Shown: positions 1 through 64,000 of the stretch, in pieces
Numbering within the stretch: the first letter of the stretch is position 1
Layout: every line of letters begins with the position of its first letter
Virus record (IMG/VR): IMGVR_UViG_3300043028_000007
Location: 67,899 to 131,898 of that record
Direction: 5' to 3' (one strand)
DNA length: 64,000 nt
Source of the DNA: a virus
Made by a program: the position numbers and the translations under genes
The notes under the pieces: generated by a model
Database searches by the model: none
What the model saw: only the letters and a program-made list of their open reading frames with translations
What the model was told of the DNA's origin: nothing

Positions 1-6
1 AAAATA

Positions 7-1212
7 TTGGTATCGTTAATTGGTAAAACATATATGGGAACAACTGTTACTATGTCAGCCACATATCAAGGCGAATTAAGCGGGCTCTCTATATATGACT
101 TATACTTAGATACAAATTATCATATAGAAGATGCTAATATAGGTATAGATGGTTTTGTTACTAATAGCGATATAGCTATAACGCAATATTTTAATTTACA
201 GAGTTACTTTGAAATAGTAGTAGCTATAGATAAAGATGTAGTTAAAGATAATCCTTATATCACTGATGATCAAAAAATAACAAAAGATCTCAATCCAAGA
301 TACTCCAATTACATAGGAGTAACTAAACAAAAGGTATTATGTACTTTTGGTAGCGAACTAACAGACAATTTACATACGAATGTGAATATTAATATGAGTA
401 ATGTAGACTACCTCAGATACACTACCGATATAATAAGAACTCATCAAAAAGATGTCTATGAGACTAATCCAGACGGTAGCTTAAAAATATTGGACGTAGT
501 CGATGGAAAGATAATATTAAATAAGTTACATAGTGCTGGAGACCCAGTATATAAGGATGGTCAACCAGATATAATTTATCCGTCTGGATCAATAGTACAT
601 GATGAAAATGGTGAAGCTGTAATAGACCAAGAAAGCACCCATATTTATTATATCCGTAGTCTTCATATAAATCTTAAGTTGTTTTATGTTGAAGACCCAA
701 TCTACAAGAATTTTAATGAGCAGATAACTAATACCATACGAACTCATTTAGCTAAAATAGCAGAGATAAAGAAAGATGTTCTATTAGAAAGAACATCGTT
801 GTATTTTGAACCTATCAAAACTATGGGACTTGGTAGTTTTAGTTTAGGAGACAATAAGAGAATAGATATGAAGCTTGACTTATCTTTTAAGTTCTCATTT
901 TATGTTCCAGACTACGTATATGTCGATAATACTATATTAGATATGATAAGAAATGTTACTATAAATATAATCAATAGTAATTTGACTAAAGAAACTATAT
1001 CAGTAACTAATATCTCCGAAGAAATAAAAAGTACTCTAGGAGATTATATCTATTCTATGGATGTAGGGGGAATTAATGATGATATATTGCTCCAAACACT
1101 CATAGTTAACGATAAGGCTACCAAGCCTATTATTAGAAATAAATTAGTTTATGAAAACAATATCCTTAATCTTATAGAAGATGTCGATATTAAGTTCATA
1201 AAAGCTACCTAA
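7..1212 (+). CDS. C-terminal part of a large virion structural (baseplate-like) protein, probably truncated at the window edge
   Basis: The frame is open from the window start and ends just before a hairpin at 1224-1258. The C-terminus (SMDVGGINDD...LQTL...DVDIKF) and its position in the virion module resemble jumbo-phage baseplate proteins (inference). Confidence 0.5.
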   Translation: MVSLIGKTYMGTTVTMSATYQGELSGLSIYDLYLDTNYHIEDANIGIDGFVTNSDIAITQYFNLQSYFEIVVAIDKDVVKDNPYITDDQKITKDLNPRYSNYIGVTKQKVLCTFGSELTDNLHTNVNINMSNVDYLRYTTDIIRTHQKDVYETNPDGSLKILDVVDGKIILNKLHSAGDPVYKDGQPDIIYPSGSIVHDENGEAVIDQESTHIYYIRSLHINLKLFYVEDPIYKNFNEQITNTIRTHLAKIAEIKKDVLLERTSLYFEPIKTMGLGSFSLGDNKRIDMKLDLSFKFSFYVPDYVYVDNTILDMIRNVTINIINSNLTKETISVTNISEEIKSTLGDYIYSMDVGGINDDILLQTLIVNDKATKPIIRNKLVYENNILNLIEDVDIKFIKAT

Positions 1213-1223
1213 AAGCATATACA

Positions 1224-1258
1224 TATAACTAGGTGAGGGTTTCCCTCACCTAGTTATA
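1224..1258. terminator. bidirectional intrinsic terminator hairpin
   Basis: Perfect inverted repeat TATAACTAGGTGAGGG-ttt-CCCTCACCTAGTTATA between convergent genes. Confidence 0.8.
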
Positions 1259-1649
1259 GCTTACGCAATTTTATCTTACCTTTTAATTCATTTATACCAG
1301 TTCCATTATTAAGTATAGTTATTTTCTTATAATGGAAAGTACAGTATTGTTTCTTAAAATCATATACGATCTTTAAACTATATTCGGATTTCTTATCTTT
1401 AATTTCATCAGAAAATGTTATCGTATTTACGCCTCTTTTATGACTACATTCTTTAGGAATTATGTCTTTCAAGGTATCTACCTTAGTAGTACTAAATAAT
1501 CTAGCTTTTATAGTACCCGGTAAAGTTTCTATATTGTAATTAATTTTATCTAATTCTAAAGTTATTTTAATATGAGACCCATTTATTAATATCGAACCTT
1601 TTGGCTTTTCCTGAGAAAGTATCTTACCTAATAAAATTATGTGGTCCAA
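1254..1649 (-). CDS. hypothetical protein
   Basis: The ORF track gives 1254..1718, but that start lies inside a hairpin. A GGAGG ribosome-binding site precedes a TTG at 1649, which is the more likely start. Confidence 0.55.
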   Translation of the reverse strand: MDHIILLGKILSQEKPKGSILINGSHIKITLELDKINYNIETLPGTIKARLFSTTKVDTLKDIIPKECSHKRGVNTITFSDEIKDKKSEYSLKIVYDFKKQYCTFHYKKITILNNGTGINELKGKIKLRKL

Positions 1650-1705
1650 AGTCTTTCCTCCATAATTGACAGAAATAATTATAATATTGGCTACTAAAAA
1701 TAATA

Positions 1706-1730
1706 AGTTAAGGGCCAATGGCCCTTAACT
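1706..1730 (-). terminator. intrinsic terminator hairpin after the RNAP beta gene
   Basis: AGTTAAGGGCCA-a-TGGCCCTTAACT followed by a T-rich run on the minus strand. Confidence 0.7.
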
Positions 1731-1830
1731 ATGTCTATAGAGATAAGAATACCAAACAAATAAAAGGAGAAATTTGTTTTCTATATACTAACTGGCATCT
1801 TATTTGTATCATAGACAATATGTCCATATT

Positions 1831-2973
1831 TTAATTTTCCATAATATCTATTATCATCTCATCGACTTTTTCGAATATTCTTTGTAATATACCAACTCTA
1901 AATACAGAAGTTACTTTCCTATTATTGATGCTGTAACATCCGAATACTCCTTCTACTTCTATTCCATCTGTAGTCTGTATCTTTTCATCAAAAACATTAG
2001 CTACTACACTTTTAAGCGAGCTATCGAATACTACTTTATCTCCCACACCACAGGTAATTTCCTCTGTAATATAGAAAAAGAATGCTACTGTATCTTCGTC
2101 AAATTCTATACCTTTTAATTTAGTTCCTTTAGGCACTATATTTGGTTTAGGATATTCATTTTCTCTTCCAATAGATTTTGCATAATTACTTTTTTGTAAT
2201 TTCTCTTTATTAGCTTCATTTACAAGCTTAGCTAAGCTAGGAGACATCTCTTCAATGGGACAACTATAATAAACTTCTATTTTACTAATATACCCACTGT
2301 TCTTAGCTCTGGGCATTTTCTTATTTATTTCTAGAAGATATTCATAACTTTCTTCATTATCCATAATACTTAAGTCACTTATATCTTCATCTTCTATAAC
2401 ACATATATAGTCAGTATTTTTTATATACTGATTAAGTTTAGCCATCTCATACACTTTGGTATTTTTAGAGAGCTTTATTGCTCTAAGATGAGTTGGTTTC
2501 ATAGATAATTTGTCACCAAGTTCTTTACATATACCAGAACTATCTTCTATGGTATCGTCATTATCTATTAAAGCTATATTGGCATGTACACCATGTTTCC
2601 ACATAACCTGTTTACTATCATTGTCTTTTACAAAGAATCCCGGGTTATATGCAACTATATCGCCACGCTTTATATTTTCATTTAACTTAACGTTTAGTTC
2701 TATTTTCTGGTCAAGATATAGACCACCTACAGAACCTTGTTCAGTTCCAAATTTGATTATATCTGTTTCACCATTTTTATACTTGATAGTGACTAACTTG
2801 AGTTTGTCATTTATATCTATTACCTTACCATCATCCTTTGCTGGAGATGCAAACATAGGTCCAGATAGATGAGGTAGAACTAATTCATATCCAGTTCTTA
2901 CTCTAGATACCTCTCCATTATCACAAGGAACATGATGGGAAAGCTGTATATTGATAAAGTTGATTCTTTTTGG
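1831..2973 (-). CDS. rpoB: virion RNA polymerase beta subunit (phiKZ gp178-like), exon 2
   Basis: Begins PKRINFINIQLSH and contains RpoB motifs VRTGYE, TIEDSSGI, GDKVVF and SINNR. It joins in frame to exon 1 (HDD|PKR) after intron removal. Confidence 0.9.
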   Translation of the reverse strand, partial: PKRINFINIQLSHHVPCDNGEVSRVRTGYELVLPHLSGPMFASPAKDDGKVIDINDKLKLVTIKYKNGETDIIKFGTEQGSVGGLYLDQKIELNVKLNENIKRGDIVAYNPGFFVKDNDSKQVMWKHGVHANIALIDNDDTIEDSSGICKELGDKLSMKPTHLRAIKLSKNTKVYEMAKLNQYIKNTDYICVIEDEDISDLSIMDNEESYEYLLEINKKMPRAKNSGYISKIEVYYSCPIEEMSPSLAKLVNEANKEKLQKSNYAKSIGRENEYPKPNIVPKGTKLKGIEFDEDTVAFFFYITEEITCGVGDKVVFDSSLKSVVANVFDEKIQTTDGIEVEGVFGCYSINNRKVTSVFRVGILQRIFEKVDEMIIDIMEN

Positions 2974-3127
2974 CAATGTGTTCAGATTTGTTCAGTAGAC
3001 AAATCCCGTATATTTAAATACTGCTTTAGATTTCTCTAAAGATCAGACTATATCTTCACCATTTAAGGTGTCTCCCATTTCCCAAACCTTTGTTCGGTAC
3101 TGGCTGATAAGGCCATAGTCGTTGAAC

Positions 3128-3652
3128 TTAGGAATTTATAACGTAATTGAACTCAGTCTTTTTTTCGTTTAAGTATTCTTTGGCTAATCTAAAGGCTTTA
3201 TTTTTACCTAGCTTATTTATGTTAAACTGCTTAGTAATTCTTTTACCTTCATTATTAGTCAAAGATACTCTATAATACTCGTAACTACCATTTTTCCTAT
3301 ACGCTATACCTACAACACCAGTATTATTTCTATTAAACTTGTGTCTATTTCTAGCATTTAGTGAAGCAGTAATAAATCTTAAATTACATTTCCTATTATC
3401 TAATGTATTACCATTTATATGGTCTACATAAAACTTAGTGTTTGTCTCTACATTAAGTATAATAGAAGCAATAGATTTACCGTATTTTTTTGCTTGGTAG
3501 GCGTATCCAGTATTAGATACTCTTATTTTACCAATTTTAGCTAAGTCCTCGGTATCTACCTTCACAATATGGCAATATATGTTACGATTATTATTACTTT
3601 TGACTTTTATTTCTGTGTATCCATTACACATTTTTAATTCATTTATTAACAT
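3128..3652 (-). CDS. intron-encoded HNH homing endonuclease with C-terminal AP2-like DNA-binding domain
   Basis: HNH motif VDHINGNTLDNRKCNLR...N.RN followed by NNTGVVGI...KQFNINKLG..KAFRLA (AP2-like). It lies between intron elements Q and R (P6 loop). Confidence 0.9.
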   Translation of the reverse strand: MLINELKMCNGYTEIKVKSNNNRNIYCHIVKVDTEDLAKIGKIRVSNTGYAYQAKKYGKSIASIILNVETNTKFYVDHINGNTLDNRKCNLRFITASLNARNRHKFNRNNTGVVGIAYRKNGSYEYYRVSLTNNEGKRITKQFNINKLGKNKAFRLAKEYLNEKKTEFNYVINS

Positions 3653-3840
3653 ATCCTCATATCCTTTATGGGGTTTACGTTATCTCATTCCTTTAGCTGC
3701 TGATTTTCCAATTCTCTAACTTTTTAAACCGTCACGCTTACTATTACTAGTTACGTTGTGGTATAGAGACTCTAAGGAGGTTCCAGCAATTAGAGAGAAT
3801 TCCGTCTAGAAGTTTCCTTCTAGTGGGACCCATTGTTTCT

Positions 3841-3962
3841 TTAAAATGGATAATAACCATATTTACAGTTATCGGCAAAAACTTTCTTACCATTCGACTT
3901 TAATCGATTATTTCATAATAACCGGGGAATTTTGCCGATTCCTTCAATTGATTATTTTCCAT
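3841..3962 (-). pseudogene. internally deleted remnant of a second intron ORF (probable homing endonuclease) in the P1 loop
   Basis: ATG start gives MENNQLKESAKFPGYYEIID*, overlapped in a shifted frame by LKSNGKKVFADNCKYGYYPF*. It sits between the two P1 arms (ATTGTTTC / GAAACAAT). Confidence 0.5.
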
Positions 3963-4027
3963 AGTTTATCCTTTCGAGTTATATCGTAAAAGGATAAACT
4001 TTAATTTTATACGAAACAATTTCCTTG

Positions 4028-7000
4028 ATCATCATGTGTCGCTCCAGGCATAAGTGCAGCAGTTACACTTAATGCTTCAGTTGGTTCAACTTTATCTAAA
4101 TCTTCTTTTATACCCAATGTCCCATATAAGCTAGTTATATTTGGATCCATACTAAGATAACCATTGATAGCTACTTTCCCACTATCGGGAACTGCTTCTG
4201 AAACTATACCTACACCATCTTTAGGGAATTGTCTATCTGACATAACGAAAGATTGTGCAGTTCTACCTCCTACTCCAGTAAAAGTAAAGCCAGTTTTTTC
4301 TTTAATAGCATGTACTGGATTTATTTCTTCTACAGCTATAACGGCATTGTCCTGTATGATCCTCTGGAGTACAGCTTCTGGATTTATGGAAAAAGCATTA
4401 TTCTTATTCTTTTTGTTTTTATAGGAAGCAAGGGATCTTGCTATTTCATCATAAAGTATAGAGTTTAATCTACTATAAGACCTAAGTATGTGATTTTTCA
4501 TAGAAGATGGTTCTATATATTCTTCAGTAGTAAGTAATACAGTTGCTCTTATCAGTAGGTCTCTTATATTAGTTGGTTCACCTAAGGTATCTAATATCCC
4601 TATAGTAATAGGATCTAAGAAAGTATCATAAAAAGTATCGATACCGATCATATAATTTGTACTTAATCCTTTTTCAGATAATAGACTAAAATAAGCATCT
4701 TTATTATCTAATTCATTTAGTTCCACTTGATTTAATTTATAGTTAAGTAATCCAGCAACTATTAAACTCTTTTCTAAAGGATACCGATCTATAACGAGAG
4801 TCTTATCTTTAAATCTGATACTGATCTCTGAAGGAGAGGTATCGATTTTCTTACCTTTATCTATAGTTCTGTAATTTATATTAAGATATTTTAAAGTATT
4901 AGTGAATCCAAAACGATATGCGAGCACGAATATAATTGGTATTCTTTTATCAAATATCTTAAGATCAGTCCATTCGCTAACCATAGGTATTCTGACGCTA
5001 GTGTCTGTTTGATCATAGATAAGCTCACATAGTGTTGTCGTATCTTTGATTTCTTTGTTTATCGAATCATAGACCCTAATGTAGTTATCTAAGCCCATAA
5101 ATAAATAATCGTTGTTACCTATCCTACCGCACAGTACACCATGTTCTTTTTCAAGAGATTCGGTTTCTATCTTCTTAATATTTAGTTCATCTCTATTATC
5201 AAAATCAGTAGAGATTATAACTTTGTTTTTAGGTATTTCCAAAGTAGAATAAATTTTTCCTAATTGGGTATATTCATATGGTAATTTTTGTTTATATTCT
5301 CTATTACCTAATGAAGTTTGTATAGTCAGTTTTTCTTCATTTATCTTTTCTATTAGATTTTTTATATATACATTAAAGCTATGGGCTTTAGTTGTATTTC
5401 TTTCAATGAGTGTCTTATAGCTTGCGGCTAAACTAACTCTGGTATCACTTAGTTTACATATTGGCGTATTAATAAACTGAGGCTTCATACGAGATTTGAT
5501 ACCATTTATTTTAAAAGTCCCGTCGGGTTCTATAATGGGCATCTTGGCTGATAAAGTACCTACCTTGCCTTCTTCATTTTCGTATTGGATTTTATAAGTT
5601 CTTATCTTATTTAACTCATCTATTTGATCACTATATTTGAGATCTAAAAGATATAATCCATTCTTATTAAAGTGAGTAACGACTTGGACCAGATGTTTTT
5701 CAAATACTTTTTCCATGTAATATTGGTCGAAATCCATAATAGATGATTTAAGCATCGATTTGTCTAAAACTTTATCATCTAAAAAATCCAATTCTCTTTT
5801 GACTACTGTGGTGTCTATAGGAGTTTCTAATATCTCTTGTATTGTTTTATCGCCTAACTTAATCTCCTTATACTTATTGGCTCGGATCTTTAACCTGTTT
5901 TTTTGAGCAGGAGTTATATTAGGTATCGACTCGATATACTTATCTGCCTCTTTATTTTTTTCTTTTTCGATTTGAACAACTATATCTTCATCAGGTGTTC
6001 TTTCTTTTATTTCATCGATTCTCTTTTTTCTACTCTCATCTATAATGGTATCTGGTAGTTTGTCAGGTAATCCCGGATCACTAGGAGCTATTATAACAGA
6101 GGAACTCTCCTCTTGAGACATTTCTTTCATAGATATTCTAGTCTCCAAATCTAACCCTTCAGACTCTTCATCTACACTTACCTTAAGCATATTGATATAA
6201 TTGATTATTCTAGTAATTAGACTACTCTCACTAGATAATTCCTTAAGTGTTTCTAGATTCAATATAATAGCTTTATTATGAATAGTGAATATGAAGTTGG
6301 TTTTAGGATAATGAGCTTTAGGCAAATAAGAAAATACAGACTTAAGTTTAGCCTTATCTGATAAGAGAGCTAATAGATGACATATAAGATAAAATGTATA
6401 ATCATCATATTTAGTTAACTCATTACTCATTTCTTCTGAGATAATCTTTAGATACTTGTCTCGATTATAGATAGTTTCTATTAAAGGTATTTCTATGTAC
6501 TGTGAGAACTCCAATGGGATGCTAGAGATATTCTTAATTATGGATTTTAGTATAACCAAGAATCTCTTATATTCTGAAAATCGTCCAAGTACCTTCGTAT
6601 TCCATAGAGGGTTATGATTAATGACTTTCTCATAATTAGTTTTATCATAGAGATCAGTTAACTTATCTATAGGTTTGATGAATGATCTATATTCTTTTGT
6701 AAATTCACGTATATTTTTTTCTACTAGAGTAGTTCTATATATGAAGCTTTCTTTATCATATATTTTGTCTTGTTTATTGATAATATCCGTATTATGATAA
6801 ATAAACCCTTTTCTCTTACTGTTATTTAGAAAAACATTTTGAGTTATCATAGGGGTATCTTGTACATTTAAAGTCTTTATATTGTCTAAAAGATGAAGTA
6901 TACTTCTTTTAGGCAATATTATGTCGTTATCTAATGTTACTATTTTACTTCCTATATCAGATTTACGAAAACTGATATAATTTCGTTTAAATTGATCTTC

Positions 7001-7033
7001 AGTAATATGCTCTAAAGCAGAAATTAATTCCAT
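4028..7033 (-). CDS. rpoB: virion RNA polymerase beta subunit (phiKZ gp178-like), exon 1
   Basis: Motifs MPIIEPDGTFKING, TFTGVGGR, GIVSEAVPDSGKVA and LMPGATHDD. The last 7 codons of the ORF-track call are intron sequence. Confidence 0.9.
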
Positions 7034-7088
7034 ATAATTCTCCTATATATTTAGTATATATTTTTATAGAATAAGTTGCTCATGTAGA

Positions 7089-7122
7089 ACATAACAAGGG
7101 GACATATGTCCCCTTGTTATGT
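7089..7122 (-). terminator. intrinsic terminator-like hairpin
   Basis: ACATAACAAGGGGACATATGTCCCCTTGTTATGT, a perfect palindrome right after the 643-aa gene. Confidence 0.7.
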
Positions 7123-7124
7123 AT

Positions 7125-9056
7125 TTATCTATGTGCTATGTCTTTTCCTAAATCATAAGTCGGTCTAAATGCTGAGTATATCCTAGCGAGTTTCATGTTA
7201 CTAAATTTAAATCCCCAAGCATATGGATTAAGTTTATTCTGTCTCCATACTTGTTTAGTTATAGCAACCCTTCTTTTAAGGTTACGGGTCCACAATATTC
7301 TTTCTTCTAGTCCAGCTCCAGATAAGGTAAGTAAATATTCTTGAAAGGAACTATTTTGTCCTAAGATATTTCTCCACTTACTGTCTGTAGCTAAAGTTAA
7401 GTACATAGCTTTACTTAGATCTTTTATAGAAAAAGATATATTTAATTTAGTTGGTAAATTGTCCATAGTCCAACCATTTTCACTGTCGCCTCTGGTAATA
7501 GTTAAACTATCTACAATACCCATAGGGATACTAAATAGACCAGGACAATGTACCTGACAGATAAAAGGTGACGTATATGAGTTTGGACCAATAGCTCTTG
7601 GTAAAGCTCCCGCTAAAATACAAGCCAAAGGTATATACAAAGATCTCATTATTGTAACTGGGTCCTTATATACAGCAAATAAAGACATATCGAAACTATG
7701 AGATACACTAAATTCACTATCTAAATATATATCTGGTATATCTATTTTGCCAGAACCTATGAAAGCTTTAGCTAATCCATCTATACCTACAGCTTGTGTA
7801 GTACCATCGAATATTCCTTTAACAGCTCCAGTAAATCCGTCTATTACACCAACGCCAGTTTTACCGCCTGCAAAGCTAAATTTAGCATCTGCTGAAGCCT
7901 GTGCTTTGGTATTTAACATGGATGCTAGAGAACTCTCTCCTGTTGAGTTAGAGAAAGATTCTGACATAGCATCTCCTTTCTCTACCCTAAATCCTACGTA
8001 AGAAAGAGTTCTTCTTAGACCACTATCTGCACCTTGTTTAAATTTCTCATACCAAGACATCTCATTTTCATCATAATGTGAGAACGACTTGTTGGCATGA
8101 CCTTGTTGTAATTGTTCTATTAGATCATCTAAGTTTTCCGGATTGGTATCGGCTATCCTATTGTATTTATACTTCCTCATAAGGATAGCGTAGATATCGA
8201 ATCCTTCTTTACCTAACATACTTTTTTCACCGGTTTCACTAGCCTGTTCAGCGGCTAGCTCGTCGTATGTTTTATCACTATTAGGAGCACCAGTATGTTT
8301 ACTATCTGCACCACCATTCTCAACCAGACCCATGTTAATGGCTAAATGAGCTAACATGGTATTCACTGCCTTGTAATATAGAGGCATAGTTTCTCTGAAA
8401 TCATAATATTTACTAGGCTTTAATTTAGTCAAATTAGGTATTATATTTACAACTTTCCATAAAGCTATTATAGGTAGAAAAGGTAATGTCACTATGATAC
8501 CTGCTGTAACTCCAAATAACCTACCTAAGTTAGCTACTGAGAATATATCTCCATCTGCCATCATATTGGACAACTCACCATCGATAGCATCTTTATAGAA
8601 CTTAAATGCACCCATAAAATTGGGTACACCGAAGCTCATATACATGATCTTCTGTTTATCATCGATCATTTCACTATATACCCTCCCCATACCAGTTAAA
8701 CCAGTTTCGTCACCTATACTGGTATGGGGATGTACTAAGTCTGTATCTTCATTAAATTGGTATAAGCAATTTAAAGCATCGTTTCCTCCTAAAGTAGTAT
8801 CTCTGTACTTCTTACTCATATATTCTTTAGGAATTGGAGCTTCATCGCTTTCACCAGCAGTATCTATTAACGAACGCATACCGGGCAATAGCACTGGATT
8901 AAATCCAGTTGAATTATACGATTCGTCTTTAAGTATATGTTCGGCCATATCTTTAAATGATTCAAAAGATCTGGTCAACACGACTGTATTAGCGTTCCTT
9001 ACCCATTTTCCTGCGTCTGGGAAAACTCCAGGAAAAGTATTATCTGTATCAGTCAT
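7125..9056 (-). CDS. virion structural protein (phiKZ gp182-like, tail tip/baseplate)
   Basis: Motifs DTTLGGNDALN..QF, ESFSNSTGES, LAGALPR..G..SYTSPF and GIVDSLTITRG. It is translationally coupled downstream of the gp181-like gene, as in phiKZ-like phages. Confidence 0.7.
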   Translation of the reverse strand: MTDTDNTFPGVFPDAGKWVRNANTVVLTRSFESFKDMAEHILKDESYNSTGFNPVLLPGMRSLIDTAGESDEAPIPKEYMSKKYRDTTLGGNDALNCLYQFNEDTDLVHPHTSIGDETGLTGMGRVYSEMIDDKQKIMYMSFGVPNFMGAFKFYKDAIDGELSNMMADGDIFSVANLGRLFGVTAGIIVTLPFLPIIALWKVVNIIPNLTKLKPSKYYDFRETMPLYYKAVNTMLAHLAINMGLVENGGADSKHTGAPNSDKTYDELAAEQASETGEKSMLGKEGFDIYAILMRKYKYNRIADTNPENLDDLIEQLQQGHANKSFSHYDENEMSWYEKFKQGADSGLRRTLSYVGFRVEKGDAMSESFSNSTGESSLASMLNTKAQASADAKFSFAGGKTGVGVIDGFTGAVKGIFDGTTQAVGIDGLAKAFIGSGKIDIPDIYLDSEFSVSHSFDMSLFAVYKDPVTIMRSLYIPLACILAGALPRAIGPNSYTSPFICQVHCPGLFSIPMGIVDSLTITRGDSENGWTMDNLPTKLNISFSIKDLSKAMYLTLATDSKWRNILGQNSSFQEYLLTLSGAGLEERILWTRNLKRRVAITKQVWRQNKLNPYAWGFKFSNMKLARIYSAFRPTYDLGKDIAHR

Positions 9057-12000
9057 TATGCACTCCGTTTCTTAGTAAGGTCTATGCCCTTTTGTTTTTT
9101 ATCAGTAACCTTGGGAGCACCCATAGTATTGTTATTGGATATTATTTGTCTACCATCTATATTAACGGTAGGGTCTTTTTCTAATGATTTATGTAATGCA
9201 TCGTTCATAGATTTAAAAGTTTCTCCATTACCGAATGCATTTAGTATATTTTTATTTAAAGCATCTATTCCAGCCCTGATATTATGTAATTCAGATAACT
9301 GCTGTCCAGTTAACTGATGACTTATCTTATCTTCTGTAATGAGTTTAGTTGGGAAGCTTGTAGCTATATCTTTAGTGAATTTTTCTCTCACTTCTGGATT
9401 ATTGCTGTTTATGATTTCCTTACTAATATTAGCGGTAGTTTGTTTAATTTCTGATAAGTTGGTATTGGTCTTATCTAAATCTTTTATAGATGCAGTGACT
9501 ATACCAGTATCATCTATATTTCGTTCTTTACTAAGTATATTTTGAGTATTATTAGTTGACTTAGCGTCTGCCATCTGAATAACATTATTGGATGATGGTA
9601 ACGATAAGCCATTCCTCATATTAGATTCTTTATTTAGCATAGCTAATACTTGATATTGTTCATTGGCAAATCTGTTCTGCACACTTCTTTGTGTAGATAA
9701 AGTAGATGAACCAAATCGCTTACCTCTTTCACTATATATAGCTTTTACAAAATCTATATCTGTCATATTTTTCTTAAATACACCATTAATTAAACTAGAT
9801 CCATTATCAACGCCATGTTGAACAGCAGTAGACCAAATCACATCTCTTAATGCTTTAGATTTAAGGGCTCGTTCTTTTATTTCAGGAGAAAGTTTTTCAA
9901 ATAAAGGATCGTAATGAGTCTGCTTAATATAAGCGTGCTCTAACTCACCCATCTTTCCTTCTTTTACTAACTTTTTCCATTCATTTGGTACTGTTCCTTT
10001 ATTACTTCCAGTATTAGCATCACCAGCTGCTCTTAATCGTTCTGCTATTTCTAATCCACCTGGCTGTTGTTCTACCCAATTTAAGAACTCTTCAAACTTT
10101 CCTTGCTTTGAAGATATCTGATATTTACCATAAGAAGTACCACCATGTAAATCATAACCTATAGCAGATGAACCTTCTTTAGCTGATTCGTATTTAGCAG
10201 ACACAGATCCTAACTGATTCTTTAAGCTAGGATCAAATGGTATTATCTTGCCTTTACCACTTCGCCCACCACCAACAGATTCGTTGAGTTTATTACTATC
10301 ATATTGTTTTTTATTTATATTTAAATCATCATCTTTTTCTCTTTTAGAAAAATCTATTTTCTCATCTAACATATCTTTAAGATCATCATCACCATATTTC
10401 TTAATATATTTTTTATAAGCTTCTTTAGTTGGCTTAAAGTCCTCATCTAAATCAAGGTCCTTTAGTTCTTTTTCCATTAAAGATATAATTTTATTATAAT
10501 CTTTTTTAGGTATGTCTGTTTCTTCATCAACATCTTTACCATAACTAGATTGTAGTATTCCATAATAAGTTCCTAAAACTTTCATAAACCTATCTTTGTA
10601 CCATCTATAAAAAAATGCTGATTGTTTTCTACTAAAAGTACTAAATCCAAATCTATGAGATAATTGTACTATTTGAAAGAACGATATTGGTGTACCAGAT
10701 TTTAGTGCTTTAGTTGTTCTTTTTTCTAAAGCAAATATGTTTTCTGCCATCTCTTCATTTGGTTCAACTAGATATTTTTTAAATCTTTCGATTACTATAG
10801 GTAATTGTATTCTTTCAGATATTTTCATAGATTTAACTACATCTCTTCCTATGATTAAACCATCGATTGCAATAGATGCTGCTGTACCAAAGAAAGGTAC
10901 AAGAGAAACTGTACCACTGAGCATTTCTAAAGCAGCACCAGTAGCATCTCCTTTACTTAATCTACTTGCCGCTAATCCAGCACCAACTGCTAGACCTAAT
11001 ACAGGTATCTTTTTACCAACCATACCTGCTGATTTTAATCCAGTTTTAGCACCTAGTTTTTTAGCTATTCCTTTTGTTGCACCTTTTTCTACTGCTTCTT
11101 TAGTTATTTCTTTAGCACCCTTTTCCATAGTTTCTTTAGCTGCTTTTTCAGTAATTTCTTTACCAGCTAATTCAGTTGTTTCTTCTATGGTTTCTTTACC
11201 TAGTTCTTTAGCAACATCATCACCTGAGCTACCAAATAAAGTACTTAATCCTAATGTTCCACCTAATAACCCAGCTAATTTTTTACCTCCGGGTATTTTT
11301 TTACTAATAGCTTTTCCTAAAGCACTTGTTGCTACTTTTTTACCAGCAGTAGCACCAGCTTTACTTCCTGCTTTAGAACCAAATAATTTACCAAATAGTT
11401 TACCAGGAGCTTTCTTAATACCGCCTAATATTTTACCTGGTAATTTTTTAAGACCACCAAATTTTTTAGATACCCAGTTAGCACCTAATAAACCAGCCAT
11501 AGTAGATAGAAAACCACCACCACCATCTCCATCGCCGCCTCCTAAGCCTAACATATTTAAAAGAGCTGCTCCTTTAATATCATCGTCATCATCATCGGAT
11601 TTTTTAAATCTACCAAAAAATCCTTTATTTTTATCAGCTTCTTTTTCTTTTTTCTTCTGCATATATTCTTCATAACTACCTTCTCTAAAACCATCACCAT
11701 CGGTATCGTGGATTTTCTTTTCTTTCTTTGGTTTAGGTAGTCTTTCTTCCCAGAGTTTTTTGATATCATCGAATCTGGTAGCTAACGTAGATTTCAATAC
11801 TTCTGTGAGATTCTGTTTATCTTCTTCACTATCTCGTTCTGTTATCTCTTTGAACTCTTCTGCAGATAAAGGTTGGTCTTCTTTTTTCTTAAACTTATTC
11901 AGTATATCTTCTTTGGTGAATATGTTTAATCCTTTATTTTTCTCTAGTATTTTGTTTTTACCAGTTGCCATAAGTGAAGATAATCTGTCTTTTACAGACA

Positions 12001-15000
12001 TCTTTTCTTCTTTATCGTCTTTAGATAACTTTTCGGATATCGTATCTTTTACTTCTTTATATTTGTTATTTATCTTGTCTTTAATAGATACCTTATCTTC
12101 ATCAGAAGATTTTAATTTGGGTAAATTAAATTTAGGTATTTTCTTAATATATTTATTTTCTTTTAACCTACCTTTTAAAGACAATAATCTATTCTTAATT
12201 GGGCTTGTCGATTCTTGTTCTAAGTCATCGTCATCCATCATTCCATAGATATCATTTAGATTACCGCCAAGAGTACCTTCTGCAATCGAAATCTCTTCAG
12301 CTTTCTTAGTGAATAATCTGTTCTTTAATTTGGTACCAAGGCCACTACCTTTGAGTGACTTAAATTTGTCTTTTAAAGCTAAACCGATGCTTGATTTCTC
12401 GGTTCCGATTTCTTCATCTAGAGGCTCTTCATATTCATGAAAATTGCCATCCTTATCTGGTATACGTTCATAGAGTAGCTGATATATTTTATCCAATCTA
12501 GATAAGATCTTTTTAGACGAACCTAATCCAGCCCCATCTCCGAGACCAAGGACTTTCTTGGTAAGATCTAATCCGAGGTTACCAACTTTACCAGCGGCAG
12601 ATAATCCCATAGATGCTATCTGACCAGCTATAGGTGTTCCGCTACCGAATACTTTATTAACTATATTGGTAGAAGCATCGAAAGAACCTTTAAGGACTTT
12701 ACCAGTACCGGATAGTAACTTAGATCCGAGACCTTGTCCCTTCTCTTTCAGCTTATCTATTTTAATATCTGGTAGTTTAGGAACTTTTATCTCGGATATC
12801 ATCTTTCTGCCCTTTGTCATAAGGCCTGTTTTGATATCTTCTTCCGATATTAATAATTCCCCAGTCTTTTTATCATAGATAGGTTCTTTTATTTGACCTA
12901 TATTAGTTACAGGTAATCCATTGGCAAAGACGGCATTCTTTAATTGTTTCTTAGTTATAAATGGCTCATCTTCACCGGATTTATATAAATCGACTAGTAA
13001 CTTAGGCATTTTATCTTTGGCACCAGAAGCCGCTCTTTTTACTAAACCTGTTCCTGCCCCTATTAAATCTAATCCAGAGGCACCTAATCCAACAATACTT
13101 TTACCACCAAATCTTGCCCCACCTTTTATTCCTTCTAATCCTAATTCAGCACCAGATTTAATGACAGCTTTAGACGCTTTCCATCCTGTACCTATACCAG
13201 AACCTATACCACCTAACACCTTTTTGAATGCTCCAGGTTTTTCAGGGTCTAGTTTCAATAGTTCTTTTAGATCTATATTAGGCATAGCCAACTTAGGCAA
13301 AGATATTACAGCCGATTTCATATCTTTTGTTATATCTAATAATTCATCGTAATATAATTCGGAAGCTTCTTGATTATATCTCATCAAATCAAATAACTCA
13401 TCTTTAAATACATCGATAGTATCTACTATGTCTTCGCTTATACCAGATTTCTCTAACTTAGTTATCAGACCATCCCACACTTTATCTAATTTATCTAGAG
13501 GTGCGTGGAGCTCTTGTTCTGAACCCTGTACATATATACCGGGACCCGATATATGTGGTGTATCTTTAATAATAGGACCAGAGTCATCTCCCTTCTTCTT
13601 TTTCTTTTTCTTAGATGACTTTTTCTTTTTAGTAGTCTTCTTAAGCTCTTTTTGTTCCTCAGCGATTTCGTCTATAGTTTCAGCTACTTCTTCAGCAAGG
13701 TCTTCTTTAGTTCTTTCTTCTTCCTCTTGCTCTTTACGGTATTTTTCCATAGCTTCTTTATAACCATACTTCTCTACTTCTTCAGCTAATCTCTGAACAC
13801 GTTCGATATTCTTGTCTATACGGGCTTCTATGTCTTTAACTTTTTCATCTAGCTCTTTATCTGTATCTTCAGGAACATAAGCTTCATCGTATCTAGCTTT
13901 AGTAAACAATCTATCTTTATCATGTTTCCATAGCCGTTCTGCATATCTCTTACTATCTAGACCTATGGTTTCTTTGAGCTTATCTATATCTACATCGGCA
14001 TAAGTATCTCTAGCTTTTTGATGGTCTAAAATACCTCTATCATTCAATATATCGTTATAGTGTCTAGCAGTTCCAACCCCAGCTGACAGATGTATGTCTT
14101 TTAATCTATCGTCTCTATCTCTAGATAGTCTTTTAACAAAATTATCTATATCTATACCAACTTCTCTATTTACACTATCGTCCTTAGTTTTAAAAGATTT
14201 ACTAAGTATATCTAATACGTTCTTTTTACCCTCATCGTCCATATCTAGAAATACTTTATCAGCATATCTCTTCTGGGCATCTGTCCAGTCATCTGATTTA
14301 GCCATATCTATAATACGAGAAGGATCTATATTCTGAAGATGCTTAGCTGAGTTATTTAAGAACTTAATAATATCCTGCATGGAGTCATAGAACTTAGCTT
14401 CATCTCCACCTTGTATTGAATATGCTCCTAATAATTTAGCTACGCCATCTGCTACTTCATTAGTACGGCTTTCTTGTGTACCAAAATATTTCTTCTTAAG
14501 ACCCTCTTTAAATTTATCGACTTCTACAAAGTCTTCTTTTTTAGGATCGAATATAAGTTCAGGACTATCTGTTCTGCCAGTAGATATATCAGTAAGTAAT
14601 TTAACTGACTTGGCAAGATATCCGGGTATTATTTCTACTAATGCTCTATGATCCATTACATTCCATGGTACTTCTTCTAGAGCATTTTCCATGAGGTTCT
14701 TCTGCCTACCGCCTCTTTCTGTATCTATAGTAGGAATGATCTTTTTAAGAACTTCCCACATACCACCTTGTTTATCTTGTAATTTGTCATTGATACTATA
14801 TTTTGTTTTCTCTAAAATACTCTCAGAGAAATTCTCCATATCGATACCGTGTTGACCAGATAGCTTAACTATTTTCTTAGCTATAGCTTTACCTGCTCTA
14901 GTCATGGCTAATCCAGCTAAAAAAGAAGTGCCAGATGCTACAGCACTTCTTTCATCTTCTGGTGTAGAAAACTCAGCATTCATATCTTGAAGATCCATAT

Positions 15001-16009
15001 ATTGGTTAGCCATACCACCAACATCTTCAAGACCGGATTTTAATTTTTGTATACTATCGGAAGCGAATGCTTTAGTATTCTGCATCAGATTTTTTCTAAA
15101 ATCTTTCGTCCACTCTCCAACAGTAGACATACCTTTGCCTATAAGAAGCTGACGCTGAGCTTCTTTGATAGATTCCATAGTACGCTTCTTCTGAAAATCT
15201 GGTAAAGCGGTATTGTGTACTATGCTTTCTAATCTTTTCTCTGTAGTAGATACGAATCCTTTTAATAAGCCGAATGTATCTTTAGCTATAAACATATGTT
15301 TATATTTTAACTCAAGTGACTTAGCTATATACCCTTGTAATGTAGTTAGAGTAAACTTAGTCCTAACATGTTCATACGCTTTTATACCAGAGAGGATACT
15401 CATTTCATCTTTATGTTCACCTCTACTGATAGCGTCCTGAATATATTTATCGGTTCTTTCTTGTAATTTCTCTTCATGAGCTTGTTCTTGTTCAGCCTTG
15501 AAGATACTTTCTAACTGTTGAGAAACTATCTCTTCTCTTTCAGCTTCTAAGTCTACTTGCCTATTAGCTATCTCATTAGGTTGTAGTTTATTATAAATCT
15601 TATCGTAGATCTTTTTAGGAACTAGGCCTTCTATTTTAGGCATGATCCTTCTACCAGCCTGTTTCATTTGATTTATAGCTGGTGTAAGTTCTTTTGTAGC
15701 TTCCTGCTGTATATTGTATTTCATAGAAGCAGCATCGGATGCTACATCGAATAGTTTTCCAGTCTTAGGAAAAGCATCTGCTATGACATCTGCTCCAGGA
15801 GGTTCAGTTATTTTTATGTTCTTTACAGCATCTGAGATACCCAAGCCCACATCTTCTATAGGCTTACGTTTACCTTTAGGCTTTGGACTACTACCAAAAC
15901 CTAAATCATCAAATTCACTGTCTAGATCGAAATCGTCATCAAGTTCACTTAAATCAAAATCATCTATATCAGGATCTTTCTCTAAGTTTTCAAAATCTTT
16001 ATCAGCCAT
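9056..16009 (-). CDS. large tail protein / tape-measure-like cell-puncturing protein (phiKZ gp181-like) with C-terminal peptidoglycan-hydrolase-like domain
   Basis: 2317 aa, helical and Lys/Gly-rich. N-terminal motifs I.HNTALPDFQK and EIIPGYLAK; a hydrophobic KKIPVLGLAVGAG segment; C-terminal SAKYES...GGTSYGKYQI...WSTAVQHG...RFANE (lysozyme-like, VgrG3-type). Confidence 0.8.
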   Translation of the reverse strand: MADKDFENLEKDPDIDDFDLSELDDDFDLDSEFDDLGFGSSPKPKGKRKPIEDVGLGISDAVKNIKITEPPGADVIADAFPKTGKLFDVASDAASMKYNIQQEATKELTPAINQMKQAGRRIMPKIEGLVPKKIYDKIYNKLQPNEIANRQVDLEAEREEIVSQQLESIFKAEQEQAHEEKLQERTDKYIQDAISRGEHKDEMSILSGIKAYEHVRTKFTLTTLQGYIAKSLELKYKHMFIAKDTFGLLKGFVSTTEKRLESIVHNTALPDFQKKRTMESIKEAQRQLLIGKGMSTVGEWTKDFRKNLMQNTKAFASDSIQKLKSGLEDVGGMANQYMDLQDMNAEFSTPEDERSAVASGTSFLAGLAMTRAGKAIAKKIVKLSGQHGIDMENFSESILEKTKYSINDKLQDKQGGMWEVLKKIIPTIDTERGGRQKNLMENALEEVPWNVMDHRALVEIIPGYLAKSVKLLTDISTGRTDSPELIFDPKKEDFVEVDKFKEGLKKKYFGTQESRTNEVADGVAKLLGAYSIQGGDEAKFYDSMQDIIKFLNNSAKHLQNIDPSRIIDMAKSDDWTDAQKRYADKVFLDMDDEGKKNVLDILSKSFKTKDDSVNREVGIDIDNFVKRLSRDRDDRLKDIHLSAGVGTARHYNDILNDRGILDHQKARDTYADVDIDKLKETIGLDSKRYAERLWKHDKDRLFTKARYDEAYVPEDTDKELDEKVKDIEARIDKNIERVQRLAEEVEKYGYKEAMEKYRKEQEEEERTKEDLAEEVAETIDEIAEEQKELKKTTKKKKSSKKKKKKKGDDSGPIIKDTPHISGPGIYVQGSEQELHAPLDKLDKVWDGLITKLEKSGISEDIVDTIDVFKDELFDLMRYNQEASELYYDELLDITKDMKSAVISLPKLAMPNIDLKELLKLDPEKPGAFKKVLGGIGSGIGTGWKASKAVIKSGAELGLEGIKGGARFGGKSIVGLGASGLDLIGAGTGLVKRAASGAKDKMPKLLVDLYKSGEDEPFITKKQLKNAVFANGLPVTNIGQIKEPIYDKKTGELLISEEDIKTGLMTKGRKMISEIKVPKLPDIKIDKLKEKGQGLGSKLLSGTGKVLKGSFDASTNIVNKVFGSGTPIAGQIASMGLSAAGKVGNLGLDLTKKVLGLGDGAGLGSSKKILSRLDKIYQLLYERIPDKDGNFHEYEEPLDEEIGTEKSSIGLALKDKFKSLKGSGLGTKLKNRLFTKKAEEISIAEGTLGGNLNDIYGMMDDDDLEQESTSPIKNRLLSLKGRLKENKYIKKIPKFNLPKLKSSDEDKVSIKDKINNKYKEVKDTISEKLSKDDKEEKMSVKDRLSSLMATGKNKILEKNKGLNIFTKEDILNKFKKKEDQPLSAEEFKEITERDSEEDKQNLTEVLKSTLATRFDDIKKLWEERLPKPKKEKKIHDTDGDGFREGSYEEYMQKKKEKEADKNKGFFGRFKKSDDDDDDIKGAALLNMLGLGGGDGDGGGGFLSTMAGLLGANWVSKKFGGLKKLPGKILGGIKKAPGKLFGKLFGSKAGSKAGATAGKKVATSALGKAISKKIPGGKKLAGLLGGTLGLSTLFGSSGDDVAKELGKETIEETTELAGKEITEKAAKETMEKGAKEITKEAVEKGATKGIAKKLGAKTGLKSAGMVGKKIPVLGLAVGAGLAASRLSKGDATGAALEMLSGTVSLVPFFGTAASIAIDGLIIGRDVVKSMKISERIQLPIVIERFKKYLVEPNEEMAENIFALEKRTTKALKSGTPISFFQIVQLSHRFGFSTFSRKQSAFFYRWYKDRFMKVLGTYYGILQSSYGKDVDEETDIPKKDYNKIISLMEKELKDLDLDEDFKPTKEAYKKYIKKYGDDDLKDMLDEKIDFSKREKDDDLNINKKQYDSNKLNESVGGGRSGKGKIIPFDPSLKNQLGSVSAKYESAKEGSSAIGYDLHGGTSYGKYQISSKQGKFEEFLNWVEQQPGGLEIAERLRAAGDANTGSNKGTVPNEWKKLVKEGKMGELEHAYIKQTHYDPLFEKLSPEIKERALKSKALRDVIWSTAVQHGVDNGSSLINGVFKKNMTDIDFVKAIYSERGKRFGSSTLSTQRSVQNRFANEQYQVLAMLNKESNMRNGLSLPSSNNVIQMADAKSTNNTQNILSKERNIDDTGIVTASIKDLDKTNTNLSEIKQTTANISKEIINSNNPEVREKFTKDIATSFPTKLITEDKISHQLTGQQLSELHNIRAGIDALNKNILNAFGNGETFKSMNDALHKSLEKDPTVNIDGRQIISNNNTMGAPKVTDKKQKGIDLTKKRSA

Positions 16010-16796
16010 TATCTATCTCCTTCTCTTGTACCAATATTCTCATATCGGATAGATAATAAAATTGTATTCCTAGTTTTAAATAAGCTTCCGTTACAACAAA
16101 GTCCAACTCTATATCTTCTTTACTTACTGATAGTACCTTTTCTATATCTTCAACTCTTTTCGTAGCATGTATAATTTTAGGTAATAATTTTTCTTCTGTA
16201 AATAACTGTGAATAGTGAGGATCTTTTATAAAAGATATAAAATCATAGATATAGAACTCATCGTTAGATAGAAATAATTCTTTATCTATATCTAAAAGAC
16301 TTTGACTAATAATATCTACATTGATTTTAAAAGCGTCACTATAGTAAAGCCGAATATCATTAGCTATATGTGCAGGAAGTTCTATTGGGTAAGTATTGAT
16401 AGTCAATGTAGGAGTTATCTTATTTTTATTTATAGCTGTTCGATTATTAATGTTTAGTAATCTTTCTTCTAATCTGTAGTACACATTTGTTTTAGGAGAA
16501 AGCGGATATATGACTGGATGATATTTATCGTTATGAAGTATATCCAATATCTCCTTATGCTTATAGTTTAATTCGGGAATAATGTATTCGATATTATCGA
16601 CATATCTGGAATCGTATATCTCCAGATTATCTATAATGGTTTTATATACTTTTTCATCTGACTTATCTAAGACTAATGCTTTAAACAGAATGGAACCTAA
16701 ATAGAAGTCATTGAGTAAGAACATGTCTATATATATTTTATTGGGAGTCTTTAGCTCTATTTTCTTTTTTATTTCTTGATAATCTATTTCTTCCAT
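16002..16796 (-). CDS. hypothetical protein
   Basis: 264-aa ORF with an AAGGA RBS, overlapping the start of the tail gene. Confidence 0.75.
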   Translation of the reverse strand: MEEIDYQEIKKKIELKTPNKIYIDMFLLNDFYLGSILFKALVLDKSDEKVYKTIIDNLEIYDSRYVDNIEYIIPELNYKHKEILDILHNDKYHPVIYPLSPKTNVYYRLEERLLNINNRTAINKNKITPTLTINTYPIELPAHIANDIRLYYSDAFKINVDIISQSLLDIDKELFLSNDEFYIYDFISFIKDPHYSQLFTEEKLLPKIIHATKRVEDIEKVLSVSKEDIELDFVVTEAYLKLGIQFYYLSDMRILVQEKEIDNG

Positions 16797-16904
16797 ACTT
16801 ATTCCTTTATATATTGAAATATATGTTTATCCACTGACGGTATTTTATAACATGAAATATACTACTATTTAAATATAACAGATACGGTATAAGGAATAAA
16901 AAAT

Positions 16905-18620
16905 ATGGAAAATATAAAATATATCTCAGCTTTAGAAGAACTGAAACAAGACCTAGGTATTACTCCAGCTAAAATTGTCATAACTGATGTAAATGCCTTC
17001 ATTAAAAACAACAGATGTAAGCCAGTAACATCACACAGCATACGAAGTGCTTCTACTAATAATTTTCATCCAGAAGGATTGTTTTCCGAGGAAATATTCG
17101 GACAGGTTGGTACATCGGATAGGTTAGTCAAGTTTGGATATATAGATCTCAATACAAAAGTTTTTCATCCATTAATATACAAATCTATTATGGAATTAAA
17201 ACAACTGTATGCTGGTATATTAGAAGGTAAGGCATATGCTATATTTGATGAAAAAGAAAAAGACTTTATTAAAGTATCTAAGAAAAGCGAAGAGGGAGAT
17301 ACTGGATATAGTTTTTTCCTTAAGCATTGGGAACAGATAAAGTTAGTAAAAAACGAATCAGTTAAAAGAAGTGAGTTAATAGATCTAATAGAAAAATATA
17401 AAGACAGATGGTACATAGATAAGCAGTTAGTTGAACCAGCTGGTCTTAGAGATATTGAAATGGAAGAAAAGGTATTAGCCGAAGAAGACATTAATAAAAT
17501 ATATCTGACTCTATTGTCATATTCATTAAGTATTCCTAAGAATAGTACAAATAGGATATATGATGGATTACGAATTAATATACAGAAAAAAGTATATGAA
17601 ATATACAAATACATAATGAATATCCTAGAAGGTAAAAAGGGTTATCTTAGAGGTACATATGCTAGACGTAAAATTACTTGGGGCACTAGAAATGTTATCT
17701 CTGCTATAAAGTTACATGCTTTCACACCTAATGATCCTAGAACACTTTCAGCAGATGAAACTGCTATGCCCCTATACCAGACTATGGTAGCATATAAACC
17801 ATTAGTGGCGTATTATTTGAAAATAATAGCATTTAGTAGTATATTTACACCCAACAATACCCAAGTATCTGTTATTAATAAAAAAGGTAATTTAGAATAC
17901 ATAAATATATCTCCAGTCACTTTAGAGAAGTATACTACATCTGATGGAATATATGAAATAATCGACATGTTTCAAAACAAAGAATTTAGACATAGTCCTA
18001 TGACTATAATGGATGAAAACAATAAAGCATATGATTTATATAAGATCCATGACCTTAATGACGATCTTGTATTATTTAGAAATATAGATGACTTAAAAAA
18101 TATATATAAAGGAGAAATAAGAGAGGAATGTATTCGTACCCTTACTTGGGGAGAATTGATGTATATGGCTACGTACAAGGCCATTTTAGGTAAACATATA
18201 TTCGTAACAAGATATCCTATAGGACAGGGAGATGACTCTACTTATCCTACTAAAGTAAGACTCATATCTACACAACCTAATAGATTATGTCGAGTGCTTG
18301 ATCCGACTAATCCGGAACTGAGTTATTTGGAATTACCTAACTATCCGATTATAGGGCAGTCCTATAGAGAATCTACATCTGTTCATCCTTCTAGATTATC
18401 TTCCTTATCAGGCGACATGGATGGCGATACTGTATCCAATAATGGTATCATAGGAGAGGACAGTAATAGAGAAATAGACGAATACCTACACTCTTTAAGA
18501 GACTTAATAACACCTAATAATACTATCTATACTGGAGCTAATACAGATGTAATAGGATTAACTTTATACAATCTAAGTAGACTACCTAAAGGAGTAGTAC
18601 TGAAGAAGTCGGGGGAATAA
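16905..18620 (+). CDS. rpoC: virion RNA polymerase beta' subunit, catalytic part (phiKZ gp180-like)
   Basis: Motifs FHPEGLFSEEIFG, FGYIDL, PAGLRD, GKKGYLRG, TRYP and the Mg-binding SGDMDGDT. Confidence 0.9.
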   Translation: MENIKYISALEELKQDLGITPAKIVITDVNAFIKNNRCKPVTSHSIRSASTNNFHPEGLFSEEIFGQVGTSDRLVKFGYIDLNTKVFHPLIYKSIMELKQLYAGILEGKAYAIFDEKEKDFIKVSKKSEEGDTGYSFFLKHWEQIKLVKNESVKRSELIDLIEKYKDRWYIDKQLVEPAGLRDIEMEEKVLAEEDINKIYLTLLSYSLSIPKNSTNRIYDGLRINIQKKVYEIYKYIMNILEGKKGYLRGTYARRKITWGTRNVISAIKLHAFTPNDPRTLSADETAMPLYQTMVAYKPLVAYYLKIIAFSSIFTPNNTQVSVINKKGNLEYINISPVTLEKYTTSDGIYEIIDMFQNKEFRHSPMTIMDENNKAYDLYKIHDLNDDLVLFRNIDDLKNIYKGEIREECIRTLTWGELMYMATYKAILGKHIFVTRYPIGQGDDSTYPTKVRLISTQPNRLCRVLDPTNPELSYLELPNYPIIGQSYRESTSVHPSRLSSLSGDMDGDTVSNNGIIGEDSNREIDEYLHSLRDLITPNNTIYTGANTDVIGLTLYNLSRLPKGVVLKKSGE

Positions 18621-18621
18621 A

Positions 18622-18795
18622 ATGAAAATATTACCATTTAGCGAAAGAAACTTACCTTGTGCAAGATGTGGTACTAATAAGTCGGTCAAATATATATCCA
18701 ATGGAAAACATTATTGTAATGCATGTATACTGACTATATTAGGCGAAATAAGAAAGTCAGAAAGAAAAAATAAAAATAATATATTTAGAGAGTAA
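18622..18795 (+). CDS. small zinc-finger protein (57 aa, absent from the ORF track)
   Basis: MKILPFSERNLPCARCGTNKSVKYISNGKHYCNACILTILGEIRKSERKNKNNIFRE*, with two CxxC pairs. It has a GGGGGA RBS, starts 1 nt after the rpoC-like stop and ends at a terminator. Confidence 0.7.
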   Translation: MKILPFSERNLPCARCGTNKSVKYISNGKHYCNACILTILGEIRKSERKNKNNIFRE

Positions 18796-18826
18796 TATAG
18801 AAGAGGGGAATTTCCCCTCTTCTATA
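18795..18826. terminator. bidirectional terminator hairpin
   Basis: ATATAGAAGAGGGGAA-t-TTCCCCTCTTCTATA between convergent genes. Confidence 0.8.
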
Positions 18827-18829
18827 TAC

Positions 18830-19492
18830 TTATACCCTATTCCATATTTCTATCATCTTTTCTCTGTCCTCAATATCGGCATGGAACTTATTTATCATAT
18901 CCCGACCATAGTAAGTTTTATAGATAGCTGGTATACGTGCATATCCTCCTTTGCCCATCTTGATCTTAATGTGGTCTAGAGCAGATTCCATATCGTCATT
19001 GACGCTACCTTTCTTGACTCTCGTTACCCATTCTTCTATATCTGGCTTATTTCTATCTGCAGCAGATATTATTGAAGAAACTATAGAAGAAAAATTACCT
19101 TGATACGATGCCCTATGTTCTAATATAGCATACCATACATTAATTGTACTTATCGAATATTTGTTAACGATTTCCATTATCTTAGGATTAGCATAGGCTT
19201 CCATACACCCCAATAAATGGTGATCCTGCCTTTCACTTGCCATTATATCGTGTAACATTCCTGCTAAAAATATGTCGGGTTTTAGTATCTCAAATAAACT
19301 AGGATACATAGTTTCTACTATATGTAAAGCAGTTTCTGTTACCTTTACGGCATGGTCTATTTGATGACCATCGTCATTCATTTCGTAATATGGTAAGACT
19401 GCTTCTACAGTCTCGTGGATTATTTCAAGAGGTATCTCCCTATATATAAGCTCTGCTTTTTCACCACGTATACACAAATTTTGTTCCGACAT
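18830..19492 (-). CDS. HD-domain phosphohydrolase
   Basis: DDGHQIDHAVKV...AGMLHDI...HHLLG...ILEHRAS...IISAAD, the classical HD-domain pattern. Confidence 0.88.
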   Translation of the reverse strand: MSEQNLCIRGEKAELIYREIPLEIIHETVEAVLPYYEMNDDGHQIDHAVKVTETALHIVETMYPSLFEILKPDIFLAGMLHDIMASERQDHHLLGCMEAYANPKIMEIVNKYSISTINVWYAILEHRASYQGNFSSIVSSIISAADRNKPDIEEWVTRVKKGSVNDDMESALDHIKIKMGKGGYARIPAIYKTYYGRDMINKFHADIEDREKMIEIWNRV

Positions 19493-19495
19493 GCC

Positions 19496-19768
19496 TTACT
19501 CCTTTTTATAAAGTTTTCTTAAATAAATTTTTGTAATATAAGACTCTTGTAAATCTTCTTTAGAACTCGTCTTTATCCAATAATCTTTACAAGATTTACC
19601 GTGTTGTTCAGTTGAAGTAAACCTTAGTCTTCTTATCATAGGTATGTTGTTTTTACAGATAGTTTTTAGATAACCTCTAGAAACTAAATCGGTTGGTTCA
19701 ACTATCTCATCGTTTTCCATTAGACGACATACCCAACATACACCATTTAACGAGACCTCTATTTCCAT
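19496..19768 (-). CDS. hypothetical protein
   Basis: 90-aa ORF with an AGGAG RBS, directly downstream of an early-promoter motif. Confidence 0.7.
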   Translation of the reverse strand: MEIEVSLNGVCWVCRLMENDEIVEPTDLVSRGYLKTICKNNIPMIRRLRFTSTEQHGKSCKDYWIKTSSKEDLQESYITKIYLRKLYKKE

Positions 19769-19812
19769 AACGACTCCTTTTATAATCGAGTTATTATAAT
19801 TCTTATCAATAT

Positions 19813-19830
19813 AGTAATATATATTTGAAA
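19813..19830 (-). promoter_or_regulatory. phiKZ-type early promoter (TATATTAC)
   Basis: The minus strand reads TTTCAAATATATATTACT. The motif recurs upstream of several minus-strand genes. Confidence 0.7.
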
Positions 19831-19840
19831 TAAAATAGAA

Positions 19841-19872
19841 TATAAGAGTAGGGATTTCTCCCTACTCTTATA
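19841..19872 (-). terminator. terminator hairpin
   Basis: TATAAGAGTAGGGA-tttc-TCCCTACTCTTATA after the 2285-aa gene. Confidence 0.75.
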
Positions 19873-19882
19873 TGTACCGTAC

Positions 19883-22800
19883 TTATTCTGCTAATAGCCT
19901 AACACCATGTACAGTCATTCCATCTTCCGAATTTATTCTGTACTTTAAAGTAGTATTTTCAACAACTTGCTTATTGGTAGGTATCACTGAACGATTATTT
20001 ATATCAGTGATTGTGTTTCTAGTTCCTTCAAGTATAAGTATACCATCTGGCATGTTTTCAGTTACTTGTTGTACTGGGTTTTTCTCATGCTCATCTAGAT
20101 AATTGAATGCTCTCTCAGCCGCTTGATGGATATCATCGGCTGGCATCCATATATGGTTTTTAGTAAGATAGTTCCATATTCCATCTATCTTTTTGACTAT
20201 CTCTTTCCAAACACCTGTATTATTTACATAAGTAGAATAGGTATCTATATCAGTAGATATGAAAAGATAAGTGTCGTCTAGGTAGTTACCTTTAACATTC
20301 ATTATATTCCACCCATCGGTATTATTGAGTACTATAGAACTAGTCTCTTTTTTCATAAAATCGAACTTAAAGAAACATGGTTCAGATGAATTCATATATT
20401 TTACACCACCGATTACAAATGGCTCATTATCTATATTCAAAAGACAGTGACCATATCTAGGTTCAGTAATCGTTTTATATTTGTTCCATGTTCTTGTAAC
20501 TAGGTTAAAGATATAGATTTTGTTACTTGGTTTCTCATTTTCATCTATACCACCGTAAACTACTAGATAATTGTCGATAATACAAGAACCATGTTTATGT
20601 AATCTAAAAGGAGTTTCAAGAACTTCTTTATTCTGGAAGATAGGTAGATCTTTAAATATCACCATCTTGTTAGAGATACCAGATTGATTCTTGCCACCTA
20701 TGTAATATAATTCGTTATTGTAGATATGGGAAGTACCATATAGAGTATCTGTATCTGTTACAGGATAATCGTTTGTATTACCAGTATCTAAGTTATAAGT
20801 ATATATGTTGGTATGGTTAACAGTCCCATTATTTCCACCTATACTTATAAGTAGATTATTAAATTTAGATATGCTATGGCCATAGTTTTCAGCAGGTCCA
20901 GTAGCGGTTGACCAAGTATCGGAAGCTATATCGTATATTGATATAACCATGCTCGGATTATTATTAGTATCTATACCACCGTAAATGTATACTTTATTGT
21001 CATGTATTAATGACTTAGCATTTCTTAAAGATACAGGGCTCGGTGACAAACTTACCAAATATTCTGTATCTGCATTGTATCTATATAAATTGTTAGTTTC
21101 ATATATGTAAATATCATTATTAATATTACATGAAGTATGGTCTTTAATATCGAAGTATTTCTTTTTATTTGTATGCGAAATATATGGTAAAGATTCATTA
21201 ACTACATAAGGATCGAATATTAAAGGCATTGCATCGTATTTTATGTATATATTGGGTATAATTACTATCTGGTTATTATAAAGTTGGGCTTGTACATTTC
21301 CTCCGCTATAAATAAAATCGTTTAACCGTATCCAACTATCGTTAGTTTTATCGTATTTCAGAGACACTGGGCCTATATATTCCAGAGTCTGAGGAGACCC
21401 GCCAATAACGTATATCTCATCGTTATGTACTACTGAAGCGAAGCTATGATATGCTATTGGTCTGGGCTGTTTAATAGTCCAGCTATCTGTAGGGATATCG
21501 TATTCCCAAAAATCAGCCATATTGGTCTGATTAGGTACGTCCCAAGATGCTATACAGTATATCTTGTTTCCTATACATTCCATTTTATGCCATGATGTAT
21601 GTCCAGGCATATCAGCCAGCCTAGTCCATACTTTAGCCACGACATCAAATCTCCACAGATCAGAGTAGTTGACGGCTTCATATCCTCCAGATAGATAGAT
21701 ATACGATTCGTCTTTGGTTAGGGCATAATGCATCCGATCCGTATTAGACAATTCTATTAATTCGTTACTATTTGGATCGAGTACATAAAATCCTAACCCA
21801 GCTATATATCCATAGAATTTGCCTTGAAATTCTATCCATTCTCGATATGCAGTTCTTAGCCCAGGAATTTCCACATAGGACCATTCTTTAGTAATAAGAT
21901 CCAGTACCCACATTCCTTCCACGTATGGTCTTTCTCCTGTAGATAATTCAATATATCCACCGATAAGATATAGTTTATTATCGTAGATTATTCTTCCTCC
22001 ACGGATCACCATATTTGGTCTAAGAGAAACTTCTTCTAAACCATTTGTAGGAGTAAATTTCATTAAATTGGCGTGCCCTACATTACTATCGACAGCATAA
22101 AAACATCCGCCGTACATGTAAGCAACGTTATCTTTAATAGCTACAGCAGACTGGAATACTTTATCTGCCATATATCCTGTATAAGTAGGCTGTGCTGACC
22201 AAGTATTATTAGCTACGTTATACTTATATGGAATCAAGTTACCATCATTATCAACTGATTCTGTTCCTATATGACCATTTAGTAACCAGATATCATTATT
22301 TAAAACTACCAAATCGCCCCACCAGTTATCAGCTAACATATCTGCTAGTCTAGTCCAGGTATCTGTATTTGGATCATAACTAAGTAGCTTCTTATATCCG
22401 CCTATATATCCTCCAGCTACATATATTTTATTATCGTATGTAGTCGAACACATCATGTATCCAGGACCTTCTGGACAATCGTTTTTCTGTACCCATGATT
22501 TTGTAGCTATATCGTATTCCCACACTTCAGCGGTATAAGTAGTTCCAAGGTTCCTACCAAAGAGTATATAAAGCTTGCCATTCAGTATATTTTGAACCAT
22601 ACCGTATTTGGATATAGAAGGAGTATTTTCAACTTCCCATGTATCAGTAGCTATATCGTATATCTGTAACTTATTGTGACTATCTGTTCCTTGAGCTGTA
22701 TAACGATTGCCTCCAAAAGTATATATCTTACCATCATAATAATTCATTTTAGTAGAATAACAAGGTATAGGTAAGTCTTCTAAATAGGTTATCTTAAATG

Positions 22801-25800
22801 TAGTTAAATCCATTTTGAAGAATCGGCTTATAAGAACCGGATCATCCATAGGATTGCTTCCTGTACCTATATAAATATCATTTCCGACTATAATCGCATT
22901 CGGGTCTACTATAGCCGTACGTTCTATATCGGTCAAATATATGGCTTTATCGTTAGTATTGATGGCAGCAGTCGATTGTACGAAATTATCTATAGTTGTA
23001 ATTTCTCTAAAGAAATCTTCGTTAGTTATATCTGATTCGGGTATGTCTGATAAATCATACAGATGAATACCGTTGTCTTTATCTAATATATATAGATCTG
23101 TATTATCCTGTGTAATTTGTTTAATATCGATAGGGACCATATTAAACTTATTCCAACTATCAAAAGTAGTGTCATATTTATCTATAGTACCACATTTAAG
23201 ATTAATAGCGAGTATGTTATTTTTAATAACAAAATCTTTACTAGGCTCAGTATTCGGCCTATCTGCCAAGCTTATCCAGGTATTGTCTACAAGATCGTAT
23301 CTATAAATATCTGATAGTAGTCCGGAATTAGTCTTGCCTCCACTAACTATTAGATTATTCTTAAGAACATTAAGACTGCCCTTGTATCTTGATACGATAG
23401 AGTCAGATAACTGAACCCATGTATTAGTAGATATCGTATACTTCCAAGTGTCTTTGGCTGGACCACTGTTGGTATACCCCGCATGTAAATAAATAACATC
23501 ATCATTTATAGCCATACAAGTACCATATCTGGCAGAAGGTCCTATGGCTAGTTCAGTCCATGTATCTGTAATCGGATTATATTTTCTAAACAGATTAAGA
23601 GCATTGCCTTCTTTATCTATACCACCGAATACAAATAGTTCGGTACCATTAGATATCGAAGAGTGTTTGATAATAGGACCTATGTCAGTGCCCTTAGTCC
23701 ACGCTTTAGTAGGTATATGGTATTTATGTAGATAACCAATTTTTCTGGAGTCATTGTAACGACCACCACAACATACTAAACTATCTCCTACTTTAGATAT
23801 AGTACAGTCTTTAGGTAAATCCCTTTTAGTAAGTTGGACCATTTTACCATAATTGATTTCTCTTTCTTTAACAAATACCTTGTCATAAACGAGAGGGTAT
23901 GTATTGAATTCATTGTCTTTGCTTCTACCGCCGAATACAATGATCTTATTATCTTTGACAGATAGAGTCAAAGCTGCCCTACCTTTGTCTAGTTTTTTGA
24001 CAACGATTATCTTTCCTGTAGCAGGATCATATTCATATATATCGTCCATATAATCAGAAGAAGTTACACCGTAGCCGCCACCAAAATATATTTTATCATT
24101 CAATGTAACTGCATCCATATTCATTAAATCATAAATACCAGATACTTCTGACCAAGTATTTGTATCTGTATTATAGATACGGATAGTATTATGGGTTTCA
24201 CTAGTACTAGTTGTGGATACTTTAGTTGTTCCGCCGATAATATACATTTTATTTCCGATAACTGCGGCAGCATGTAAATTAGACGGGCTTAAACCATTGG
24301 CTAACTGAGTCCATGCTTTAGTATTGGTATTGAATACCCAGGTATCGTTGAAAACTGTATCGCCATTTGTACCACCGTACATATATATTTTACCACCTAT
24401 AGCTACTGTGGTATGTCTATACCTAGCTGGTGGTGAAACCACTGGAGTTATATCTGACCAAGTATTAGTTTTTCTATCATATGACCAAACGTTTTTATAT
24501 ACTAGACTGTTAACAGAATACATGCCATGAAATACGTATAGTATCTGATTCACTACAGCTGAAGAAGCATATGTTCTCTCATAAGGCATGTTGGCTAATG
24601 CACCCAAATATTGTTCATTTTCTATATCGTATTCATGGAATCCTAGTTGGTTATTTTGTCCACCACATACTACTAAATTACCATAAAGAATTTCAGCTAC
24701 ATGAGCATATCTGTCTTGTGTTGGATTAGTAGGACAGCTAGTCGGCAAAACTACCAATTCTTCTGTACCTATATATTCGATATTAGATTCTTCACATTCA
24801 TTATTGAAATTGTATCTCCAAACTTCTGGACTATGTCTATTCTCATTATTTCCAGATAATGAATATATGGAATTTCCAAATTGACACATAGAAAAACTAT
24901 TTCTAGTTTTACTTTCTCCTACGTTGATCCATTTTTTAATTGACGGATCATATTTATATATGTTATTGTTTGTAATATTGAATACATAAAAAATACCAAA
25001 TATATTAAAGAGCCAATTTTGTTCATGTCCTTCTGGTAGATTATCGATAAGTAGCCAATTTTCAGTTACCGGATTATATTTATAAAACTCTGTATAATAA
25101 CCAGAAGATCCGCCAGTGCCACCTAATATATAGAGTTCATTTTCATATACACAACTACCAGCTCGTATATTCCCTTCTGGAAAAGGACCGTCGTCTAACT
25201 GAGTCCAAGTATAGTCTACCAATGAACATTTCCAAAAGTCATTAGTAACTCCACTTATACCAGTAGTATATCCGCCATAGATATATAAGTCGTCGCCTAT
25301 TATTCCTCCGGCAAGCAGATATTTGTATTTAGGAGCAACTTTATCTTCCCATGTATCGGTTATTGTATCGTAAATAGTAAACGTATTATATGACATGGCT
25401 ATTATCTTAGACTTATAAGAAAATAATGTAGCACCAGCGCGTATTAGTTTAGAACTTAATTCGTTTATTTCTTTGGTAACAGGATTATAACTATAGAAAG
25501 AATCGTGATAAGTATTGTCCTCTTCCTGACCACCTGTAAAATAAATGAGACCATCGTTTTCCACAGAGTTTAGATAATTTCTTCTAAACAAAATATCCGT
25601 CAAAGTAGCTGAGAAATTATGAGACTCTATTTTATCGTTGGTATAAAACTTCCTTATACTAGATACGGTATAGTTGCCTATAGGAGCAGATGTAATAGAG
25701 ACATCGTCTATATTAGTCCCATCATTCTTTATGTCCAGTATAGTACATAACTCTACGCCATTATTCAGATAAACCACAGACCCTATTATATCTCTCATAA

Positions 25801-26740
25801 CCGGTTGATCAAAATTAGCTTTACCAGTATTGAGAATAGATATATTTGTAATGTTTCCTTTTAAATCTTCATAACCAAGGTCATCTCTTAATTGTTTATT
25901 GTCTACAATAAGTTTCTTATCGAATTCCACATTACCTACATATGCAGTAACGTCATCTTCAGGAAGAAAACTAATTTCAGTCAGTTCAGTAGTATACCAA
26001 TTTATTCCATCTTTACTAACCTCAAGTACATCATTTAGATTGATATATTTGGCTTTAGATCCTCTTAAAAAGATATTTACTTTTGGCACATCCCCTGACT
26101 TCTCTAATAATGAGGTAGATGTAAGTATAGTTTTCCCATCATTAGGATGTATTTCTCCCGGTATAGATACATCTATATTAGATTCAGTAGTATCGATGTA
26201 CTTTAAATTATTATATTCGTCCATAAAGCTATCTGATAAAGCTACACCACTTCTCACATTCTTTTCAGCGTCTTTAAGTGTAAGATATGAGATTATATCC
26301 TGATCTGCTTTACTAAGACCTTTAATCTCATTGACCTTCTCATTTACTTCTAACGAAGTATAATAATCGTCATCGTGAGTATGATTTATATCCGCTTTCT
26401 CCAAAAGAGATGTTTCGAAGTCAGTTAAACTAACCGCATTATTAGCACTGAATGTAGCCAAAGCAAATTTGCCATTTTGTATAATAACGACTTTACCATC
26501 ATCTTCTCCAGAGATAGGTTCAGGTATATTAGTAAATACTTTTTGAGCTCCTTTAAGGTTATTACTATTAAGCAATGTAAGACAGTCAACATATGGAGCC
26601 TCGCCATTACCTAATTTTATATTTCCTGTATCTAGAGCATGGACTAACATACCATTAGGTATATTGGCACTGTTATTTGTCCAATGTGTTTCTGTTCCTC
26701 CTTGAACCTGTACGATGCCATTTGTTTTTTTATAAGACAT
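19883..26740 (-). CDS. giant Kelch-repeat tail fibre/appendage protein
   Basis: N-terminal GTETHW...GMLVHALDTGNIKLGNG..Y (Mtd_N/hyaluronidase-N-like fibre domain), then roughly 30 Kelch repeats (IY.FGG...YD..T.TW) between about aa 380 and 2130. Confidence 0.85.
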   Translation of the reverse strand: MSYKKTNGIVQVQGGTETHWTNNSANIPNGMLVHALDTGNIKLGNGEAPYVDCLTLLNSNNLKGAQKVFTNIPEPISGEDDGKVVIIQNGKFALATFSANNAVSLTDFETSLLEKADINHTHDDDYYTSLEVNEKVNEIKGLSKADQDIISYLTLKDAEKNVRSGVALSDSFMDEYNNLKYIDTTESNIDVSIPGEIHPNDGKTILTSTSLLEKSGDVPKVNIFLRGSKAKYINLNDVLEVSKDGINWYTTELTEISFLPEDDVTAYVGNVEFDKKLIVDNKQLRDDLGYEDLKGNITNISILNTGKANFDQPVMRDIIGSVVYLNNGVELCTILDIKNDGTNIDDVSITSAPIGNYTVSSIRKFYTNDKIESHNFSATLTDILFRRNYLNSVENDGLIYFTGGQEEDNTYHDSFYSYNPVTKEINELSSKLIRAGATLFSYKSKIIAMSYNTFTIYDTITDTWEDKVAPKYKYLLAGGIIGDDLYIYGGYTTGISGVTNDFWKCSLVDYTWTQLDDGPFPEGNIRAGSCVYENELYILGGTGGSSGYYTEFYKYNPVTENWLLIDNLPEGHEQNWLFNIFGIFYVFNITNNNIYKYDPSIKKWINVGESKTRNSFSMCQFGNSIYSLSGNNENRHSPEVWRYNFNNECEESNIEYIGTEELVVLPTSCPTNPTQDRYAHVAEILYGNLVVCGGQNNQLGFHEYDIENEQYLGALANMPYERTYASSAVVNQILYVFHGMYSVNSLVYKNVWSYDRKTNTWSDITPVVSPPARYRHTTVAIGGKIYMYGGTNGDTVFNDTWVFNTNTKAWTQLANGLSPSNLHAAAVIGNKMYIIGGTTKVSTTSTSETHNTIRIYNTDTNTWSEVSGIYDLMNMDAVTLNDKIYFGGGYGVTSSDYMDDIYEYDPATGKIIVVKKLDKGRAALTLSVKDNKIIVFGGRSKDNEFNTYPLVYDKVFVKEREINYGKMVQLTKRDLPKDCTISKVGDSLVCCGGRYNDSRKIGYLHKYHIPTKAWTKGTDIGPIIKHSSISNGTELFVFGGIDKEGNALNLFRKYNPITDTWTELAIGPSARYGTCMAINDDVIYLHAGYTNSGPAKDTWKYTISTNTWVQLSDSIVSRYKGSLNVLKNNLIVSGGKTNSGLLSDIYRYDLVDNTWISLADRPNTEPSKDFVIKNNILAINLKCGTIDKYDTTFDSWNKFNMVPIDIKQITQDNTDLYILDKDNGIHLYDLSDIPESDITNEDFFREITTIDNFVQSTAAINTNDKAIYLTDIERTAIVDPNAIIVGNDIYIGTGSNPMDDPVLISRFFKMDLTTFKITYLEDLPIPCYSTKMNYYDGKIYTFGGNRYTAQGTDSHNKLQIYDIATDTWEVENTPSISKYGMVQNILNGKLYILFGRNLGTTYTAEVWEYDIATKSWVQKNDCPEGPGYMMCSTTYDNKIYVAGGYIGGYKKLLSYDPNTDTWTRLADMLADNWWGDLVVLNNDIWLLNGHIGTESVDNDGNLIPYKYNVANNTWSAQPTYTGYMADKVFQSAVAIKDNVAYMYGGCFYAVDSNVGHANLMKFTPTNGLEEVSLRPNMVIRGGRIIYDNKLYLIGGYIELSTGERPYVEGMWVLDLITKEWSYVEIPGLRTAYREWIEFQGKFYGYIAGLGFYVLDPNSNELIELSNTDRMHYALTKDESYIYLSGGYEAVNYSDLWRFDVVAKVWTRLADMPGHTSWHKMECIGNKIYCIASWDVPNQTNMADFWEYDIPTDSWTIKQPRPIAYHSFASVVHNDEIYVIGGSPQTLEYIGPVSLKYDKTNDSWIRLNDFIYSGGNVQAQLYNNQIVIIPNIYIKYDAMPLIFDPYVVNESLPYISHTNKKKYFDIKDHTSCNINNDIYIYETNNLYRYNADTEYLVSLSPSPVSLRNAKSLIHDNKVYIYGGIDTNNNPSMVISIYDIASDTWSTATGPAENYGHSISKFNNLLISIGGNNGTVNHTNIYTYNLDTGNTNDYPVTDTDTLYGTSHIYNNELYYIGGKNQSGISNKMVIFKDLPIFQNKEVLETPFRLHKHGSCIIDNYLVVYGGIDENEKPSNKIYIFNLVTRTWNKYKTITEPRYGHCLLNIDNEPFVIGGVKYMNSSEPCFFKFDFMKKETSSIVLNNTDGWNIMNVKGNYLDDTYLFISTDIDTYSTYVNNTGVWKEIVKKIDGIWNYLTKNHIWMPADDIHQAAERAFNYLDEHEKNPVQQVTENMPDGILILEGTRNTITDINNRSVIPTNKQVVENTTLKYRINSEDGMTVHGVRLLAE

Positions 26741-26774
26741 TCTTTTTTCTCCTCTGTTTAAAGCAATATTGTAA

Positions 26775-26810
26775 TATATAGGTAGAGACCGTATAGTCTC
26801 TACCTATATA
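26775..26810 (-). terminator. intergenic hairpin
   Basis: TATATAGGTAGAGAC-cgtata-GTCTCTACCTATATA. Confidence 0.65.
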
Positions 26811-26817
26811 TGGGAAA

Positions 26818-28434
26818 CTATCTATTAACTACTCTTACAGATGTTAGACTTATTTCTGCATCGGAGTTGTTAATTAACTTGTATCTAAACTCAGTTCCAT
26901 TAGGTAGTGTAACCACCTCATTTTTCGAGATGTTTATAATATCACCGTATTCGATTATATCCGAACTAGTACTAGGAATAAATACTCCTATACCTGTAAT
27001 ATAACTACCTAGTTCTCTTAAACTGACGCCTTCTAATGTATCGAAGGTCATTTGATTATTAGTACTACTACAAGCTAAGGCTAGAGCTCTGTTAGGATCA
27101 TTGATATCTGAAAGAGCCCAGTCTCCGTTAATGGTCTTGTAGTACCAACTATCGTCATCTAATTTTACTATATTCTTCCAAACCCCATCTTTATATATAA
27201 AGTACTTATCGTCTTTCTTAAAAGCACCTATATGTGGAATGTGGTAATGGAATAGTATCGGATCAGTTACTATAGAAATATCTATAGTAAATGCACATGA
27301 CTGTGCATATGTATTTAACTTACTAACTGTTAAAGTATTTTCATCTAAAGCTAAAGGTATTATTTTCTCTATCTGATAAGCACCAAGTGGTATAGTCCCA
27401 GTAAAAGTAATTTCATCGTCCAATATACCAACGTTATTTACATTGGTAATAGTCAAAGTTATTCCATTGGTAAGTACGATCTTACATCCCAAGCAATTAG
27501 AAATGCCAGAATCTACTTTACCAGATGTATTGGCTGTAGTTACTGTAAATATAGAACTATTTGCCTTATGGTCTTCTAAGGATACGCCAGTTATATTAGG
27601 AGTAGCTCCTATAAGCTCTGTATCATATTTACTAAACCCGGAATAGATACCATTATGATAAACAAGATCAACGAAACTATAGTTTGCTCCATTGTCTCTG
27701 GATACATACAATTCAATATCTGAGTTATATTTAGCTTGATTACCTTTAAGGTAAATTTTAGATATATTTATATTAGTACTAGCATTGAGTATGTCTGATA
27801 CGAGTACATTATTACCCGTAGTATTAGGTATTTTGATACAGGCATTGTCTGTATCTACTACATCCCCATATACGCCGGGACTAAGTTCACTATCTATATA
27901 TCCACCTTCGTTAAAATTATCGATCAGATTACCTTCATTTATTATGGATGGCTGATCGGGAGATTCTAAACGATTTAGAAATACATGAGAGATATAATCC
28001 TGACCTTTTAAATTTTCTAAATTAGGACGACTGATTGTCTCTAATTCAGACTTGGTCATATAGGCCCCATGTTCATGTTCTACTGGCGAATAATTAGGCA
28101 CTAAGGCATCTACCTTGGCTTGGTCAACCAAGTCAGTCGGATACAGATATTCATTAATAACTAATTTACCATTCTGTGCCATCAGCATACGATTAGCTGA
28201 ACTGGTATTGATTGTTGGTAAAAGACTATGTCTATTTATTATATCTTGAAGATTATCAAAATCTATTAACTTGTCAAGGTTTTGGTATTGGTTAATACCA
28301 TCCCCTTTTCTTATTTCATTGAGGTCTTTAGTAAAAACCAACATCTTATCTGGTAAAGGAAGTCTAAAGCTATTGACATCATTACCAGTAGATGAAATAT
28401 ATTCGATTACGGAACTTACTTTGAAATCACTCAT
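26818..28434 (-). CDS. tail fibre/appendage scaffold protein, Kelch-less paralog of both neighbours
   Basis: Shares LVFTKDLNEIRKGDG..Y, HEH..Y.TK.E, VSRDNGANY, IVLTNG, WKNIVK and FRYKLIN blocks with the flanking Kelch proteins. Confidence 0.75.
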   Translation of the reverse strand: MSDFKVSSVIEYISSTGNDVNSFRLPLPDKMLVFTKDLNEIRKGDGINQYQNLDKLIDFDNLQDIINRHSLLPTINTSSANRMLMAQNGKLVINEYLYPTDLVDQAKVDALVPNYSPVEHEHGAYMTKSELETISRPNLENLKGQDYISHVFLNRLESPDQPSIINEGNLIDNFNEGGYIDSELSPGVYGDVVDTDNACIKIPNTTGNNVLVSDILNASTNINISKIYLKGNQAKYNSDIELYVSRDNGANYSFVDLVYHNGIYSGFSKYDTELIGATPNITGVSLEDHKANSSIFTVTTANTSGKVDSGISNCLGCKIVLTNGITLTITNVNNVGILDDEITFTGTIPLGAYQIEKIIPLALDENTLTVSKLNTYAQSCAFTIDISIVTDPILFHYHIPHIGAFKKDDKYFIYKDGVWKNIVKLDDDSWYYKTINGDWALSDINDPNRALALACSSTNNQMTFDTLEGVSLRELGSYITGIGVFIPSTSSDIIEYGDIINISKNEVVTLPNGTEFRYKLINNSDAEISLTSVRVVNR

Positions 28435-28447
28435 GATCTATTATCTC

Positions 28448-31400
28448 CTATTCTTTCCATTTGGCCGAAATACCATGAAGCTGTATGGTGCTATTTGGTT
28501 CATTATTAGTTATCCTTAACTTATAAGTTGAACCAGCTGGTAATACCTCATTTTCTGTATAATAAGGAGCATCTTCTGGAAGATCTATGAGCTGGTCTTC
28601 GTTACCAGTAAATACGAATATAACTTTAGCTAAATTAGTATTGCAATTTAAGGTAATATTGTTTATCTGATCTGTATTAATATGAGAGGTATTGTGATTA
28701 ACTTCTATAGCTTTAATAACCGCTTCTTGAAGTGTATTCTTAATAGGCTGTATAAATGTACCAGAACCATCGTTATATAACCAGTTATTATTTTCATATT
28801 TAACAACTAGTTCTCTAGTACCTGTATCTGTAACTAGATTATATGTTAATCCATTATCTTCACTTAGAAGACAGGGTATATTATTTATATCTGTTCCTGT
28901 AATAGCAGGTAAGATATTACCTAAGCCAGTATAGTCTACTTGTACTATAGATTTAGTTTGTTCGAAATCGAACTGAGGTGTAAAGATACTCAATTTATCA
29001 TTAAGATAATATTGCCCAGTATCTCCACCAAAACCATATGCTAAATTACCATGTGTGAGTATATTGGTATCGACAAGTTGTCCAAGTGTATTTATGAGAT
29101 TATCATCTACGATAGCTTCCCATGTTTCAGTTTTTCTATTATATTTCATAGGAGTAGTATTAGGAGAACCATCTGAGAGAACTCCTCCATATAAGTAGAT
29201 ATTATCTCCTATATTAAATAACTGATGATTAGAGACTTCGAGATTAGGAGATGGTAATTGTTTAGTTGTTAGAGGCTCTAGGTTATAGATAATAGTATCC
29301 TTATTCATAGAAGCTTCATTATCATCATTAATTTTTCTTCCTCCAAAAACATATACTTTATTGTTTATAATTTCATATTTGGCAGAAACGATTTTTTCAT
29401 TTGCTTCACTAATTACTTCCCAGATATTTTCATTTGGAGAAAATCTATATAATTTTTTATTATAAGAATCACTTGAATCTATACCATATCCCATATATAA
29501 ATATTGGTCATCGGCAAATATATTTGTACCTTTTAATTCTTTAGGTGGATAAGCTTTTTCTACAAAACCTAGTTCCGGATTATCTAAATCGTACTCATAT
29601 AAGTTATATAAAGTAGTCAAATCGGTGCTCTGAAATGGCTGAGCATAATAAAAATATAACTTATTACCTATATTACGCACAATAGTGCCGTAATATCGAG
29701 TATGTATATCGGCAAATGGGAGATTGGCTACTACATCTAATGCCCCAGTAACTGGGTTTAGTCTTAATAATTGTAGAGGCTGCGCAGCATGACCATTTAC
29801 TATATATATGTAATTATTTACCGTACAACTATAAGGTAGGTATAAGTAATAAGAACTATATGTCACTACGATACTTGATGTTTGTGTATTAAGATCAAAT
29901 GATACTATATTTTGACAATACCACTCCTTATATCCACCGATTATATATATGACGTTATCATGATAGGATATAGAGTGGCTACGTCTAGGACTACCAATAT
30001 CGTTAATTAAACAAGTCCATTTAGAAGCGGAATTGTATTTCCATAAATCAGATAAAATTTTCGACCCACTGGGGCTAAATAATTGTAAGGTACCAGGTTC
30101 GTTAATGTATTCATGGAAATCAGCTCTAAAATTCGATATAATTGGTAACTTAATGTCTGTAATAGACCATTGGTCATTTATTGTATCATATCTATATATT
30201 TCTCGTCTAGAAGAACCATCATTCGTGTTTAGACCTCCTGCTAAGTATATAAAATCTCCTTTAGAAAATGCTACGCAATTAATCAAAGGTATATTAAGAT
30301 TTGCTCTAACTTGTACTGTATTATTATTTACATTTATACGAACACACTCAGTTCCTGTTAAAAAATATATATAGTCATTGCATTTAACAGAACAAGCTTT
30401 ATGGTATACGCTACTTAATCGATCTATTTGTGTCCATTGATCAGTTATTGTATCGTATATCAATAAATAATTGTTAGGGTGTGTATTTATATATATTTTA
30501 TCATTATAACTATATTTAGCATAAGCTACAAATAGTGATATAGGAGCATTTGTACATCTAGTAAATTGTCCGGTAGAAATTTTATAAATACCGCAGGTAT
30601 TGGTTCCGGAATGAATAAATATCGTATCGGTATCGTGAAAATGTGTCCATACCAAAGCATTATTGATCCAAGATATATCGTATATTTTATCTTCTTTAAC
30701 TGACATAAATTTATCGGTATTTTTATTGTGTTTATAGATAAATATATCAATTGATTGATCTGATGAATTGAACTTATAATTTAATAAAAGAGTTTCAGTT
30801 TCATTAATTTCTTTCATATATTTACAAGCCATACCTTCTGCTGGCAAAGTTCCTATCTTATTCCACTTCCAATTATCGGTATCTAACTCCCAAATATAAT
30901 TAGAACTAAATAATGACTGTCCTCCATGTATATAGATATCATCGTTATTTTTAGTTATACCAAAATTTTGTCTATTATCTACTTTATAAGAAATATAATC
31001 CATATCCGCATTAGTTATATCTATATACCCAATCCCGCTATCTATATAACTATACTTCTTATCGATTCCACCAAACCAATAAAATACTTCGTTATTATTA
31101 ATCAATACAGATCCTTCATTAGCAATGCCATATTCAAGCAAAGACCAACTATCTGAAATAGGATCATATTCTTTTAATTCGTTCTCAGCTCCGATATCTG
31201 TTATACCACCATATATTACAAGCTTGTTGTCTTTAACTAAATAAGAACTATTCGCTTTACCAACTACATCGGATGTTTTTTGTACCTTAGTCTTAGTGAT
31301 AATATCATATTCCCATATTTCAGATAAGTACCCGGAATCATCTCTACCGCCATAAATATATACTTTATCGTTAATAATACCTATAGATATTTCTGTACGA

Positions 31401-33607
31401 TATAGTCCTATACGATCATAAAGTTCCCATACATCGTTTGTTATATTGTATTTATATATAGTGTCTAGAAAAATCCCATTTTCTTCACCACATATGAAAT
31501 ATAATTCGTTGTTATATATAAATCCTCTATGTCCTTTTAACTGAGGGCCATCAGTTAACCTAACCCATGTTTTATCAACTAGGTTAAATTTCCATAAATC
31601 ATTTAATGTACCATTATCTCCATAGCCACCATGTATATATAGAAAACCATTGCTTTCGTCAAATATAAACGCTGCTTGTTCTCTACTATTCAATGGACCA
31701 TCATACTTATCCCATTTTATCGTATTGAAATCAAAAAACCAAAAATCATTCAAATACTTTTCGCCATCACTACCTAATCCAATAACAAAATAATTATTAT
31801 ACTTTACACCTACATGATTATATCTTCCTTTAGGACCATCTTCAAGTATTTCCCAGTCTTTATATTCCATTTCCCAAAAATCATCTAAGTTCTTATTTAG
31901 GTCTCTACTATGACCACCTTGAATGAACATAGAGTTATCTACTTTAGTAGAAGCACCATAACTTCTTTTAGGTATAGTTAGTGCTTTAGTATCTAATTTA
32001 TCTAGTTCTGTATCATATATTTCTATGCCATCTACATCTACATAAGACCCACTATCATCATTCTCGCCACCTAAAGTAATGATCTTATTATTTATAGCTT
32101 CTGATACATGACCCATTCTGTTTTGCATTTCAGCTTTAGTAACATCTACATAATTTTCACCATCGAACATATATACATGACTTACTATAGAACCATCTCT
32201 TTTACCAGCTATAGTGTAGAATTTGTCTCCTACAGTTACTCTCTGAGCATAGTTGGTATTGTGTTCTGTAACTGACTTGCTCCAAGTTTTAGTAGCTATG
32301 TCGTATATATACTGATGGAAATTATTTTCATTACCATTATCCTTACCACCATAGATATATATCTTGTCTTGAAGTATAGTTGAAACATGTCCTTTAAGTC
32401 CGATTATATCTAAAGGCGTATTCTTTATTTCCCACCCTCTGTCTATATCTTGGACATAATTAACTATTCTATTATCTGCTTCATATTTGAGAGGATAAAT
32501 ATGTCGAATACCATAAGTACCTTTAACTAGTTCACCGATAAATTCGACTGTATCGTTACTAAGTATTTTGGTTATAATGATACCTTTTCCATTAGTAAGT
32601 ACTATGACATTGCCTATGCCGATATTAGTATTGCTGGCATCGAATCTACACATCTTATTCGACTCTATAACTTCAATGTTGTTAACGTTACCTTTTCTGT
32701 CATCCAGAACAATATTCTTCACATTAACTACATTTCTATTAAGTTTCTTATCGAAAGTAGTTTCTCCAGCAAGGTATTTATAATTAGCACATATAAGGCT
32801 ATTAAGTTCTTTGTCCAAATAAGCATAGTTGACTCCACCGTCTCTACTTACTTCGATGAAGACATTGTTTTCTACATCTTCGATATCGCTTAAATCTACT
32901 CTAAGTAAAGTTCTTGAAGAAGTAATATTATCAACTTCTAAACTATAGATATTTGAAGATATCAACTCACCTTCAGATATACTTACTCGATTATTATCGG
33001 TATCTATAGTTACTCCCGTACTATTATCTATATCTACTGACTTATTATCTATAGTTGTATCACAAAAACCATACGGCATCTGCTGATAATTTATCGTATC
33101 TTCATCTAGTTCTTCTAATAGAAGCTTACTTAGAAGATCGATCTCTTCATTGCTAAATGGAGACGCATTTGAAGTTAAGATATTGTCCGTTTCTTCTTTA
33201 GTATAGAACTCTTCATTATGATTATGTGTTATATTTGAAAGACCTACCAATATATTAGTAAGATCTTCCATACTAACTAACTGCGATATATCTAGAACAC
33301 CAACGACGTAGTTAGATCCAGAAGGACTTACTACGAGGAGTTGGTTGTTATTAGTAGAATCGTTGAGTATCTCATCTTTAGGAAATACTGTATCATAATA
33401 ATTGCTTATATCTTCAATGGAAGCTATGTCCCAAAAAGGGTCTAAGTTACCTATTAGATTAACACCATCTCCTTTATAAATACATCTGGAAACTGTATCA
33501 TATACCCACATACCATCGGGTACCGGAATATTAGGATCTGCCCAATCTGTATTCACATGATTATGGAAATGCTGTACGATGGCATTGATATTTTTAATTT
33601 CAGCCAT
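28448..33607 (-). CDS. Kelch-repeat tail fibre/appendage protein
   Basis: N-terminal W...VPDGMWVYDTVSRCIYKGDG, then more than 20 Kelch repeats (KIYIYGG, LYIHGG, VYVFGG...W). Confidence 0.85.
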   Translation of the reverse strand: MAEIKNINAIVQHFHNHVNTDWADPNIPVPDGMWVYDTVSRCIYKGDGVNLIGNLDPFWDIASIEDISNYYDTVFPKDEILNDSTNNNQLLVVSPSGSNYVVGVLDISQLVSMEDLTNILVGLSNITHNHNEEFYTKEETDNILTSNASPFSNEEIDLLSKLLLEELDEDTINYQQMPYGFCDTTIDNKSVDIDNSTGVTIDTDNNRVSISEGELISSNIYSLEVDNITSSRTLLRVDLSDIEDVENNVFIEVSRDGGVNYAYLDKELNSLICANYKYLAGETTFDKKLNRNVVNVKNIVLDDRKGNVNNIEVIESNKMCRFDASNTNIGIGNVIVLTNGKGIIITKILSNDTVEFIGELVKGTYGIRHIYPLKYEADNRIVNYVQDIDRGWEIKNTPLDIIGLKGHVSTILQDKIYIYGGKDNGNENNFHQYIYDIATKTWSKSVTEHNTNYAQRVTVGDKFYTIAGKRDGSIVSHVYMFDGENYVDVTKAEMQNRMGHVSEAINNKIITLGGENDDSGSYVDVDGIEIYDTELDKLDTKALTIPKRSYGASTKVDNSMFIQGGHSRDLNKNLDDFWEMEYKDWEILEDGPKGRYNHVGVKYNNYFVIGLGSDGEKYLNDFWFFDFNTIKWDKYDGPLNSREQAAFIFDESNGFLYIHGGYGDNGTLNDLWKFNLVDKTWVRLTDGPQLKGHRGFIYNNELYFICGEENGIFLDTIYKYNITNDVWELYDRIGLYRTEISIGIINDKVYIYGGRDDSGYLSEIWEYDIITKTKVQKTSDVVGKANSSYLVKDNKLVIYGGITDIGAENELKEYDPISDSWSLLEYGIANEGSVLINNNEVFYWFGGIDKKYSYIDSGIGYIDITNADMDYISYKVDNRQNFGITKNNDDIYIHGGQSLFSSNYIWELDTDNWKWNKIGTLPAEGMACKYMKEINETETLLLNYKFNSSDQSIDIFIYKHNKNTDKFMSVKEDKIYDISWINNALVWTHFHDTDTIFIHSGTNTCGIYKISTGQFTRCTNAPISLFVAYAKYSYNDKIYINTHPNNYLLIYDTITDQWTQIDRLSSVYHKACSVKCNDYIYFLTGTECVRINVNNNTVQVRANLNIPLINCVAFSKGDFIYLAGGLNTNDGSSRREIYRYDTINDQWSITDIKLPIISNFRADFHEYINEPGTLQLFSPSGSKILSDLWKYNSASKWTCLINDIGSPRRSHSISYHDNVIYIIGGYKEWYCQNIVSFDLNTQTSSIVVTYSSYYLYLPYSCTVNNYIYIVNGHAAQPLQLLRLNPVTGALDVVANLPFADIHTRYYGTIVRNIGNKLYFYYAQPFQSTDLTTLYNLYEYDLDNPELGFVEKAYPPKELKGTNIFADDQYLYMGYGIDSSDSYNKKLYRFSPNENIWEVISEANEKIVSAKYEIINNKVYVFGGRKINDDNEASMNKDTIIYNLEPLTTKQLPSPNLEVSNHQLFNIGDNIYLYGGVLSDGSPNTTPMKYNRKTETWEAIVDDNLINTLGQLVDTNILTHGNLAYGFGGDTGQYYLNDKLSIFTPQFDFEQTKSIVQVDYTGLGNILPAITGTDINNIPCLLSEDNGLTYNLVTDTGTRELVVKYENNNWLYNDGSGTFIQPIKNTLQEAVIKAIEVNHNTSHINTDQINNITLNCNTNLAKVIFVFTGNEDQLIDLPEDAPYYTENEVLPAGSTYKLRITNNEPNSTIQLHGISAKWKE

Positions 33608-33683
33608 TTGATTCTCCTCATATGTTGTTAAATAAATAAAAGCTTAGTTTAGTTATAAAATAACCAGATTATCGTAAGAACAA

Positions 33684-33714
33684 ATATATGTCCTAGGATC
33701 CCTAGGACATATAT
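33684..33714 (-). terminator. hairpin terminator
   Basis: ATATATGTCCTAGG-atc-CCTAGGACATATAT. Confidence 0.65.
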
Positions 33715-33721
33715 CTATATC

Positions 33722-33952
33722 TTAATTCAAACTGACCATCGTAGCCTTAGACATATCGTATCTAAGATTATCGTCGTCATCGAAATACCAGTTATTAGGG
33801 TCCTTATAAAAAATGGAATGGATATTTTTAGTATGTATAATTTTGCGATTAGTTTTATTTTTATCTTTTTTAGATCGTTTATTTATTCTAAAAAAATAAG
33901 AGCTTACCCAAACTTTATTGTCTTGAAGTTCAGTATCTATAATCACATACAT
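33722..33952 (-). CDS. hypothetical protein
   Basis: 76 aa with an AGGAG RBS, co-oriented in the operon. Confidence 0.6.
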   Translation of the reverse strand: MYVIIDTELQDNKVWVSSYFFRINKRSKKDKNKTNRKIIHTKNIHSIFYKDPNNWYFDDDDNLRYDMSKATMVSLN

Positions 33953-33962
33953 AATCTTCTCC

Positions 33963-35846
33963 TTAACTATATATTAGTATATGCCTTACATTTAGGATAC
34001 CTGCTTCTGTATTAGGATCTACGTTAGTCAAAAGTCTTAATTTGATAGTATTGTCGTCAGTATCTCTAAATAGTTCGCAGACTATAGAGGCATCTTCTCC
34101 ATTATAAAGAAAATCTACTGTACCTGTCTTATTCTCATTTCCCGGTATGAACGATATGTCCAGAGGGAATAAGCCATTATCAGTACTAAGCTCTAATCTA
34201 CACTTATGTATAGTTCTTATATCAGTATTATCACTAAGATAATGATCAACGAATATTTCTTTAAAACCTCCATGAGGTCTATTTAAAGGAAAAGCTCCTG
34301 CATAAATAAGATATCCTCCTTTAAAAGGTATTAGCGATTCATATGATCTACTATCTGGATTATCTGTACTATAGATGTGTTCAGTATTTGGCAAGATAAC
34401 GAAATCGTCTTGTGGTTCTACTATTTCACCTGAGCTAGGAAGAAGTTTCCAACTAGACTCTTTTCCAGACATATCTTGTATACCAATTCTCTCTTCTGTC
34501 AAATTATTTAACTCAAAACCAAACTGTAAGATTGCTCCTGAATTACTATCGGGATTCTCGTTCCAAATTACTCTCATCCTTGGTCTTATGATAGTATCAA
34601 TATCATAGCCTTCAAGTGGTACATATCCCTTAGGATAATTTTCACTCACTACATTTAGTGTCATGGGTTCAGTCGGATTATGTAAATTAACATTAACCAT
34701 GATATCGAACATGAATTTAGTATAATGAGTACTTATTCTCAAAAACATCCTATCGTTAATAATAGGATCTGGGCTACCATCTACTGTATATAGAGTAGCT
34801 ATATCGTACCAATGTATCTCATTATCATTGGCCACTAATTTATGCACAGCAGATGCACCACTAGTGACATCTCCATAAGATGGTTTATTTTGATTTAATA
34901 TACGCATTTGATTCTCCAAGCTTGTTATTTTATCTAAAATGTTCTGTATTAAAGACGAAGACGATAAAGTATCGCTAGTAAGAAAAGACGATGACTTTAA
35001 GAATTCTATTACATCATTTAATTTATCATCTATAGTTCTTACATCCTCTACAGACGGATCTCCTCCAAATGCATGGTAATCGATTTCTATATCGCCTACA
35101 TAATCTCTTGACATAACTACATAATCATAAACTGCATCTATAGAAGACGTTGTACGAGTTTTATTAAGATTAAACCCAAGAAAAACATAGTCTTTTCCAT
35201 AAACCAAAGGATCTGGATTATTAACCATGCGTATATTAAATCCTTCACCATTGTAAAAAGATCCTCCTAGTGGTTTAATATATTTTCTACCTTCTATGGT
35301 ATTTACCGTATGTATTTCTCCAACAACTCTATTTGATAATATATTTTTGTCAGTATCTAATGGAAATAGTTTAGGTGATTTATATGTAATCGCCAACGAA
35401 CTTTCAACGTTCTTAGTAATATGTTTAAGATAATTAATATCTGTTATCATACTTGCTAATAGGTCTGGGTTAAATTCTAGTCTATTTCCATAAAACATAG
35501 ATTGTTTTACATTTACTGGATATAGTTGTTGGTAGGAGATATTTACATATATCTCTGAAACAAGTGTTTTGGTTATAGTTATACTTTTTACCAAAGTCTT
35601 ATCGAAGTCTTTGTCATATGCTTTCAATTTAGATATGATGGTGTGATCGATATCGTCTGGTTGTATTTCCCAATCAATATCCTTAATCAAAGGCGTATTG
35701 AACTCATCTATCGTTCCTATATGAATAGTGTCTGAATATACAGGTATATCAAATTCTATTTTCTGATTAGGAAAATGTAACACAAAATGATTATTATCGC
35801 TGAGATAATTTATATCCTCAGCTGTTAAATCTGGATCATAGTACAT
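33963..35846 (-). CDS. virion structural protein (baseplate/tail-associated)
   Basis: PLD...SNRVVGEIH.V...IKPLGGSFY...PLVYGKDY...IDYHAFGG pattern, resembling phiKZ-like structural proteins; located in the structural cluster. Confidence 0.6.
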   Translation of the reverse strand: MYYDPDLTAEDINYLSDNNHFVLHFPNQKIEFDIPVYSDTIHIGTIDEFNTPLIKDIDWEIQPDDIDHTIISKLKAYDKDFDKTLVKSITITKTLVSEIYVNISYQQLYPVNVKQSMFYGNRLEFNPDLLASMITDINYLKHITKNVESSLAITYKSPKLFPLDTDKNILSNRVVGEIHTVNTIEGRKYIKPLGGSFYNGEGFNIRMVNNPDPLVYGKDYVFLGFNLNKTRTTSSIDAVYDYVVMSRDYVGDIEIDYHAFGGDPSVEDVRTIDDKLNDVIEFLKSSSFLTSDTLSSSSLIQNILDKITSLENQMRILNQNKPSYGDVTSGASAVHKLVANDNEIHWYDIATLYTVDGSPDPIINDRMFLRISTHYTKFMFDIMVNVNLHNPTEPMTLNVVSENYPKGYVPLEGYDIDTIIRPRMRVIWNENPDSNSGAILQFGFELNNLTEERIGIQDMSGKESSWKLLPSSGEIVEPQDDFVILPNTEHIYSTDNPDSRSYESLIPFKGGYLIYAGAFPLNRPHGGFKEIFVDHYLSDNTDIRTIHKCRLELSTDNGLFPLDISFIPGNENKTGTVDFLYNGEDASIVCELFRDTDDNTIKLRLLTNVDPNTEAGILNVRHILIYS

Positions 35847-35861
35847 ATATATTTGTCCTTA

Positions 35862-36464
35862 TCAAGGTTGTAGGTTTATTATAGTTTGTTCATATGCATT
35901 GACAAGAGCCTTTAAGCGATTGACTTCTTCTATAAGTTTTAACTTATCTGCATAATGATTATTGACGTTAGTTATATTCTCTTGTCTGTTTTCTTCTATC
36001 TGATCATATTCTGCTTCAGTCATCCAGACAGACGATAACTCATATAACTCTGGATCTATATCTATTCCGGTATTTGTTAATATCTCTTGTTTTATATGAT
36101 TCTTTATCCAATCTACTTTATCTGCATCATTATAAATACCAATATCATACACCAACGCTAATCTCATATACTCATGTACATTTGGATTAGGTAGCTTAGA
36201 ATAGAAATAATCTGTTACATAGATTATATTTTCTTCGTCTTCTACATCCTGTAGTTTATAAAAATAACTATCTTTAATGTTGGGATAATCCGTTTCAAAT
36301 TGTGTTTCGTCTAAATTAGCTTTCTTATACGTATCTATTATATTGACACCATCGTCAATATATGTCTGTAGTTTTGCCATATTTAAAACGACATATATAC
36401 CATCCAGAGAACTGTATATAGGTTTAAATATGAACTTACATGTTTCTCCTACATTAGGTATCAT
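35862..36464 (-). CDS. conserved jumbo-phage structural-cluster protein
   Basis: 200 aa with IIYV..Y....PNPNV.EY....L..DIG and a C-terminal coiled coil. Confidence 0.6.
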   Translation of the reverse strand: MIPNVGETCKFIFKPIYSSLDGIYVVLNMAKLQTYIDDGVNIIDTYKKANLDETQFETDYPNIKDSYFYKLQDVEDEENIIYVTDYFYSKLPNPNVHEYMRLALVYDIGIYNDADKVDWIKNHIKQEILTNTGIDIDPELYELSSVWMTEAEYDQIEENRQENITNVNNHYADKLKLIEEVNRLKALVNAYEQTIINLQP

Positions 36465-37822
36465 GAGTATATTGTCCTATTGTAACTGTCTTCAGTTATA
36501 ACCAAGAATTCTAACCTATCTACTATAAAGACTAAGAAATTTCTACCATCTATAGTTTCTACTGCTAATTCTGAAGTAGTGGATAGTCCTAAGGCTACTG
36601 GTAATATTTGATTTAGTTTACGACTAAATTCTTTTGTTAAAGGCGGTTGATAATTATAAGAAGATTCATGTGTTCCGTAATATTGGTACAATGGATGTCT
36701 ATCTGAAACTTTTGTATCGGATATATTAGATGGGTCGGGTATTATACCAATAAGCGATTCTATATAAGCAACCGATATCAGTTCCATATTTTCTATTATA
36801 TAGTCTCTATTAAACTCATACATAACCTTACTTAGTTTATCTAATATTAACGATAAGCTAATCAGAGAAGATCTGGTAGTTCTATTAGGTTCTTCTACTT
36901 CATAGTCCCATATTGGTATGACATAAAATCTACCATCTATAAATAGATCAGGTAATCTGGATTTCCAAGTAGGTTCGTCTGCAAGATAATAATCGAGTTC
37001 CGCTCTAATAGCATCTCGCATCTCTAAACTAGATGGCATCCTTCCTTTATAAAGTATAGCAAAAGGAACTTCATATAGTCCTTCGTCTGGTGTTATGTAT
37101 TTAGTCATAAATGTAGTATAACCAGTATGGTTACCTGAACTTATTTTTGGATTCAACTTACTAGAAGTAATACTAAATACTCGATTGATAGCAGCATATA
37201 TATTCTCTATACCAGACGGATCTAATAGATCACTTTGAGCCATAGGGAATATAACTTCTGTTATATGGGACAAAGGATATTCGTTTTGGAAAGACTCATT
37301 ATTTATCCATAGTTTAAAATCGATTATATGTCCATTTATATCTATAGAGAACTGAACCCATTCCTCAATATTGCACGATGTTTCTGCATTATCATAAATA
37401 TAAGCCTCATTAGTCTTTACACTTATCTCTAAACTATTTGGAATATAGTTACTAAAAGAGTCATTGTCATTAACTAATTCATCATTAAGTTCATCTTTAG
37501 TAAAATTAACTGTACGATAAAATAAAAATTCAACTATATTAAAGAAACATTCTCTATAAGTCACGTCACTATTTCTTATATGCTCCAAAATAGAAGGATC
37601 TATATTAGACTCATCTTCGTCCCATATAAGCTCCATCTTTGAAGTTAAAGGTTCAGAAAACATATGTAATCTAGTAGTTCTGGGATCTTTTAAATTATTA
37701 GGTTTAAGGAAATAACTATATTGTTCTCTTTTTAAATAACCATGTGTAATAAGACTATCTGTAGTTAGTATGCTATTGTCAGTAGGTACAAAAGCATTGT
37801 CGAGTATGAAACCATATATCAT
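36461..37822 (-). CDS. putative virion structural protein
   Basis: 453 aa with KLWINNESFQNEYP and W...LPDLF...FYVIPIWD; coupled to the downstream gene by an ATGA overlap. Confidence 0.6.
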   Translation of the reverse strand: MIYGFILDNAFVPTDNSILTTDSLITHGYLKREQYSYFLKPNNLKDPRTTRLHMFSEPLTSKMELIWDEDESNIDPSILEHIRNSDVTYRECFFNIVEFLFYRTVNFTKDELNDELVNDNDSFSNYIPNSLEISVKTNEAYIYDNAETSCNIEEWVQFSIDINGHIIDFKLWINNESFQNEYPLSHITEVIFPMAQSDLLDPSGIENIYAAINRVFSITSSKLNPKISSGNHTGYTTFMTKYITPDEGLYEVPFAILYKGRMPSSLEMRDAIRAELDYYLADEPTWKSRLPDLFIDGRFYVIPIWDYEVEEPNRTTRSSLISLSLILDKLSKVMYEFNRDYIIENMELISVAYIESLIGIIPDPSNISDTKVSDRHPLYQYYGTHESSYNYQPPLTKEFSRKLNQILPVALGLSTTSELAVETIDGRNFLVFIVDRLEFLVITEDSYNRTIYS

Positions 37823-37901
37823 TTTAAATATACTCCTTATTTTAGTGTACTATTTGTGTAGGATATTTATAATATCTTGGATGCGAAAACAAAAAAATAA
37901 T

Positions 37902-37920
37902 GGAGAACCTTTGGTTCTCC
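37902..37920 (-). terminator. intrinsic terminator
   Basis: GGAGAACC-ttt-GGTTCTCC with a T-run on the minus strand. Confidence 0.65.
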
Positions 37921-37937
37921 TGATCTATATTATAAAC

Positions 37938-38093
37938 TTAATTACGTATACATACATAACCAAGTTTATTATCTGGCTCATAACAATAGACCAGGTAAGA
38001 TCTTTTGTTATGTGTTTTGAAAATATTTGAAGAAAGAAGTTTCTTTATATCCTCTTTCTCCGGTTTTTGTTTTATTGCTGGCTTGATATTCAT
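37938..38093 (-). CDS. small hypothetical protein (51 aa, absent from the ORF track)
   Basis: MNIKPAIKQKPEKEDIKKLLSSNIFKTHNKRSYLVYCYEPDNKLGYVCIRN*, with an AAAGGA RBS, an upstream TATATTAC and a downstream terminator. Confidence 0.55.
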   Translation of the reverse strand: MNIKPAIKQKPEKEDIKKLLSSNIFKTHNKRSYLVYCYEPDNKLGYVCIRN

Positions 38094-38134
38094 TTTGTTT
38101 CCTTTCTTTATAGTTTATATTGGTACTACTCTAC

Positions 38135-38154
38135 TTGAGTAATATATACTCAAG
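38135..38154 (-). promoter_or_regulatory. TATATTAC early-promoter motif embedded in a palindrome
   Basis: The core motif lies within (C)TTGAGTA-atata-TACTCAAG. Confidence 0.5.
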
Positions 38155-38187
38155 ATCAATTGAACTACATTAAAGGAAACATACAAA

Positions 38188-38222
38188 AGTATATGTAGGG
38201 AGCAATGCTCCCTACATATACT
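38188..38222 (-). terminator. terminator hairpin
   Basis: AGTATATGTAGGGAGCA-a-TGCTCCCTACATATACT. Confidence 0.75.
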
Positions 38223-38234
38223 CTATTTTACGTA

Positions 38235-39779
38235 TTAAGTCAGATGTCTTTTTACAAGATATTCGGTCAGTAGTATAGAAATTACTTTCGCATTTAATTT
38301 AGATATATCTACTTGTGTTAAAGGCTGTCCTTCTTTTAACCTGACCATCTTACTACACTCGGTATTAAGATAACTATGTACTACTTCTACAAATGTTTCT
38401 TTATGCCATAGTTCTATAAGGAAGTAATATAAACTATCTTCGAGATTGTTTTCATTGACATCAAAAGCATTGATAGATCTATTTATCAAGTACTGATGTC
38501 GATTAATAAAATCGCTCTTAGTCATTTTCTCAGGAACCATAGTGTCTGGAACGTTATTAAAATAAGATACTAAGGTATGCGTATACGCTGTCCTAAGAGC
38601 TTTTGTTCTTACGACCTTAGAATTCATCTTAATATTGATATTGTCATTGGCTATGGTCTTATTTATCTTTTCTCTCCCATTGAGGACAACATTCATCGGA
38701 ATCCCATATTGTTCCAATACCTTAGTTTTCTCGTTGAGCGGATTATTGATATTGTAATGGATTCTTAGATAATAAGCTACATCCGCTAGTGTACCGCCTT
38801 GTTTTTTAAACTCATCAAATACTTCTCCATTTAAAAGAGTAGGAGTAAGTATTAGGGTTCCTGCATAAGTTTCTTTTGTAAGGAGTAGACCATATTCTGT
38901 TACAGAAACTAAATCAGACAATATTTGTTTATTGTTATTGATCGCTTCTACTACCTCGGTATTAATAGGACTAAGATTTAAATTTTCTACTCCTTTGATG
39001 ACCTGTGAAATTCTTTCAACTTCATCCTTTATCTTTACTGCTAATGAGATGTCCTTAATGTCATTAAGGAAATTATAAACATCATTGCCTAATTGAGCGA
39101 AGTTAATTCTATTGCAAAGACAATTCCAAGTCCTCGCTATATTCGAATGTTCTTCTCCAGTAACTATTTTATTTAGTGTACCGAGAATCATTTCATGAAC
39201 ATTTTCTTCTAACTTAACTTCTTTGAACTTACTAACGAATTCTTTTGCTCGTATTGCCATATTTGGCAGATTGTTTTTTCTAAGCTCTTTTATAGTCATT
39301 CTTGTAGCAGTAGTTGCTTTATCTACTATATCTTCCTGACTTTTATTATTTTTCCAATATACTAAACCAAACGAAACGTCTGGGGATATATTGTCGTTTA
39401 AAAGAGTTTCAGCGCCCATTCTAGATAAAGTCACAGACATCTCTTCATTTATCTTCTGTGATAAAGAATTTACTTCATCTCTTAGTGGTCCTGATATGTA
39501 AACAAACGCATCGGTAATTTCTTGTCCTATTTCCGAAGCCATATTGAATAAGACGTTGCTATATCCATTATTTGAATTATAAAAAGCCTTATCTATTTGA
39601 TTAACTATATCAGCATAAATATCTTGTTCATTAGTGTTTCCATCAGTTTCTACTCTTATCTGAGTTACGATATTATCTGCAATTCTCTTTAACTCACTAC
39701 TGTCTTTAAATTCAATTGATGTATTGAGCTTATCTCTATTTAGAAAAGCCATAGCACTGAATGTCTCATTAGATATCAT
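38235..39779 (-). CDS. hypothetical protein (helical, possibly virion)
   Basis: 514-aa ORF with no recognised catalytic motif. Confidence 0.75.
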   Translation of the reverse strand: MISNETFSAMAFLNRDKLNTSIEFKDSSELKRIADNIVTQIRVETDGNTNEQDIYADIVNQIDKAFYNSNNGYSNVLFNMASEIGQEITDAFVYISGPLRDEVNSLSQKINEEMSVTLSRMGAETLLNDNISPDVSFGLVYWKNNKSQEDIVDKATTATRMTIKELRKNNLPNMAIRAKEFVSKFKEVKLEENVHEMILGTLNKIVTGEEHSNIARTWNCLCNRINFAQLGNDVYNFLNDIKDISLAVKIKDEVERISQVIKGVENLNLSPINTEVVEAINNNKQILSDLVSVTEYGLLLTKETYAGTLILTPTLLNGEVFDEFKKQGGTLADVAYYLRIHYNINNPLNEKTKVLEQYGIPMNVVLNGREKINKTIANDNINIKMNSKVVRTKALRTAYTHTLVSYFNNVPDTMVPEKMTKSDFINRHQYLINRSINAFDVNENNLEDSLYYFLIELWHKETFVEVVHSYLNTECSKMVRLKEGQPLTQVDISKLNAKVISILLTEYLVKRHLT

Positions 39780-39979
39780 TATAGTTTCCCTTTCTGATCT
39801 ATATATTCATTAAATTCCGAATAAGCTATCTGTGTCTTTTCTGAATCATCAATTTCCTTATTAAAGCTACTTGTATTATCCATGACACCAACAATCAGTT
39901 TAGTAACTATATACGATGTTACTAAATGGTCTATTTCAGCTGGATCGATTTTCTTATTCATATACCTTCCCCTTTTCAA
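39779..39979 (-). CDS. hypothetical protein
   Basis: Small co-oriented ORF that overlaps the next start; the real start may be the second Met. Confidence 0.55.
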   Translation of the reverse strand: MKRGRYMNKKIDPAEIDHLVTSYIVTKLIVGVMDNTSSFNKEIDDSEKTQIAYSEFNEYIDQKGKL

Positions 39980-39981
39980 AC

Positions 39982-40185
39982 TTATTTGTTTTGTTTTTTA
40001 ATTATTCGTATACTATCTGTTTCTTCTATTATTTCTATATTACCTTCTTCTACTTGTTTTTCAAGTTCTTTAGATAATAGCGATATATTTTTGGTGTCTT
40101 TCGATTTAATGAGCTTAACTACACCGTCGACATCTGAGTAAGCTACATATTCTCCAGACATAACTTTTTCCAAGATATCTTTCAT
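39982..40185 (-). CDS. hypothetical protein
   Basis: 67 aa with a GGGGAG RBS. Confidence 0.65.
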   Translation of the reverse strand: MKDILEKVMSGEYVAYSDVDGVVKLIKSKDTKNISLLSKELEKQVEEGNIEIIEETDSIRIIKKQNK

Positions 40186-40278
40186 TGTCTCCCCTTGTTT
40201 TTAAGTTAATTTATACTATAATCCTATAGGATTATGTAAAATAAGAAACCAAATATCCCTAAATAAAGGAAGATAAAT

Positions 40279-41292
40279 ATGACTAAAATACCTGATATAG
40301 CCGAATTAGTAAGAGCCTATGAAAAAACTAAAAATAACGAAAATATGGGCAACTATAGTTTAATAATAGATTCTGTAAATTTCTTGTTAGAGTATAAAGA
40401 CAATAACTTAACTAGAAAAGAAACTATATATGGCGTTGAGGCTATATATGATAAAATAAAAGTAAGTATAGAAAAATTAGCAGACAATTTACCAAAAACT
40501 ATAAAGCATACTAATGTTACTATAACTGAACATATAAATACCACTAAGAAAAACCTTAAAAAACTAGAAAACAAATATACAATAATCGACGATACCATCA
40601 AGAACCTTGATGAAGATAAATTAAACGAAATAGAATTGATAGATGTCTTACCATATGAACTATATCAGCAGTTTCATAAATCCATATATGCTATATTTTC
40701 AATCGAGAATAGTTTTGCTAAGGACATTTTAAAAGGCAAAGACGATCTAACAAGCCAACAAATGAAAACCATTATAGATACTTGTGAAAATATACATGTA
40801 AATATAAAAGAAGATCCAATGGAAAATAGCGGATATAATTTCAGCGTATCTAAAGAGTATGCCAACTCTTTCATCAAAAAGAAAAGGTCTTTAAGTGACT
40901 TAGGTTATAATAAAAAATCAGTACAAAAAATATACTCTGACTTAAAAAATTATAGTAAAGAAATAAATAAGAAGACCAAAGAAACTATAGTTGAAGACAT
41001 TAAGAAAGCCGCTACTACTATATTGACTGATTTCAATAAATTAAGAAATGAAAATGTCGAAATATCTGCTAAAAAAATAATCACTACTACAGTCCAATTG
41101 TGTAGATGTTATTTTTACCTAAAGCTGTTAGTTGAATTATATAACGTAATAGCATGGGGACCATTTTATAGTTCCATAAATGTACTTCAAACGTTGGTAC
41201 AAAATAATGAGTCCGATTCTTCTGATACAGGAGATAGTTTAGTAGACGATAGTACCGATGAGGTTGAGGAAGATGAAGACATAGAAGAATAG
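40279..41292 (+). CDS. hypothetical protein, candidate internal head protein
   Basis: 337 aa, helical, with an acidic tail. GVE at about aa 52-54 fits the S/A/G-X-E prohead-protease site. Confidence 0.55.
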   Translation: MTKIPDIAELVRAYEKTKNNENMGNYSLIIDSVNFLLEYKDNNLTRKETIYGVEAIYDKIKVSIEKLADNLPKTIKHTNVTITEHINTTKKNLKKLENKYTIIDDTIKNLDEDKLNEIELIDVLPYELYQQFHKSIYAIFSIENSFAKDILKGKDDLTSQQMKTIIDTCENIHVNIKEDPMENSGYNFSVSKEYANSFIKKKRSLSDLGYNKKSVQKIYSDLKNYSKEINKKTKETIVEDIKKAATTILTDFNKLRNENVEISAKKIITTTVQLCRCYFYLKLLVELYNVIAWGPFYSSINVLQTLVQNNESDSSDTGDSLVDDSTDEVEEDEDIEE

Positions 41293-41323
41293 GTTATAAG
41301 GGGCATATAGCCCCTTATAACCT
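41291..41323. terminator. bidirectional terminator
   Basis: AGGTTATAAGGGGC-atata-GCCCCTTATAACCT between convergent genes. Confidence 0.8.
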
Positions 41324-41877
41324 TATGTATTTACCAGGTTTCTAATTTCGTTTAGGTCATAAGCTCCTGAATTACCTTCCTCATCGATCCATAGGACGAA
41401 TGTGGCCTTATCGAAAGAAGCTACAGTTTCTTCGATTTTACCAACAAGTAATGGACAAGATATATAGTAGTACTTTTTAATATCCTGTGTGCCAGATACA
41501 TATTTAATATATATATCATTTTCTAAAGGAATGTCGGTTATTTTACATTTTTTAACACGAGCTATCCATGCTATTATCTTACGATAAATTTTATCAGACG
41601 TGTCTTCAAACTTATCTATTGTAGTCTTGGCAGAATTAAATTTAGTTGCTGGAGATAACCATAAGTTATCGTAACAATTATCAATGCCGTCATTCAATAG
41701 TCTGGTTCCATTGGCAGAATCGACAAAGGCATCGAAACTTTCTCCATAGAACTCACATAGTTCTTTGGCCATATCCAGAAAATACGTTCGTGGTACACTT
41801 ATTGTACCAGATTTTACTATAGCTTTTAACAGAGGATAATTACAAGGATAATAGTGCTTAACTTTGATTTTTGACAT
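41323..41877 (-). CDS. hypothetical protein
   Basis: 184 aa with an AGGAG RBS and an upstream promoter-like motif at about 41937-41953. Confidence 0.75.
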   Translation of the reverse strand: MSKIKVKHYYPCNYPLLKAIVKSGTISVPRTYFLDMAKELCEFYGESFDAFVDSANGTRLLNDGIDNCYDNLWLSPATKFNSAKTTIDKFEDTSDKIYRKIIAWIARVKKCKITDIPLENDIYIKYVSGTQDIKKYYYISCPLLVGKIEETVASFDKATFVLWIDEEGNSGAYDLNEIRNLVNT

Positions 41878-41963
41878 AATAAATAAATCTCCTTTTATAT
41901 TAACTTATTTGTTATACGATTCTTTTATTCTGTATAATAATATATATTTAAAACACAATAGAA

Positions 41964-41991
41964 TATTAGGTGCAGGAAACTGCACCTAATA
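41964..41991 (-). terminator. hairpin terminator
   Basis: TATTAGGTGCAG-gaaa-CTGCACCTAATA. Confidence 0.7.
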
Positions 41992-41997
41992 CATTCA

Positions 41998-43419
41998 TTA
42001 TCTTTGTGTCAATATTACTAAACCATCACTTATTGTTATTTCTCTAATATCCTTATCCATTAAAGAAATCGAATACATTTTAGTAGGTGTACAATTGATC
42101 TTGATGATATGTAACTCTTGATAAAATATATCTTCATCTACATAAGATTTTAGTTTAGTCGATATATCTATTTCATCTGCTCTAAAATAAATTGGAACAT
42201 TACCTCGATCATTGAAATTTAGAGCCGGTAGAATAGCTTCTTTTCCTATCGTGATAGAGAAATTTTCACCTTCTAAGGTCATAGCACAGGCAGTACTTGA
42301 TTCACTTATTTTCTCTATCTGATAATGGTTATCATTGTATCTCAGATATATTGGTGTTTCTCTTGTTTCTAAAAGATGTTTGATCTCTTTAAATGAAGCG
42401 TCTGTATCTACATCTTCTATATTGATAGGTAAGTTAGTATTGCCGTCTATAGAAGTAAACCTATCTGCTCTAATACTTTTGTGGTCTCTAAAAGATGAAG
42501 TAGGTGAATTGTTAATCATGAATATGAAGTTATCTTGCCTACAAACTATGTATTTAGTAGTAGTGTCTATAGACCAGATAGTTCCATATTTCTTTTGAAG
42601 TGTAACTGATTTGAGAGGCTCAGATCTATTGGTAAATGTAACTTCATATACAATAGCTTTCTGAGTAAGAGGGATTTTGATATCAGTAGGCTTATATGAA
42701 ACACATATACCACACATAATACCCATTTCTTGAATAGACTTAATAAGTCCTTTATTGATTATGTACACTTTCTTACTAAATCCATCCTCATACCAATCAT
42801 CTTGTAGTCTTAGAAGTCGTTTAAAGAACTCACGACATTTTTCAGATGGAAGATAATTGTAACTAGATGGGATGATACATCTAATTTTACTGATTTCAAA
42901 ATAAGCATATATATCTTCTTCATATAGAATTTCATCGGATAATATGATGTAGTTGTCTCTAATGTACTTAGCCAATGAACTTGGGTTAAGTCTATCCTGT
43001 TCTTCGGCAACTAGATCTGGCCAACCTTTTTCATATTTGTCACTATAAAAATTACAAAGTCTATAATCCTCTATATGGTTATATATATCTAACTGATCCC
43101 ATCTAGTTGTTCCAGTACATACATGTATCAACTCATGTGGGATATGGTTATTTTGGAGCAATATAGTTGCTTTACCATTTATTACTTGATGTTTAAAGTT
43201 TTCAGATTCTAACGTAATAGCCTCATATGGAACATTAAATCTGATATTTTTCTTCAGTATATTGCTTAATATCAGATACCCATTGGCATTGATACCGAGG
43301 ACGGTACCTCCTTCTACAATATCTTCATAAGAACACCAACCCTCTCTGGATAAGATTTCTGTATCTTTAGTAAGATAAGTTTTGTGACAAATCGGTATTA
43401 ACATCGACATAACCCCCAT
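41998..43419 (-). CDS. free-standing protein made of degenerate intein (Hint) domains
   Basis: Block A-like YLTKDTEILSREGW..YEDI; LAGLIDADG-like remnants FFKRLLRLQDD...NKGLIKSIQEMGIMCG; block F/G-like YGTIWSIDT...IVCRQDNFIFMINNS; then a second Hint-like unit ending MYSISL...ITISDGLVILTQR. Confidence 0.65.
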   Translation of the reverse strand: MGVMSMLIPICHKTYLTKDTEILSREGWCSYEDIVEGGTVLGINANGYLILSNILKKNIRFNVPYEAITLESENFKHQVINGKATILLQNNHIPHELIHVCTGTTRWDQLDIYNHIEDYRLCNFYSDKYEKGWPDLVAEEQDRLNPSSLAKYIRDNYIILSDEILYEEDIYAYFEISKIRCIIPSSYNYLPSEKCREFFKRLLRLQDDWYEDGFSKKVYIINKGLIKSIQEMGIMCGICVSYKPTDIKIPLTQKAIVYEVTFTNRSEPLKSVTLQKKYGTIWSIDTTTKYIVCRQDNFIFMINNSPTSSFRDHKSIRADRFTSIDGNTNLPINIEDVDTDASFKEIKHLLETRETPIYLRYNDNHYQIEKISESSTACAMTLEGENFSITIGKEAILPALNFNDRGNVPIYFRADEIDISTKLKSYVDEDIFYQELHIIKINCTPTKMYSISLMDKDIREITISDGLVILTQR

Positions 43420-43472
43420 ATATAAATATATTTAATTGAATAGCTTCGGTTATAATATTCGTATAAAAAATA

Positions 43473-43506
43473 TACTAATAGGGTAGGATGACCTACCCTA
43501 TTAGTA
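43473..43506 (-). terminator. terminator hairpin
   Basis: TACTAATAGGGTAGG-atga-CCTACCCTATTAGTA with a T-run on the minus strand. Confidence 0.75.
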
Positions 43507-43530
43507 CTCAGATATAATGCATTATAGATC

Positions 43531-43959
43531 TTATTTGCACTTGTTTATAAAATTAGCTAATTGGCTTTCAAGAGATAGAGACTGTTTAGATTTTTCCTTC
43601 TCTTTTCGTTCTCTATTTATTTTAGATTGTAGAGCAAAGTTAGGTGGAGTATGTGGTATAAAGTCTTGAGATTTTTCCTCATAGACACCAAATACTCTAT
43701 CGTTAGTTTCGTCAACCAATTTATATTCCTCATAAGGAATAAAGAACAAGAACCCGAGAAGCATATTGAGTTTATCTTTATTTAATTTTTTCCAACTATA
43801 CTTTATGTCCAAATGATCGTTGACTTGTTTATCAGAAGGTTTGAGAATGAACGAAAGTTCCTCTTTTATATATGGGTCTGTGTCGATAGCATTGACCATA
43901 AGTTGTTTTGTTAAATTATTGTATCCTTTCGAACTGAATACTAATTCCATTTTAGCCAT
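43531..43959 (-). CDS. hypothetical protein
   Basis: 142 aa with an AGGAG RBS. Confidence 0.7.
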   Translation of the reverse strand: MAKMELVFSSKGYNNLTKQLMVNAIDTDPYIKEELSFILKPSDKQVNDHLDIKYSWKKLNKDKLNMLLGFLFFIPYEEYKLVDETNDRVFGVYEEKSQDFIPHTPPNFALQSKINRERKEKEKSKQSLSLESQLANFINKCK

Positions 43960-43974
43960 TTCTTTTTTATCTCC

Positions 43975-45915
43975 TTAATATAGAGTTATTTCGTGGTGTG
44001 TTTTACCTAATCGACTATATAGCAACAAACGATTCTGAAAATGCCTTACTTGTGCTGTAACCGAAGCATTGTAACTATATACGAATTCAGGAGTATCGTC
44101 TTTCAATTCTCTTGCCCTACCGAGTACCTGTATAAGAGGGTTTTCAGCCGAGAAAGAACTATTGAGTATTACTGTTCTTAAATTTCTAATATCTCTTCCT
44201 GTTCCAGCTGAGCCTATAGTCGATATGATGATATCAGAAGCATCTAATACATCGTCTTCTGTTTCATATACATAGACCTGTGTCTTATAAGCAAACTCCT
44301 TATCCAAGTACTCTTTTATAGTTTCACACATCTTAACTGAACTAGCTATTATCAAAGCTTTCTGATTAGGCTTTCGTATCTTATGAAACTTTTCTCTTAT
44401 AGGAATACCAACGGTATAATTAAGATATTTAGCTAAGCTATCTTTGTCTTTCATTAATTGAGTTTCATAGCGGAATTGATTATATCCCTGATTAGTCATA
44501 AATTTATCCGGGTGCTTCATAATTAAGTTATATTTATATGCCGTTATATTGACATACCGTTTATAATTAGCACCACCATAAATCATATTGCTTGGAAAGA
44601 CAGTTCGAAATATTCTATTGCCTTCTTTACTCGTTCTCTGATAAGTAGCAGAAAGATAGACATTGTGATAAACGGATAAATTCAAATCTATCTGAACATT
44701 AGCGGCAAAGTTAAGATGAACTTCATCTATTATCTTAAGTCCTATTCCTAGTTGCTTAAAGAATTTTTCTGCTTTAGGAAGTTTTCTATATGGCTTCTTT
44801 TTCCTAGCAACGTAGTTTCTGATTGTTCCCGTAGACACTAATAATACCTTAGGTAACTCAGCATCACTATCGTACATTTTCTTTAGTTTAACTAGACTAT
44901 CGTAACCTTTTATAGTGTATACCTCATCTAGCGTAAGATTAGTCATATTGAGAATTTCTTCTTCCCATTGTTCTATAAGACCACTTACTACTATCATAGC
45001 CCTTTGTTTTATTTTGGCTATAGTTTTAATGGCACAATAAGTCTTTCCTGAATTATGTACCAAGATATCGTTTGCATAAAAATTGTTGTATGGTGACTGC
45101 ATACCGATGTCGTAAGTAATGTCTTCTTTAAGAGGTCTGATTAACAATACTTCACTATATCTATGGAAACCTTTTCTTTTGTGACGAACTTTGTCACCGG
45201 GTTTAACTTGAGACAACGGTAAGAATTTGTATTTAAACCATCCGGTCTTAACAGCAACTCTATGATCATTAGTCATATCTAACCAAAGACCATTTACTAA
45301 TACTATTCTCCAGAGTTCTTGTTCCCCAGTTTCTTCTACAAAATTGATCTTGTTGTTTTTCTTAAACCATTTACCTAATGATTTAGTAACCAACTTATAT
45401 TTCCTATAAGCTAATTTCCTTATAAATAATTCCTCTATAGTAGAAGATATATTTTCATTATTGACTTTATAGTCTATCCAAGAATCCCTATGCAAACACC
45501 CTGTTTGTAGAGACAACGCTTTCATATATTTATCTTGACATAAAAAATCCACAGCATCTGTCTGATTCTGGTTTCGATCTTTATACATAGACTGCATTTC
45601 GATATTTATCTTTTTACCAGGATTTATTTTCTTTTCTATAATACGTATCTCATGTTCTTTAACATTCTTTTCATATAGGGTATTTAAGAATAGTGGTAGA
45701 TAGTTAATCGGTAGATACATTCTTTTCTTTTCTTTATCGTATCTAGCATAACGCTTATCTATCTGCCAATATTTAAATCTAAAATTAAACTTATGTTCAG
45801 TTAGGTGTTTTTCTAAAAAATCACTTATATTGACTCCATTACATATAATCCCGTGTTCGGGACATCGGAACCAAAAATAAGTACTACCTTTACTGATAAT
45901 GATTTTATATGTCAT
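43975..45915 (-). CDS. superfamily 2 DNA/RNA helicase (phiKZ gp75-like), intein-containing
   Basis: Walker A LQTG|SGKT after intein removal, DEVH, LSAT, TGRDI and QVLGRAR; syntenic after the nvRNAP beta' gene. Confidence 0.9.
   Translation of the reverse strand: MTYKIIISKGSTYFWFRCPEHGIICNGVNISDFLEKHLTEHKFNFRFKYWQIDKRYARYDKEKKRMYLPINYLPLFLNTLYEKNVKEHEIRIIEKKINPGKKINIEMQSMYKDRNQNQTDAVDFLCQDKYMKALSLQTGCLHRDSWIDYKVNNENISSTIEELFIRKLAYRKYKLVTKSLGKWFKKNNKINFVEETGEQELWRIVLVNGLWLDMTNDHRVAVKTGWFKYKFLPLSQVKPGDKVRHKRKGFHRYSEVLLIRPLKEDITYDIGMQSPYNNFYANDILVHNSGKTYCAIKTIAKIKQRAMIVVSGLIEQWEEEILNMTNLTLDEVYTIKGYDSLVKLKKMYDSDAELPKVLLVSTGTIRNYVARKKKPYRKLPKAEKFFKQLGIGLKIIDEVHLNFAANVQIDLNLSVYHNVYLSATYQRTSKEGNRIFRTVFPSNMIYGGANYKRYVNITAYKYNLIMKHPDKFMTNQGYNQFRYETQLMKDKDSLAKYLNYTVGIPIREKFHKIRKPNQKALIIASSVKMCETIKEYLDKEFAYKTQVYVYETEDDVLDASDIIISTIGSAGTGRDIRNLRTVILNSSFSAENPLIQVLGRARELKDDTPEFVYSYNASVTAQVRHFQNRLLLYSRLGKTHHEITLY
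45052..45498 (-). mobile_element. mini-intein (149 aa) in the helicase Walker A motif
   Basis: Starts CLHRDS, block B MTNDHRV, block F TYDIGM, ends NFYANDILVHN followed by Ser; no endonuclease domain. Confidence 0.93.
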
Positions 45916-45978
45916 ATACTAAACCCTTCTTATAGATGTACATTGTCTCCTTATGTTATTGTGAAAAAATATAATAAA

Positions 45979-46002
45979 TAACAGGGGAAGTTTCCCCTGT
46001 TA
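45979..46002 (-). terminator. terminator hairpin
   Basis: TAACAGGGGAA-gt-TTCCCCTGTTA with a T-run on the minus strand. Confidence 0.7.
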
Positions 46003-46006
46003 CCTA

Positions 46007-47923
46007 CTATAGATTTAGATATTTGTCATAATCTGATCCTTGTCTTGGTACTGTAAATGCCTGTGGCTTAGCCAGTTTGTCAAAAAGAGACTTACCGTAT
46101 TCTAATAAAGTCCCTATGCTTTGATTAACTATTATGTCTTCGTTTGAACCCATACATATAGTCTTATCTATATCTTCTGGATTTATTATAGGAAGGACAT
46201 AACAATCTCTATTGGTTATTAGGTTAGCTCGTATTATTGCTTCCAGATGTATAAAGTTAATATCTGTCTTATGATAAATTAGATAAGACAAATCTTTAAA
46301 TACCGCTGAGAGCGATTTATAACTACGTAGATTAGCTCCAGAGAAATTCTTGATCTTATCAACGAACATCATAATAGAGTCATTAATAACTGGAGTTCTC
46401 ATAATAGCTTGTTTGGTATCAAAGTCTCCTATGTCGATAACCAGATGATCGTCTATAATTTCGATCTCATCATAATTATCTTTTATATACTGCAAGAATT
46501 CCTGACTAAAGAAAGGATATGTTTTATTATACGACATATCGTTTACTGTAAATTCTACAGATCGATCTTTCTTATTGAGTATCGTTAAGCTAACTATGGT
46601 ACTAAAATAATCCTCATTGATAGCAGATAAGTCATCGATATTAAACAAATCTGTTATATAGCTCATGTAATTAACTGGTATTGCTAATAAATATTTCTCC
46701 TTAAAGTTCTCAACTATACTTGGATTTATAAACAATTCGTTCTCTTTTACATTAAGTATATATGAGAGAGCTTTATCTGGTTTATATAGTACAGTTGTAG
46801 TACTTTGGAAATGTTTTGCACTTAGTACTTTTTGTACAGTTGGGCGAGATAATGCCACAGAAGATACCATGCCGACTTTGATATTATTCGGATAGTAATA
46901 TGCAGCATGTCCAGCACAGGACGCACAAAACCCATCCTTATGCTTACAGCCACAAATAGTTCTAACGGATATAGTTCTACCATCTATGTCCTGATGGTTA
47001 GTATGGTCTACTATGAACTCTTTATCATGAAACTTTACCTTTTTACCTATCAGGTTTTTACTTGACTTAGGTATTACGTGATAAGATAGATAAGTCTCAT
47101 TACCACAGTCATCAGGATAAATATATTTAAATTTCGAAGTGATTAGATGAAGAGATTTGGAATAAACCGAAGCGTCTGGAACACCAGCTTTGTTATAAAA
47201 GGCTGCTTTCTTAGCAGTTGTAAATTCGACTAATGCTTCTTGTATAGTCTTGATGCCGTTGTAGAAACTGCTCTTGATTGGATACGTAATGAGTAAGTCA
47301 TTGATATCTGCTCTTGTACCAACTGCTAATAGCATCTGTCCTATCTGTTTGGTATTTACCAAACCTAGTCTAATATATGGATACAATACATTATTTTCTA
47401 ACTCACCTTCTTTCTTAAGAAGATCCATAAATTTATCCATATTGTCTGTAAGGGCCTTTTCTACTACTTTAGTTTGTGTATTTTCATCTATATTTAGATT
47501 ATCTGTTATTTTCCTAACCTTGTCTTGTTTCATTAGTCTGGCAAGATCAGTTCTCGATAAACTTGTATGGTATTTGTTACAATGCCTCAATATGAATTTA
47601 CGTATTCCATTGAGTACTTTCCAAAAACTATATTGGACATATGTGTGACCCAATTGGTCAATCGAGTCATCGTATATTTTGGTAAGTAACTTTGTTATCG
47701 TTTTACTAGTCACTACGGTATCATCAAATCTATATTCCGATTTAAATATCATATCCCATTCGATTATTATATTCCATATATACAGATAGATAATCACATA
47801 GCTTTTCCTTATCTTTTCTGTCTTATCATCGAAAACTACTTCTACGTATCTGTCTTCTAGATTAAGTAATTTCACAACCGTATCTTTATAATACAATATG
47901 TCTTTTTTAGTTATGGTTACCAT
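46007..47923 (-). CDS. rpoC: non-virion RNA polymerase beta' subunit, C-terminal part (phiKZ gp74-like)
   Basis: PIKSSFYNG, DDCGN, the zinc site RTICGCKHKDGFCASCAG, and trigger-loop-like QKVLSAKH. Confidence 0.88.
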   Translation of the reverse strand: MVTITKKDILYYKDTVVKLLNLEDRYVEVVFDDKTEKIRKSYVIIYLYIWNIIIEWDMIFKSEYRFDDTVVTSKTITKLLTKIYDDSIDQLGHTYVQYSFWKVLNGIRKFILRHCNKYHTSLSRTDLARLMKQDKVRKITDNLNIDENTQTKVVEKALTDNMDKFMDLLKKEGELENNVLYPYIRLGLVNTKQIGQMLLAVGTRADINDLLITYPIKSSFYNGIKTIQEALVEFTTAKKAAFYNKAGVPDASVYSKSLHLITSKFKYIYPDDCGNETYLSYHVIPKSSKNLIGKKVKFHDKEFIVDHTNHQDIDGRTISVRTICGCKHKDGFCASCAGHAAYYYPNNIKVGMVSSVALSRPTVQKVLSAKHFQSTTTVLYKPDKALSYILNVKENELFINPSIVENFKEKYLLAIPVNYMSYITDLFNIDDLSAINEDYFSTIVSLTILNKKDRSVEFTVNDMSYNKTYPFFSQEFLQYIKDNYDEIEIIDDHLVIDIGDFDTKQAIMRTPVINDSIMMFVDKIKNFSGANLRSYKSLSAVFKDLSYLIYHKTDINFIHLEAIIRANLITNRDCYVLPIINPEDIDKTICMGSNEDIIVNQSIGTLLEYGKSLFDKLAKPQAFTVPRQGSDYDKYLNL

Positions 47924-47925
47924 CT

Positions 47926-50076
47926 TTATTCGCCTCTTATCTGTTTGATTAGCTCTATAAGTTCTTCCTCACTATACTTAAGCTCCGTATCGTCGATATT
48001 TATTCCTGCCGTTTTGAAAAATATTTTTGTCATTTTCAAGATGGTATTCGTATTAAATAACTCCTCATTACTAATATCTACTCGTTTAATCGCAGATGGT
48101 TTCTTACTATGCAATAAAGTTTCCATTAGTTTATTTACACCAATAGGACTATTTGCATGTAGATTAAATAATCTTGGAATTTCACCTGTCTTATCTCCAG
48201 CTTCCAAAAGCCTCATTTCATCCTGACCAATTACTTTTACAGGAGTCATTTTTAGAAAAGATTCTGAAGAAGCTCTTTTATTTGGTCTGATAGGATGACC
48301 AAAATGACTGACATATCCAAATCCCGGTGCTGTTGGTTCTGGCTTAGCATAAAGAAGATAGATATATTTGCTACCTATACAGATAGGTAATTTAGTCCTT
48401 TCTCTTTTCTTTGAGCCATCTTCTTCTATGATATTGAATTCCACAGGAGTACTATGTGAACCATACTCTTCTTCTAATTGAAGATATAGATCATCTGTAA
48501 GTCCTTCAAGGAAAGGCGGTAGATTGATATATATACCTTTGGAAATACACTCATTCACATACTCCTTTTGATTTTCAGGAGTATTGCATATCTGATCAAT
48601 TAAATCAACATAGTTAGGATTTAGTTTTCGGAGATAATCGATGACATAATCGTATCCCTTACCTGCTTCGAGATTTCGTCTAACAAATTCAGAGGTCCGA
48701 TTAATAAACTGTTCATCCAACATTCCACTATTCATTCGTGAGGGAATACCAACTGGAGATATAATGAAATCGGCTCTTATCCCCTTATCATCGACTGGCA
48801 TGTCTTCATCGTCCATTATAACTGAAGCAGTACCTTTTCCTCCATCTCTTCCTGTAAGCTTATATCCAAGTGTAGGTATAACTTCTATTCCATAAGTTAC
48901 TTTAATTCTGATATAGTCGATCTCATTATCTTTATCTATGAAATCTGATCTATTATAACTACGTAAAGACTTTCCGCCGATTGTCTTATTGGACAAGTCA
49001 TTTAATTTGACTTTACTACTAATTAGATATTTATAGGAATTGAAAACGAGAGTCTCGAATTTAGGACTAAATAGGCATTTGTTTTTATGTTTCTCATATA
49101 TGGAAACTATCGATTTGTGTCTTCTTACTGAACCATCGATATATTTGTCCAGTTGTGAAAATAACTTATCATTGTCATAATTAGCCTTGGATTTTGCTAC
49201 TGGATTTTTCCAAATATCTATATCCAATATAGTTGCTCCGGGAGAAGCCTTTATAGGTCTATCATGGAAAGGAGATATGTTACCTATATTAGTATCCAAA
49301 GTATCTGACATAAAGGTATATCCATTACTTTCTCTAAATGCACACAATACCCCATCGTCATTTACAAACTCTCCTATATCTGGCATGAATTTATGTTCAT
49401 TGGCGTTGTATATATAGAGAGGATGGTAATAAAATGGTATATCAAATTCCTCTGTATATATCGAATATGTTGCCAATCTATTTGCCAAGCTTTTAGATAT
49501 AATGAAACTATCTTCGACTGTACCAGGCAAGGTCATTATAGCCATATTTGCGTTTGTGCCTAAACAATATACTCCAGGTTCGGTCTCTATACTGCTTTGA
49601 GTAAATTTAGTACCTCCCATAACGAAGGTATCTTTATTTAGCAGATGTATATTTTTCTGCTTGTTCTTAAATCCAAATCCATCAGATCCTTTAGTAAATG
49701 TAGATATCTCAATGTAATCTATCATATTACTTCCGAGTTCTTTATATACTACATACATCTTGTTATTGGTAGTTATGGTATTGTAACCCAATCCCAAACT
49801 ATATTTTGGAATAGTCTCTACTATAACTGAATCAGTAGGTATCTGATCGTATAAATTGCTTTTATCGTACTCACTTAATTTAGACTCATATCCTTTATAT
49901 ATGTAAGGGAAGTCTGATTTCAACAATGCCAATGCTTGCGTCATGTGCTTAGACAACATTTCCATACGACCAGCCGATGTACGATCCGGAAAAGTAGCCA
50001 TATTTCCTTCTAATGCTAAACATCTATGATCGACAGTACAGTTATCCGCATATTTATAGTCTTCCTGAAATTTCAA
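47926..50076 (-). CDS. rpoB: non-virion RNA polymerase beta subunit, C-terminal part (phiKZ gp71-73-like, uninterrupted)
   Basis: R..M...HMTQA, LGTNANMA...VEDSFIISKS, GYKLTGRDGGKG, DMPVD..GIRAD, SRMNSG and GQDEMR; TTG start with an AGGAG RBS. Confidence 0.9.
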   Translation of the reverse strand: MKFQEDYKYADNCTVDHRCLALEGNMATFPDRTSAGRMEMLSKHMTQALALLKSDFPYIYKGYESKLSEYDKSNLYDQIPTDSVIVETIPKYSLGLGYNTITTNNKMYVVYKELGSNMIDYIEISTFTKGSDGFGFKNKQKNIHLLNKDTFVMGGTKFTQSSIETEPGVYCLGTNANMAIMTLPGTVEDSFIISKSLANRLATYSIYTEEFDIPFYYHPLYIYNANEHKFMPDIGEFVNDDGVLCAFRESNGYTFMSDTLDTNIGNISPFHDRPIKASPGATILDIDIWKNPVAKSKANYDNDKLFSQLDKYIDGSVRRHKSIVSIYEKHKNKCLFSPKFETLVFNSYKYLISSKVKLNDLSNKTIGGKSLRSYNRSDFIDKDNEIDYIRIKVTYGIEVIPTLGYKLTGRDGGKGTASVIMDDEDMPVDDKGIRADFIISPVGIPSRMNSGMLDEQFINRTSEFVRRNLEAGKGYDYVIDYLRKLNPNYVDLIDQICNTPENQKEYVNECISKGIYINLPPFLEGLTDDLYLQLEEEYGSHSTPVEFNIIEEDGSKKRERTKLPICIGSKYIYLLYAKPEPTAPGFGYVSHFGHPIRPNKRASSESFLKMTPVKVIGQDEMRLLEAGDKTGEIPRLFNLHANSPIGVNKLMETLLHSKKPSAIKRVDISNEELFNTNTILKMTKIFFKTAGINIDDTELKYSEEELIELIKQIRGE

Positions 50077-50127
50077 ATGCGTCTCCTTTCATTTTATAAT
50101 TCAGGTTATTAATATTCTATTCTTTAA

Positions 50128-50145
50128 GATAATATATATTTTAAA
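50128..50145 (-). promoter_or_regulatory. early-promoter-like motif variant (TATATTAT)
   Basis: TTTAAAATATATATTATC on the minus strand upstream of the nvRNAP beta gene. Confidence 0.5.
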
Positions 50146-50170
50146 TCGAGATGAAGGAAGGTGGTGAAAT

Positions 50171-50506
50171 ATGTCATTGATAAATTTAATAGATCGGAAA
50201 ATAAAGGAAGGTCAGTACTATGATACTGATAGTAAGTGGCGTCAGTTTATAATAGATCATAAACTTTATTTAAAAAATAACTCAATCAAAAGATATCCAA
50301 GCGAAACCTATTTAAATAAATATAAATACGATCTCTCCGGATATCTTAGATCATTAAATATGCCTGCCAGTTGTACTTGGATAGTACGAATAATAAACGA
50401 TATGCCTACAGATAAAGAATTTGTCAATATCAAAAGCATATATGTGCCAGAGTTGCCTATAATCAAAGATCTATTTAAAACTTACCGGACCATTTACTAT
50501 AGCTGA
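50171..50506 (+). CDS. hypothetical protein (possible baseplate wedge/LysM-like)
   Basis: 111 aa with YKYDLSGYL....P...WIVRIIN....IYVPE. Confidence 0.55.
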   Translation: MSLINLIDRKIKEGQYYDTDSKWRQFIIDHKLYLKNNSIKRYPSETYLNKYKYDLSGYLRSLNMPASCTWIVRIINDMPTDKEFVNIKSIYVPELPIIKDLFKTYRTIYYS

Positions 50507-50966
50507 CGTATTCTTTGATAGGAAATATAAGATAAAAATAAGGATATTTTTCGTTAGTCTTATCCCACTCTTCTTGAGTGGGGTAAGGCTGATATATCGT
50601 CGAATATGAATAAAGTCTATCCATCAGTTGTTGTTTAATATTATCTAAGTATTTTTTAGGTAATCGAAGATATAGCCTAATTTCCAGATCCATTAATCTA
50701 GAAGGAACATTATTCGTTACTTTGCTAGCGAATATTTGATCAGCTAAATTAATATCGTCGGATTTATCCATTTCATAAGCTATTGTTTTCAAATCGGCGT
50801 TCTTAATTAACCCTAACCAACTATGCTCATAGTTATCTTTTGGGATTAAAGATTCTTCAAACTCTACCCATTCTTTTATGGTATCTTGAAAAACCACATT
50901 ATAACTAAGTATTTCCTCTATAGTTAATTCGTCTACTTTTTTTTCTTTCTTTCTTTTAAATATCAT
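50475..50966 (-). CDS. hypothetical protein
   Basis: 163 aa with a GAGGAG RBS. Confidence 0.7.
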   Translation of the reverse strand: MIFKRKKEKKVDELTIEEILSYNVVFQDTIKEWVEFEESLIPKDNYEHSWLGLIKNADLKTIAYEMDKSDDINLADQIFASKVTNNVPSRLMDLEIRLYLRLPKKYLDNIKQQLMDRLYSYSTIYQPYPTQEEWDKTNEKYPYFYLIFPIKEYVSYSKWSGKF

Positions 50967-50984
50967 TTTATCTCCTCTCGATGA

Positions 50985-52133
50985 TTATAATGGATCACCT
51001 TTGCTGTTTGGCATAATGCTTTGCTCTACTAAAGGCATTACGCCATTTATAATGCCAGGAACACTAACTCTATCTTGACCATCTATACCTTTTATTGTAT
51101 CGACTAATAGTTGTATAGCCTGACTTAATTGTTCCCATGCTAATAGAGTTCTATTGTTTGCTCCTCCATTGCCTTTATCTGGCACTGAATTAGAAGGATT
51201 GCCAGAACCATTAGATAATTCCACCGTAGCTGGTACATACGGTGTACCTACAGGACCTATAGACCTAGCCATAGCTTGTGATATAGAAGATATTAATGTG
51301 CCGGGTATTTTTACATCTCCATTTAGACCGATAGTCAATGCTTCAGCTACAAAGTTTTTAGTTATATTACTTATACCTTCACCTGCTTCTTGATATAGTA
51401 CCTCTTCTAATATCTGGGACATATTAGGAGCATTAACTAGTATCTGTCTACCAGCTTTTATAACCAAATCTCTTGGTGCGGCAAGAAGTATGTCTTTGTC
51501 ATTTAAATCGACTATTGAGTCAGATGAATTCTTTAACATAATCCTAGGTACATCCGATTCTAACCATATTTCATTACCTATGTCGTCCTGTAACGTAGCC
51601 GTGTTATTTTTAGCATCTATCTTAAAATGATATTTGTATTTCTCACCATCTGATTTAGAAGTAGCTACAGTTATAGCTTTGTCATACAAAGTATCTAATT
51701 CGATATAATAGGTATTGTCCTTATCCAGTATTTTAACGGTCCTCTGATCATTGGCAACACAAATACGCCAATGTTCGGTTTTTCTAAGATTATCGTCTCT
51801 ACCAGCAGGGTACCAATAGTATTCATCAGTATCAGCGTATTGGAATAATAATACCTGCTCATCTTTTACTATATCCGGAGGACCAGACCTGTTAGTCATA
51901 AAATCGAAATAACTCGCTTCGATAACGTTAGTTACTTTTACTGAATCATTGATATTCTTACCGTTTCTTCTATCATAAATAGATATAATGAATAAACTAT
52001 CACTAGGCACGTGGTTGTCTTCATACGGTAATATTTCAGGACAAAATACTTTTATATCTCGTGACCCATGAACTTTATCTTCTGCTACAATTCCCCAATA
52101 TATTGTAAATTTTCCTTTCTTATCATAACTCAT
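50985..52133 (-). CDS. baseplate hub/spike-like protein (gp5/VgrG OB-fold plus beta-helix-like)
   Basis: GIVAEDK...IKVFCPE...PPDIVKDEQV...YYW (OB-fold-like), followed by beta-strand repeats such as TLQDDIGNEIWLES. Confidence 0.6.
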   Translation of the reverse strand: MSYDKKGKFTIYWGIVAEDKVHGSRDIKVFCPEILPYEDNHVPSDSLFIISIYDRRNGKNINDSVKVTNVIEASYFDFMTNRSGPPDIVKDEQVLLFQYADTDEYYWYPAGRDDNLRKTEHWRICVANDQRTVKILDKDNTYYIELDTLYDKAITVATSKSDGEKYKYHFKIDAKNNTATLQDDIGNEIWLESDVPRIMLKNSSDSIVDLNDKDILLAAPRDLVIKAGRQILVNAPNMSQILEEVLYQEAGEGISNITKNFVAEALTIGLNGDVKIPGTLISSISQAMARSIGPVGTPYVPATVELSNGSGNPSNSVPDKGNGGANNRTLLAWEQLSQAIQLLVDTIKGIDGQDRVSVPGIINGVMPLVEQSIMPNSKGDPL

Positions 52134-52204
52134 AGATATTTCTCCTACAATAAGTTATATATACATATACGATTAATATACCATTAAGACAAAAAATAAA
52201 GATA

Positions 52205-52236
52205 TATAAGTCCCGTGAATATTCACGGGACTTATA
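52205..52236 (-). terminator. terminator hairpin
   Basis: TATAAGTCCCGTGAATATTCACGGGACTTATA, a perfect palindrome followed by a T-run. Confidence 0.75.
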
Positions 52237-52244
52237 ATTTAAAA

Positions 52245-53444
52245 CTATTTGAAAATCAAAGTATGCGATACTCTAGCTGAGCCTGCGTGCTCTAACGGGG
52301 CTTTACCATGAAAATCGACTATACTAGTCGATCTATTAGATAGCCCTAATTCCATACCAAAAGAAAGCCTATCCCCGAAACTTTCAGTTGGTGAAGGTAC
52401 GCTAGAAAAATTGTCATTTGGAGACGGTACACTACTCCAACCCATATTGTCGCCAAAGTTATCTGGGGACGGTACATTGGAAGGACCTATCCCAAAACCA
52501 TCATTCGGTGACGGCACACCAAAATGTCGTACCTTGGATTTCTTTTGCTGAGATATAGTTGGTTTTGTACCAACGCTCAATATATTCTTAGCTACATCAT
52601 AACATTCTTTTAAATGATCAAGATCAGCATATGCTTTATATTTATCGAAGTCAATTGCAAATGGAATATTTCCCCCTTCGATATTTTTATCGATCAATTC
52701 GAATTTTGGGTTAGTAGTCTCATATATGAGTCCCCAAAGATCTATCATAGCACTTAATCTTGGTATCTTAACAGACTTCATACTACATATGAACGATTCC
52801 ATCTTTTCTTCATCTTTCTTTGATGGATCAATATCCATTAGGTCACAGAAAATATCTGAGAACAACGACCAAGATTTCTTACGGACATCTTTATACTTAT
52901 CTCTAAAGCCAGGTCCATTGAATAACCCACATATGGCTTTAGCCTTCTTATCTTTGATAGGAAAGTATACTGAAAAGAAGTCGATATAATTATCAGTTAT
53001 CTTTTCAAATTCCTGTATAGCTTTCTTATCGACTCTATCTATAAACTTACTTACTCTTTCAAGAAGTTTATTTGGTAGCTTTGGTGGTTTATCTTCTTCC
53101 TTCTGCTCAAGAGCAAGTTCCATAATAGCTCTCATATATGAAACAAGCTTATACGTGAATGTAGTTAGTTTGGAATGATAGAACCAATCCTGAGCAGATG
53201 TCTGACCTATCCCTTCTGCAAACGGATTAAGGATTGTTGCATCTGTAGATGAGCTGATATTTTCTTTAAATAGTATTAGTTTGCTTTTGGTATGAGTACC
53301 ATTTACTATGCCATCAACATACACATACTCTTCTTTTCCATCGGAACCGACACTAACTACCATATCTTCTTTATTTACTTTGAATACTCCATCAAATTCT
53401 ACAAAGAACTTGATAGTATCCGTCACATCTTTATAAGTTGCCAT
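52245..53444 (-). CDS. conserved jumbo-phage protein (gp70-like by synteny) with C-terminal VPSP repeats
   Basis: ILNPFAEG motif; lies between the gp69-like gene and the nvRNAP genes. Confidence 0.5.
   Translation of the reverse strand: MATYKDVTDTIKFFVEFDGVFKVNKEDMVVSVGSDGKEEYVYVDGIVNGTHTKSKLILFKENISSSTDATILNPFAEGIGQTSAQDWFYHSKLTTFTYKLVSYMRAIMELALEQKEEDKPPKLPNKLLERVSKFIDRVDKKAIQEFEKITDNYIDFFSVYFPIKDKKAKAICGLFNGPGFRDKYKDVRKKSWSLFSDIFCDLMDIDPSKKDEEKMESFICSMKSVKIPRLSAMIDLWGLIYETTNPKFELIDKNIEGGNIPFAIDFDKYKAYADLDHLKECYDVAKNILSVGTKPTISQQKKSKVRHFGVPSPNDGFGIGPSNVPSPDNFGDNMGWSSVPSPNDNFSSVPSPTESFGDRLSFGMELGLSNRSTSIVDFHGKAPLEHAGSARVSHTLIFK
52381..52520 (-). repeat. four imperfect peptide repeats VPSP(N/D/T)xxF in a disordered tail
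   Basis: VPSPNDGF, VPSPDNF, VPSPNDNF, VPSPTESF. Confidence 0.8.
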
Positions 53445-53461
53445 CTTATCTCTCCTTTGTT

Positions 53462-55066
53462 TTAAAATGCTTCATAATCGCTATCTGTCAATATGCTTCG
53501 GGTTAAGGCCATAAGATCTGTCCCATTTTCAAAAACTATATTACTATCTGCTACCAGAGGTGTATTTATACCTCCTAAACAACTATGTTCTGTATATGGT
53601 GTATCCATATTGTTAAACATACTATCTCTATCCAATAATCTTAATTTGATATATGTGTCGTCTGTACTATATGCTGATACATCGACATCTATGTTACCTA
53701 CGGCCATGACTATGGGATTGAAGATATATTCTTCTATCATTTTCATAGCCGTCTCTACACGTGCTTTAGCTTCGCCTCCTGATAATGGAGCCAATGTACT
53801 GTAGCTCCTTATTTGCCAAGCGGATCTTTTGTCTGCGAATACATCTAAGCTTATTTGTCCAGTATTTCGAGTACTGCTGGCATCTGAGGCATATGAAAAT
53901 GACAAATCGATAAGACCACAGTTATTCAATATGCTCGGCAATGATCTCGAGATCATACTTGAATAGATATTTACTTCGTTTATATCTAACTGATTTATTG
54001 GATCAAAATTTCTCGCAGCATTTTTATTATTGATGACTACTATTTTGGGATCATATTTAGATATTAGTTCGGACATAAATATATCTGAATCAGCTAATCC
54101 AAATACAGCTACATTAGTACTATCTTTAGCACTCAGTTCCTGAAGCATTGCTTCTGATATATAGTCATCGTCTATATTGATTAAGCTCCTACTTCCTTCT
54201 GCCAATGTTCCTCTATAATCATCTGTTGCAACATATTCCAAGGTATTTAATAGCGAGTCAATGATCGCTTTACAATTATTACTTGGGATATTCATAGATG
54301 ACTTAATATGGTGTGTGTCTAGCGGCGAACATCTTAAACTGTCTGCTTCTGTGATGTTGGACAATATACCGCTAGTCATACCATCGTTTTCAAATGAAAA
54401 CATTTCAGACAGAGAAGAGGGCGTATTCTTAAATAGTTCACAATCCGAGATACGTGTACTAGAGTCTCTGGATATGAAATCTACGTCTCCTATTACACTC
54501 AATCTGTTTTTAGAAGTAGGCCCAAAAGTTTTTGTCTCTTTTGACAATACCTTATGTGTTATACACAACATACAGTTTTCGTTGATTCTGTTGCCCTGAC
54601 CATGATTAACCATATTGACTGGTTCTTCTGTGGTATAACCCACATATACGCATCTGTTGTTTTCATTCATAGGCAATTTAAATTTGCCCATAGATGCACC
54701 ATTAAAGCTACCTGTATCATTATCTATAACTAACATAAATGTCCATGTGCTAGAAAATATAGATGAAGCAACAGGTATGCCCATAGCACTTGTTTTTACA
54801 GCATCTATGCCTACAGGAGATTGACTTAATCTTTTACTAATACCTACGTTACCTCTATGGACATTTCTATGATTCTTAACGACATTATTAGTTATTTCGT
54901 CAATCAGCTCGTCTTTAAATTCCATTCCAAAATTATACCGTATTGGTCTTTTGGCTGTATCATAAAACCTTCTTGGAGATTTCAGATATAATACAGCCTT
55001 CTTACCACCTAATCCAGTGTCCTGCAATGCGTTTGAACTAAGGTCGTTGTTGTTTAATAGTCCCAT
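53462..55066 (-). CDS. conserved jumbo-phage core protein, candidate phiKZ gp69 (PicA/Imp1 nuclear-shell import factor) homolog
   Basis: About 534 aa from ATG 55066 (AGGAG RBS). Assigned from size, position downstream of the gp68-like gene and the RP..Y.F...F.L..D...GYT pattern; the assignment rests mainly on synteny. Confidence 0.5.
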   Translation of the reverse strand: MGLLNNNDLSSNALQDTGLGGKKAVLYLKSPRRFYDTAKRPIRYNFGMEFKDELIDEITNNVVKNHRNVHRGNVGISKRLSQSPVGIDAVKTSAMGIPVASSIFSSTWTFMLVIDNDTGSFNGASMGKFKLPMNENNRCVYVGYTTEEPVNMVNHGQGNRINENCMLCITHKVLSKETKTFGPTSKNRLSVIGDVDFISRDSSTRISDCELFKNTPSSLSEMFSFENDGMTSGILSNITEADSLRCSPLDTHHIKSSMNIPSNNCKAIIDSLLNTLEYVATDDYRGTLAEGSRSLINIDDDYISEAMLQELSAKDSTNVAVFGLADSDIFMSELISKYDPKIVVINNKNAARNFDPINQLDINEVNIYSSMISRSLPSILNNCGLIDLSFSYASDASSTRNTGQISLDVFADKRSAWQIRSYSTLAPLSGGEAKARVETAMKMIEEYIFNPIVMAVGNIDVDVSAYSTDDTYIKLRLLDRDSMFNNMDTPYTEHSCLGGINTPLVADSNIVFENGTDLMALTRSILTDSDYEAF

Positions 55067-55088
55067 TTTTTGTCTCCTGTATTTTTTT

Positions 55089-56303
55089 CTAATTATAAAC
55101 AAATGAGTTCGAAACTAACCCATAAATTGCTAAATTTATTACTTTTTGCAATAATACCTGATTGTCTTTATCATAACTCGTTATAATTACCGTATCATCA
55201 TAACTCTTAGCTATATTGATAGTTTTCGTTTTACCATTGTCCAATAGGAATATGGTATCCGATATAGTAATATATATTTGATATATTAATCGATTAACCG
55301 AATTACTAAATGACCTATGGTTATCCAAATACCTGTTTCTAGCAAAGTTTATTTTATGCGAATAATTGATTGCTGTTTCAGATATACCGTCTGTATGTAC
55401 AATTATATCTATATCGAATTCTGTTAAAGGTGAGCCGAATATAATGTCTATCAAATTACTATTATATCCATATTCTTCATAGGCAAAATCCGTAAGATTT
55501 GGATTATCTGAGCGATCTATCTTTTTATCTATTCCAGGCGTCGGGTTAGTGTCCAAGTAATGATTATTACTGACATAACGCCTTAGGTCCTTGTCTACGA
55601 ATATTTGGTCATAATATTTTTTAGTCAAAGCATCCGTAGGCGTTTGTTTTAAAGTCCGTTTTAATGGATACGTCATATTGGATGCCTGATCTAAAATTAT
55701 ATTCAACCTTTTCTTAAGAGCTTTGTCATTATAGTTATGGAAAGTAAAGTTATTAACCAGAGTCTGATTACTTATATATCTTACTATCTCTGGTAAATAT
55801 AATCCATTTAAAAAGAAATCTAGATTTAAGTGCTCTAGTTTCTTACAATCATCGAAATAAGCGTTTGTGTAATTGTGTATGAAATAAAAATATAGATAAT
55901 CAATATCGACTATATCGCCATTAATGGCGTTAATACATATTGGTATATTTTCTGAAAAATAATCAATCATAACCGTATGGTTAATATGAGTCTTTAACAT
56001 ATAAGGAGCGTATATATTTGGTGTATCTAACCTATCTACCAAACAATACCTTTCCTTTATTATGGATTTTGTTGATTTAGTCTTAATATCTCTCAATGTA
56101 TGTCTTTCGATTAACTTAACAAATTCGAGATTATTATCAACAAAATCCACGTCCGATGTAGATGTAGTTATGGATGTCCCAAGATTAATAACGTCTTCAT
56201 CATTTATGAATAGAGTAAAGGCATTAGTATAGCATGTAGCCGAATCATAACATCCGCTATAGTGCACGGGATGAGGTAAGTGTATTTCTTCTAATATTTC
56301 CAA
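55089..56303 (-). CDS. hypothetical protein
   Basis: 404 aa, TTG start with an AGGAG RBS. Confidence 0.7.
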   Translation of the reverse strand: MEILEEIHLPHPVHYSGCYDSATCYTNAFTLFINDEDVINLGTSITTSTSDVDFVDNNLEFVKLIERHTLRDIKTKSTKSIIKERYCLVDRLDTPNIYAPYMLKTHINHTVMIDYFSENIPICINAINGDIVDIDYLYFYFIHNYTNAYFDDCKKLEHLNLDFFLNGLYLPEIVRYISNQTLVNNFTFHNYNDKALKKRLNIILDQASNMTYPLKRTLKQTPTDALTKKYYDQIFVDKDLRRYVSNNHYLDTNPTPGIDKKIDRSDNPNLTDFAYEEYGYNSNLIDIIFGSPLTEFDIDIIVHTDGISETAINYSHKINFARNRYLDNHRSFSNSVNRLIYQIYITISDTIFLLDNGKTKTINIAKSYDDTVIITSYDKDNQVLLQKVINLAIYGLVSNSFVYN

Positions 56304-56313
56304 TTAAGTCTCC

Positions 56314-57936
56314 TTAGTTTTTAAATATATTAGTATGACCAACTAAGTTTAGCGAATAGTATATGAATTGAAATATATTAGACATTATCAATTCGTTATA
56401 TTCAAGCACTCTATTGTTGGCATTGTCTTGACTAAGAGCTTCATATATATCGGGAGCTGTGTTATACTTATGTGCTCTCGTAGTCAAGTATTCTATCATC
56501 TTATCCAGGCTACTATCCCAACTAACGCTACCAACTGCATATGGAAATAGTTCAGCACAATTTCTATATGCTCTAGAACTACCAGCCATAATTTGGATCT
56601 TGTTATCTATTATAGACATAGATGATTTAATACCATGGTCTGTAGCAGATAAGCAATGTATTATATCAGTACCTATTGGGTCATCTAAAACCTTATCTTG
56701 TACTATACTTTGGTTTAGTTTACATATATACATCTGTACTATAACCAATAGCTCAGTATACAGCTCATAGTTTAGCATCGATACCCCACAAGCACCACCG
56801 ATCTTATGTCCAAGAAAAGTACATATGACATACATATTAATTGGCGATATGGCGAATGGAGAATGCATATAAAAATTACAATTTTCTTTAAATTCAGATG
56901 CAGATAACCCATACTGATCTAATAAACGTCGGGCTACAAGTTTTGTAGTTAAATTAACTAAAGTAGGTGTCTCTATAGGAGCTATGGAAACATAAGACTC
57001 TGTTTCCAAGCGACTTTTATTAGACTCACTATCGTCTTTCATATCTTCTGGTCTTATTCTCATTCTTACTATGGATTTTCGAGAATTTGAATTGATAGTA
57101 TTGCTTGCTTTGCTATTGATGCAATGATACATATCCGATATCAGACTTTTGTCATATAGATTATTAACAAAGTTCTTAGTTAATATGGTACCATAACAAA
57201 GTATAGTTAGTGTTATCTTGGTATTGCCATGATAAGATAATGTGTGGTCATTTTCTTTCCTACCACTACCTATATTGTTTTCAATATAGTTAAATATCTT
57301 TTCTGTAATTTTAGGAAAATCTTGATTAAGTAGATCTGCCAAAATACGTACGGCATGTAGATCTTTTAATCTGTTATCTATATCACTATTGGTTATAAAG
57401 TTTGATATATGCCCAAATATAGGCGAAAGCATTTTACATATAGTCGATACTGCGATACAATATAGATAATCCTGATGAAAGAAGGTCATACTCCTCGTAT
57501 GATGAGCAGATTCTAATTCATCTCCCTTATGTTTTAATTCAGGGATATGGATTTCTTCTTGGAAAGTAACAAAATTTAGTATCCTTTTTGACAAATCTAA
57601 GTCTTTAAATAATTGAGCTAATTCTTTGCTTGTATTTTCTTCAAAAATAACTAGCTGGTCCATATGTTCTATATTGTCCAGTTGTTTATGGACATTTGAA
57701 TAAAACCTAGCTATCCTGATTTGTTCATGTGAAGTGAGTTCTTGAAAAAATCTATTGACAACTTTATATAACTGTATCCACGGTATTTCTCCTTTACCAG
57801 CTTTTAAATTGGAATATGTTTTCATGTTAAATATTAACGTATTTGGGTCTATCGATTGTACGTCAGATTCTTTAACATTGCTTATATCCAAATAAGCATA
57901 ACTGATTTCATCTATTACCATCCTCCTTATTCGCAT
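56314..57936 (-). CDS. non-virion RNAP promoter-specificity (sigma-like) subunit, phiKZ gp68-like
   Basis: 540 aa and helical, with TF...DY......K.L.PIFG and N.S.LE..S patterns. It heads the gp68-gp75 syntenic block and has an early promoter upstream. Confidence 0.65.
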   Translation of the reverse strand: MRIRRMVIDEISYAYLDISNVKESDVQSIDPNTLIFNMKTYSNLKAGKGEIPWIQLYKVVNRFFQELTSHEQIRIARFYSNVHKQLDNIEHMDQLVIFEENTSKELAQLFKDLDLSKRILNFVTFQEEIHIPELKHKGDELESAHHTRSMTFFHQDYLYCIAVSTICKMLSPIFGHISNFITNSDIDNRLKDLHAVRILADLLNQDFPKITEKIFNYIENNIGSGRKENDHTLSYHGNTKITLTILCYGTILTKNFVNNLYDKSLISDMYHCINSKASNTINSNSRKSIVRMRIRPEDMKDDSESNKSRLETESYVSIAPIETPTLVNLTTKLVARRLLDQYGLSASEFKENCNFYMHSPFAISPINMYVICTFLGHKIGGACGVSMLNYELYTELLVIVQMYICKLNQSIVQDKVLDDPIGTDIIHCLSATDHGIKSSMSIIDNKIQIMAGSSRAYRNCAELFPYAVGSVSWDSSLDKMIEYLTTRAHKYNTAPDIYEALSQDNANNRVLEYNELIMSNIFQFIYYSLNLVGHTNIFKN

Positions 57937-57979
57937 TCTTAAGCCTCCATATATTAATTAATGCTACTTATTCTACTAT

Positions 57980-57997
57980 AGTAATATATATTTAAAA
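57980..57997 (-). promoter_or_regulatory. phiKZ-type early promoter
   Basis: TTTTAAATATATATTACT on the minus strand. Confidence 0.75.
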
Positions 57998-58119
57998 GAT
58001 TTTTAGAAAAATACCGTACATTAACTCCTTCTATAGATATAGTACCTATACCTATTCTGATATAAAATATCGTTTATAAATAAAAAAATAAAAGTAGTAG
58101 ATAAAATCCACTACTAATA

Positions 58120-58890
58120 TCAATTATGATTATTATTAACTATAGCTAAAACTATATCTCCTATATAGACACAGTTATCAAGAAAGGTCTGTTCATCATC
58201 GATATCTGTATATGTTAATATAGACTTTATAACCATGGTCCTATATTTGGAATAATATACTTTTCCGGGATCATTTAAATCGAACCTATCAATCAGTGCT
58301 ATGGGAAAGATGTCTTCTACTAAGCTATCTATTTTAGATATATAAGAATCGAGATATTTTTTCAATATAGGATATATCAAATAATTGTAAAATAGTCCAC
58401 TATTCAATATCTTGTAGCCTTCTCTATCTATATATCTATAATGTATCATATCCATGTAGTAAATGATAGGCATTAGAATAGTTGAAAGTATATATAGGCA
58501 TTGGTATTCTGATAAAGTCTTAGATTCGTACAATATATTTGTTTCTTGAAAATTTTCTAATATATAGATCTGATCTAAAGTCTCTATAACTTTATTACGA
58601 ATCTTTCTAAGTACATTCTTGTATTCTACATATTTATGATTTGGGTTATCATAAATCTTATCTAGACTAAATTTTACATATTCGTACATTCGTAAATATT
58701 TGTGTCTTTTTTCTAAATTTAAGTTACTAAAATACCGCCAATTTACTTCCCATATTCCAAGAGAAATTTTATCAAATCTTTCCAATTTAGACACTTTGTG
58801 TGTAGTGGCCTTAGGGCCTATTAATAAGTCCTGATATTGGAAAAGATATATGGGCTCATATCTATCTTTATATTCTACTATAGATAACAT
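58120..58890 (-). CDS. hypothetical protein, probable paralog of the N-terminal half of the gp68-like subunit
   Basis: Colinear similarity by eye with the adjacent 540-aa protein (see findings). Confidence 0.5.
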   Translation of the reverse strand: MLSIVEYKDRYEPIYLFQYQDLLIGPKATTHKVSKLERFDKISLGIWEVNWRYFSNLNLEKRHKYLRMYEYVKFSLDKIYDNPNHKYVEYKNVLRKIRNKVIETLDQIYILENFQETNILYESKTLSEYQCLYILSTILMPIIYYMDMIHYRYIDREGYKILNSGLFYNYLIYPILKKYLDSYISKIDSLVEDIFPIALIDRFDLNDPGKVYYSKYRTMVIKSILTYTDIDDEQTFLDNCVYIGDIVLAIVNNNHN

Positions 58891-58925
58891 CCAATATCTC
58901 CTTTATCTCCTTATGAAAAAAAGAA

Positions 58926-58949
58926 AAGGTGTATCTATCGATACACCTT
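58926..58949 (-). terminator. terminator hairpin
   Basis: AAGGTGTATC-tatc-GATACACCTT with a T-run on the minus strand. Confidence 0.7.
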
Positions 58950-58957
58950 AATATATA

Positions 58958-59533
58958 TTAATTAATATTTTCCTGTTCTACTTCTTCTTTGAATTCTTGT
59001 ATTTCTTCTTCTGTAATGTTGTCTGTTCTATGCCCATTTAGGAACTCTTTATACTCATTGAATTCTTTTTCATCGAACTGATCTTGGAACTTATCTAGTA
59101 CTTCATTATATTTTACCAAAAGAGGTGTAGTCCCTTTCTCAACTTCTGTTAACCATTCTTCCAGAGCTATCATCTTATCCATTCCATATACCAACTTTAG
59201 TTGGTTAAATTGTTCGTTTGACTTAACTATAAAGTCATTGAGAGAAGCTTTGGCTTCTTTATACATTTCTATGTCTTCACTAAAGTCTTCTTCAAACATA
59301 TCTGATCTGGTTTTAAGTGAATCTACGAATGCCTCTAATTTATCATCAAGTAATGTTAACATACTTGTCATTTGTTCATTGACCTTTTTCATATTACCAG
59401 CGAGCTGATTAATTTGCTCATTCTGTAGTCTAGTATCTATTGGTCTATTGTTTTTAGAAACATTATTTTTTCTTATGTTATTCTTTTTCTTTAGTTCTTT
59501 AGTTCTTCTCTTCTTCTTGTCTATATTGCCCAT
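58958..59533 (-). CDS. hypothetical coiled-coil protein
   Basis: 191 aa with a basic N-terminus, an acidic body and an AGGAG RBS. Confidence 0.75.
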   Translation of the reverse strand: MGNIDKKKRRTKELKKKNNIRKNNVSKNNRPIDTRLQNEQINQLAGNMKKVNEQMTSMLTLLDDKLEAFVDSLKTRSDMFEEDFSEDIEMYKEAKASLNDFIVKSNEQFNQLKLVYGMDKMIALEEWLTEVEKGTTPLLVKYNEVLDKFQDQFDEKEFNEYKEFLNGHRTDNITEEEIQEFKEEVEQENIN

Positions 59534-59762
59534 TCTACTCTCCTTTTGATTAATTTGATATAAGATGCTTTAAGTTTGATTAAGATTAAAAAAGATAAAT
59601 ATTTTTAATTATAAAAGTATAAATATTTTATAGTAGATCTGGCAGGCCTGTATATACGTAGTATATACAGGCCTTACCTTATTCCCTTTAATAAGATAAG
59701 ATATAATACCTTCAGTAAAGAATATAAAAGATATTATTACTTTATTATGTATACTAACTCCT

Positions 59763-59948
59763 TTATATGACAACATCCATAAGACCATAGTTATCATAAG
59801 AGAGTTGGTTATAATGACTATTGAGTAGCTTATCCAAATGTACTACCATGACTACATGGCCACTTATGTTAGACTTAAGTAGTTTGGTATTATTATCTAT
59901 TTCTTCTATATATAGAACTTTCTTATCTTCTTTCTCAAAATAATCCAA
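59763..59948 (-). CDS. hypothetical protein
   Basis: Small co-oriented ORF in a dense gene run. Confidence 0.4.
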   Translation of the reverse strand: MDYFEKEDKKVLYIEEIDNNTKLLKSNISGHVVMVVHLDKLLNSHYNQLSYDNYGLMDVVI

Positions 59949-59954
59949 CCAGTT

Positions 59955-60356
59955 CTATTTTGTAGTTGGATTGGATCTTAATTTCTTAACTACGTAGTGT
60001 GTCATATAGTCAATTGAAGCATCTGAATCAGATGACAAAATATCTTCTAAATAGTCTTTGTATGCATGAAATATCTCCGTATAAGTAGATATCCTAGATA
60101 TAAGTGGGTCTTCACAAATATCATCCAGATTATTACTGCACCATTCCGCTATCTCATCTATAGTTTCAAAGATAGGCGACACCGCCGGTGGAATAACAGA
60201 AGATTTGTTTTTAAGTATATCTTTTGCTTTAACTAGCTCTAGTCTTTTAATAGTTTCTTCATCCATATTAAAATCAGGCTTTGTAAATAGTTGGTATAAA
60301 ACTTTTTCTTCGAGGTTCTCTTTTGTTACGATGTTGTACACTTCATACATAATCAT
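59955..60356 (-). CDS. hypothetical protein
   Basis: 133 aa with an RBS. Confidence 0.7.
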   Translation of the reverse strand: MIMYEVYNIVTKENLEEKVLYQLFTKPDFNMDEETIKRLELVKAKDILKNKSSVIPPAVSPIFETIDEIAEWCSNNLDDICEDPLISRISTYTEIFHAYKDYLEDILSSDSDASIDYMTHYVVKKLRSNPTTK

Positions 60357-60392
60357 TTTCCTTTTATTATATTTTACATTATTTAAGTACAG

Positions 60393-60668
60393 CTACTTTA
60401 AGGTATTCAGCCAGTCGATCATGATTTCTTTAATATCCCTACCGTTAAACTCATTTAGGCTATCCAGAACTTGCCTATAGTTTAAACAAGTCAAATAACA
60501 ATCATCTTCCGCTAGAAGAAGATAATTAATTTGACCATTTTTACAGAGAGGATGTCTTTGATAGGTATCGCTGCTTGTACCTATTCCTATATCTACAAAG
60601 AAATCGTTTTCATTTTTTGGATCGATTAGTTCAAGATAAGTATCTTTATCCACTGCTTCGGCGTACAT
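60393..60668 (-). CDS. hypothetical protein
   Basis: 91 aa with an AGGAGG RBS. Confidence 0.7.
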   Translation of the reverse strand: MYAEAVDKDTYLELIDPKNENDFFVDIGIGTSSDTYQRHPLCKNGQINYLLLAEDDCYLTCLNYRQVLDSLNEFNGRDIKEIMIDWLNTLK

Positions 60669-60681
60669 GCTATTTCCTCCT

Positions 60682-61311
60682 TTAGTTAATCATTAGGTTA
60701 TTTTTAGTATATGAAAGAGCTTTTTGGAAAAGTTCTTTTAACCCAGTGTAGGCATCGATAGAGTAGGTAGTAAAATAAGTTTCATTATCCCCGAGTATTG
60801 CTTCTATGCTGTAGTATGTTGTTGTCGTTATGTCTACTATGATTCTGCTCATAAAACAAGCAAGATCCATAGGTAGGTTATTTGAGTCATGTTGGGAAAT
60901 TGTAGCTTGTCTAATATCCTCTAATAGATTATATATATCCGGGTAATCTCTATGTAGTTCGGATAGTACGTGACTTATAATTTGTCTGTAGGCATATTCT
61001 GGTATAAATTTACACATCGTATGTGAGAATATATCAAGGAAAAACAAGGTAGCTACAGGAGTAAATTCTTGGTCTTTAAAGTTTGGAGAATAATATTCTT
61101 TATCCAAATCATTATGTATCTTATCCAATATAGTCTTAGCTATAGACCAAGTCATTTCTCTTATATCCACATTTTCATAAGAAGACGATATTGGCTTTAT
61201 TCTGATGCTCAATGCTATTAATTTTGAGCTCAGTATTTGTAATATATTAGAATACAATTCATTAAATACCAATACGTATGATTTTCCAAATTTTTCTCTT
61301 TCAATTGCCAT
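60682..61311 (-). CDS. hypothetical protein
   Basis: 209 aa with an AGGAG RBS, first gene after an early promoter. Confidence 0.75.
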   Translation of the reverse strand: MAIEREKFGKSYVLVFNELYSNILQILSSKLIALSIRIKPISSSYENVDIREMTWSIAKTILDKIHNDLDKEYYSPNFKDQEFTPVATLFFLDIFSHTMCKFIPEYAYRQIISHVLSELHRDYPDIYNLLEDIRQATISQHDSNNLPMDLACFMSRIIVDITTTTYYSIEAILGDNETYFTTYSIDAYTGLKELFQKALSYTKNNLMIN

Positions 61312-61359
61312 TGTGTCGACTCCTTTATATTTATTAGGTTTAATATTCTTTTTCTATTT

Positions 61360-61377
61360 AGTAATATATAGTTAAAA
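61360..61377 (-). promoter_or_regulatory. phiKZ-type early promoter
   Basis: TTTTAACTATATATTACT on the minus strand. Confidence 0.7.
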
Positions 61378-61397
61378 TTATAAAGAAAAAAAAAATA

Positions 61398-61424
61398 AAG
61401 TAAGTGGCTATTAGCCACTTACTT
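61398..61424 (-). terminator. intrinsic terminator
   Basis: AAGTAAGTGGCTA-t-TAGCCACTTACTT plus a long T-run. Confidence 0.8.
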
Positions 61425-61427
61425 CTT

Positions 61428-61721
61428 TTATATCTTAGCAGCCCAGTATATTGTATCGCATAATTGAGCTGCTTCTTTGATATCCCAGATATGATCATTT
61501 GGGATATCTTCAGTAGGAAGAGGAAAGTACTCCTCTTCTACCTGTACTCCTGGCCATCCATAATTGGCCAGGAGTATACCTTCTTTATTATCAGAGACCA
61601 TTCTCACTATAGTCCCGTGAAAACGATCTCTGAAAAGCTGACGGTTTTTGAGAGCTATATGGTTCCTATGGCAGATGGCCCTCACTTCAAGATCTACCAT
61701 AATGTCATTGTACTTATTCAT
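61428..61721 (-). CDS. hypothetical early protein
   Basis: 97 aa with an AGGAG RBS, overlapping the upstream gene. Confidence 0.7.
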   Translation of the reverse strand: MNKYNDIMVDLEVRAICHRNHIALKNRQLFRDRFHGTIVRMVSDNKEGILLANYGWPGVQVEEEYFPLPTEDIPNDHIWDIKEAAQLCDTIYWAAKI

Positions 61722-62274
61722 CTTTTCTCCTTTCTTTTATCAAGTCCCATACTTGATAAAAGTCTACATCGAGCTCCGGTAATCCAGAGCTCTGGAACTC
61801 TGGGTGCTCGATGTAAGTACACCAATTATCCTCTGCCCAGAGGATCATTTCCCTGAGCAATTCTAGTTGATCTAGAGAAAGCGAGGATAAACTTTCTCTA
61901 GCTTTATTATCAGAGGCATTGTGTAATTCTTCTGCCTCTTTCATTTCAGCTTCGTATCTCTCAACGATCGGAGTACAAAGCTCAAGAACCTCTTCATGTG
62001 TTAATCTGAAGAGGTTCTTTAGATTGTCTCCTATAGCTGGTATATAATATTCCAGAGATATATACCAGCTATAGGTCTTGATCGCTTCTTCCATGTTACC
62101 ATCTTTGAATGAGGAAGCGATCATTTCCATCATTCTTAGATTATTATCTGTTAAGTCTTTCAGACGATCTATTTGTTCCCATTTCTGATCGTCTGAAAGA
62201 CCTTTGTGGTAAAAGCATCGGAGAAGGTCGTCGTACATATGACCTCCTCCGGAACCTGCGTGTATCCAACCCAT
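61714..62274 (-). CDS. hypothetical early protein
   Basis: 186 aa with an AGGAG RBS. Confidence 0.75.
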   Translation of the reverse strand: MGWIHAGSGGGHMYDDLLRCFYHKGLSDDQKWEQIDRLKDLTDNNLRMMEMIASSFKDGNMEEAIKTYSWYISLEYYIPAIGDNLKNLFRLTHEEVLELCTPIVERYEAEMKEAEELHNASDNKARESLSSLSLDQLELLREMILWAEDNWCTYIEHPEFQSSGLPELDVDFYQVWDLIKERRKDE

Positions 62275-62311
62275 GACAGACTCCTTGTCATGTTAATGTT
62301 CAAAAAATAAA

Positions 62312-62332
62312 GGGAGTCTGTAATAGACTCCC
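62312..62332 (-). terminator. intrinsic terminator
   Basis: GGGAGTCT-gtaat-AGACTCCC plus a T-run on the minus strand. Confidence 0.7.
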
Positions 62333-62430
62333 AAAACTTTTTCTGGATTTATTGGAGCATACCAGAACCAAGCCTGCTCTCCAGTGAACTTAGCGGCTAC
62401 CTAAGTTCCTTGTCCTCAGCACTAGACTAT

Positions 62431-62739
62431 CTACTGAACGAAACCAGGGACAGACATTACATGACCCTGTTCGTTTCTCTGGCAGTCAGGATGACCAGTA
62501 GCCGGAGCTACTACATCATCTCTAGAACCTGCTAGAGCAGATAGCACCATAGCCGATACGACATAACGTACGCCAGGCTGAGGTTCGGGAAGATTTTGAA
62601 CTTCTCCGAAAACCTGACGACATACGTCGTTATCGAACTCAGAGAACGATGCCTGTACTCTGGCAACTTGACCAGAAGCAGGTAGCTCTCTGCCGTCATT
62701 TAGACGTAGTGCATGAGGAGTAAGATTTACATAATCCAT
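62431..62739 (-). CDS. conserved hypothetical protein (NLTPH...LPEP...YVVS family)
   Basis: 102 aa with an AGGAGG RBS; motifs VNLTPH, PASG.VARV, LPEP..G..YVVS, R.DVVAP are typical of a widespread uncharacterised phage/bacterial family. Confidence 0.8.
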   Translation of the reverse strand: MDYVNLTPHALRLNDGRELPASGQVARVQASFSEFDNDVCRQVFGEVQNLPEPQPGVRYVVSAMVLSALAGSRDDVVAPATGHPDCQRNEQGHVMSVPGFVQ

Positions 62740-62754
62740 GTATGCAAATCCTCC

Positions 62755-63200
62755 TTATAATAAGTTAACTGAGTCTCTATGCTCAGCAATCCTCTCGAAG
62801 CGAGGCATAACTTATTAAATGAATAGGCGTAGCGGCTCTGCCCCACTCTTTCAGATAATGCGTTATCGATGATATTACTATCAGTCTTACCGATTATCCA
62901 CCTATCTATGGACCTTGAATTAACTTATGTACTCCGCGTCGGCCCCAGGACTGGTCTCTTCACCCCGTACCGATTTTGCGTCCATGGTTATCCTGCTCTG
63001 TCTATCCAGGCTTCAAGCAGTTCTTTTCCACTCCATGGAATGAGAGTCTCTATGTATGTCAATATTTGGACTCTGTCAGTTAGTATTTATAGTGCCAACT
63101 AATAGGGATCTCCGGTACTAGGTTCTATTATATATACATACAAATATCATAATAGTTCCCGAAGATATATTTGGTGGAATTTGACACTAATAGAATAAAC
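62755..63200 (-). ncRNA. candidate long structured non-coding RNA or 5' leader
   Basis: About 450 nt with no credible ORF between an early promoter and the next RBS. It is GC-richer than the genome and has many nested inverted repeats. The family was not recognised. Confidence 0.45.
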
Positions 63201-63206
63201 CATAAT

Positions 63207-63224
63207 AGTAATATATATTTAAAA
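63207..63224 (-). promoter_or_regulatory. phiKZ-type early promoter
   Basis: TTTTAAATATATATTACT, identical to the copy at 57980-57997. Confidence 0.75.
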
Positions 63225-63255
63225 TAATACGAAATACATCCAATACAAAAAATAA

Positions 63256-63280
63256 ACATATGCCCTTATTGGGCATATGT
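63256..63280 (-). terminator. intrinsic terminator
   Basis: ACATATGCCC-ttatt-GGGCATATGT plus a T-run. Confidence 0.75.
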
Positions 63281-63296
63281 AATATTCTTTATCTAT

Positions 63297-63908
63297 TTAA
63301 AACGGTATGTCATCGTCTGTACCCGATGGGCCGGCATCGTTTGGCGAGTTATTGTTCTTGTAATTGTTTTTATTATAATTACCTTTATTCTGCCATTTCT
63401 CTTTCTGCTTATTGAAAGATACAGTATCTTTAGATAGTCCTTCATTAATAGGTTTATGGTTTTTAATATACTCAATTAACCCAAGAGCTACTAGTCTGCT
63501 CTTTTCTTCCGGAGATAAATTATTTGGAGATTCGTCATATCCAAACATATCCAGTTTGAATGTTTCGAATTCGGATAAAGACATTCCCTGACAACCTATA
63601 TAGATAACTTTATCGTCGCCTTTACCAATTGTTAGACTTCTTTTATTTTTAAATTTCTTTTCTTTAAAATCCCAGTCTTGATAAATTAGACTTTTTCTAC
63701 TTCCCGGAGGAGCAGATACTACTTTTTCCAGAGCCTCAGTTAACCAAGTACTTGCACCAAGACCCAATGGGAATTTCCACATAGGACCATTGCTTGAAGA
63801 ACTATTGCTAAATACAACCAAATCGGAATTACCAAGAAAACTGCTCATGGTCATCGACATGCCTTTAGTGACACCATTTAATTTAAAAAGGTTATTTGTA
63901 TTAAACAT
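63297..63908 (-). CDS. putative single-stranded DNA-binding protein (SSB-type acidic tail)
   Basis: An Asn/Gly/Pro-rich linker ends in DDDIPF, the canonical bacterial SSB C-terminal peptide; the core is not recognisably bacterial SSB. Confidence 0.55.
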   Translation of the reverse strand: MFNTNNLFKLNGVTKGMSMTMSSFLGNSDLVVFSNSSSSNGPMWKFPLGLGASTWLTEALEKVVSAPPGSRKSLIYQDWDFKEKKFKNKRSLTIGKGDDKVIYIGCQGMSLSEFETFKLDMFGYDESPNNLSPEEKSRLVALGLIEYIKNHKPINEGLSKDTVSFNKQKEKWQNKGNYNKNNYKNNNSPNDAGPSGTDDDIPF

Positions 63909-64000
63909 ATTTTATCTCTCCTATTATTATTTGTATATATCATGGATATCCTTGGTATTTTTTTAATAAAATCTACCTTTAAGTAATATATCGTAAGGAA

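Follow-up and report, generated by a model that had tools for sequence, protein, structure and literature searches.

A partial type III-B CRISPR repeat in the leader of a ring nuclease gene in an uncultured oil-field giant phage: a candidate RNA and protein anti-CRISPR pair

The locus and its setting

The window that we analysed is a stretch of 64,000 nt from a viral contig (IMG/VR record IMGVR_UViG_3300043028_000007, positions 67,899 to 131,898), and all positions below are those of the window unless otherwise indicated. The contig is 150,238 nt long, has a GC content of 32% and encodes split RNA polymerase subunits. The closest cultured relatives of these subunits are those of phiKZ-like phages, at 23–25% identity. 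Near the right end of the window there is a leader followed by the gene for a 102-aa protein with the motif NLTPH (Table 1), and this stretch is also present in oil-field metagenome runs.

Table 1. Features of the leader-crn4 unit and of the sites connected with it.
Feature	Position	Strand	Basis or remark
Intrinsic terminator after the 203-aa gene upstream, bounding the unit on its 5' side	63256..63280	-	terminator prediction
AT-rich promoter motif recurring in the phage	63205..63224	-	12 genome copies, blast self-hits
Non-coding leader of the crn4 transcript (putative start site)	62740..63204	-	no ORF of at least 80 aa; indels in X11
Putative protospacer	63116..63152	+	X6 contig junction; left end estimated from spacer lengths
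Conserved domain closed by TCCATGG/CCATGGA	62981..63039	-	z -2.58; compensatory pair in X11
Three-way junction showing the repeat hairpin and burying the pseudo-handle and spacer-like tract	62758..62817	-	z -3.06
19-nt repeat copy, positions 12-30 of a 35-nt type III-B repeat	62788..62806	-	38.2 bits, E 1e-5
Pseudo 5' handle	62783..62790	-	first 3/8 nt agree with the G302/G186 handle, the rest diverges
Spacer-like tract	62755..62781	-	resembles window 6646-6671 (+), 25/27 columns, two 1-nt gaps
Hairpin over the SD and first codons, AUG in the loop	62716..62755	-	-14.4 kcal/mol, z -3.95
crn4-type ring nuclease gene, 102 aa, NLTPH	62431..62739	-	fold, profile, catalytic residues
Intrinsic terminator closing the crn4 unit	62312..62332	-	terminator prediction
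Site resembled by the spacer-like tract	6646..6671	+	inside the RNA polymerase beta ORF (4007-7033, minus)

The promoter motif (63220-63206) has 12 copies with at most one mismatch across the 150-kb contig, all on the minus strand, and it may be a counterpart of the phiKZ early promoter. The original prediction had placed an early promoter ahead of the region and the NLTPH gene in the same transcript, and we agree with both: the motif is recurrent, a terminator stands just upstream of it, and the gene lies in the same unit as the leader.

The leader had also been described as the longest gene-free stretch of the window and as GC-richer than its surroundings. With ORFs of at least 80 aa the gap (62740-63296, 557 nt) is the longest, the other four gaps of at least 250 nt in the window being 354–499 nt, but at a 60-aa threshold a 77-aa plus-strand ORF fills it. 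Its GC content of 0.40 is above that of the genome (0.32); however, the genes at 61428-62274 equal it (0.40) and crn4 exceeds it (0.48), so the elevation is a trait of the whole island and not of the leader alone. The genes at 61428-62274 (minus) are two orphans of 186 and 97 aa that belong to the same GC-rich island as crn4. A family search and a look-alike search with them yielded nothing usable, and they are possibly further anti-defence genes.

At the other end of the window, the RNA polymerase beta gene (1831-7033, minus) is interrupted by a 354-nt gap and an ORF for an HNH endonuclease, which suggests a mobile intron; no Rfam match reached gathering score. Outside the window, at L280:8807-10414 (minus) and directly upstream of an RNA polymerase beta gene, is a gene for a 535-aa protein that has 309 relatives and no named match in PDB, PHROG or phage records. 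Presumably, by synteny, it is a positional candidate for chimallin.

Folding of the leader and natural variation

The leader is not a single coding frame because a relative, X11, has 1-nt indels in it, and this, with the lack of an ORF of at least 80 aa, bears out its description as non-coding. As for small peptides, four frames in the leader had no PHROG family and gave one phage match, at E 5. A 32-codon open frame (62988-63086) overlaps the TCCATGG/CCATGGA domain; peptide searches with it found no homologue, and reading it by hand we counted two silent changes and one missense change in X11 and a stop-to-stop change in X8, so that this frame may still be coding.

The main claim of the original prediction was that nearly all of the region, about 450 nt, pairs into one dense fold. 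The 11 named stems that we tabulated are where they were said to be, the 5'-most pair TTCTATTA/TAATAGAA is present (read from the sequence only), and CATAGAGACTC does occur twice. The fold as a whole did not hold up against shuffled controls: on the minus strand the region has a z of -0.88 and 18 of 100 shuffles fold as well (the plus strand has a z of -0.60). In sliding windows only the 3' end and the upstream terminator stand out. Three sub-folds, all chosen post hoc, do better: z is -3.95 for the start-codon hairpin, -3.06 for the 3' junction and -2.58 for the TCCATGG/CCATGGA domain. The 3' junction is the three-way junction that had been drawn near the 3' end. Rfam gave nothing near gathering score on the region or the window, and ARAGORN found no tRNA or tmRNA in the region, which matches what had been expected for tRNA and tmRNA signatures.

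Natural variation gives a similar picture. X6, X7 and X8 are near-identical to the window and keep the repeat hairpin described below, and X9 and X10 are near-identical over the small shares that they cover and add no information. X11 is a single contig with a depth of 4.8 that spans 62481-63153 and differs from the window at 45 letters and 16 gap positions. Over 414 nt of its leader we counted 33 listed substitutions, together with 12 small indels. Thirteen of the 33 fall in named stems, against 10.8 expected, so the stems are not depleted of substitutions; by hand, six preserve pairing, six break it and one was realigned as an insertion outside a stem. The indels are located in loops or linkers, but they are clustered. 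The long-range pairing GTACCG/CGGTAC is broken in both X8 and X11. In crn4, 7/7 listed changes of X11 are at third codon positions, and the divergence of the leader (33/414 nt) is about equal to that of these positions (7 of ~86 sites).

One part of the leader, the TCCATGG/CCATGGA domain, fares better. X11 has no changes in a 55-nt block and has one compensatory pair, 63038/62982 (C-G to U-A); by a scan statistic the block is not significant (p 0.23). We conclude that the leader is non-coding with local structure, and that neither z nor variation supports a global fold. Its upstream ~380 nt are mostly loosely folded with one conserved domain and are otherwise unexplained.

Homologues upstream of NLTPH-family genes, to which the original prediction had looked for covariation, did not turn up: none was found at 197 crn4 loci, and the covariation amounts to the one compensatory pair in one relative. 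A blastn search of phage records with the leader gave three chance matches, and scans of viral contigs with leader patterns returned 2, 0, 0, 0 and 27 stretches, none of them homologous. Phage DNA searched for in host genomes had no match at the leader, and the best complementarity of the leader to host genes had an E of 0.1, in coding context. The pairing of this leader with crn4 thus appears to be lineage-specific so far.

A solitary repeat copy in a predicted three-way junction

The last ~70 nt of the leader contain a copy of a CRISPR repeat, which favours the earlier guess of a decoy-like RNA. The 19-nt copy is identical to positions 12-30 of the 35-nt repeat of three genomes (G302, G186 and G463), and it contains the full 4-bp repeat hairpin (62805-62791) plus three letters of the handle. 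When we compared the repeat with the phage genome there was one strong match, 19/19 nt, the next best being 11 nt. The copy is solitary in 150 kb, intergenic, in crRNA sense and behind the promoter. We found no CRISPR array in the phage genome and no cas genes among the window proteins scanned, and the 46-nt repeat region had no matches in plasmids. We rejected a decayed multi-repeat array as its source because the second-best repeat match in the leader is at chance level (33% of shuffles). A weaker, gapped 17/19 match to the 5' half of the repeat lies at about 51900-51940 (plus), antisense within a baseplate gene, and is probably due to chance.

The Rfam-negative leader nonetheless matches a known kind of element, the solitary repeat unit. 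By our own blastn-short settings the copy scores 38.2 bits, below the SRUFinder cut-off of 41.1 bits. It misses the operational filter of that tool, and on its sequence we would file the element as Racr-like and not as a Racr member.

In the predicted fold of the full leader, the repeat hairpin, which is the same hairpin as in the host repeat, has pair probabilities of 0.90-0.91. The outer stem of the junction is intact in X11 after realigning indels by eye. The repeat hairpin of X11 has its terminal C-G pair changed to A.A and one loop base missing, so a perfect repeat hairpin is not conserved across relatives. The host of X11 may have a different repeat; alternatively, the element may be in decay.

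Cas6 cuts at the base of the repeat hairpin and leaves an 8-nt 5' handle. By this rule the predicted cut falls between 62791 and 62790, and the crn4 AUG follows 51 nt further on. The intact 8-nt handle of a functional type III crRNA is absent, with 3/8 nt agreeing, and five leading nt agree with the variant repeat of another genome (G124).

The tract that follows resembles the antisense of the mRNA for the phage's own RNA polymerase beta subunit, and it is the best-scoring spot along the leader. Five of 2000 shuffles score as well, for a match that was noticed after the fact. The tract has no target in three host genomes, and a 17-mer of it has 27 viral matches, none of which extends or is inside a polymerase gene. 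A tract of this kind after the repeat suggests a captured repeat-spacer unit.

Host arrays and the X6 junction

We searched 301 genomes of the phylum of G001 (a Deltaproteobacteria MAG) with the window's own 18-mer as the query. Exact arrays were found in two genomes, with 53 copies in G302 and 19 in G186, and G124 has an array that matches the 18-mer with two mismatches. No arrays with the 18-mer were found in 151 genomes of another phylum. The repeat is matched in 3 of 81 relatives of G186 and in 3 of 401 genomes of its class, one of the latter with a variant array. A locus in G463 (L252, G463:C34:132506-132540) has a leader and a single repeat beside an insertion-sequence-like transposase pair, with no cas10 match, and is apparently a collapsed array.

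The arrays belong with type III-B genes. One array of G302 is in a locus with cas10 (HD and GGDD motifs), cmr1, cas6, csx20, cas1/2 and a CARF-deaminase, another adjoins CARF-HEPN and CARF-RelE-like genes, and G186 carries cmr1-6. The arrays beside cas3 in G302 and G186 have other repeats, with no match to the phage longer than 14 nt.

The X6 junction. A 696-nt contig (contig 5) of the oil-field run X6 agrees with the phage as far as 63152, where 28 foreign letters take over, and these are exactly the first 28 nt of the 35-nt host repeat. The last 17 of these letters are also the minus strand of 62806-62790, which is 350 nt away and in the opposite orientation. We judge a 17-nt identity too short to explain a misjoin, given the word lengths that assemblers usually employ. 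Read most simply, the junction means that a host in the X6 sample carries a spacer running from 63152 leftwards, antisense to the minus-strand leader RNA, which is the orientation that type III needs. Real recombination between phage and array is possible as well. As a sequence match, the contig is an independent link between the host repeat and the phage.

None of the 67 spacers of G302 and G186, nor any of 8 from G585, matches the phage, so G302 and G186 show the host group and not the host strain, and the link to the host rests on one contig junction.

The predicted ring nuclease and its start site

The partner protein had been called uncharacterised, and a novel RNA-protein complex had been proposed. 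This idea is not supported, since the sequence and the modelled structure identify the protein as a homologue of the ring nuclease Crn4, with cleavage of cyclic oligoadenylates as its predicted activity. The NLTPH protein has 703 relatives among 717 candidates, and T7, H9, S62, H83 and R88 are invariant in 46 aligned homologues. Aligned to 9sma/9r7b, T7, H9, S62 and R88 correspond to T13, H15, S91 and R112 of Crn4a. The structure model has a pLDDT of 97.5 and its best Foldseek match is 9r7b (E 4.8e-8, TM 0.72); all seven matches at E <0.001 are Crn4. A profile match to 9r7b (E 1.6e-6) and a PADLOC match to Unk_01 (E 8e-16) agree with this. Crn4 is described as degrading cA3, cA4 and, in one subgroup, cA6, with a need for His15 and Arg112, and phage copies have been proposed as anti-CRISPRs (PMC12830947).

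The start hairpin of crn4 is the strongest of the 91 SD-bearing starts, whose median is -3.2 kcal/mol, and it has one G.U to A-U change in X11. The start of the 186-aa gene is the second most occluded of the same 91. The predicted Cas6 cut would free an A/U-rich stretch upstream of the SD, with the unpaired probability rising from 0.14 to 0.75, and would lower the opening cost of the start region from 18.7 to 16.7 kcal/mol, with the SD hairpin staying closed. These model values point weakly to a possible gating of crn4 translation by Cas6 cutting.

Other RNA elements near crn4. RNA elements are frequent neighbours of other crn4 genes. In 4 of 40 hand-picked loci (L122, L124, L144 and L178), an Rfam ribozyme is located no more than 300 nt from crn4. 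The pistol, hammerhead and hatchet ribozymes that we saw near phage crn4 genes are at L122:957-1022, L124:670-725, L144:2317-2383, L178:1901-1962, L132:1153-1217 (which scores below the gathering score) and L156:1-122. In the window, positions 62428-62368 (minus), after the crn4 stop, look hammerhead-like by eye, with a CTGAGGA core, a 7-bp flanking stem and a 7-bp hairpin; the stretch is without stem II, has a non-standard core and a z of -0.05, and has no Rfam match. A motif ATCGG ... TGGCAACAG, which likely contains a pseudoknot, is found 5-35 nt past the crn4 stop in eight loci (L010, L043, L120, L122, L123, L127, L128 and L140) and had no Rfam match in the loci scanned. L003 and L017 have long hairpin-rich stretches 250-700 nt upstream of crn4 that are unrelated in sequence to the leader of the window. 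Repeat-like hairpins are not clearly enriched upstream of crn4, with 5 in 45 kb compared with 74 in 1265 kb.

Interpretation

We lean, by a small margin of belief, towards reading the leader and crn4 as a two-part anti-CRISPR, in which a Racr-like RNA decoy for Cas6 and Cmr is co-transcribed with an anti-type III ring nuclease. The established parts of this reading are the repeat identity, its type III-B context, its position and orientation, and the Crn4 family and residues of the protein. Early transcription from 63204 to 62312 by the phage's own polymerase would be expected from the promoter motif and the terminators. The 3' junction would then expose the repeat hairpin (predicted pair probability 0.9), and the host Cas6, if it follows the general rule, would cleave at the base of this hairpin, 51 nt upstream of the crn4 AUG. 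By analogy with RacrIF1 of type I-F, the cut product, with its defective handle and folded-back tract, may tie up Cas6 and Cmr subunits non-productively. Crn4, probably scarce owing to its occluded start, would by its predicted activity degrade the cA4-type signal that activates the host CARF effectors. The loss of the terminal base pair of the hairpin in X11 is the main evidence against a function. In addition, Cmr loading and trimming of the cut product would destroy the crn4 start site, which counts against the protein half. Also on the negative side are a contiguous match of just 19 of 35 repeat nt, the spacers of G302, G186 and G585 without a match to the phage, the 197 crn4 loci with no homologous leader and the ~380 nt of leader left unexplained.

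A relic is unlikely but the most serious competitor. Here the repeat and a spacer against the phage's own polymerase were captured by recombination with a host array and are now decaying or disarmed in an otherwise ordinary 5' leader, with only Crn4 active. The tract has the orientation of a type III spacer relative to the polymerase beta mRNA, the handle and flanks are degenerate, X11 is without a hairpin base pair, and the leader diverges about as fast as third codon positions. However, the 19 unchanged nt span exactly the Cas6 hairpin while the handle and 5' flank are altered, which is the pattern that PMC10651486 describes for Racrs, and a stable junction presents the copy, which has an anti-type III gene at a distance of 50 nt.

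It is also unlikely, to a similar degree, that the two ideas combine, with a crRNA unit against the phage's own polymerase captured, disarmed through hairpins that enclose handle and seed, and fused to the 5' end of the crn4 mRNA, and with Cas6 both titrated and setting the output of the enzyme. If true, this would be an anti-CRISPR mRNA that senses the immune system under attack.

We give less weight to the repeat as a switch, that is, a Cas6 site that matures the crn4 mRNA or enables its translation only in type III hosts, comparable to the self-cleaving ribozymes that flank crn4 in those four of the 40 hand-picked loci. Among the 91 starts that of crn4 is the most occluded, and the cut would free the A/U-rich stretch, but the opening cost falls by little and the SD hairpin remains closed, and the gene that comes next ranks second in start occlusion although it has no repeat.

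A working guide is more doubtful still. The repeat and tract would be a functional type III crRNA against the polymerase mRNA of related phages or for self-regulation, with Crn4 absorbing the alarm signal. It is true that the tract matches best to an antisense site within a core gene, at 5 of 2000 shuffles, and that viral mini-arrays mostly target related viruses according to PMC11656645. However, the handle agrees at just 3/8 nt, handle and seed are predicted to be folded away, and the two 1-nt gaps break the reading frame, so a full match to a related coding gene is impossible. The searches of host genomes and viral sequences gave this reading no target either, and the polymerase match was seen after the fact.

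Least credible of all is a large ornate non-coding RNA (similar to ROOL and GOLLD) complexed with the 102-aa protein, since the invariant block, the compensatory pair and the placement of indels in X11 are outweighed by a whole-region fold no better than chance, stems without depletion of substitutions, a block at p 0.23, a long-range stem broken twice, covariation at one pair in one relative, no Rfam match and a protein that is an enzyme homologue.

Comparison with known systems

Racrs, racr-acr operons, predicted type III solitary repeats and phage Crn4 are already in print. In our literature search we found no ring nuclease gene whose leader was described as carrying a type III repeat mimic, and no type III Racr reported together with a ring nuclease, although the Cracr supplementary tables may bear on novelty. 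In the main text of PMC10651486 'type III' has 0 occurrences, and its supplement lists predicted III-A and III-B units. A search of that supplement with the 15-nt core in one orientation gave 0 matches. We inspected 15 of its ~28 III-B rows, and the other rows could hold a relative.

The closest likeness of the RNA is to the Racrs (RacrIF1, RacrIC1-AcrIC5). These too are single intergenic copies of a host repeat behind a phage promoter, with the Cas6 hairpin retained, the 5' handle altered and an anti-CRISPR-type gene in the same transcript, and racr-acr bicistrons are documented (PMC10651486). Unlike them, our copy matches type III-B, where the Racr tests in that paper cover I-C, I-E, I-F and V-A; it is incomplete and forms part of a three-way junction within the acr gene's 5' leader, 50 nt from the AUG; and its partner is a predicted second-messenger nuclease.

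Viral CRISPR mini-arrays and Cracr RNAs (PMC11656645; 10.1101/2024.10.29.618823) share a repeat that is followed by a spacer-like tract with an identifiable match. In contrast to these, the window has one repeat, a poor handle and a gapped match to the phage's own gene, whereas the targets described there are a rival virus or a host cas promoter. The Cracr candidates described in 10.1101/2024.10.29.618823 cover V-A and type I only.

The protein is most similar to Crn4b (Unk01; PDB 9r7b; PMC12830947) in its fold (TM 0.72), NLTPH motif, catalytic His and Arg and small size. It differs in having 28% identity, an Ala in place of Arg92 and a PATGHP insertion with an invariant His, and, compared with Crn4b as described in PMC12830947, its gene adjoins a repeat RNA. 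Like AcrIII-1, it would be a phage enzyme that removes the type III alarm signal, by its predicted activity; AcrIII-1 has an unrelated fold and is specific for cA4, whereas Crn4 enzymes additionally cut cA3 (PMC12830947, PMC11656645).

Since transcripts are what it detects, type III CRISPR is described as being among the few systems able to reach phiKZ-like phages (PMC13282480). The locus points to a likely host group for this uncultured giant phage from oil fields, and it indicates that partial repeats scoring under the published cut-off can be of consequence. The cognate repeat, cas6, cmr genes and effectors are identified, which opens a type III Racr to direct testing. The tests of RNA anti-CRISPRs in PMC10651486 concern types I and V, and beside them this locus offers a concrete candidate pair for type III.
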